Source of the DNA: Haloferax volcanii DS2
GTDB taxonomy: Archaea > Halobacteriota > Halobacteria > Halobacteriales > Haloferacaceae
Direction of reading: 5' to 3'
DNA length: 32,000 nt
Assembly: GCF_000025685.1 (NCBI RefSeq)
Contig: NC_013967.1
Span: 2,610,001 to 2,642,000, forward strand
Made by a program: the position numbers and the translations under genes. Shown in pieces: positions 1 through 32,000 of the stretch. A model generated the notes under the pieces. The model saw only the letters and a program-made list of their open reading frames with translations, ran no database searches and was not told the DNA's origin. Each line of letters opens with the position of its first letter. Positions within the stretch are counted from its first letter, which is position 1.

Positions 1-66
1 GGGCGGGGCGCACCCGAACCCCCCGCGACCGTCACGCTCTTTCTCTCCCGCGCGGTACGCACATCC

Positions 67-644
67 ATGCGCGTCAGAGATTGGCAGGACATCCTCTCGG
101 AGGTCGTCGACGCGGGCCGCGACCGCGACCCCGACGCGTGGCGGGCCGTCGCGGGGAATCGCCGCCGGAGCCTCGGCGAGGACCTCTTTCTCGCCCACCC
201 GACGCCGGCGTCTACCAGCTGAAGACGTACGCGAAGAACCCCTACGAGGTCCGCGGCGTCGGCGCTCGCGTCGCCCGCCGCATCGACGACGACCTCGACC
301 CGCTGTTCCCGCGTCGGCGCGACGACGGCGACGGCGAGGCCACCCCCGGCCGGTTCGCCGTCCAGAACCCGCCCGAAGACGAGTCGCAGGCCGAGTCGAT
401 GGCGCGGCGGCTCGAAGAGACCGTGAAGGTCCACGCCGACGCGCCGACCACCGCCGACGACTTCTTCACCGACGTGATGGAGGCGCTCGACAGTCCGGCG
501 TTCGGCCCGATGGACTACGAGTTCGACGCCCGGCCCGACCGCCTCGACGACCTCTCAGAGGAGTTCACGGACGCCGACGAACTGCTCTCGTCGGACCTCG
601 ACGACCTCATCGAGTCCGACGGCGTCGACCGCGGCTTCCAGTGA
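67..644 (+). pseudogene. Acidic conserved-hypothetical gene interrupted by a -1 frame change near 200-215
   Basis: ATG at 67 opens a 51-codon, high-GC3 frame (MRVRDWQDILSEVVDAGRDRDPDAWRAVAGNRRRSLGEDLFLAHPTPA..) that stops at 220-222. From about 201 the acidic, high-GC3 reading (GVYQLKTYAKNPYEVRG...DLIESDGVDRGFQ) continues in the frame of the listed 81..644 ORF. The listed N-terminus (TTG start, Arg/Pro-rich) looks like off-frame translation. The first ATG in the second frame is only near 398. Confidence 0.55.
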
Positions 645-745
645 GAACCTCGGTTTCAAACCCTCGGCATCCAATACACGGATATGGACGATAGGCTCGG
701 CGGGCGGTCGCGACACTCCCCGCACGGCGCGACTTCGGAGGGACG

Positions 746-973
746 ATGGTCGGTTCGAGCATGAGCGACGAGGAGACGCGACTCGCCAACAACCGACTCA
801 AAATCGGCTTCATCCTGCTGGTCGGCGCGTCGGCCGCGCTCGTCGCCGTGCAGGCCGGGGCGACGCTCGTTCAGGCCGCAGTCGCGCTGCTCTGTGGGGT
901 GGTCATCGGGGGGCTCCTCACGTGGTATCTGCGGCGGTGGAGCCGCGAGTTCACCGCGGTGAACCGCCGGTAG
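746..973 (+). CDS. Small two-TM membrane protein (hypothetical)
   Basis: 75-aa ORF with high GC3 and two hydrophobic helices (IGFILLVGASAALVAV / AVALLCGVVIGGLLTWYL). GGAGG lies 5 nt upstream of the ATG at 746. An alternative ATG is at 761. Confidence 0.55.
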   Translation: MVGSSMSDEETRLANNRLKIGFILLVGASAALVAVQAGATLVQAAVALLCGVVIGGLLTWYLRRWSREFTAVNRR

Positions 974-984
974 CGACGCCGCCC

Positions 985-1947
985 TCAGGGCGACACCCGG
1001 GCGACCCATCGCTCGGGCGCGTCCAGTTCCGCGTCGGTCGGTAAGTTCTCCGGATGGTCCCACACCCGCGACGCGGCGGCGACGCCGCGCTCGTCGGCGA
1101 CGTGCTCGAAGAAGCGAGCGCCGCGTTCGTACTGCCGGCGCTTGAGGCCGAGTCCGAGGAGCCGACGCGCGAGTTTGGCGACCGGGCCGCCGCCCTGCCG
1201 ACGCTCGTCGAGCTTCCGGCGGAGGTCCTCGTAGTCGTCGTCGAACGCCCGGTCCATCAGCAGTTCCGCGTAGCCCTCGACGGCGGTCATCGTCGTGTCG
1301 AGTTCGCGGAAGGCGTCGCGGTCGAGGCCGCCGTCGACGAGGGCGTCGACCCCGCGTTGCATCCGCGATTCGAGATGCGTCGAGAGCCACGGGGCCGCAC
1401 CGAACTCCGCGGCGTGCGACACCTCGTGGAAGGCAATCCAGCGGCGGAACCGCGGGTAGTCCACGTCGAGGCTGTCGGCGACCCGGCGGATGTTCGGGTG
1501 GACGAAGTACAGTCCGTGGTCGTCGTCGCCGTCGGCGAGGAGCAGCGGGTCGTACTGGCCGAGGACGTTGTTGCCGAGAAACGAGAGGACGAAGGCGAAC
1601 GACCCGGTGTTGACGGCGCGCGTGAACCCGGGGAGCACGGTGGGGCCGTGTTCCTCGAACGGGACCATCACCCGGCGGAACGTCGCCACGTTCGCGTCTA
1701 TCCAGTGGTGTCGGTTCTGGACTTCGACGACCTCGGGCACGTCGAACTCCACCTCGGCGACGGCCGCGAGGCGGTCGCGCGCGTCGCGAACGTCTGCCGC
1801 GTAGCCCGCGCGCTCGGCGTCCGTGAGGTCGAGCGAACCGGGGTCGGTCGCGGACTTCGCGGCCTCGGCGACGGCGTCCCAGTCGATGGTTCCGGAGCCG
1901 GTTGCCGAAGCGTCCGCGACCGCTCTGACGCTCCGAAAGAGGTTCAT
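985..1947 (-). CDS. Zinc-dependent metalloprotease-like hydrolase (HExxH; DUF2342-like family)
   Basis: 320-aa acidic ORF with an HEVSH (HExxH) motif in the context WIAFHEVSHAAEF. The overall layout resembles the F420-associated 'putative hydrolase' family. Confidence 0.7.
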   Translation of the reverse strand: MNLFRSVRAVADASATGSGTIDWDAVAEAAKSATDPGSLDLTDAERAGYAADVRDARDRLAAVAEVEFDVPEVVEVQNRHHWIDANVATFRRVMVPFEEHGPTVLPGFTRAVNTGSFAFVLSFLGNNVLGQYDPLLLADGDDDHGLYFVHPNIRRVADSLDVDYPRFRRWIAFHEVSHAAEFGAAPWLSTHLESRMQRGVDALVDGGLDRDAFRELDTTMTAVEGYAELLMDRAFDDDYEDLRRKLDERRQGGGPVAKLARRLLGLGLKRRQYERGARFFEHVADERGVAAASRVWDHPENLPTDAELDAPERWVARVSP

Positions 1948-2058
1948 ACCGTATCGTGGTGGGCCGGACGCAAAACGCTTCGGTCGGGGGAGTCTGACCC
2001 GCTAACTCGCAGACAGGACCGCCCCTAAGCACTATACCGAGTCGAACGTGGAAGGCGT

Positions 2059-2874
2059 ATGGACCGAACCATCGACCACGTCGCGTTCGGTGGGACCGAA
2101 CTGTACGAACTCCGGGCGGCCGCGAACGAGGTCGGACTGACGCCGACGTACGGCGGCGAACACGGGACCGGGACGACCCACATGGCCGTCGTGCCGTTCC
2201 CCGACGGGTCGTACCTCGAACTCATCGCGCCGACGCTCGGGACCGACGCCACGGACGCCGGCTTCTGGCCCGACTATCTCGCTGCCGACGTCGGCCCCGC
2301 GGCGTGGTGTCTGGAGACCGACGACGCCGCCAGCGTCAAGACCGCCATCGACGCCGGCCTCCCCGTCGACGGCCCCCACGAGGCCTCTCGCGCCCGACCG
2401 GACGGCCGCCTCGTCGAGTGGGACATGTGTTTCGAGGGGTCGGACCAGCGACTCCCCTTTTTCATTCACGACCGCACTCCGCGGGGCTACCGCGTCCCGG
2501 AGGCCGCGCCGAACGCGTCGCTTCGCGGCCTCCAGACCGTCGTCGTCGCCACCCGCGACCGCGAGGCGACCGCGGCGCTGTTCGCCCGGCGACACCGGTA
2601 CCCCTCTCCGGTCGATATCAACGGCCCGTTTCCCGAGTTCGCCACGCTTCCGGGCACGCCGCTCGCCCTGTGCGAACCCGGCGACGGCGCGCTCGACGCG
2701 CGCATCGACGAGGTCGGTGAGGGGCCGTGTGCGTTCCTCGTCGGCGTCACCGACCCCGACCGCGCGCGCACCGCGCTGTCGCTCGGTCCCGAGATTCGAT
2801 ACAGCGACCGGCGCATGGCGTGGTTCGACCACGACCTGTTCGACGGTCGGTTAGGCGCGGTCGAACTGTCCTGA
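2059..2874 (+). CDS. VOC / glyoxalase-like domain protein
   Basis: 271-aa ORF. The N-terminal IDHVAFGG...HMAVVPFPDGSYLELI segment is typical of glyoxalase-like (VOC) folds. High GC3. Confidence 0.6.
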   Translation: MDRTIDHVAFGGTELYELRAAANEVGLTPTYGGEHGTGTTHMAVVPFPDGSYLELIAPTLGTDATDAGFWPDYLAADVGPAAWCLETDDAASVKTAIDAGLPVDGPHEASRARPDGRLVEWDMCFEGSDQRLPFFIHDRTPRGYRVPEAAPNASLRGLQTVVVATRDREATAALFARRHRYPSPVDINGPFPEFATLPGTPLALCEPGDGALDARIDEVGEGPCAFLVGVTDPDRARTALSLGPEIRYSDRRMAWFDHDLFDGRLGAVELS

Positions 2875-2930
2875 ACCGACCGATTCCGTCCTGAAAACCT
2901 CGAATCACCGACCGATGCCGGACGGTCGGC

Positions 2931-4091
2931 TCAGGCGGCGCAGTTGTTCGGTCCGAGTTCGAGTTCGGTCGCCTCCTCCTCGCCGCCGACCGAGGCCCGC
3001 CCGGTGTTGATGTCGATGACGCGCTCGTAGTTCGCGGGCTTCTCGGGCGTGTCCTCGGTGACGCGGGCGACGAACGCCGACACGTCCATCGACAGCAAGT
3101 CGAGTCCCTCGCGCAGGTCGCCGAGCGGCGCGCTCACGAGTTCGCCCGGCGCGGCGACGCCGTAGCGCCCGTCCGCCCCGACGGAGACGTGGCCGGGGAG
3201 GACGCGCGTCTCGTCGGGCAGCGACAACAGCGTGTCGTGAAGCGTCTCGTAGAGGAGTTCCGCCCCCGTCGCGGCGTCCGAATCACCGAACTGGAGTTCC
3301 GTCCGGCCGACCGACTCGACGAACAGCGTGTCGCCGGTGAGGAGGAACCGGCCGTCGACGAGGTAGTTCGTCATGTCCGAGGTGTGCCCCGGCGCGTGCA
3401 TCGCCTCGATATCGTAGTCGCCGACGGCCAGCGTCTCGCCGTCGTCCAGCGCGGTGAACTCGTGGGCCACGTCGCGGTCGGTCGCCTCCGCCCCGAGGTA
3501 GTACGGCACGTCGAGGCGGTCGGCGAGCGCCCGCCCCCCGGAGACGTGGTCGGCGTGGACGTGCGTGTCGAGCACACCAGCGACCGTCATCCCGGCGTCG
3601 GCGGCGACGAGTTCGAACTCGTGAATCTGCCGGGTGGCGTCCACGACGACCGCCTCGCGGGCCGACCGCGAGCCGACGACGTAGCCGAGACAGCCCTTTG
3701 CGCGGCGCTGGACCTGCGCGACGAACAGATCGTCGTCGCCGGTGTCGAGTTCGACTACCTCGTACAGCTTGCTCCAGTCTTCCATGCCGCCTTTGACGAC
3801 CTCCACGTCGTCGTAGCCGCGTTCGGCCAGTCCGAACCCGAATGACGTCGAAGACAGCCCTTTCCCGCAGATGGCGACGACCGGCCCCTCACGGACGAGG
3901 TCGCCGACGCGGTCCCAGTCCCAGTCGCCGCCGAGCCCGTCGACGGGGTGGAAAGGGACGTTGACCGCGCCCTCGATGTGCCACGACTCGAAGCTCTCGG
4001 GCGGCCGCGTGTCGACCACGGTGAACGACTCTCCCGCGTCCACCCTGTCTGCGAGTTCGCCCACGGTGAGCTGGTGAAGGAGTTTGCTCAT
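2931..4091 (-). CDS. Rhodanese-domain / metallo-beta-lactamase fold fusion protein (persulfide-dioxygenase-like)
   Basis: The N-terminal rhodanese segment (VVDTRPPESFESWHIEGAVNVPF, active-site loop CGKGLSS) is followed by the MBL motif HVHADHVSGG. I place the start at MSKLLHQ (cat at 4089-4091); the 44 upstream codons of the listed ORF look non-coding. Confidence 0.8.
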   Translation of the reverse strand: MSKLLHQLTVGELADRVDAGESFTVVDTRPPESFESWHIEGAVNVPFHPVDGLGGDWDWDRVGDLVREGPVVAICGKGLSSTSFGFGLAERGYDDVEVVKGGMEDWSKLYEVVELDTGDDDLFVAQVQRRAKGCLGYVVGSRSAREAVVVDATRQIHEFELVAADAGMTVAGVLDTHVHADHVSGGRALADRLDVPYYLGAEATDRDVAHEFTALDDGETLAVGDYDIEAMHAPGHTSDMTNYLVDGRFLLTGDTLFVESVGRTELQFGDSDAATGAELLYETLHDTLLSLPDETRVLPGHVSVGADGRYGVAAPGELVSAPLGDLREGLDLLSMDVSAFVARVTEDTPEKPANYERVIDINTGRASVGGEEEATELELGPNNCAA

Positions 4092-4237
4092 GTGTTTAGC
4101 TATGGGAACGGCGCACAAAACCGTTTGTGGCGGATGCGGGGCCGCGGTCTCGCGTGACGTCGACTCGACTCGCGTCGGCGGCGTCGTGGCTGCACCGAAC
4201 TGAGCGACAGCGCCGCCGCTCACCGGGCGAGTGTCAG

Positions 4238-4241
4238 AAAA
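4238..4241 (-). terminator. Possible oligo-T terminator after rps2
   Basis: The minus strand reads GACTTTTCTGAC about 25 nt downstream of the rps2 stop. Archaeal terminators are short T-runs. Confidence 0.3.
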
Positions 4242-4265
4242 GTCGAATCGGAAGGTCGTCCCGAA

Positions 4266-5048
4266 CTACAGTTCGGCCTCGAAGTCTTCGAGGGCGTAGA
4301 CGGTGTCGGAGCCGCGGCGGTCGAGCGTCTCGTTGGCCAGCAGCCAGTAGACGACCGACAGCGCGCGTCGACCCTTGTTGTTCGTTGGGACGACGAGGTC
4401 GACGTTCGACGTCTGGTTGTTGGAGTCGCACATCGCGATGACCGGGATGCCGACCGTGATGGCCTCCTTGACGGCCTGCGCGTCACCAATCGGGTCGGTG
4501 ACGACGACCACGTCGGGTTCGATGTAGCCGGCGTAGTCCGGGTTCGTCAGTGTACCCGGAATGAAGCGGCCCGTGCGGGCGCGAGCGCCGACGGCGTCGG
4601 CGAACTTCTCGGCCGGGAAGCGACCGTACTGGCGGGAGGACGTGACCAGAATCTGCTCCGGACTGTAATTCGCGAGGAAGTCCGCGGCGGTGCGGATTCG
4701 CGAGTCAGTCTGGCTGACGTCGAGCACGTAGAGCCCGTCGTCGCGGACACGGTGGATGAACCGGACCATGTCCTTGGTCTTCTGCTGGGTACCGATGTGG
4801 ACACCGGCGGCCAGGTAGTCCTCGACCGGGATGAGCAGGTCGGCGTCTTCGTCGGGCATAACGTCCTCGTCGAAGGCCGGTTCCGGCTCTGCTTCTTCGG
4901 CCTCGGCGGCGTCGTCGGCCGCCTCGGCGGTCTCTGCTGTCTCGTCTTCGGTGGCGGCCTCGGCGGGTTCCGTCTCGGCGACCGCTTCGGTCTCCGTCTC
5001 GGGTTCCTCGTCGGCGACCTCCACCGCGTCGTTTTCGTTGTCGCTCAT
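4266..5048 (-). CDS. rps2: 30S ribosomal protein uS2 with a 63-aa acidic N-terminal extension
   Basis: The core [24 protein letters not shown]...VVVTDP...[10 protein letters not shown] is unmistakably S2. The ATG at 5048 overlaps the eno stop (ATGA). Confidence 0.95.
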
Positions 5049-6244
5049 ACTGCGTCGTCCGCGATGCGGATGAGTTCGTTCAGTTTGGCGGTTCGCTCGC
5101 CCTGCACCGTGCCAGTCTTGATGAACGGCGCGTCGGTTGCGACGGCGAGGTGTGCGATGGTCGCGTCTTCCGTCTCACCGGAGCGGTGAGAGATGACGGC
5201 GTCCATCCCGTTTCGGGAGGCCAGTTCGACGGCGTCGAACGCGTCGGTCAGCGTCCCGATCTGGTTCGGCTTGATGAGGATGGAGTTCGCGGCGCCCACG
5301 TCGATGCCGTCCTGCAGACGGTCGACGTTGGTGACGAACAGGTCGTCACCGCAGATGAGCGTGCGGTCGCCCACGCGCTCTGTGAGTTCCGCGAAGCCCT
5401 CGTAGTCGTTCTCGTCGAGGGGGTCTTCGACGTAGACGAGGTCGTACTCGTCGACCATCTCGGCGACGTAGTCGATCTGCTCGTCGGTCGTCTTCGTCTC
5501 GTCACCGTAGTGGTAGACGCCGTCTTCGAACATCTCCGAGGCGGCGATGTCGAGACCGAAGCCGATCTCGAAGCCGAGTTCGTCCTCGACGTCGGAGACC
5601 GCTTCGCCCATGATTTCGAACGCCTCGGCGTCGGAGACCGGCGGCGCCCACGCACCCTCGTCGCCCTTCGCGGCGGGCACGCCGCGCTCGTCGAGAATCT
5701 CGGACGCGCGGGCGTGGACCTTCGCGTTGGCGAAGACGGCTTCGGAGACGCTCGGCGCGCCGACCGGCGCGGCGAGGAACTCCTGGATGTTCGTCGCTTC
5801 TTTGGCGTGTTCACCGCCTCCGATGACGTTCCCGAGCGGCGTCGGGAAGTTGTCGCCGCGGAACGCGCCGCCGAGATGCTGGTACAGGGGCGCACCGAGC
5901 ACGTCGGCACCGGCCTTGGCCGCCGCCATCGAGATGGCGACCGCGCTGTTCGCGCCGATTTCCGAGAAGTTCTCGGAACCGTCGGCGGCGCGGAGCGTCG
6001 CGTCGACCTCGCGCTGGTTGCCCGCGTGGACCTCGTCCACGAGTCGGGGAACCGCGTGTCGCCGCGCGGCGGCGATTGCTTCGGTCGGCGGCAGTTCGAT
6101 TGCCTCGTACTCGCCGGTGGATGCCCCGCTCGGGGCCGCAGCGCGACCGAACCCACCGGATTCGGTGAGCACGTCGGCTTCGACCGTCGGGTTTCCACGG
6201 GAGTCGAGCACGCGGCGCAGAGCTACGGATGTGATTCGAGTCAT
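5045..6244 (-). CDS. eno: Enolase
   Basis: [25 protein letters not shown]...[17 protein letters not shown] are canonical enolase motifs. The start is taken at MTRIT (cat at 6242-6244). Confidence 0.95.
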
Positions 6245-6248
6245 GTTG

Positions 6249-6422
6249 TCACTTACCCTCTCGTTTGACGGTGAACGGAAGTACACCTGCGTCGTACTCC
6301 TCAGCGGCGATTAATATCGGTTCTGTCTGTTCCGAATCGACGAGAACCGGGGCCCCGTAGGAGACCTGCAGCGCTCGCGCGCCGAGGATGCGTGCCTTCT
6401 CGTATCGGTTGTACCGTTGCAT
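6249..6422 (-). CDS. rpoK: DNA-directed RNA polymerase subunit K (Rpo6)
   Basis: Hand-translated 57-aa ORF absent from the track (<60 aa): [57 protein letters not shown]. The ATG shares one nt with the rpoN stop (TGATG). It sits in the conserved position between rpoN and eno. Confidence 0.9.
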
Positions 6423-6616
6423 CATTGGTAGGGGGATACGACGTCCACGAGGTCCTTGTGCGACACCATCATCCGCCGGCAGCAGGCACGCGTGACCCCG
6501 AGGTCGTCGAGGACCTCAGCGGGGTCCTCGTCTCCCTCGCGAGCACGGGCTTTGAACTCGTCCCAGTGTTCGCCGATCACTGTGCCGCAGGTGAAACACC
6601 GGACGGGAATCATCAT
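6422..6616 (-). CDS. rpoN: DNA-directed RNA polymerase subunit N (Rpo10)
   Basis: [21 protein letters not shown]...[12 protein letters not shown], a zinc-binding RpoN signature. Confidence 0.95.
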
Positions 6617-6628
6617 GGTTAGATCACC

Positions 6629-7027
6629 TCAGCGGTAGGACTTCTGGTAACGAGCGCGCGCGCCCGGTCCGCCCCACTTCTTGGGTTCGGACTGGCGAAC
6701 GTCGTTGACCAGAAGCGAGCGGTCGAACTCCATGTACGCGTCGCGAAGCTCCGCGTCGTTCAGGTACTGCACCAGCCCACGAGCGAGCGCGGTGCGGACT
6801 GCGTCGGCCTGACCGGCCACGCCGCCGCCGTTGACGCGCACGTCGATGTCGACCTGCGAGCGGAGGTCCTCGCCTGCGATGCGGAACGGCTCCAGCATCT
6901 TGAGGCGGGCCATCTCCGGCTCGACCAGCTCGACCGGCTGGGAGTTGATTCGGACTCGACCCTCGCCTTCGCGCACGGTGGCGCGGGCGATTGCGGTCTT
7001 CTTCTTACCAGACGTGTTCGTTACCAT
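6629..7027 (-). CDS. rps9: 30S ribosomal protein uS9
   Basis: [12 protein letters not shown]...[19 protein letters not shown]...[14 protein letters not shown]. Confidence 0.95.
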
Positions 7028-7458
7028 GTGACGTTAGCACCCAGCTTCTCGGAGACCTCTCCGAGCGAGATGAACTTGATGTTCGAAAGGCGGTCCAGCG
7101 AGGTGTCTTCGAGCATCTCGCCGTCTTCGCCGTACGGATTGCCGACGTAGACGCGGACGTTCGAGAGCGCCTCGCGGCCGCGGGGCTTCTTGTACGGAAG
7201 CATGCCGCGGATGGCACGCTTGAAGATGCGGTCGGGACGCTTCGGGTAGTACGGACCCTGGTCCGAACCGACTTCGACGCGCTTTCTGTACTTGGCCATC
7301 ACGTCCTCTTCCGAGCCCGTGATGACGGCGTCTTCCGCGTTGACGACGGCGACCGTCTCGCCTGCGAGGGCGCGCTGTGCGACCTCCGAGGCGACGCGGC
7401 CGACGATGCAGTTTCGAGCGTCGACGACGACGTCTGCGTCGAATTCTGCGAGGCTCAT
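7021..7458 (-). CDS. rpl13: 50S ribosomal protein uL13
   Basis: [22 protein letters not shown]...[21 protein letters not shown]. Confidence 0.95.
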
Positions 7459-7805
7459 CGGATCACCCGTACGTTGGACCCGTCGGGGTTCTGTTCAGCG
7501 AGTTGTTCTAGCGTCACGGTGTCGCCGACCTGCTCGATCTTCTTTCGAGCGGTGGACGAGAAGTCCACGGCCGCGACTGTGACGTTCTTCTGCAGCACAC
7601 CGCTACCCAGCACCTTGCCGGGCACGACGACGGTCTCGTCTTCCTGAGCGTATCGTTCGATACGACCAAGGTTGACTTCCGCGTGGGTGCGCCGTGGCTT
7701 TTCGAGACGGTCCGCGACATCCTGCCAGACGTTGGCACCGGACTCACGCGAGACCGCCTTCAGCTCGGCGATGAGACTGTTGAGTCTCGGGTTCGTCTTA
7801 CTCAT
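7455..7805 (-). CDS. rpl18e: 50S ribosomal protein L18e
   Basis: [16 protein letters not shown]...[15 protein letters not shown]...VPGKVLGSG. It sits in the conserved position after tRNA-Leu. Confidence 0.9.
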
Positions 7806-7831
7806 TGTCTACCTCCAGAGAGAAAGCGGAG

Positions 7832-7916
7832 TGCAGGGAGCAGGATTTGAACCTGCGGACTCCTATGAGACAGCGCCCTGAACGCTGCGCCGTTGGCCAG
7901 ACTTGGCTATCCCTGC
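7832..7916 (-). tRNA. tRNA-Leu (anticodon CAG), type II
   Basis: The minus strand reads GCAGGGA-TA-GCC..GGC-G-CAGCG-TTCAGGG-CGCTG-(long variable arm)-GCAGG-TTCAAAT-CCTGC-TCCCTGC-A. All stems pair. No CCA is encoded. Confidence 0.9.
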
Positions 7917-7942
7917 AAGCATTCCGCTGTACTTCATGCCCC

Positions 7943-7950
7943 GTAAAAAC
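7943..7950 (-). promoter_or_regulatory. TATA-like box (GTTTTTAC) for tRNA-Leu / rpl18e operon
   Basis: An AT-rich octamer lies 27-34 nt upstream of the tRNA-Leu 5' end. The same T5 run could terminate rpoD read-through. Confidence 0.45.
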
Positions 7951-8060
7951 ACCTTCGGTCCGGCCCGCCGCCGTGAGGGAGTCACACGCCACGCTATCGG
8001 TGGTTGTGACCCCTCGTGGGGCGGGCGAACGCCGGTGTTGAGACGGGGCAGTGTTCATTC

Positions 8061-8840
8061 TTACAGTGCGACCTTCTCTTCGAGTTCGGCCGCGCGGTCA
8101 CCCAAGGAGGCGACGGCGCGCGTCACGAGCTCGTCGACGTCGAACGACCCGTCCGTCTCCACACTGAAGACGAACGCGCCGGGCACGTCGTGTACTTCGA
8201 CCTCTTTCCCGGGGTACCGCTCCGTCAGGTCGTTGCCGAACGTCTCCGTCGCGACGAGGTCGCCGTCTTCGGCGTCCCCCTCGGCGTGTTCCGCCGCGGC
8301 CTCTTCGATGACGCCGCGGAGGATGTTCGGCTCCTGTTCATCGAACTCGCCGGCGTCGCCGACGACCTCCACGCGCTGGAGGTGTCGGTAGCCGACGGCG
8401 ACCCCGCCTTGGTTCTTGGCGTGGTCTTTTCCGTGGCCGAGGACGGCGTCGGCCTCGAACTCGAGGCGCTGGCCCTCCTTCAGCTCGATGATGGGGATGT
8501 TCTCGTCCGCCGGGACGACCATGTCGTCCGCGGATTCGATATCCCCGGAGTAGGCGGTTGCCGGCCCGTCGACTTCGAGCGCGACGGTGACGGTGTCACC
8601 GGGTTCGAAGTCGTCGAGAGGCGTGGTCAACGGAACCAGACCGAGACGAAGCCCGATCATCTCGTCGAACATGACCGAGGTGTTCTCCACGAACCGAACG
8701 GTGTCGATGGAGAACGTCGGCACGTCGGCGACCATCGCCCGGCGAATGCCGTTGGCTAGCGCCGGGGTCAGACCGCGCGCGACGAAACGGGCGCGTCGGT
8801 CTTCGCGTTCGATGAACTCGACCTGGAAGTCGTTTACCAT
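8061..8840 (-). CDS. rpoD: DNA-directed RNA polymerase subunit D (Rpo3)
   Basis: 259-aa [39 protein letters not shown]..., in the conserved position downstream of rps11. Confidence 0.9.
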
Positions 8841-8846
8841 GGTGTG

Positions 8847-9239
8847 TTAGAGTCGGCTGTTTTTCGGCGCGCGAGTTCCGTCGTGCGGAATCGGCGTCAC
8901 GTCCTCGATGCGACCGATCTCGAGACCGGCGCGAGCGAGGGCGCGAATCGTTGCCTGTGCGCCGGGTCCGGGGCTCTTGTTACCGTTGCCACCGGGACCG
9001 CGAACGCGGACGTGCAGACCGGCGATACCGGCCGCCTTAATCTGGTCGGCGACGCTCTCTGCCATCTGCATGGCCGCGTACGGAGATGCCTCGTCACGGT
9101 TCTGCTTGACGACGGAGCCACCGGACGATTTGACGATAGTCTCGGCGCCCGTGATGTCAGTCACCGTGATGAGCGTGTTGTTGAACGATGCGTGAACGTG
9201 GGCGATACCCCACTTGTCACCGGTTTCGGATTCGCTCAT
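8847..9239 (-). CDS. rps11: 30S ribosomal protein uS11
   Basis: [25 protein letters not shown]...[31 protein letters not shown]. Confidence 0.95.
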
Positions 9240-9763
9240 TCTTGGGCCTCCGCGCGCTCAGGGTGCAGTTCGTCCGCGAGCTTCGACGTCTCGTCGAACG
9301 CCACGGTGTCCTCTTCGTCGACCTCGACCTTGCGGGAGGGGACGGTCGTCCGCGCACCGTCGACGGTCACGTGACCGTGGACGATGAACTGACGGGCCTG
9401 CTGGGGCGTCTGTGCGAGCCCCTTGCGGTAGGCGACCGTCTGGAACCGACGTTCGAGGATGTCGGTCACGTCGAGACGCAGCGTCTGGGAGATGTCGTCC
9501 TCCGCAGAGAGGATGCCGTAGCGGCGCATGCGCGCCATGAACTCGGCACCGAGCGACTCGGCTTCTTCGACGTCGCCCTGGGCCTCGCCGAGGAGGCGTC
9601 GCGCCTCGCGGCGGAGGTTGCGCAGTTCGGACTGCGCGCGCCAGAGCTCTTCCTTGTTCTTGAGACCGTACCGAGAGAGGAGGTCCGATTCCTGTGCGAT
9701 GCGCTCGCCCTGGAACGGGTGATTCGGGGTCTCGTAGAACTTGGTGTTGTTACCCGTCGTCAT
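9236..9763 (-). CDS. rps4: 30S ribosomal protein uS4
   Basis: [15 protein letters not shown]...[38 protein letters not shown] overlap with rps11. Confidence 0.95.
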
Positions 9764-10263
9764 TCTTCAGCCTGCGCCTCCTTGATCTCCTCGACGTTGA
9801 CACCGATGGTGCCTTCGGTACGTCCAGTGGACTTCGTCCGCTGGCCGCGAACCTTCTGGCCGCGCTGGTGTCGAACGCCCTTGTAGGAGCTGATCATCTT
9901 CATGCGGTTGATATCATGCCGCCGCTTCTCTTCGAGGTCCGAACCCGTGATGTGGTCGGTGTCACCGGAGAAGAAGTCCTTCCGTCGGTTTGCCATCCAC
10001 TCGGGGGCGTGGTCCTCGAAGTTCTCGACGACATCGACAACGGCGTCGATCTCGCCTTCGGGGAGCTTACCGAACAGCGCCGTTCGGTCCACTTCCGCGG
10101 CGTCGGCGATGATGCGCGCTGTGCGCTTGCCGATACCCTTCATGTCCGTCAGACTGCGCTCTACCGTCTTCGTTCCGTCAAGGTCGGTCTGACCAATTCG
10201 GATGAAGTAACGGAGGTCCTCTTCCTCCTCCGGAGAGCTGTCCTGTGGTTCTTCTGCACTCAT
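9760..10263 (-). CDS. rps13: 30S ribosomal protein uS13
   Basis: LRYFIRIGQTDLDGTKTVERSLTDMKGIGKRTA...YKGVRHQRGQKVRGQRTKSTGR. The start is taken at MSAEEPQ (cat at 10261-10263). Confidence 0.95.
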   Translation of the reverse strand: MSAEEPQDSSPEEEEDLRYFIRIGQTDLDGTKTVERSLTDMKGIGKRTARIIADAAEVDRTALFGKLPEGEIDAVVDVVENFEDHAPEWMANRRKDFFSGDTDHITGSDLEEKRRHDINRMKMISSYKGVRHQRGQKVRGQRTKSTGRTEGTIGVNVEEIKEAQAEE

Positions 10264-10286
10264 GACTTTGGAAGTCGTGTTGTGAG

Positions 10287-10371
10287 CGTTGCGGCGGGGA
10301 TTCGAACCCCGGGGGCTTGACGCCACTGAGTTAGCAACCCAGCGCCTTGGGCCAGGCTTGGCTACCGCAAC
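10287..10371 (-). tRNA. tRNA-Ser (anticodon GCU), type II
   Basis: The minus strand reads GTTGCGG-TA-GCC..GGC-G-CTGGG-TTGCTAA-CTCAG-(variable arm TGGCGTCAAGCC..)-CGGGG-TTCGAAT-CCCCG-CCGCAAC-G. Confidence 0.9.
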
Positions 10372-10577
10372 ACTTCGGTCGTGTTAGTTTCGCCCTTCCG
10401 GACTCGGGGACGACATTCCCCTACATCGATTGCATCCGTTACGAGACGGTGGCATTACTTAAACATCACGAAAGGGACCTCGCGTGACAGCCCGAGTCAC
10501 CTCCGCTCGCCGCCGAATCGTGGTATGGTACACCACCTCTCCAAAATCATAAGAGCTCTGGTTACGTATTCGCGTCA

Positions 10578-10925
10578 ATGAGTTCGACAGAGTCCGCGAC
10601 CGCGCCGACGAAGCCCGTTCGAATCGACACCGTCGAGGAACTCGACGCCCTCGTGGCCGAACACGACCGCGTCCTCCTCGACATCTACACGAAGGGCTGT
10701 ACGCTGTGTCAGAGCATCGAACCCGTCCTCGGCAACGTCTCGAAAGCAACCGACGTGGTCGTCGCGATGCTGAACCCGCAGACGGATATGTCGGTCGCAG
10801 AGCGGTACACGATTCGGAGCGTCCCGACGCTCCTCCTGTTCGAAGACGGCGAACTCGTCGACCGCCTCGCCGACGGCTTCCAAGGGGCGCAGGCGGTCGT
10901 CGACTTCGTCGAGAAAGAGCGGTAA
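10578..10925 (+). CDS. trx: Thioredoxin-family protein
   Basis: 115 aa with a CxxC motif (YTKGCTLCQ) and the RSVPTLLLFEDGE cis-Pro region. Confidence 0.85.
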   Translation: MSSTESATAPTKPVRIDTVEELDALVAEHDRVLLDIYTKGCTLCQSIEPVLGNVSKATDVVVAMLNPQTDMSVAERYTIRSVPTLLLFEDGELVDRLADGFQGAQAVVDFVEKER

Positions 10926-11002
10926 GGTCGGGTCGCGTCAGTTCGGCGTGGACTCCGTCGGGGGTTCGGATGGGGGCACTCTTTCGACCCCGCGGTGGCA
11001 TC

Positions 11003-11500
11003 TCAGCGGTCGGCCGGGTCGTCGAGGGGGGTCGTACACCAGTGGCAGAAGTCGATGTCGGCGTCGACCTCGCGACCGCATTCGGGGCACGTAACGGTGG
11101 CCGCGTCGGGGTCGGCGACGGGATCGGTGACGGTGGCCGCCGACTCCTCGGCGTCTTCGACGGCGGAGCGGTCCGCCCGCGCCGCGGCCTGCCGCAAGCC
11201 GAGGAAGAAGGCGTCGAGGACGCTCGCGAAACTCACCACGAGGATGGGGACCAGTTCCCTGAGCACCGCGGCGAACTCCGACGGCGGGATGACCGCACCG
11301 CCTATCAGCGGGTCGAACGCCTCCGCCGGAACGAACAGCGCGGACACCGCGAACGTGAGAAGCACCCAGAACGCGGCCCGCCGCCAGCGTCGTAGATACA
11401 GATGCCCGAGGCCCGTGATGACGAGGCCGAGTATCGCGGCGAGCCAGGGGCGGAGTTTCGTGAGTGCGGACATACGTGGACTCGATTGGGATTCGCTCAT
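11003..11500 (-). CDS. Membrane protein with C-terminal zinc ribbon (hypothetical)
   Basis: The start is taken at MSESQSS (cat at 11498-11500). It has three hydrophobic segments followed by CPECGREVDADIDFCHWC. The upstream part of the listed 287-aa ORF is Arg-rich non-coding read-through. Confidence 0.6.
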   Translation of the reverse strand: MSESQSSPRMSALTKLRPWLAAILGLVITGLGHLYLRRWRRAAFWVLLTFAVSALFVPAEAFDPLIGGAVIPPSEFAAVLRELVPILVVSFASVLDAFFLGLRQAAARADRSAVEDAEESAATVTDPVADPDAATVTCPECGREVDADIDFCHWCTTPLDDPADR

Positions 11501-11720
11501 GAGAGTTCCGTTCGTAAAGCGTCGGTGGAGTCGCGGTCGGGGTCGGGGTCGGAAGCCAGTTCGCGTGCGATGCAGCGGCCGGGGAGCAGTAAACGGATTC
11601 GGCGGGTCGGCTTGTGGAGGTCCGGGCGGTCCGTTGCGGCCGCCCGCACGCCCGAGCAACACGCGACGGTTCGTGGTGCGCACGTATAAATTGAACAGAA
11701 CTACAAACGGATTCGGCGTT

Positions 11721-12176
11721 TCATCGTCGCCCGCGCGGCCCGGAAGTATCGCCGTCGCCCGCGCTCGGTGGGACGACGAGTGTCGGAACCTCCGCGTGGC
11801 GGACGACGCGACTGGCGACGGTTCCGGCGGCACGGTACCCCGCAAGCCGAGCCTCGTCGTCCCCACCGACGCCGAGGACGACCGCTGTCGCGGCCGGCCC
11901 GCCGACGACTTCCGAAGTCAGACGAACGCCCGCGAGGAGCGCCCGACGCGTGACCGCGCCGACGGCTTCCTCCGCTTCGAAGGCGGCGCTGGCGGACGCT
12001 CCGGCGGTTTCGGTTTCGGTCGTCTCGGTCGCGGAGGACTGCGGCGTACCGGTCGCGGAGACGGCTTGGAGCGACGCGTCGAGGACGCGGGCGAGAAACA
12101 GCGCGTGGGCCGCGGCGGTCGCCGCGGAGGCGCTTCCGTCCGTCGCGAGAACCACTCGCTCGACGGTGACAGTCAT
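11721..12176 (-). CDS. Universal stress protein (UspA)-like, divergent
   Basis: The N-terminal VVLATDGSASA and C-terminal AGTVASRVVRHAEVPTLVVP resemble Usp termini. The middle is low-complexity. Confidence 0.5.
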   Translation of the reverse strand: MTVTVERVVLATDGSASAATAAAHALFLARVLDASLQAVSATGTPQSSATETTETETAGASASAAFEAEEAVGAVTRRALLAGVRLTSEVVGGPAATAVVLGVGGDDEARLAGYRAAGTVASRVVRHAEVPTLVVPPSAGDGDTSGPRGRR

Positions 12177-12228
12177 GCGCCCCGAGAAGTCGTCGGAGGA
12201 GAAAAACTCGCGCGTCGGAGGGGCGTTC

Positions 12229-13191
12229 TCAGGCCCCGATGTACTCTTCGTTTATCGTCCAGCCGTCGTCGCCGTCGCGGACGAGGTACTCGCCGTAGTA
12301 CGGCACGCGGTTTTCGACGACCGCTTCGAACGTCTCGCGGATGTCCTCGCGGGTCATCTCGCCCATCGGGCGTAGGTCGTCGTTGCGGTTGAGACAGCCC
12401 TTCAGGTATCCTTCGTGCGTCACGCGCACGCGATGGCAGTTGGCGCAGAACTCGGGGTTCTCGACGGGGTCGACGATTTCGACCATGCCCTCGCCGACGT
12501 AGTAGCGGCGGCGGTGGTGCATATCGCGGACCTCCACCTCGTCGGCGAGGTCGGTCAGCCACCGGTGGACGCGCTCGATGTCGATGTTCCACTCCGGCTT
12601 GCCCGTCAGTTCGGGCATATACTGGATGAGTTGGAGCTGTAACCCCGGGTTTTCTGCGACGTACTCGACCATCTCCTCGACGTGGCCCGCGGTCTTCGTG
12701 AACACGACCATGTTGAGCTTCACGGGCGTGAGGCCGGCGTCGACGGCGGCCTTGACGCCCTCCGTCACCTTGTCGTACGCGCCGGACTTCGTGATTTGCG
12801 CGAACGCCTCGGGGTCGAGGGCGTCCTGCGAGACGTTCACGCGGTCGAGGCCGGCCGCGACGAGGTCCTCGGCGCGGTCGCCGAGGAACGTCCCGTTGGT
12901 GGTGAGCGACGTCTCCATCGAGTCCGGCGTCCGCCGGATTATCTCTTCGAGGTCCGCGCGGAGCATCGGCTCGCCGCCGGTGAACTTCACCTTCTCGACG
13001 CCGTACTCCTCGACGACTTCGAGAAATCTGACCACGTCGTCGGCGCTCATCTCCTCGTCCGAGGCGTCCATCGGCCCGCGGGTGTCGCCCAGCCCCTCGT
13101 TGTGGCAGTAGACGCAGTCGAAGTTACACCGGTCGGTCAGAGAGATTCGAACGCCGGTTACCTCGCGGCCGAAGTCGTCCACCAGCACCAT
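12229..13191 (-). CDS. moaA: GTP 3',8-cyclase (molybdenum cofactor biosynthesis, radical SAM)
   Basis: [14 protein letters not shown] (CxxxCxxC), FTGGEPMLR, and the C-terminal [19 protein letters not shown] cluster. Confidence 0.9.
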
Positions 13192-13216
13192 ATACCGAAT
13201 CCTGGGAGCGTACGTT

Positions 13217-13224
13217 GATAAATT
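13217..13224 (-). promoter_or_regulatory. TATA-like box (AATTTATC) for leaderless moaA
   Basis: An AT-rich octamer lies 26-33 nt upstream of the moaA ATG in an otherwise GC-rich spacer. Confidence 0.45.
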
Positions 13225-13362
13225 CGCTGTCGATGACCGTGGCGTGGTAACTGGAATCCGTTACGCTCTCGGCGTCTCGAAGACGGTGTCGGTCGGGTCG
13301 TCGCCTGCGACCGTCACCGCGCGACGAGACCTTACAAAACCCTTATCGGCCGCACCGCCGGA

Positions 13363-14412
13363 GTGACGGACATGGACGAAGCCGACGTACGCGACCGCTT
13401 GCGTGCGGTCGAGGACCCCGACCTCGGAGACGACGTCGTCTCGCTCGGACTGGTGAACGCCGTCGAGGTGGACGGCGACACCGTCCGTATCTCGCTCGCG
13501 CTCGGTGCGCCGTACTCTCCGGCGGAGACGGACATCGGCCGCCGAATCCGCGAGGTGCTCGCCGAGGACGGGCTGGAGGTCGACCTCACCGCCAAAGTGC
13601 CGACCGACCGCGACCCCGACGAGGAGGTGCTCCCCGGCGTGAAGAACATCATCGCCGTCGCCTCCGGGAAGGGCGGCGTCGGCAAATCGACGGTCGCCGT
13701 GAACCTCGCGGCCGGCCTCTCGAAGCTCGGCGCGCGCGTCGGCCTGTTCGACGCCGACATCTACGGGCCGAACGTCCCGCGGATGGTCGCCGCCGAGGAA
13801 GCGCCGCAGGCGACCCAAGACCAGACCATCGTCCCGCCGGAGAAGTACGGGATGAAGCTCATGTCGATGGCGTTCCTCGTCGGCGACGACGACCCGGTCA
13901 TCTGGCGCGGCCCGATGGTCCACCAGCTGCTCACCCAACTCGTCGAGGACGTGGAGTGGGGCAGCCTCGACTACCTCGTGCTCGACCTGCCGCCGGGCAC
14001 GGGCGACACCCAACTGTCAATCCTCCAGACGCTCCCGCTCACGGGCGCGGTCATCGTCACGACCCCGCAGAACGTCGCCCTCGACGACGCCAACAAGGGC
14101 CTCCGGATGTTCGGCAAGCACGACACGAACGTCCTCGGCATCGTCGAGAACATGAGCACGTTCCGGTGTCCCGACTGCGGGAACCGCCACGACATCTTCG
14201 GCGCGGGCGGCGGCCGCGAGTTCGCCGCCTCGAACGACCTGCCGTTCCTCGGGGCGCTCCCGCTCGACCCGGCCGTCCGCGAGGGCGGCGACGGCGGCAA
14301 GCCCATCGTCCTCGAAGACGACGACGAGACGGCCGACGCGTTCCGCGTGATGACCGAGAACATCGCCGACATGGTCGGTATCGTCCAGCGGCGGAGCGTC
14401 AGCGAGCGATGA
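13363..14412 (+). CDS. mrp: Mrp/NBP35-family Fe-S cluster carrier ATPase (ApbC) with N-terminal DUF59-like domain
   Basis: VASGKGGVGKST deviant Walker A, DLPPGTGD, and the CPDCG cluster-ligand motif. The N-terminal LRAVEDPDLGDDVVSLGLV is DUF59-like. Confidence 0.9.
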   Translation: MTDMDEADVRDRLRAVEDPDLGDDVVSLGLVNAVEVDGDTVRISLALGAPYSPAETDIGRRIREVLAEDGLEVDLTAKVPTDRDPDEEVLPGVKNIIAVASGKGGVGKSTVAVNLAAGLSKLGARVGLFDADIYGPNVPRMVAAEEAPQATQDQTIVPPEKYGMKLMSMAFLVGDDDPVIWRGPMVHQLLTQLVEDVEWGSLDYLVLDLPPGTGDTQLSILQTLPLTGAVIVTTPQNVALDDANKGLRMFGKHDTNVLGIVENMSTFRCPDCGNRHDIFGAGGGREFAASNDLPFLGALPLDPAVREGGDGGKPIVLEDDDETADAFRVMTENIADMVGIVQRRSVSER

Positions 14413-14738
14413 GCGACGACGGGCGACCCGACGCTGACGCGGACGTGGACACCGATGCTGACGCCGGCGCGGACACCGACGGCGATGCCGAGGAGGTCGA
14501 CTGGGAGATGGCCCCGGACTCCGACGCCGACTTCCCCGCGGACCCCGAGCGCGTCGCGTTCCTCCGCGAAATCGCCGACGACATCTACGGCGAGTCCTCC
14601 GAGAGCCGGCAGGTGTCGGCCATCCTCTACCGCGTCAGCGACCTCTACGACCCCGACGGCGACACCTCGCCCGAGGAGATTTACCTGAACGTCCGCCACA
14701 TCATGGACATCAAGGCGCAGGGCGGCATCGACCGCTGA
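14409..14738 (+). CDS. Small highly acidic hypothetical protein, translationally coupled to mrp
   Basis: The ATG at 14409 overlaps the mrp stop (ATGA). 109 aa: an Asp-rich N-terminus followed by the structured-looking VAFLREIADDIYGESSESRQVSAILYRVSDLYDP...IYLNVRHIMDIKAQGG. High GC3. Confidence 0.6.
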   Translation: MSDDGRPDADADVDTDADAGADTDGDAEEVDWEMAPDSDADFPADPERVAFLREIADDIYGESSESRQVSAILYRVSDLYDPDGDTSPEEIYLNVRHIMDIKAQGGIDR

Positions 14739-15010
14739 ACCGCTCTGACCACCGAACTGCCGCCGACCGACTCGCGTTCGCCTCCGCTCGGTTCACTTCC
14801 GCTTTTCCCGATTCCGCGATTCGAGCGACAGCGTCGTCTTCACCCACGAGTCCGCCTGTTCGTCCCACGTTCACTTTCACCACGCACCACCGCCGGCTCG
14901 GCCGAAGCCCGTCAGCGAGAGGTGGACGGACGGTGCAGGAGCGGGGTCGAGAGTGATGGACTATCTGCACGGACCGGGCGGGTTTTGGTCCCGGAGCCGA
15001 ATTCGAGGGT

Positions 15011-15646
15011 GTGGACGCACACCAACGCCAGTTCCGGAACCCCTTCTCGATGGACACCGACTGCACGAACTGCTCGGGGCTCTGCGAGACGCGCGAGCAG
15101 GTCGTCCACGGCTACGGCGACGTGGGCGCGGAGTTCCTGTTCGTCGGCGAGGCTCCGACCGCGGCCGCGGAACGGACGGGCGTCCCTTTCACCGGCGACG
15201 AGGCCGGACGGCGCGTCCAGCGCATCCTCGGCGACCTCGGCTTCGTCCGGTCCGAACCGGACGCCGACGAGCCGGACGTACAGAACGTCTTTTTCACGTA
15301 TCTCACGCGCTGTCGACACCCCGACCGCGGGCCGAGCGACGACGAGGTTGCGACCTGCGAGCCCTACCTGAACGCGGAGGTTCGGATGATAAACCCGCAC
15401 ATCATCGTTCCCGTCGGACAGGCCGCGCTGGAGGCGCTCGCGTTCGATTACACCACGCGCGCGGCCGACAGCTTCGACGTCGACGCGGAGCACGCGACGA
15501 CCATCCGCGGCCGCGGCTTCGAACTCGTCCCGATGAAGGAGCCGGAGCGCCTGACCGACGCCGACGCCGAGGCGTTCGTCGAACACGTCCGCGAGTCCGT
15601 GTTCGGCCGGGACTACCGGCAGACGAAGGGACGGCAGAGTCGCTGA
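15011..15646 (+). CDS. udg: Uracil-DNA glycosylase, family 4-like (Fe-S type)
   Basis: CTNCSGLC, FVGEAP, VPFTGDEAGR and YLTRCRHP motifs. The listed start is GTG 15011; ATG 15050 (MDTDCTNC) is an alternative. Confidence 0.75.
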   Translation: MDAHQRQFRNPFSMDTDCTNCSGLCETREQVVHGYGDVGAEFLFVGEAPTAAAERTGVPFTGDEAGRRVQRILGDLGFVRSEPDADEPDVQNVFFTYLTRCRHPDRGPSDDEVATCEPYLNAEVRMINPHIIVPVGQAALEALAFDYTTRAADSFDVDAEHATTIRGRGFELVPMKEPERLTDADAEAFVEHVRESVFGRDYRQTKGRQSR

Positions 15647-15722
15647 GTCGGGCGGACGATTCCCGTCGCGTCCGGGGCCGCGTCCCGCAAGCGGCGGGTT
15701 CAAGGGTTCCCCGGCGCGAGGG

Positions 15723-16487
15723 GTGGGTATGACGGTCATCGCCGTACTCGCCGAACCGCCGCGGCCGGGACTGGTGCTTTCGGAACTCGCGGAGACGAGT
15801 CCGCTCTCGGAGGCCGAAGCCGCGGACCTCTACGCCGCGATGCTCAAAGACGTCTGTATCGCCGTCGAGCGGTCGGGCGGCGACCTCCTCGTCAACTACC
15901 GCGCCGAGGACGAGCTCCCCGACGAGTTCGCCGGGGACCACGACTCGGAAGCCGAGATTCGGAGCGTCGTCGCCGACGCCCTCGGCGGCACCGACAACGC
16001 GCGGTTCGAACCGCAGGTCGGCTCGACGTTCTCCGCCCGCGCGGGTAACACCGTCTCGCATCTGCTCAACGAGGAGGAGGAGGTCCACTCGGCGGCAGTC
16101 GTTCGACCCATCGCGCCGCTGCTCGGCCGCACGCACCTCGACAGCGCGGCGATGAAGCTCCGGAGCACGCCGGTCGTCCTCGGCCCCTCGACGGAGGGCC
16201 GCGTCTACTTCTCGGGCTTCCTCGACCCCATCGACTTCACCGACGCCTACGCGGAGCCGGAAGTCGAGACGCTCGCTCGCCGCGCCGACGACGCGGGTCA
16301 CGGCCTCGACTACGTCCCGATGCTTCCGGTCCTCGAAACGGGCGCGGACCTCGCCACGGTCGTGCCGATGCTCCGGTCGCGGGTCGAATCCGAGCGGCTC
16401 GTCCCCGAGCACACGACGACGTTCGTCTTCGAGGAGGGACTCCGGGTCGAGTCGACCGACGGCGTGTTGGAACTCGTCCGCGACTGA
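15723..16487 (+). CDS. DUF2064-like (GT-A fold) putative transferase
   Basis: The N-terminal VIAVLAEPPRPGLVLSEL...EAADLYAAMLKDV resembles the DUF2064/TIGR04282-type N-terminus. The start is ATG 15723 or 15729. Confidence 0.5.
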   Translation: MGMTVIAVLAEPPRPGLVLSELAETSPLSEAEAADLYAAMLKDVCIAVERSGGDLLVNYRAEDELPDEFAGDHDSEAEIRSVVADALGGTDNARFEPQVGSTFSARAGNTVSHLLNEEEEVHSAAVVRPIAPLLGRTHLDSAAMKLRSTPVVLGPSTEGRVYFSGFLDPIDFTDAYAEPEVETLARRADDAGHGLDYVPMLPVLETGADLATVVPMLRSRVESERLVPEHTTTFVFEEGLRVESTDGVLELVRD

Positions 16488-16533
16488 GCGAAGCGACAAC
16501 TCTTAGGTATCCGACTCAAAATCCCCGTGTGAA

Positions 16534-16617
16534 GGTGGGATGGCGGAGTGGCCTAACGCGCCTGCCTTGAAAGCAGGTTTCCTCACGGAATCCTGGGTTC
16601 AAATCCCAGTCCCACCG
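16534..16617 (+). tRNA. tRNA-Ser (anticodon UGA), type II
   Basis: GGTGGGA-TG-GCG..CGC-G-CCTGC-CTTGAAA-GCAGG-(variable arm)-CTGGG-TTCAAAT-CCCAG-TCCCACC-G. Confidence 0.9.
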
Positions 16618-16636
16618 CATTCTGACGCGAACGACT

Positions 16637-16666
16637 CGGCGAGCACCGCGTAGCGTGTGCTCGCCG
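16637..16666. repeat. GC-rich hairpin (10 bp + 3 bp stem, one bulge, triloop)
   Basis: cggcgagcac(16637-46) pairs with gtgctcgccg(16657-66). An inner cgc/gcg pairing extends the stem. Confidence 0.7.
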
Positions 16667-16687
16667 GCGTGAGCGTTGATTCGGTCA

Positions 16688-16763
16688 ACTGGGATTTGAA
16701 GCAGGGAGCGGAGCGAACGACGTGAGCGGAGCGAGTGAGGTTCAACTCCCAGTCCCATCGCAT
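16688..16763 (+). pseudogene. Degenerate tRNA-Ser(UGA) 3'-half copy (lacks D arm and 5' anticodon stem)
   Basis: 16739-16763 matches 16596-16620 at 23/25 positions (T loop, acceptor 3' strand, discriminator and 3 nt beyond). 16695-16705 tttgaagcagg matches ttgaaagcagg of the anticodon loop/stem. The T stem no longer pairs. Confidence 0.7.
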
Positions 16764-16818
16764 CCACTCCAAGCGACACCAACAACCCCGAAAAAGCGAC
16801 CCACAGCCCTCGACCCGT

Positions 16819-17550
16819 TCAGAACCGGTACGCCATCATCACCTCGTCGACGTGTTCGTCACCGATGGTGTAGTGGTCTCTGCGAATCGCCTCGGTCTCC
16901 CAGTCGTGGTCGCCGAGGAACTCCAGCGCGCGGTCGTTCGTCATCGGGACGCTGTTGTACACTTTCCGGAAGCCGTTGGCTTCGGCCCAGTCGAGGCCGC
17001 GGCGCAACAGGAGGCTGCCGATGCCCGCCCCGCGGTAGTCCTCCTTGACGCCGACGGTCTGCTGGGCGGTCTCGCGGATGCGCGACACCTGCGGGAGGTC
17101 GAGGTGCGTCCAGCCGACGACCTCCTCGCCGAGCGTCGCGACGAAGAACACGCGGGACTCGACGCGGTTGTGACGCGTGACCGCCTCGTCGTAGAGGAGT
17201 TGTTCGGCGATGGTCTCGGCGACGACGTACGTCTCCTCGGAGGTCACGTCTCGAATCGCGTCGATGAGGCCCTCGAAGTCGCGTTGACGGCCGGGCCGGA
17301 TAGTGACGATGCCGGCGTCGGTGTCGTGTTCCTCGATGGTGCCTACGTCGAGCGCCAACTGGAGCGTGCCGCCGTCTTCTTCGAGGTAGCCGCGCGATTT
17401 CAGTCGGTCGAGTTCGGTTCGGAACTCGTCGGACGGCACGGGCGCGACGTCGAGGAGGACGTTTCGCTTGGCGGTGCCGTGCCGCTCGACGTACTCGTAG
17501 ATAACCTTGCTCGCCTCGGATTCGAACGTCGGGCGCTCGGTCGCTCGCAT
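16819..17550 (-). CDS. GNAT N-acetyltransferase with N-terminal winged-helix domain
   Basis: The GNAT core is QTVGVKEDYRGAGIGSLLLRRGLDWAEANGF. The N-terminal KVIYEYVERHG...LDRLKSRGYLEE is wHTH-like. The start is placed at MRATERP because TATATTT (17579-85) lies about 30 nt upstream; ATG 17565 is an alternative. Confidence 0.75.
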   Translation of the reverse strand: MRATERPTFESEASKVIYEYVERHGTAKRNVLLDVAPVPSDEFRTELDRLKSRGYLEEDGGTLQLALDVGTIEEHDTDAGIVTIRPGRQRDFEGLIDAIRDVTSEETYVVAETIAEQLLYDEAVTRHNRVESRVFFVATLGEEVVGWTHLDLPQVSRIRETAQQTVGVKEDYRGAGIGSLLLRRGLDWAEANGFRKVYNSVPMTNDRALEFLGDHDWETEAIRRDHYTIGDEHVDEVMMAYRF

Positions 17551-17684
17551 GACTCCAAGAACCATGGCGTGCCACGCGTATATTTCTTGTTCATCGGTAG
17601 CAAACACCGTGACCACGCGGCGTTTCGCATGACAGATATCAACAGATGCGTAACGGCTTTGAATCGGCCTGCCAACACTCGGGT

Positions 17685-18005
17685 ATGGATTGGCCACACG
17701 ACCCGGACGGCGAAGAGGGGAGCGAAGGCGGACGCAAGTACGGCCAGGCGGTCATCGCGAAGAAGGTCGACGAAGACGAGGACTTCCCGCTGAACAAAGC
17801 GGCGTTCGTCGAGGAGTACGGCGACCACCCCATCCGACTCGACTCCGAGCGCGTCGTCTCGCTTTCGGACATCTTCGAACACGTCGAAGGTGAGGAGTTC
17901 GACGACTTCGTCGAACTACACAAGGCCGTCGGCAAGGCGATGCGCGAAAACGACTTCTGGTTCTACGAGGGCGCAGCGCAGTTCGTCACCGGTAAGAAGG
18001 CGTAA
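17685..18005 (+). CDS. Acidic conserved hypothetical protein
   Basis: 106 aa starting at MDWPHDPDGEE, with high GC3 and an acidic composition. A T-run (attgttttcgg) follows the stop. Confidence 0.55.
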   Translation: MDWPHDPDGEEGSEGGRKYGQAVIAKKVDEDEDFPLNKAAFVEEYGDHPIRLDSERVVSLSDIFEHVEGEEFDDFVELHKAVGKAMRENDFWFYEGAAQFVTGKKA

Positions 18006-18038
18006 GTTTCGAGATTGTTTTCGGCCCGCGACGGCGAG

Positions 18039-18734
18039 TTAGTTTCCGGACCCGCGGGACGAGGCCCGCTCTTGGACCTCCCGTTCGATGGCGTCGCGCT
18101 CCCAGGTGCGCGTCTCGTCGCCCTCGACTTCGGCCTGAACCTTCTCTTCGAGCAGCGTGACGGCGACGCTGTTTGCCCCTTCGGGGATGATGAGGTCGGC
18201 GTGTTTCTTCGTCGGTTCGATGAACTGCTCGTGCATCGGCTTGACCGTCGAGAGGTACTGGTCGATGACCCCCTGGAGGTCGCGTCCGCGGTCAATGGCG
18301 TCGCGCTGGATGCGCCGGAGGATGCGAACGTCGGCGTCGGTCTCGACGTAGAGCCGAAGGTCGAGCATCTCGTTTACGTCCTCGTCGTAGAGCGCGAGAA
18401 TCCCTTCGAGAATGATGACGTCAGTCGGCTCGACGGTCTCACGCTCGGACTTTCGGTTGTGAATCTCGAAGTCGTACTGCGGCATCTCGACCGCCCGTCC
18501 CTCCATGAGCTCCGAGAGCTGTTCGTACAGCAGGTCCCACTCGAACGCGGAGGGGTGGTCGTAGTTCACCTGCTCGCGTTCGGCCATATCGAGGTGACTC
18601 TGGTCTTTGTAGTAGTTGTCAATCGGAATCCGGGTCACGGACTCACCGACGTTCTCCGTGATGAGTCGAGCCACGGTCGTCTTTCCGGCACCGCTGCCCC
18701 CGGCGATACCGATGACGAACGACGGGATGGTCAT
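18039..18734 (-). CDS. udk: Uridine kinase
   Basis: IGIAGGSGAGKTT P-loop, IPIDNYYKD, NYDHPSAFEWDLL, VIILEGILAL. The start is at MTIPSF (cat at 18732-34). Confidence 0.9.
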   Translation of the reverse strand: MTIPSFVIGIAGGSGAGKTTVARLITENVGESVTRIPIDNYYKDQSHLDMAEREQVNYDHPSAFEWDLLYEQLSELMEGRAVEMPQYDFEIHNRKSERETVEPTDVIILEGILALYDEDVNEMLDLRLYVETDADVRILRRIQRDAIDRGRDLQGVIDQYLSTVKPMHEQFIEPTKKHADLIIPEGANSVAVTLLEEKVQAEVEGDETRTWERDAIEREVQERASSRGSGN

Positions 18735-18888
18735 TGTCCCAAAGACGCCCGCGAACGGGTTTGAACGCAGCGGTTCGCCGGCTTCGACTGACGAGTATAT
18801 AAAACACATTGACAGGCAGTTTCACACAACCGATTCTCGCACCGCCGTCGGTCGCAATTATCGTGGCTTTTCAAACTCGGGAAGTAAG

Positions 18889-18896
18889 TTTTATAG
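18889..18896 (+). promoter_or_regulatory. TATA box (TTTTATAG) for the leaderless SBP gene
   Basis: It lies 25-32 nt upstream of the ATG at 18921. Confidence 0.5.
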
Positions 18897-18920
18897 GTGG
18901 GAGTTGCCATTGGCTTTCAC

Positions 18921-20234
18921 ATGGTACGTGATATCGTACGCCGCGACTTCCTCAAGGGAGTGGGAGCCGCGGGCGCGGCAGGCTTGACTGGCTTATCCGG
19001 ATGCATCGGTGGCGGCGGCGGTGGCGGCGGTCCCGAGGGGCTCGTCGTCATCGGCTACCCCGAAAGTGGTATTCAACTGTTCCGTGACTACTACAGCGCG
19101 TCCGACGGGAGCGAGGAGATACTCGTGCCCGACGGAATGCGCTCCGGGTCGATGCCCGGACAGGTCGGCAACGACATGGCGAACGTGACCGGGACAGCAC
19201 CCGCCGCGGGCGGTCCGAACCAAGACACGTTCAACCAACTGTTCGAAGACGAGTACGGCGCGGCCCCGGGCGTCTTCACGTCGCAGACCTACGACTCGGT
19301 CGCGATTCAACTGCTCTCGAACGCCGCCGCCGGGGAGAACTCCGGCCCGGCCATCAAAGACCAGATGCGCCGGATGGCGAACCCCGATGGAATGACCGTC
19401 GGACCGGACAACCTCGTCGAGGGCATCGAGGCCGCCGCGAACGGTGAAGACATCGACTACCAGGGCGCGTCCTCGTCCGTCAACTTCGACGAGAACGGCG
19501 ACCCGGCGGAAGCCGCGTACTCCATCTGGGAGTTCGACGCCGAGAACAACGCCACGTCGAGCGTCGAGACGCAGTCGTTCGCCGGCGAGAACTCCGACGG
19601 GGACGGCCCGTCCGCGGACAGCGGTCCGGGAGGTTCCGACCGCGAGATGTCGGTCGGCATCCTGCTGCCCGAAACCGGCGACCTCGCTGCCGTCGGTGCG
19701 CCGATGATTCAGGCCGCACAGATTCCTGTCATGCAGGTCAACGACGCCAACCCGGCCGGGCTCTCCGTCAACGCCCAAATCGAAGACACCCAAACGTCCC
19801 CGAGCTCCGGTGTCTCCGCCGCGCAGTCGCTCGTCTCCGCGGGTGTTCCGTCCGTCTGTGGGTCCGCGTCGTCCGGCGTGAACGTCCCCGTCTCGAAGCA
19901 GGCGTTCATCCCGAACGAAATCGTCGGTTGCTCGCCGTCCTCAACGGCTCTGTCCGTCTCGAACCTCGAAGACAACGACTTCATCTTCCGAACTGCACCG
20001 TCCGACTTCCTGCAGGGCCGCGTCATGGCACAGGTCATGGCCGAGCGCCTCGAAGTCAGTTCGGTCTCGACGCTGTACGTCAACAACGACTACGGCCAGC
20101 AGCTCTCGGAGCGCTTCTCGAACGTGTTCAGCGACTCGTTCGACGGCGAAGTGTACAACCAGGTCGCGTTCAACATCGGCGAGTCGTCGTACTCCTCCGT
20201 CATCGAGACGGCGCTCTCCGGCCCGGACAACTGA
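18921..20234 (+). CDS. LivJ-type (branched-chain amino acid family) ABC substrate-binding lipoprotein, apparently circularly permuted
   Basis: Tat motif RRDFLKG, lipobox LSGC and a Gly8 tether. The segment LVVIGYPESGIQLF...YSIWEF aligns with the C-terminal half of LivJ. The segment MSVGILLPETGDLAAVGAPMIQAAQ...GESSYSSVIETALSGPDN aligns with the N-terminal half. Confidence 0.85.
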   Translation: MVRDIVRRDFLKGVGAAGAAGLTGLSGCIGGGGGGGGPEGLVVIGYPESGIQLFRDYYSASDGSEEILVPDGMRSGSMPGQVGNDMANVTGTAPAAGGPNQDTFNQLFEDEYGAAPGVFTSQTYDSVAIQLLSNAAAGENSGPAIKDQMRRMANPDGMTVGPDNLVEGIEAAANGEDIDYQGASSSVNFDENGDPAEAAYSIWEFDAENNATSSVETQSFAGENSDGDGPSADSGPGGSDREMSVGILLPETGDLAAVGAPMIQAAQIPVMQVNDANPAGLSVNAQIEDTQTSPSSGVSAAQSLVSAGVPSVCGSASSGVNVPVSKQAFIPNEIVGCSPSSTALSVSNLEDNDFIFRTAPSDFLQGRVMAQVMAERLEVSSVSTLYVNNDYGQQLSERFSNVFSDSFDGEVYNQVAFNIGESSYSSVIETALSGPDN

Positions 20235-20255
20235 GACCGACTCGACAGACCCGAC

Positions 20256-20263
20256 TTTTCTTT
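20256..20263 (+). terminator. Oligo-T terminator (TTTTCTTT) after the SBP gene
   Basis: A T-run lies 22 nt downstream of the stop. Confidence 0.5.
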
Positions 20264-20353
20264 CGTCGCCGCCGACGCGAGCGGTTGCGCTCGACTGCCG
20301 CACACGACTCCCCGACACAAGACACTCACACGACCGCTGACAGATGTGAGTCG

Positions 20354-21314
20354 ATGAAGCGCCGCGCCCTCCTCTCGACGGTCGCCGGTTCGGCCCTCGG
20401 GCTCGCTGCCGGCTGTCTCAGCGACTTGGACGAACCGGTTGAGACCCCCGTGAACCCACAGACGACGATGGCGACGACCGACCCGCCGACCGAGACGAAC
20501 ACGTCGGAACCGGACTCCAGCATCGGCCTCTCGGTCGTCAACGAGGACGACAAGTCGCACACGCTGTCGGTCCGTGTGACCGGCGGCGACGAGACGCGTT
20601 TCGTCGGGTCGCTCGACATCGGAGCGGGTCCCGGCCGCGGGCGGAGCGTCGAGAACGACCTCGTCGGTGAGAGAACTGTCCGCGTCGTCGCAGAACTCGA
20701 AGCGGGTGCGACGCTCGACTACGAGTGGACGGTCACCGACGAGACGCGCCATCTCGAACTCGTCGTCACGTCCGACGCGGACCTCGAACCGCGACAACGC
20801 GTGCGGCCGGCTCTCGACGCTGCCGATCTCCCGTACACCGTCACGGGTGCGAAAGACATCTTCGCACCGCCGAGCGCGACGATTCGGAATCGGAGCGACG
20901 CCGACGCTCGGCTCACCGTCGCCATCGACCACGACGGAAGCCGCGTTTTCGAACGCGCCTTCGACGCGGCGACCGACCGCGAGATTTCGACGCCGGCGCT
21001 CGTGGCGTCCCACGGGACCTACGAGGTGTCGTGGAGGCCGAAGACGGCCGCACCGCGACCCACGAGTGGGACATCTCGGAGAAGTGGGGCTGGCCGACGC
21101 TCGCGGTGCTCGTCGCGGCAGACGGCTCGCTTCGGGTCGGGTCTGGCTGGCCCAAGACGGCCTCGGTTCACGTCGAAAACGAGGGCGAGGCGGAGCGCGA
21201 CCTGACGTGACGCTGACGCTCGTTCGACCCGCTGACGCGGACGCCGCTAGTGACGACGCCGGCGGTGGAGATGGCGACCTCTCGGTCGAGTCATTCGAGT
21301 ACGTCTGCAGTTGA
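20354..21314 (+). pseudogene. Secreted lipoprotein gene (beta-rich, hypothetical) with one clear and one probable -1 frame disruption
   Basis: Signal and lipobox MKRRALLSTVAGSALGLAAGC. The acidic high-GC3 reading runs to ..SHGTYEV at about 21028 and then continues one frame back (VVEAEDGRTATHEWDISEKWGWPTLAVL...ENEGEAERDLT, stop at 21210). A further shift near 21205 would extend it (VTLTLVRPADADAASDD...SFEYVCS, stop at 21314). Confidence 0.55.
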
Positions 21315-21320
21315 TTGCCC

Positions 21321-21325
21321 AAAAA
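21321..21325 (-). terminator. Oligo-T terminator (CTCTTTTTGGG) after livF
   Basis: A T5 run on the minus strand lies about 23 nt downstream of the livF stop. Confidence 0.5.
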
Positions 21326-21347
21326 GAGCGTGGACCGCCGAGACGGG

Positions 21348-22109
21348 CTAGCCGCCGAGGAAGTCCTGCCGGACCTGTTCGTCTTCGAGGAGCGCGGTAC
21401 CGGTGTCCATGTAGCGGTTCTGTCCGTTGGCTAAGACGTAACCACGGTCGCAGCGTCGGAGCGCTTCCTTCGCGTTCTGTTCGACCATCAGGACGGCCGT
21501 GCCGGCCTCGTTAATCTCGTCGATTTTGTCGAACATCTCCTCGACGAGGTCGGGCGCGAGCCCCGCCGAGGGTTCGTCGAGAAGCAGCAAGTCGGGGTCG
21601 AGCATGAGCGCGCGACCCATCGCGAGCATCTGCTGTTGCCCGCCGGACATCGTGCCCGCCTTCTGGTCTTTCCGCTCTCTGAGGATGGGGAACCGCTCGT
21701 AGACCGCCTCCATGGCGTCCTGCGGCACCTCGTCGAGGATGTACGCGCCCATCTCGAGGTTCTCTTCGACCGTCAGCGTCGGGAAGATGTTGTCGTTCTG
21801 CGGGACGTAACCGATGCCGACGTGGATGATGTCCTCGGGTCGACGCCCGGTGATGTCCCCGTCTTTGAACCGGACAGTCCCACCCATGTGGGCGGTCAGG
21901 CCGAAGACGGACTTCATCGTCGTGGACTTGCCGGCCCCGTTCGGGCCGACGATGGTGACGTACTCGCCGTCGAACACGTCCATGTCGACGTCGGTGAGAA
22001 TCTGGAGGTCGCCGTAGCCGGCGTCGAGGTCGCGGACGCGCAGGAGCACGTCGTCGCGCCCTTCGACGCCCGCGCCGCTCGTCGCGTCGGTGTTGGCGTC
22101 GACGCTCAT
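21348..22109 (-). CDS. livF: ABC transporter ATP-binding protein, LivF type
   Basis: GPNGAGKSTT Walker A, the LSGGQQQML signature, LLLDEPS Walker B, and the LivF-type YVPQNDNIFPTLTVEENL. Confidence 0.9.
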   Translation of the reverse strand: MSVDANTDATSGAGVEGRDDVLLRVRDLDAGYGDLQILTDVDMDVFDGEYVTIVGPNGAGKSTTMKSVFGLTAHMGGTVRFKDGDITGRRPEDIIHVGIGYVPQNDNIFPTLTVEENLEMGAYILDEVPQDAMEAVYERFPILRERKDQKAGTMSGGQQQMLAMGRALMLDPDLLLLDEPSAGLAPDLVEEMFDKIDEINEAGTAVLMVEQNAKEALRRCDRGYVLANGQNRYMDTGTALLEDEQVRQDFLGG

Positions 22110-22978
22110 ACGTTGCCTCCGAGGTAGGCCTCGATGACCTCTTCGTTGCTCCGAATCTCGTCCGGCGTCCCCTCCGTGAGCACCGAGCCCTGGTGGAGGA
22201 CGATGACGTGTTCACAGTTGTTCATGATGAGGTCCATGTCGTGTTCGACGAGCAGGAACGTGTAGCCCTGCTCGCGGAGTTCGTGTACGTGTTCGAGCAG
22301 TTTCTTCTCGAGCGTGGGGTTGACCCCGGCGAACGGCTCGTCCAAGAGCAGCATGTCGGGGTCGGTCAGGAGGGCCCGCGCCATCTCGAGGAGTTTGCGC
22401 TGCCCGCCGGAGAGATTGCCCGCGTACTCCTCTGCGATGTGGGCGATGTCGAAGAAGTCGAGCACCTCCCAGACGCGTTCGAGGAGTTCCGCTTCCTGTT
22501 CGCGGACGTCGTCGCGGACGCCCGGCATGACCGAGCGCCACAGCGCCTCGCCGCGCTGGTGTTTCGGCGCGAGCATCATGTTTTCGAGGACGGTCATCTC
22601 GCTCAGTTCGCGGGCGATTTGGAACGTTCGGACCATCCCGCGGTTGGCGATTTGGTGGGGTTCCTCGCCGGTGATGTCCTCGCCGTTGAACGTGACCGTG
22701 CCGGCGTCGGGCTTGAGCATGCCCGTGATGAGGTTGAACGTCGTCGACTTCCCGGCCCCGTTCGGGCCGATGAGCCCCGTGAGCGTCCCGGACTCGACCT
22801 CGAAGGTCGCGCCGTCGACGGCGGTGATGCCGCCGAAGGACTTCTCCAGTCCCTCGACCTGAAGCGGGTAGTCGACCGACGTGTCGACGCCGGAGGCGAA
22901 CGCGCCGAGCGCGGCCTCGTCGACCTTGTTCGCCACGTCTTCGACGGGCTGGTCGGCGGCGTCACTCATCGGTCTCAC
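22106..22978 (-). CDS. livG: ABC transporter ATP-binding protein, LivG type
   Basis: GPNGAGKSTTFNLITG, LSGGQRKLLEMARAL, LLLDEPFAG, and the C-terminal LivG extension. ATGA-type overlap with livF. Confidence 0.9.
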   Translation of the reverse strand: MRPMSDAADQPVEDVANKVDEAALGAFASGVDTSVDYPLQVEGLEKSFGGITAVDGATFEVESGTLTGLIGPNGAGKSTTFNLITGMLKPDAGTVTFNGEDITGEEPHQIANRGMVRTFQIARELSEMTVLENMMLAPKHQRGEALWRSVMPGVRDDVREQEAELLERVWEVLDFFDIAHIAEEYAGNLSGGQRKLLEMARALLTDPDMLLLDEPFAGVNPTLEKKLLEHVHELREQGYTFLLVEHDMDLIMNNCEHVIVLHQGSVLTEGTPDEIRSNEEVIEAYLGGNV

Positions 22979-24299
22979 CTCCTTCGGCCGCGGCGTCGAC
23001 GCCGCCGTCCGCGGCCATCGACTTCGGCCGCGACAGCGGGATGACGGACGCGGTCTCCTTGCGGTAGCCGAGCATCCCCTCCGGCCGGTTGTGCATCAGC
23101 CAGATGAGCACGAGGCCCATCACGACCAACTGGAGCTGTCGGATGCTGTCGACCGTGTACAGGAGGAACGGCACGGGGTCGAACTGCGAGATGAGCGGCG
23201 AGATGGCCTGTCCGAAGCCGGACGGCGAGTCGAAGTTGGGGAACACCGCCGACACGAGGTTCTGGAAGTACCGCGGTCCCTGGTAGAGCACCGCCGCGAA
23301 GACGGCCCCACCGAGGACGCTCCCCGTGTTCGAACCGGCCCCGCCGATGATGAGCGCGATCCAAATGAAGAACGTCACGCGCGGCCGGAAGAAGTTCGGC
23401 GTCACCGCGCCCTGTGGAACGAGCCAGAGGATGCCGGCGAGCCCCATGAGCGCACAGCCGAGCATGAACGACTTGATTTTGAACCGGTCGGTGTTCTTGC
23501 CGAGGGCGTTCGCGACGTCCTCGTCCTCGCGGATGGCCTTCAGCACGCGACCGAACGGCGATTCGCCGGTGCGCTTGAGCAGCCAGTAGAAGCCCGCGAC
23601 GAACCCGAGGAGCAACAGCCCGTAGACGAGACCGTCGACGACCGGCTTGGGGTTCCTCGGCACGAGGACTTGGAAGGCATCGACGAAGCCGAGGTATCCG
23701 TTCCAGAGGCCGACGCCACGAAGCAGCGCCTCCAGCGGCGGGGAGAAGTCGAGGATGAGACCCGACCCGCCGCCGAATCCGACGCGGTTACCGAACAGCT
23801 GGAACTGCTGGAGTTCCCCGGAGAGGAAGCTGAACCGGACGATTTCCGACATCGCGATGGTGACGATTGCGAGGTAGTCGGCCCGCAACCGAAGCGCCGG
23901 GAGCGCGACCACGAGTCCCAACAGCGCGGCCGCGGTCATGCCGGCGAGGATACCCACCCAAAGCGGCAGGCCGAGGCCGCCGACCTGCGCCGCGCCGCCG
24001 GCGACGTACGTCGGCTTCGTCACGATTGCCGTGACGTAGACGCCGACGGCCATGAAGCCGACGATGCCGATGTTGAACAGCCCGGTGTACCCCCAATGGA
24101 GGTTGAGCGCGAGCGACAGCATGGCGAAGACGCCGATGTAGAACGTCAGCGTCGCGATGGAGTTGAGTTGACCGCGGAGCGTGTATCCGAGAACGACCCC
24201 CGCGAGGACGTACGCGAGGTACGTCCCGAGGAGGACCAGTACGATGAGGCCCGCGTCGCCGCCCGGGATGCGGGCGGTGAAGTCGTCGCGGACGCTCAT
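22962..24299 (-). CDS. livM: Branched-chain amino acid ABC permease, LivM type
   Basis: The start is at MSVRDDF (cat at 24297-99), overlapping the livH stop. It is multi-TM with the LivM motif GYTGLFNIGIVGFMAVGVY. The listed 719-aa ORF is an off-frame upstream extension. Confidence 0.85.
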   Translation of the reverse strand: MSVRDDFTARIPGGDAGLIVLVLLGTYLAYVLAGVVLGYTLRGQLNSIATLTFYIGVFAMLSLALNLHWGYTGLFNIGIVGFMAVGVYVTAIVTKPTYVAGGAAQVGGLGLPLWVGILAGMTAAALLGLVVALPALRLRADYLAIVTIAMSEIVRFSFLSGELQQFQLFGNRVGFGGGSGLILDFSPPLEALLRGVGLWNGYLGFVDAFQVLVPRNPKPVVDGLVYGLLLLGFVAGFYWLLKRTGESPFGRVLKAIREDEDVANALGKNTDRFKIKSFMLGCALMGLAGILWLVPQGAVTPNFFRPRVTFFIWIALIIGGAGSNTGSVLGGAVFAAVLYQGPRYFQNLVSAVFPNFDSPSGFGQAISPLISQFDPVPFLLYTVDSIRQLQLVVMGLVLIWLMHNRPEGMLGYRKETASVIPLSRPKSMAADGGVDAAAEGGETDE

Positions 24300-25402
24300 G
24301 CGGTCGCCCTCCCGCTGAACAGCCCGGACGGTTTCACGAGGAGGATGACGATCATGACGACGAAGGCCGCGGCCCGCGAGAACGCCGAGGGAATCCACAG
24401 GACCGACATCGACGCCGTCAGTCCGATGACGAGGCCGCCGGCGATGGCCCCGTAGATGGAGCCGATGCCGCCGAGGATAACCGCGGCGAAGATGAGAAGC
24501 AACAGCAGCCACCCGTCGTTGAACCCGAGGGTCCCTTTCCAGAGGATGAACATGTAGCCCGCGACGCCGGTCAGCCCGCCGCCGATAATCCAGGTCGCGC
24601 GGACGACGCGCTCGGTCGAGATGCCGGTGATGAGCGCGAGGTCCTTGTTGTCGGCCATCGCGCGCATCGCCTTGCCGAGTTTCGTCCGCTGTAAGAGCAC
24701 GTGGACGCCGAGCATCAGCGCCGACGCGACCACGAGGAGCGTGATGTCGTGGGCGTTGATGAACACCGTGCCGTCGATGAAGTCCAGCGACAGCGAGGGC
24801 GGTTGGGCGGTCGTGCCGCGCACGTCGGAGCCGAAGACGAACTGCATCAGGTAGCGAAGCGCGAACGCGACGCCGACGCTCGTGATGAGAAGCGTGATAC
24901 CGTCCTCGTTTCGAATCGGTTTGAAAATGGTGCGGTCGACCGCGAGCGACAGCGCGATGGCGAAGCCGCCGGAGACGACGATACCGGCGACGACCGCGAG
25001 CGGCGTCGAGAGCATCCCGATGCCGAGCGTCCCGCCGTAGACCGACCCCCCGGCCCCGACGAGCAGGAGCGCGCCGATATCGGCGCGTCCCAACCCGGCG
25101 ATGAGGTACGTCGTCGCCCACCCCGAGAACGCCCCGGCCGTGATGTAGTCGCCGTGGGAGAAGTTAGCGAAGTTTAGAATGCTGTACGTCATCGACAACC
25201 CGATGCCCGCGAGGCCGATTACGAGCCCCCGCATCAGACCATCCCAGACGAGCGTGCCAATGTCGGCAAACTGCGTCTGCCCCGTTGCTAACCCGCGAAG
25301 TAAGTCACCGAGTAGTACGACTACGATGACCGCCAAGACGAGCGCGAACGGACGCTCGATGGCGAACCGCCTTCCACGGGAGTAGGTTTCGGCAATACCC
25401 AT
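24296..25402 (-). CDS. livH: Branched-chain amino acid ABC permease, LivH type
   Basis: 368-aa multi-TM protein with IGLSMTYSILNFANFSHGDY and KAMRAMADNKDLA motifs. Confidence 0.85.
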   Translation of the reverse strand: MGIAETYSRGRRFAIERPFALVLAVIVVVLLGDLLRGLATGQTQFADIGTLVWDGLMRGLVIGLAGIGLSMTYSILNFANFSHGDYITAGAFSGWATTYLIAGLGRADIGALLLVGAGGSVYGGTLGIGMLSTPLAVVAGIVVSGGFAIALSLAVDRTIFKPIRNEDGITLLITSVGVAFALRYLMQFVFGSDVRGTTAQPPSLSLDFIDGTVFINAHDITLLVVASALMLGVHVLLQRTKLGKAMRAMADNKDLALITGISTERVVRATWIIGGGLTGVAGYMFILWKGTLGFNDGWLLLLLIFAAVILGGIGSIYGAIAGGLVIGLTASMSVLWIPSAFSRAAAFVVMIVILLVKPSGLFSGRATA

Positions 25403-25531
25403 TGATAACTATCCTCATGATATGTGCGGACGATAAACATAGATAAATCTTTCTTCATCGGTCGTCTTTACTGACCCCGCTTGACACCCCGCAGGACCTC
25501 GATTACTCGAATTCGGTCCGAATCGTCGACA

Positions 25532-25539
25532 CTTAAAAG
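25532..25539 (+). promoter_or_regulatory. TATA-like box (CTTAAAAG) for leaderless GNAT gene
   Basis: It lies 24-31 nt upstream of the ATG at 25563. Confidence 0.45.
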
Positions 25540-25562
25540 CGGGTAGAGTCCCGACAGGGACC

Positions 25563-26099
25563 ATGCGCGTCAGTTCGGCGGCGTTTTCGGAGCTCGACGA
25601 CCTCGTCGAGCTGTGGGTCGAACTCGCCGCGGACCAGCGGGCGTCCGGCTCGCACCTCCGAGCCGAGGCCAACCGAACACCGATACGGGAGGCGCTGGCT
25701 CGACACGTCGCCGCCGACGGCGTCCTCGTCGCCCGCGAGGGCGATGTGAGCAATGGCGGCACGGAGGTCGGAAGCAGCGCAGAGGACGCGGACGCCGACG
25801 GCCTCGTCGGGTTCGTCATGTTCGACATCGAGGCGGGAGCGTACGAACAGGACGCGACTCGCGGAATGGTTCGGAATCTGTTCGTCCGCCCGGCGTACCG
25901 AGACGCCGGCGTCGGAACGCGGTTGCTGGCGGCGGCGGAGGACGCGCTGGCCGACGCCGGCGTCGACGCCGTCGCGTTGGACGTGCTGGCGGACAACGAG
26001 GCCGCCCGTCGATTCTACCGGCGACACGGCTACCGGCCCCACCGCGTCGAACTGGAGAAATCGATGCGAAGCGATACACACTCAAAGGAGGACGGGTAA
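25563..26099 (+). CDS. GNAT family N-acetyltransferase
   Basis: RNLFVRPAYRDAGVGTRLLAAAEDALADAG...ARRFYRRHGYR (acetyl-CoA binding motif A). Confidence 0.85.
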   Translation: MRVSSAAFSELDDLVELWVELAADQRASGSHLRAEANRTPIREALARHVAADGVLVAREGDVSNGGTEVGSSAEDADADGLVGFVMFDIEAGAYEQDATRGMVRNLFVRPAYRDAGVGTRLLAAAEDALADAGVDAVALDVLADNEAARRFYRRHGYRPHRVELEKSMRSDTHSKEDG

Positions 26100-26110
26100 T
26101 CGACAGACGC

Positions 26111-26184
26111 GCCAGGAGAGCATGGGCGGTTCATGCACTCGACTTGTAATCGAGACTTCGTGGGTTCAAATCCCACTCCTGGCT
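26111..26184 (+). tRNA. tRNA-Thr (anticodon UGU), with unusual G8/G14
   Basis: GCCAGGA-GA-GCAT-GGGCGGTTC-ATGC-A-CTCGA-CTTGTAA-TCGAG-ACTTC-GTGGG-TTCAAAT-CCCAC-TCCTGGC-T. All four stems are perfect, but positions 8 and 14 are G rather than U and A. Confidence 0.75.
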
Positions 26185-26220
26185 TCTCTCGCCGTTTCAC
26201 TCACGTTTTCCGGACCGTCG

Positions 26221-26640
26221 TCAGTTCCGTCGAGTGGGAGACCGAACCCGGATGAGGAGCAACGACCCCGGAACGCCGAGGACGAGCGCGCGGAACGGGT
26301 TATGCTTGATGATAACGTCAGGGTCGAGCGGCTCCGACTGGAGGTCGGTGATTCGGATACACGAGTAGTAGACCGTGACGTGGGTCAGCACGTACGCGAA
26401 CGCCGCGGGGACGACGGCCGGATACCGAATCCCGCCCATCGCCAGCCCCTCGAACGCGAGGGCCGTGAGCGCCGAGATGAAAAGCAGATTGCCCAGTTGG
26501 AGCGTGACGCCGGTCAGCGCCGTTATCGCGGTGTCGAACAGCGACGCGCCGTAGGGCGTGTACGTGAGCGCAGTGACGACTGCCACCGCTCCGAGAAAGA
26601 GCCCGGCGAACAACCCAGACAGCGCGTACACGAACTCCAT
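26221..26640 (-). CDS. Hypothetical multi-TM membrane protein
   Basis: The start is at MEFVYALSG (cat at 26638-40). 139 aa with about 4 hydrophobic helices. The 3' end overlaps an inverted T-arm-like fragment. Confidence 0.5.
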   Translation of the reverse strand: MEFVYALSGLFAGLFLGAVAVVTALTYTPYGASLFDTAITALTGVTLQLGNLLFISALTALAFEGLAMGGIRYPAVVPAAFAYVLTHVTVYYSCIRITDLQSEPLDPDVIIKHNPFRALVLGVPGSLLLIRVRSPTRRN

Positions 26641-26788
26641 TGGGGGGACCGTTAGGGGACCGACGGGTGCGAGGAATTTAGTTCTACCCCCCTCGTTATC
26701 GCGGCCGAAAATTAGACAACACCGCCGAGAGCGACGGGCCGCGGCGTCGAGACGGAATTTTATCTTTATCGGGAACGTCATGTTCGGT

Positions 26789-26875
26789 ATGAACGGGACC
26801 GATCAATTCATGTTCGCCGTGACGCTTCTCATCTTCGCGCTCCTCCTCGTCGGCCTACTTCTCGCACTCGTCTAG
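26789..26875 (+). CDS. Possible hydrophobic microprotein (28-31 aa)
   Basis: MNGTDQFMFAVTLLIFALLLVGLLLALV. The AT-rich TTTTATCT box (26757-64) lies about 29 nt upstream. An alternative ATG is at 26780. Confidence 0.3.
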   Translation: MNGTDQFMFAVTLLIFALLLVGLLLALV

Positions 26876-26916
26876 GGAGAAAACTTATGTGATATTCATG
26901 GAGGATACTAGATACC

Positions 26917-27075
26917 ATGCCGGAATGTCAGAACTGTGGTTCGTTCGTGACGCCCGCATACGCCCGAGTATTCACTCCCGATGGCATGGAGAACCCGCGC
27001 GTTTGCCCGAACTGCGAGGATATGGTCCGCGACGGCGCGCAGGTGCGGGCGGCGCGCTCACCGAGAAATCACTGA
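26917..27075 (+). CDS. Zinc-ribbon microprotein (52 aa, CxxC...CPxC)
   Basis: Hand-translated ORF absent from the track: MPECQNCGSFVTPAYARVFTPDGMENPRVCPNCEDMVRDGAQVRAARSPRNH. A TATA-like CTTATGTG lies about 30 nt upstream. Confidence 0.65.
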   Translation: MPECQNCGSFVTPAYARVFTPDGMENPRVCPNCEDMVRDGAQVRAARSPRNH

Positions 27076-27087
27076 CTCGCTGGGCCG

Positions 27088-27318
27088 TCACTGAGCGACG
27101 TGGTAGTGCTCGGCGTCCTGTCGGACGAAGCCGCGCTTCGAGAGCGTGCTGAGGATGCTGTAAAGGGCGATTTTCTTCATCTCCAACCCGTTCTGCAAGT
27201 CGGAGATGGACGCGCCGTCGTGCGTGGTGAGATAGAGGTACACGAGCTTGGCCGAGGGCGATTCGAGTTCGCCGGGGACTTCGATGGTCGGAACCGTCTG
27301 TTGCATGGTCGTTGTCAT
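27088..27318 (-). CDS. Small winged-helix (TrmB/MarR-like) DNA-binding protein
   Basis: 76 aa. SAKLVYLYLTTHDGASISDLQNGLEMKKIALYSILSTLSKRGFV is an HTH plus wing pattern. The box TTTTATTATCG lies upstream. Confidence 0.65.
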   Translation of the reverse strand: MTTTMQQTVPTIEVPGELESPSAKLVYLYLTTHDGASISDLQNGLEMKKIALYSILSTLSKRGFVRQDAEHYHVAQ

Positions 27319-27528
27319 CCTCTTTGCTTCGACGATAATAAAACTCTCTTACAACAATCGTCGAAGTCTGGTGGTCGGGAGTGAGGCCGCGAACGTCACG
27401 AATTCGAGAGAATCGTCGCATCCATCACGAACGTACATCCGATTCGCTGCGGCGTTCGACGGCGCTAACTTCGACTGTCGTCGAAGGACGCGCGTCTCGG
27501 GTTCTCGGAGGACGCCGTCCCGAAGCGA

Positions 27529-27626
27529 CGGAAGGGGCGGGAGTCGAACCACGCGAAGCCATTGAAAACCACCGGACCGACCGCGAGGGCCTGTGCCGGT
27601 GTGCTCTACCACTGAGCCACCCTTCC
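27529..27626 (-). tRNA. Atypical 98-nt tRNA-like gene, isotype undetermined
   Basis: The acceptor GGAAGGG/CCCTTCC plus G73, the D arm GCTC-AGTGGTA-GAGC and the T loop TTCGACT are canonical. The T stem needs a bulged T. No canonical anticodon arm could be found by hand. Confidence 0.5.
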
Positions 27627-27650
27627 GGTCGCGCGTAGGGGTCGAGCGGG

Positions 27651-27657
27651 CAAATAG
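27651..27657 (-). promoter_or_regulatory. TATA-like box (CTATTTG) upstream of the tRNA-like gene
   Basis: It lies 25-31 nt upstream of the predicted 5' end at 27626. Confidence 0.4.
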
Positions 27658-27772
27658 GCGTTGGTGGACTCGGCCGAAGCCCTCGGCTGTGGGGCGTTGG
27701 GTTCCATGCGATGCACCGCTCGAAAGCGGCGACGAAAGAGATTGATCGCGACTCGGACGGGGCGCAGTCGGG

Positions 27773-29620
27773 TCAGTAGCTCCGCGTCTTCGGCTCGTAC
27801 GTCTTGTTCTCGCCTTCGAGGATGACCGGCTTGTACCAGAGTTCCGGGCGGCCGTCGTTCCACGAGAGCATCGTGTGCTTGAGCCACTCCTCGTCGCGGC
27901 GCTCTTGGTACTCCTTGCGCCAGTGGGCTCCGCGGAACTCGTTGCGCGCGAGTGCGCCGAGCGTGATGGCTTCCGCGATGTCGAGGATGTTGCGCATCTC
28001 CAGCGTCTGGAGGAGGTCCGTGTTGAACGTCCGCGACTTGTCGCCCACGAACACCTGCTGGTAGAGTTCGCGCGCCTCGCGGATGTCGCGAAGCGCGTCC
28101 TTGAGGGCCGACTCCTCGCGGAAGACGTTCACGTTGCGCGTCATCGACTTCTGGACGCGCTCGCGAATCTCGGCCTGCTGGATGCCGTCTTCGCGCTCCA
28201 GGAGGGTGTCGATGGTCTCGCGCTCGTCTTCGACGGCGCGCTGGACGAGGTCGGCCCCGGAGACGGACGCGCCGGCGTCCGCCGCCGTCCCGCCGTCGGC
28301 GACGGCGTCCTCACCGATACCCGCTTCGCCGAGTTCGACCGGCGAGTCGACCTCGCCGAGTTCGTACTCGCCTTCCTTGCCGGTCGTGATTTTGGCCTCC
28401 TCCATGTCCTTGCCCGCGGCGTGGTGGCCGGCGCGCTTGCCGAAGACGATGAGTTCGGGGAGCGCGTTGCCGCCGAGGCGGTTGCCGCCGTGGACGGAGG
28501 CGCAGGCGCACTCGCCTGCCGCGTAGAGACCGGAGATACAGGTCTCGCCGTTCTCGTCGGTCTCGATGCCGCCCATCGCGTAGTGCTGGCCGGGCTTGAC
28601 CGGCATCGGCGCGTCGAGGGGGTTGACGCCCTCGAAGTCCTCCGAGAGGTGGACGATGTTCTCGAGGCGGTCGATGATGCGCTCTTCGCCGAGGTGGCGC
28701 ATGTCGAGGTGGACGTACTCGTCTTCGATGCCGCGGCCCTCGTTGACCTCCGTGAGTTCGGCCCGGGAGACCACGTCGCGCGAGGCGAGTTCGCCGAGGT
28801 TGTTCGCGTAGCCGTACTCGAACATGAAGCGCTCGCCGTTCTCGTTGTAGAGGATGCCGCCCTCGCCGCGGACGCCCTCGGTGATGAGAACGCCCGTCGA
28901 GGGGAGCGTCGTCGGGTGGAACTGGATGAACTCCATGTCCTCCATCGGCGCGCCGGCGCGGTAGGCCATCGCGACGCCGTCGCCGGTGTTGGCGACCGCG
29001 TTCGTCGTGTGGTCGTAGACCTGTCCGAGCCCGCCGGTGGCGAGGATGACGCCGTTGCGGGCGCGGAAGCCCTCGACCTGGCCGGTCTGGACGTCGTAGG
29101 CGACGATGCCGTGACAGGTTCGGTCCTCCGGCTTCTCCTCGTCGGAGACGGCCAGTCGGGTCACGTGCCACTCGTCGTACACCTTGATGCCGCGCTTGAC
29201 GAGCTGCTCGTACATCGTGTGGAGCAGCTGGTGGCCCGTCTCCGCGCCCGCGTAGGTGGTCCGCGGGAACGAGAGCCCGCCGAACGGCCGCTGGCTGACG
29301 CGGCCGTCGTCGTCACGGGAGAACGCCATCCCCCAGTGTTCGAGCTTGATGGTCTCTTTCGGGCTGTCCTTACAGAGGGTCTCGGCCGCCGGCGCGTCGG
29401 CCAGATAGTCCGAGCCCTTCATCGTGTCGTAGGCGTGGTCCTCCCACGAGTCGCCTTCGCGGAGCGCGGCGTTGATGCCGCCCTCCGCCGCGCCCGTGTG
29501 ACTTCGGACCGGATGGAGCTTCGACACGATGGCCACGTCGGCCCCTTCCTCGTGTGCCGCAATCGCCGCGCGCAGGCCCGCCCCGCCCGCGCCGACTACG
29601 ATAACGTCGTGTTCGTACAT
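27773..29620 (-). CDS. sdhA: Succinate dehydrogenase flavoprotein subunit
   Basis: VIVVGAGGAGLRAA FAD-binding motif, RSHTGAAEGGINA, and HGGNRLGGNAL. Confidence 0.95.
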   Translation of the reverse strand: MYEHDVIVVGAGGAGLRAAIAAHEEGADVAIVSKLHPVRSHTGAAEGGINAALREGDSWEDHAYDTMKGSDYLADAPAAETLCKDSPKETIKLEHWGMAFSRDDDGRVSQRPFGGLSFPRTTYAGAETGHQLLHTMYEQLVKRGIKVYDEWHVTRLAVSDEEKPEDRTCHGIVAYDVQTGQVEGFRARNGVILATGGLGQVYDHTTNAVANTGDGVAMAYRAGAPMEDMEFIQFHPTTLPSTGVLITEGVRGEGGILYNENGERFMFEYGYANNLGELASRDVVSRAELTEVNEGRGIEDEYVHLDMRHLGEERIIDRLENIVHLSEDFEGVNPLDAPMPVKPGQHYAMGGIETDENGETCISGLYAAGECACASVHGGNRLGGNALPELIVFGKRAGHHAAGKDMEEAKITTGKEGEYELGEVDSPVELGEAGIGEDAVADGGTAADAGASVSGADLVQRAVEDERETIDTLLEREDGIQQAEIRERVQKSMTRNVNVFREESALKDALRDIREARELYQQVFVGDKSRTFNTDLLQTLEMRNILDIAEAITLGALARNEFRGAHWRKEYQERRDEEWLKHTMLSWNDGRPELWYKPVILEGENKTYEPKTRSY

Positions 29621-29675
29621 GGTGTGTTTGGGTGTGTCGTAGGGTTGGTCGAACTTCAGGGTTTCACCGGGAAGT

Positions 29676-30557
29676 TCACCAGAACTTCAGGTTGTTCTTA
29701 ATCGCCTCGCGCTTGAGCTCCTGGATGTGCTCCGTGAGGGGGATGTCCTTCGGGCACACCTCCGTACAGGAGAACTGGGTCTGACAGCGCCAGACGCCGT
29801 GTTCCTGTTCGAGGATTTCGAGGCGGCGCTGCTTCATGTCCTCGCCTTCGCGTTCGTCCATGGCGAAGCGGTAGGCCTTGTTGATGGCCGCGGGACCGAG
29901 ATACTCGTTGTCGCCGGCGGCGATGTTACACGAGGACATACACGCGCTACACCAGATGCAGCGGGTGGACATCTTGACCTTCTCGCGGTTCTCGCGCGTC
30001 TGGCGCTGCTCGTCGAGTTCGCCGTCCGGAAGCGAGTTCGTCTGGAAGTACGGCTCGACCGACTCCATCTGGTCGTAGAAGTGCTCCATGTCGACGACGA
30101 GGTCTTTGACCACGTCGGAGTGCGGGAGCGGTTCGACCCGAATCGGCTCCGAGAGGTCCGACAGTTGGGTCTTACAGCCGAGTCGCTGCGACCCGTTGAC
30201 GAACAGCGCGTCGGACCCACAGATTGCCTGCCGGCAGGAGTGCCGGAAGGTAAGCGAGGAGTCGTAGTGGTCCCGTGCCCACATGAGCGCGTCGAGAATC
30301 GTCATGCCCTGTTTGTACGGGACGTGGAAGTCGTCGAAGCGGGGCTCCTGTTTCTCCGGCACCTCGGGGTCGTAGCGGAAGACCTTGAGGTGGTAGGTGT
30401 CGTCCGCGGAGCGCGCTTTCTCGGCCGCCTCGGCCTCGCGCTGCTCTTGGACGCGCTCGGCGCGCTCGCGCTTTTTGGCGTCGCGCTTCTGCTTGCCGGC
30501 GGACGCCGCCTCCGTGGCCGATTCCTCCTCGACAGTTTCGGGAACTTGCGTGCTCAT
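29676..30557 (-). CDS. sdhB: Succinate dehydrogenase iron-sulfur subunit with a ~53-aa charged N-terminal extension
   Basis: CRQAICGSDALFVNG (2Fe-2S), CIWCSACMSSC and CTEVCPKDIP clusters. The start is at MSTQVPE (cat at 30555-57), a TAATG overlap with sdhD. Confidence 0.9.
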   Translation of the reverse strand: MSTQVPETVEEESATEAASAGKQKRDAKKRERAERVQEQREAEAAEKARSADDTYHLKVFRYDPEVPEKQEPRFDDFHVPYKQGMTILDALMWARDHYDSSLTFRHSCRQAICGSDALFVNGSQRLGCKTQLSDLSEPIRVEPLPHSDVVKDLVVDMEHFYDQMESVEPYFQTNSLPDGELDEQRQTRENREKVKMSTRCIWCSACMSSCNIAAGDNEYLGPAAINKAYRFAMDEREGEDMKQRRLEILEQEHGVWRCQTQFSCTEVCPKDIPLTEHIQELKREAIKNNLKFW

Positions 30558-30928
30558 TAGATGGGAACACCTCCGGCCCACTCGAGGGCCGTGCGGACGC
30601 CCTGCACGATGAGCAGGACGCTCGCGAGACCGAGAATCGCCTTGACCGCCGTCTTCCGGGTTCCAGAGAGACCCTGGTTGACGAGGGCGTTGTAGACGCC
30701 GTTGACCCCGTGGAACGTCGCGGTGACGAGGAACAGGATCATCAGCGAGAAGTACGTCAGCTGCTCCATGCGCGCCTGCGAGAGGGCGAACGTCACTTCG
30801 TCGGCGTGGTTGACGAAGTGGAGCAGGAAGAAGTGGAACGCCAGCACCACGACGAGGAAGGCGGCGGTCAGCCGCTGCCAGAGCCACCGCCGGCCGCCGG
30901 GCTCGAAGGACGTGTATCGTTCTGCCAT
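30557..30928 (-). CDS. sdhD: Succinate dehydrogenase membrane anchor subunit
   Basis: 123 aa starting at [12 protein letters not shown], with 3 TM helices and His residues (HFFLLH, FHGVNG). It lies between sdhC and sdhB. Confidence 0.8.
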   Translation of the reverse strand: MAERYTSFEPGGRRWLWQRLTAAFLVVVLAFHFFLLHFVNHADEVTFALSQARMEQLTYFSLMILFLVTATFHGVNGVYNALVNQGLSGTRKTAVKAILGLASVLLIVQGVRTALEWAGGVPI

Positions 30929-31323
30929 TAGATGCTCACCCCCGAGAGGAACGTGGGGACGCTCGCAACGACGATGACACCCGTGAGGATGAGCGACGCG
31001 TAGAAGCTCTTGTCCTGTGCTTCCAGCCCGACGCCCAGGTCGACGAACAGCAGCCGCAGCCCGTTGAGGATGTGGAACACCGCCACCGCGAGCAGCCCGA
31101 CTTCGAGAATACGCACGACCAGGAGGCTCTCGAGCGCCTGAATCGTGTTCGTGTACGCCGTCGCGCCCGAGAGGGCCGTCGACAACACGGCGATGTGGGT
31201 GAAGAGATAGCCCACAAGCACCCAGCCGGTGAACTTGTGGAATATCCAGGCCCACATGCCGGCCGAGAACTCCCGCCATCTGCTGAAGTCCTCGATGAGG
31301 CCCCGATTGTAAGACTGACTCAT
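30928..31323 (-). CDS. sdhC: Succinate dehydrogenase cytochrome b subunit
   Basis: 131 aa with 3 TM helices ([18 protein letters not shown]). It is the first gene of the sdh operon, with a TAATG overlap with sdhD. Confidence 0.8.
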
Positions 31324-31350
31324 GCTCTTGTGAGTGTCGGGAAGGGGAGG

Positions 31351-31358
31351 GTATAGAA
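31351..31358 (-). promoter_or_regulatory. TATA-like box (TTCTATAC) for leaderless sdhCDBA
   Basis: It lies 28-35 nt upstream of the sdhC ATG. Confidence 0.45.
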
Positions 31359-31389
31359 CTTACGTGTATGGAGTTTCGTGAGGGTCGGC

Positions 31390-31394
31390 AAAAA
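31390..31394 (-). terminator. Oligo-T terminator (GATTTTTGCC)
   Basis: A T5 run on the minus strand lies about 40 nt downstream of the stop at 31433. Confidence 0.4.
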
Positions 31395-31432
31395 TCGCCG
31401 CCCCCGGGCGTCTCGGGTCGAGCCGAACGGTC

Positions 31433-32000
31433 TCAGCGCGTCGTTTCGGGGGAGCCGGACTGCTCGCGCTCGACGACGCGCCGCACCTTGTCTTTGAGTT
31501 CGACGAGGTGGCAAAGCGGGTTGCCGGGGTAGACGACCGGGTTTTCGAGGACGCCGACGAGCAGGCCCGTGAAGGGGGCGACGACCGTCACGTTGTCGTC
31601 CTTGAACGGGTTCGTAATCGTGCAGATGCGGTCGCCCTCGTGGACGAGCGCGCCGCGGTCGTGGTGCATGTCGACGATGCCGCCCGCGTCGGCGCGGAGC
31701 CACGTCTTCTCGTTTTCGTCGGAGATGACGGTGCGCCAGCCCGGCCAGTTGACCGTCGAGGTTCCTCGGAGGCCGTACTCGGCGAAGACGCTCTCGACGC
31801 CCGCCAGCGCCTCGTCGATGAGTTCGCGCTGGAAGCGGTGTGCCTCGCCCATCTCGACGGTGATGGCCGGCGTCCCGTTCGCGGACGACTCGGTTCGGAG
31901 CATCCCGCTGGACCCGGAGCTGTCGATGATGACGTGCGAGCCGAAGGCGTTGGCGAGGCGCGCGACCGCGGGGTCGGACATATCGGCGCGGACGTGGAGC
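31433..32000 (-). CDS. Succinylglutamate desuccinylase/aspartoacylase (AstE/AspA, M14-like) family protein, 5'-truncated by window edge
   Basis: The C-terminal region ...GGIVDMHHDRGALVHEGDRICTITNPF...PFTGLLVGVLENPVVYPGNPLCHLVEL is typical of this family. The reading frame stays open to the window edge. Confidence 0.6.
   Translation of the reverse strand, partial: LHVRADMSDPAVARLANAFGSHVIIDSSGSSGMLRTESSANGTPAITVEMGEAHRFQRELIDEALAGVESVFAEYGLRGTSTVNWPGWRTVISDENEKTWLRADAGGIVDMHHDRGALVHEGDRICTITNPFKDDNVTVVAPFTGLLVGVLENPVVYPGNPLCHLVELKDKVRRVVEREQSGSPETTR

Follow-up and report, generated by a model that had tools for sequence, protein, structure and literature searches.

The window analysed here, a 32,000-nt stretch of the Haloferax volcanii DS2 genome (NC_013967.1, positions 2,610,001 to 2,642,000), carries a gene that is very probably a functional natural circular permutant of the LivJ type that originated by duplication. 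Natural circular permutants with extant intermediates are rare, and they constitute the main evidence on how proteins re-thread their folds. The product would be a Tat-exported, lipid-anchored LivJ/Peripla_BP_6 binding protein (class I, HAAT), whose chain begins midway through lobe 2 (around LivJ residue 192) and continues to the old C-terminus; from there, a 25-residue junction that stems from the former post-lipobox tether leads into the old N-terminus, and the chain stops around LivJ residue 191. Fold and binding cleft are predicted to be canonical, with the residues that hold the α-amino and α-carboxylate groups in LivJ apparently all present, in reversed sequence order. The lipid anchor would sit on lobe 2 rather than lobe 1, and the chain would cross between the lobes four times instead of the usual three. 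The coordinates of the gene, its parts and its neighbours are given in Table 1.

Table 1. Features of the permuted gene and of the neighbouring transporter genes (positions in the window; h, position in the family-specific HMM)
Feature	Position	Strand	Basis and remarks
Circularly permuted LivJ-type substrate-binding lipoprotein (predicted) gene, complete, 437 codons and stop	18921..20234	+	Translation; full-length orthologues
Tat signal peptide up to the lipobox	18921..19004	+	RR 18939-18944; L-S-G-C 18993-19004; Pfam TAT_signal E 7.7e-4, TIGR01409
Gly8 tether between lipid anchor and fold	19008..19031 (residues 30-37)	+	Alignment A1, columns 33-88
Equivalent of the C-half of canonical LivJ-type proteins	19026..19571	+	h228-408, ~LivJ 192-346; ANF_receptor model 248-351
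Junction, joining the last part of the old C-terminus to the former post-lipobox tether	19569..19646 (residues 217-242)	+	Ends ...TQSFAGENSDGDGPSADSGPGGSDRE; aligns to h18-32
Equivalent of the N-half of canonical LivJ-type proteins	19647..20222	+	Peripla_BP_6 model 3-186, ~LivJ 1-191
livF-type ATPase of the convergent partner transporter	21348..22109	-	ABC_tran 1e-31
livG-type ATPase	22106..22978	-	ABC_tran and BCA_ABC_TP_C; synteny
livM-type permease, 445 aa, start MSVRDDF...	22962..24299	-	ORF list; tblastn synteny
livH-type permease	24296..25402	-	BPD_transp_2 4.5e-34; synteny

The initial annotation, made from the sequence before any database search, had claimed that the two LivJ halves are swapped and had predicted swapped profile coordinates, and Peripla_BP_6, ANF_receptor and a family-specific HMM in canonical order all agree with it. 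The native protein matched Peripla_BP_6 (PF13458) in two stretches with 89.1 bits (cutoff 31.7), and PF01094 with 62.4 bits (cutoff 25.4). In the Pfam search, positions 3-186 of the 343-position Peripla_BP_6 model fell on residues 244-431; searched alone, the N-half-equivalent segment reached 73.9 bits, and the only match of the protein's N-terminal part was to the closing stretch of ANF_receptor (positions 248-351 of 353). The family-specific HMM placed nt 19026-19571 at h228-408 (225 bits, E 4.7e-70) and nt 19569-20222 at h18-228 (243 bits, E 2e-75), scores that are far beyond chance for both halves, and together the two pieces account for h18-408 a single time, no element being missing or doubled. 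No single colinear profile match was found in native order; colinearity appeared only after in-silico de-permutation, which yielded one Peripla_BP_6 match (model 3-316, 101.6 bits) and a sequence also colinear with ANF_receptor (9-351 of 353), PDB 3td9 (residues 18-333) and PDB 2lbp (residues 12-319). NCBIfam gave only a half-length match to PRK15404, at 54 bits (cutoff 477), and has no family dedicated to the permuted protein.

Structural comparison gave a compatible picture. PDB entries 4n0q, 3ipc and 3td9 align to the N-half-equivalent segment, and in Foldseek, which aligns sequentially, the top PDB matches were all of the LivJ/LivK/Atu2422 type (probability 1.0), with ~190-200 columns aligned, as is expected of a permutant. 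The AF2 model (pLDDT 71, pTM 0.73) shows regular β/α alternation throughout the chain at an overall moderate confidence, with low-pLDDT stretches at residues 74-84, 223-229 and 341-352. An error of assembly or sequencing in the window as the source of the swapped order is practically inconceivable: the identical order is found in the complete chromosomes CP048739, CP172595, CP134946, CP040678 and CP122312, as well as in many independent drafts and metagenomes, and these independent assemblies exclude the misassembly against which the initial annotation had cautioned.

The longest mechanical ORF begins with a GTG at 18897, and the orthologues favour the ATG at 18921 as the start. The Tat motif RRDFLKG, the lipobox LSGC, the Gly8 stretch, the Asp/Gly/Ser junction and the peptides quoted in the initial annotation all lie where it had located them. 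RRDFLK, a hydrophobic stretch and LSGC, kept in the orthologues, are together the features by which a haloarchaeal Tat lipoprotein is predicted, and Cys28 is the predicted lipidation site; R7, R8, G27 and C28 are conserved in the 36 orthologues of alignment A1. The post-lipobox tether differs by genus in length and composition, from 8 to ~50 residues (A1). Within the mature protein, residues 38-217 correspond to the C-half of LivJ-type proteins and residues 243-434 to the N-half. The linker between them had been suspected of being the old post-lipobox tether, and it indeed aligns to the mature N-terminal segment of the canonical proteins (h18-32). It carries the conserved motif GP-x-AD-x-x-PGG-x-x-R-E, and F220, G227, G229, A232, D233, S234, P236, G237, G238 and R241 are its conserved columns in A1.

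The permuted order is not confined to H. volcanii. A survey of orthologues, as well as a search for non-permuted relatives, had been suggested; the former showed that the order is kept in at least 80 species-level haloarchaeal reference genomes from several families, including several complete chromosomes, and is shared by at least 120 clusters at 90% identity, the orthologues being full-length and 70-99% identical, and the latter revealed close non-permuted relatives at 50-54% identity. The dN/dS ratio amounts to 0.09-0.25 for the whole gene, 0.06-0.29 for each half and 0.19-0.41 for the junction. At the ligand positions, Tyr46, Asp71 and Phe119 lie on the C-half segment and Ser318, Thr342 and Tyr391 on the N-half segment, and all six are invariant in the 36 orthologues (A1). 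We take S318, T342, Y391, Y46, D71 and F119 to be the counterparts of LivJ S79, T102, Y150, Y202, E226 and F276, while LivJ Tyr18 is presumably replaced by Val258. Judging from these residues, the ligand is likely an α-amino acid.

These data bear on whether the ORF could have arisen by accident, as a dead or recent fusion of a C-half and an N-half fragment from two LivJ genes, devoid of binding function. The same order of halves would be left if a deletion joined two tandem genes, and the adjoining lipoprotein gene is truly decaying; yet such a fusion would not be expected to have the same architecture in at least 80 species of several families, a low dN/dS in both halves, invariant ligand residues, or pieces that cover h18-h408 exactly once, and we assign it almost no weight. 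The verdict of the initial annotation that these are not two dead fragments stands, on the grounds of the conserved order, the low dN/dS and the invariant ligand residues; GC3 is, as it had noted, uniformly high along the ORF (0.68-0.94).

Sequence comparison strongly supports an origin of the permuted forms through repeated permutation by duplication, for which the initial annotation had also argued (tandem duplication followed by trimming). Tandem-duplicated relatives and partly truncated intermediates (L084, P0141 and P0172) are both present, and the junction consists of the complete old C-terminus followed by the tether, as expected of a head-to-tail fusion of whole copies. In the putative first step, two copies would have been joined head to tail with loss of the second signal peptide; in the second, copy 1 would have lost its N-part and copy 2 its C-part, at matching points in an α-to-β surface loop. 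Among the 150 nearest cluster representatives, single polypeptides with tandem N-C-N-C architecture comprise two units in P0135, P0136, P0151 and P0176, three in P0202 and five in P0144. They are 31-38% identical to the H. volcanii protein and of non-halophile composition, and no example from within the haloarchaeal clade turned up among these representatives. P0141 and P0172 show C-N-C patterns, and locus L084 has the order signal-C1(h253-411)-N2(h27-261)-frameshift-C2(h252-411). Its C1 and C2 share 84% protein identity (pS 0.77, pN 0.10), and a young age of this duplication was rejected, because synonymous sites between the copies are saturated; the frameshift may stem from faulty metagenome assembly. 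Across all 90 loci scanned, relics of extra copies were found only in L084, and scanning the window end to end in all six frames revealed neither a second-copy relic nor a paralogue.

Moreover, four further cut points occur among full-length relatives, namely h73/74, h170/175, h251/254 and h277/278. The first three forms have a Tat signal and a lipobox, and the last one (P0211) is without a recognizable signal. All cut points lie in α-to-β loops, and one junction motif is common to several of them, which suggests that the h73/74 and h227/228 forms may go back to a single fusion. In P0127, a C-terminal copy of the first 25 mature residues of the H. volcanii protein was considered as a second-copy relic and rejected, since cut point h251/254 explains it; a true second copy is located downstream in another frame. 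Comparable permutations probably arose several times independently within this family. In a neighbour-joining tree of de-permuted units, cut explicitly by HMM coordinates, P0125 grouped with canonical P0123 (97% bootstrap), P0127 with canonical P0126 (100%) and P0211 with canonical P0183 (100%), and the tandem units of one protein were mostly sister to each other. Bootstrap support at the deeper nodes is low (1-56%), which makes any count of independent permutation events tentative.

The same half order could also result from fission and fusion, with the gene split into half-genes that were re-fused in the opposite order. The halves of a class I ribose-binding protein, produced separately, can reassemble in vitro (PMC10601554), and half-length matches occur among the representatives (e.g. 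P0146 and P0168). These matches, however, are compatible with contig-end fragments, and no stand-alone half-genes were present at the loci examined. The two-, three- and five-unit tandem proteins and the C-N-C locus, on the other hand, are directly observed, the junction holds a complete old C-terminus before the tether, and a single junction motif across different cut points is not what fission and fusion predict. We therefore regard this route as improbable and favour permutation by duplication.

Permutation by duplication can be extended, though only tentatively and with more doubt than confidence, to the proposal that circular permutation has recurred at the transporter locus, which would be a natural hotspot for it. 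Taken jointly, this would mean that one orthologous position holds the canonical or the h73/74, h170/175, h227/228 and h251/254 forms; that the mid-lobe-2 loop at h226-229 was picked independently in unrelated lineages, non-halophiles included; and that long-lived C-N-C or N-C-N-C intermediates worked. Low-complexity repeats coding for the Gly/Asp/Ser tether might promote in-frame fusions and deletions, and the anchor shift together with the new inter-lobe junction might alter hinge dynamics or docking, making the change adaptive rather than neutral.

The permuted gene is oriented tail to tail with the livFGMH genes, and a decaying lipoprotein gene lies between them, as the initial annotation correctly described. 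Counted from its true start, livM overlaps the end of livH by 4 nt (its mechanical ORF extends to 25121); the livM-type gene is 57-97% identical across loci (tblastn), with BPD_transp_2 found in orthologous loci. In ~72 of the 82 loci, the substrate-binding protein (SBP) gene on the plus strand faces livFGMH on the minus strand, with gaps down to 6-15 bp and the pairing kept across families, while liv genes are absent within 7 kb in ~10 of the 82. The canonical-order P0123 (Halorientalis) occupies the same slot, UDG-DUF2064-DUF5785-...-SBP, followed by livFGMH and then GNAT. The gene had been described as detached from livHMGF: the convergent layout is real, but it reflects neither decay nor the permutation, since the convergence of ~72 of the 82 loci and of the canonical orthologue marks it as ancestral. 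The permutation would have happened at a locus that was already convergent.

The conserved synteny suggests that the loaded protein would hand its ligand to the adjacent LivH/LivM permease and LivG/LivF ATPases. An SBP gene on the strand opposite to livHMGF cannot be co-transcribed with it, the ~10 of 82 loci without nearby liv genes and the orphan variants P0125 and P0131 show no such partner, and some binding proteins are known to feed signalling proteins (PMC8050422). The permuted LivJ homologue might thus be a sensor or receptor, or the partner of another ABC system, rather than of the adjacent transporter. We consider this unlikely, because the livHMGF cluster is without any other binding-protein gene, and because the tail-to-tail pairing extends across families and to the canonical orthologue.

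The LivJ-type family displays canonical, tandem (two-, three- and five-unit), half-trimmed and at least five permuted forms, several of them at a recognizably orthologous locus. As these forms coexist and Haloferax is genetically tractable, the permutation-by-duplication model is directly testable, and the system would also allow testing of how re-threading affects hinge motion, membrane tethering and docking of the Venus flytrap. It is likewise relevant to biosensor engineering, where permutants of binding proteins are built by hand. Current profiles see half of the permuted protein (Pfam) or score it far below threshold (NCBIfam), and a dedicated model would improve annotation.

The closest known systems are the class I (cluster B) HAAT amino-acid-binding proteins, namely E. 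coli LivJ and LivK (PDB 1Z15, 2LIV, 2LBP and 1USG), Atu2422 (3IPC), the Brucella protein 4N0Q and Thermotoga LivK (3TD9). They belong to the same Peripla_BP_6 and ANF_receptor families (20-27% identity), have the same set of ligand-contacting residues, and are partnered by LivH/M/G/F-type genes. In contrast to them, the permuted protein is cut at ~LivJ 191/192 and would have an extra, fourth inter-lobe connection; it is predicted to be Tat-exported and lipid-anchored at lobe 2, whereas the LivJ-type proteins are free in the periplasm, and its gene converges on the transporter genes instead of sharing a transcript with them. The canonical haloarchaeal orthologues (P0123, Halorientalis MAG MFB6143336.1, and P0126) are closer, at 50-54% identity, with the same Tat signal, lipobox, tether, syntenic slot and convergent livFGMH partners; they differ in having the N-half before the C-half, their N-terminal tether being the internal junction of the H. 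volcanii protein. DNA methyltransferases and saposin/swaposin are the textbook examples of permutation by duplication (PMC3320104). The putative route is the same, with extant tandem and partly truncated intermediates, but the permuted protein differs from them in fold and function, in retaining a secretion signal and a predicted lipid anchor at its new N-terminus, and in that several cut points of its family occur at apparently one orthologous locus. For the ribose-binding protein, engineered circular permutants and halves demonstrate that new termini, and re-connection of the original ones, are tolerated by class I binding proteins (PMC9815098, PMC10601554). A search of the full-text literature for a natural permutant among LivJ-type, periplasmic or substrate-binding proteins, or for a report of the Haloferax protein as one, returned only engineered permutants and biosensors. 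Unlike those laboratory constructs and permuted biosensor scaffolds, the permuted protein described here is natural, conserved and under purifying selection.

The binding-protein gene (SBP) encodes the two halves of a LivJ-type fold in swapped order. As the initial annotation had anticipated, the Pfam matches carry swapped model coordinates: Peripla_BP_6 matches residues 244-431 with its positions 3-186 of 343, and for the N-terminal 205 residues alone the match is confined to the end of ANF_receptor (model 248-351 of 353). LivJ-type chains in the PDB align through their residues 5-194 to residues 242-429 and, weakly, through their residues 310-335 to residues 180-205. Native-order alignments were never colinear; colinearity appeared only after de-permutation in silico (residues 241-437 followed by 37-240), which gave a single Peripla_BP_6 match (model 3-316; 101.6 bits versus 89.1 bits for the native sequence), an ANF_receptor match (model 9-351 of 353) and colinearity with 3td9 residues 18-333 and 2lbp residues 12-319. 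Because an HMM built on 38 close canonical-order relatives (h, positions in this model) places the two segments at h228-408 and then h18-228, every part of the fold is represented exactly once; the cut lies at h227/228, corresponding approximately to LivJ residues 191/192 (the LivJ sequence used has a length of 344, in agreement with PDB 1z15/2liv). Foldseek returned from the PDB only LivJ/LivK/Atu2422-type proteins and mGluR relatives (probability 1.0); the sequential alignments end at ~190-200 columns (TM 0.37-0.48), which is what a permutant should give. The AF2 model, of moderate confidence (pLDDT 71, pTM 0.73), shows beta/alpha alternation throughout.

Features of the permuted binding-protein gene and its surroundings, in window positions
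Feature	Position	Strand	Remark
UDG gene	15011		
DUF2064 gene	15723		
DUF5785 gene	17646		
SBP ORF	18921-20234	+	437 residues, uninterrupted on translation
C-half HMM match	19026-19571	+	h228-408, 225 bits
N-half HMM match	19569-20222	+	h18-228, 243 bits
Junction	19578-19646	+	residues 220-242
Lipoprotein gene	20355-21314	+	between SBP and livF; MKRRALLSTVAGSALGLAAGC...
livF	21348-22109	-	opposite strand, downstream of SBP
livG	22106-22978	-	
livM	22962-24299	-	conserved start MSVRDDF... at ~24299
livH	24296-25402	-	
GNAT gene	25563		

Orthologues place the start codon at ATG 18921 and do not back the upstream GTG 18897. The protein begins MVRDIVRRDFLKGVGAAGAAGLTGLSGC-I-GGGGGGGG-PEGLVVIGYPESG... 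and comprises a twin-arginine signal, a lipobox (LSGC) and a Gly8 tether; the strings and coordinates first quoted for this ORF were all correct, and GC3 is uniformly high, as had been stated, at 0.68-0.94 in each 150-nt block. Among the best 120 clusters at 90% identity, all proteins are 424-477 aa long, and query coverage is 90-100% in all but P0097 (listed with 44%); 36 orthologues align colinearly with a mean column identity of 77%. When one genome per species was scanned, 315 relatives emerged, and the top 80 of them all match residues ~1-437 in the same order as the query; these include Haloferax (H. prahovense, 99%), Halobellus, Halogeometricum, Halopelagius, Salinigranum, Haloquadratum, Haloplanus, Halorubrum, Halolamina, Halorussus, Halostella, Haloarchaeobius and Halorubellus. 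Several of the 80 come from complete chromosomes. Against six orthologues, dN/dS (NG86) is 0.09-0.25 overall, 0.06-0.29 in the C-half segment, 0.09-0.19 in the N-half segment and 0.19-0.41 in the junction. Since the order is kept in the best 80 relatives and dN/dS is low, misassembly and a dead fusion are excluded: this is a real gene under selection, and the earlier view that it is not two dead fragments holds.

In the query and its orthologues, conservation is far higher in the junction than in the N-terminal tether, with conserved columns F220, G227, G229, A232, D233, S234, P236, G237, G238 and R241; despite this, the junction has low confidence in the structure model. Elsewhere, Haloquadratum walsbyi J07HQW2 (L028, L034) has two permuted copies ~11 kb apart on one scaffold, the first 5.7 kb from livF, and Halorussus litoreus (L066:12928-14241) has an extra canonical-order paralogue beyond livH, apparently split in two HMM pieces.

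The query was scored against 1.84 billion cluster representatives, and the best 150 were mapped on canonical coordinates. Canonical order is found in 108, and 14 are permuted (12 of them >400 aa, most with a Tat signal and/or lipobox). Tandem units in one polypeptide occur in six, namely two units in P0135, P0136, P0151 and P0176, three in P0202 (1199 aa) and five in P0144 (1943 aa); these N-C-N-C examples are distant relatives of the query. Two representatives combine a canonical unit with an extra partial piece (P0131, by blastp an h73/74 permutant, and P0172), and 21 are fragments or unclassifiable, among them P0266, two tandem units by blastp.

Full-length permuted forms are cut at h226-229 (query, P0121, P0128, P0132, P0142 and the non-halophile-like P0175 and P0228), h73/74 (P0122, whose cluster has three members, each on a separate contig, and P0131, on contigs up to 121 kb), h170/175 (P0125), h251/254 (P0127) and h277/278 (P0211). 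All cuts map to alpha-to-beta loops (LivJ ~37-40, 134-139, 191/192, 215-218 and 239/240), which, given the Rossmann-like topology, would be on the side opposite the cleft. P0125 (L086:4897-7299) follows the DUF5785 and CBS gene pair that also precedes the query's orthologue in Halostella, but no liv genes are downstream; P0131 (L087) is also an orphan, adjoining an NMT1-type binding-protein gene. P0135 (1034 aa) joins two complete LivJ-type units to a C-terminal YceI-like domain, and the product of the next gene (626 aa) combines one such unit with a YceI-like domain. IS (DDE_Tnp_1) genes stand on either side of these two genes (together L083:6001-11181), and the neighbourhood lacks liv permease genes.

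Non-permuted relatives exist, among them the canonical-order forms P0123, P0126 and P0183. When de-permuted units were placed in an NJ tree (100 bootstraps), P0125 pairs with P0123 (97%), P0127 with P0126 (100%), P0211 with P0183 (100%) and the query with P0121 (77%). Because permuted forms pair with different canonical relatives, at least four or five independent permutation events are likely, a count resting on a distance tree whose deeper nodes are weakly supported. The junctions agree with several events: in permuted forms the old canonical C-terminal end (...ET[IQ]xF[ES]G) is joined exactly to the old canonical start, which after the lipobox reads as a tether and then R[ET]hxhGhLhPxTGDL, and the junctions of P0125, P0127, P0175, P0228 and P0211 are unrelated. 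The motif GP-x-A-[DE]-x-x-PG-[GS]-x-x-(G)R-[TE] is common to the query clade and the differently cut h73/74 forms P0122 and P0131, which suggests one fusion resolved afterwards by different cuts.

The proposed origin by tandem duplication and losses is backed by these joined ends, by the tandem proteins and by the C-N-C locus L084:6001-7870 (JGI 3300042668, contig of 56.7 kb). There the P0127 frame encodes a signal, C1 (h253-411), the junction, N2 (h27-261) and a stop, directly followed in the +1 frame by a complete C2 (h252-411, 208 bits; both Pfam models match through their C-terminal part) and then by convergent livFGMH. At the protein level C1 and C2 share 84% identity, but their synonymous sites are saturated (pS 0.77, pN 0.10), so both copies were long kept by selection, and the C-N-C state was, on this sequence evidence, stable and functional; the break is either a recent interruption or an assembly frameshift error. 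Such a state is what the duplication model predicts of partly truncated intermediates (PMC3320104). Our scan of the window and the other loci with query-type order found no second-copy relic.

The initial annotation had read the gene as detached from livHMGF. It is indeed convergent to them, and the livFGMH cluster in the window lacks a binding-protein gene of its own, but the layout is no sign of decay: tail-to-tail pairing occurs at ~72/82 orthologous loci (gaps of 6 bp to ~2 kb), and the locus of the canonical-order P0123 (Halorientalis MAG) reads UDG, DUF2064, DUF5785, ..., CBS, SBP(+), livFGMH(-), GNAT, an order matched in the window. With a canonical form in the same slot, the convergent layout is therefore older than the permutation. 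The start of livM and the stop of livH share 4 nt; the mechanical livM ORF, 22962-25121(-), runs far upstream (719 aa versus 445 aa for the conserved protein).

The intervening lipoprotein gene, described as decaying, does have a broken frame, with shifts near 21028 and near 21207 and, relative to H. prahovense, ~220 bp deleted and 18 gap positions; the breaks mean either a pseudogene or successive sequencing errors. Homologues are intact in H. prahovense (397 aa) and three other Haloferax species (392-401 aa), and the Halogeometricum homologue has a Pfam Ig_halo domain.

The positions that hold the ligand in LivJ (S79, T102, Y150, Y202, E226 and F276) correspond to S318, T342, Y391, Y46, D71 and F119, all invariant across the 36 orthologues; the pocket differs at Y18 (V258) and C78 (S317). 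Because these positions map to family-invariant residues, an alpha-amino acid is the likely ligand. In Halostella (L002:20-5431) the permuted SBP and liv locus adjoins methylaspartate-cycle genes (glutamate mutase subunits, methylaspartate ammonia-lyase, mesaconyl-CoA hydratase and an HpcH/HpaI-type lyase), a faint hint that the substrates might include glutamate or amino acids related to it. The protein would be exported by Tat and then lipidated at Cys28, and would catch its ligand in the inter-lobe cleft before docking on LivHM; its lipid anchor would sit on lobe 2, unlike that of the canonical protein, and its chain would cross between the lobes four times rather than three.

No NCBIfam model recognises the protein, and its orthologues bear the generic public name 'ABC transporter substrate-binding protein'. 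A full-text search of a limited literature collection found neither a natural permutant of a class I binding protein nor a mention of this haloarchaeal protein; the permutants of binding proteins that it did find are engineered (RBP halves, biosensor scaffolds). The profile score, the ligand residues and the gene partners place the protein among the LivJ / Peripla_BP_6 class I binding proteins, and, within the limits of the collection searched, we treat it as an undescribed permuted form of this known family, one that, unlike the family, lacks the colinear canonical topology.
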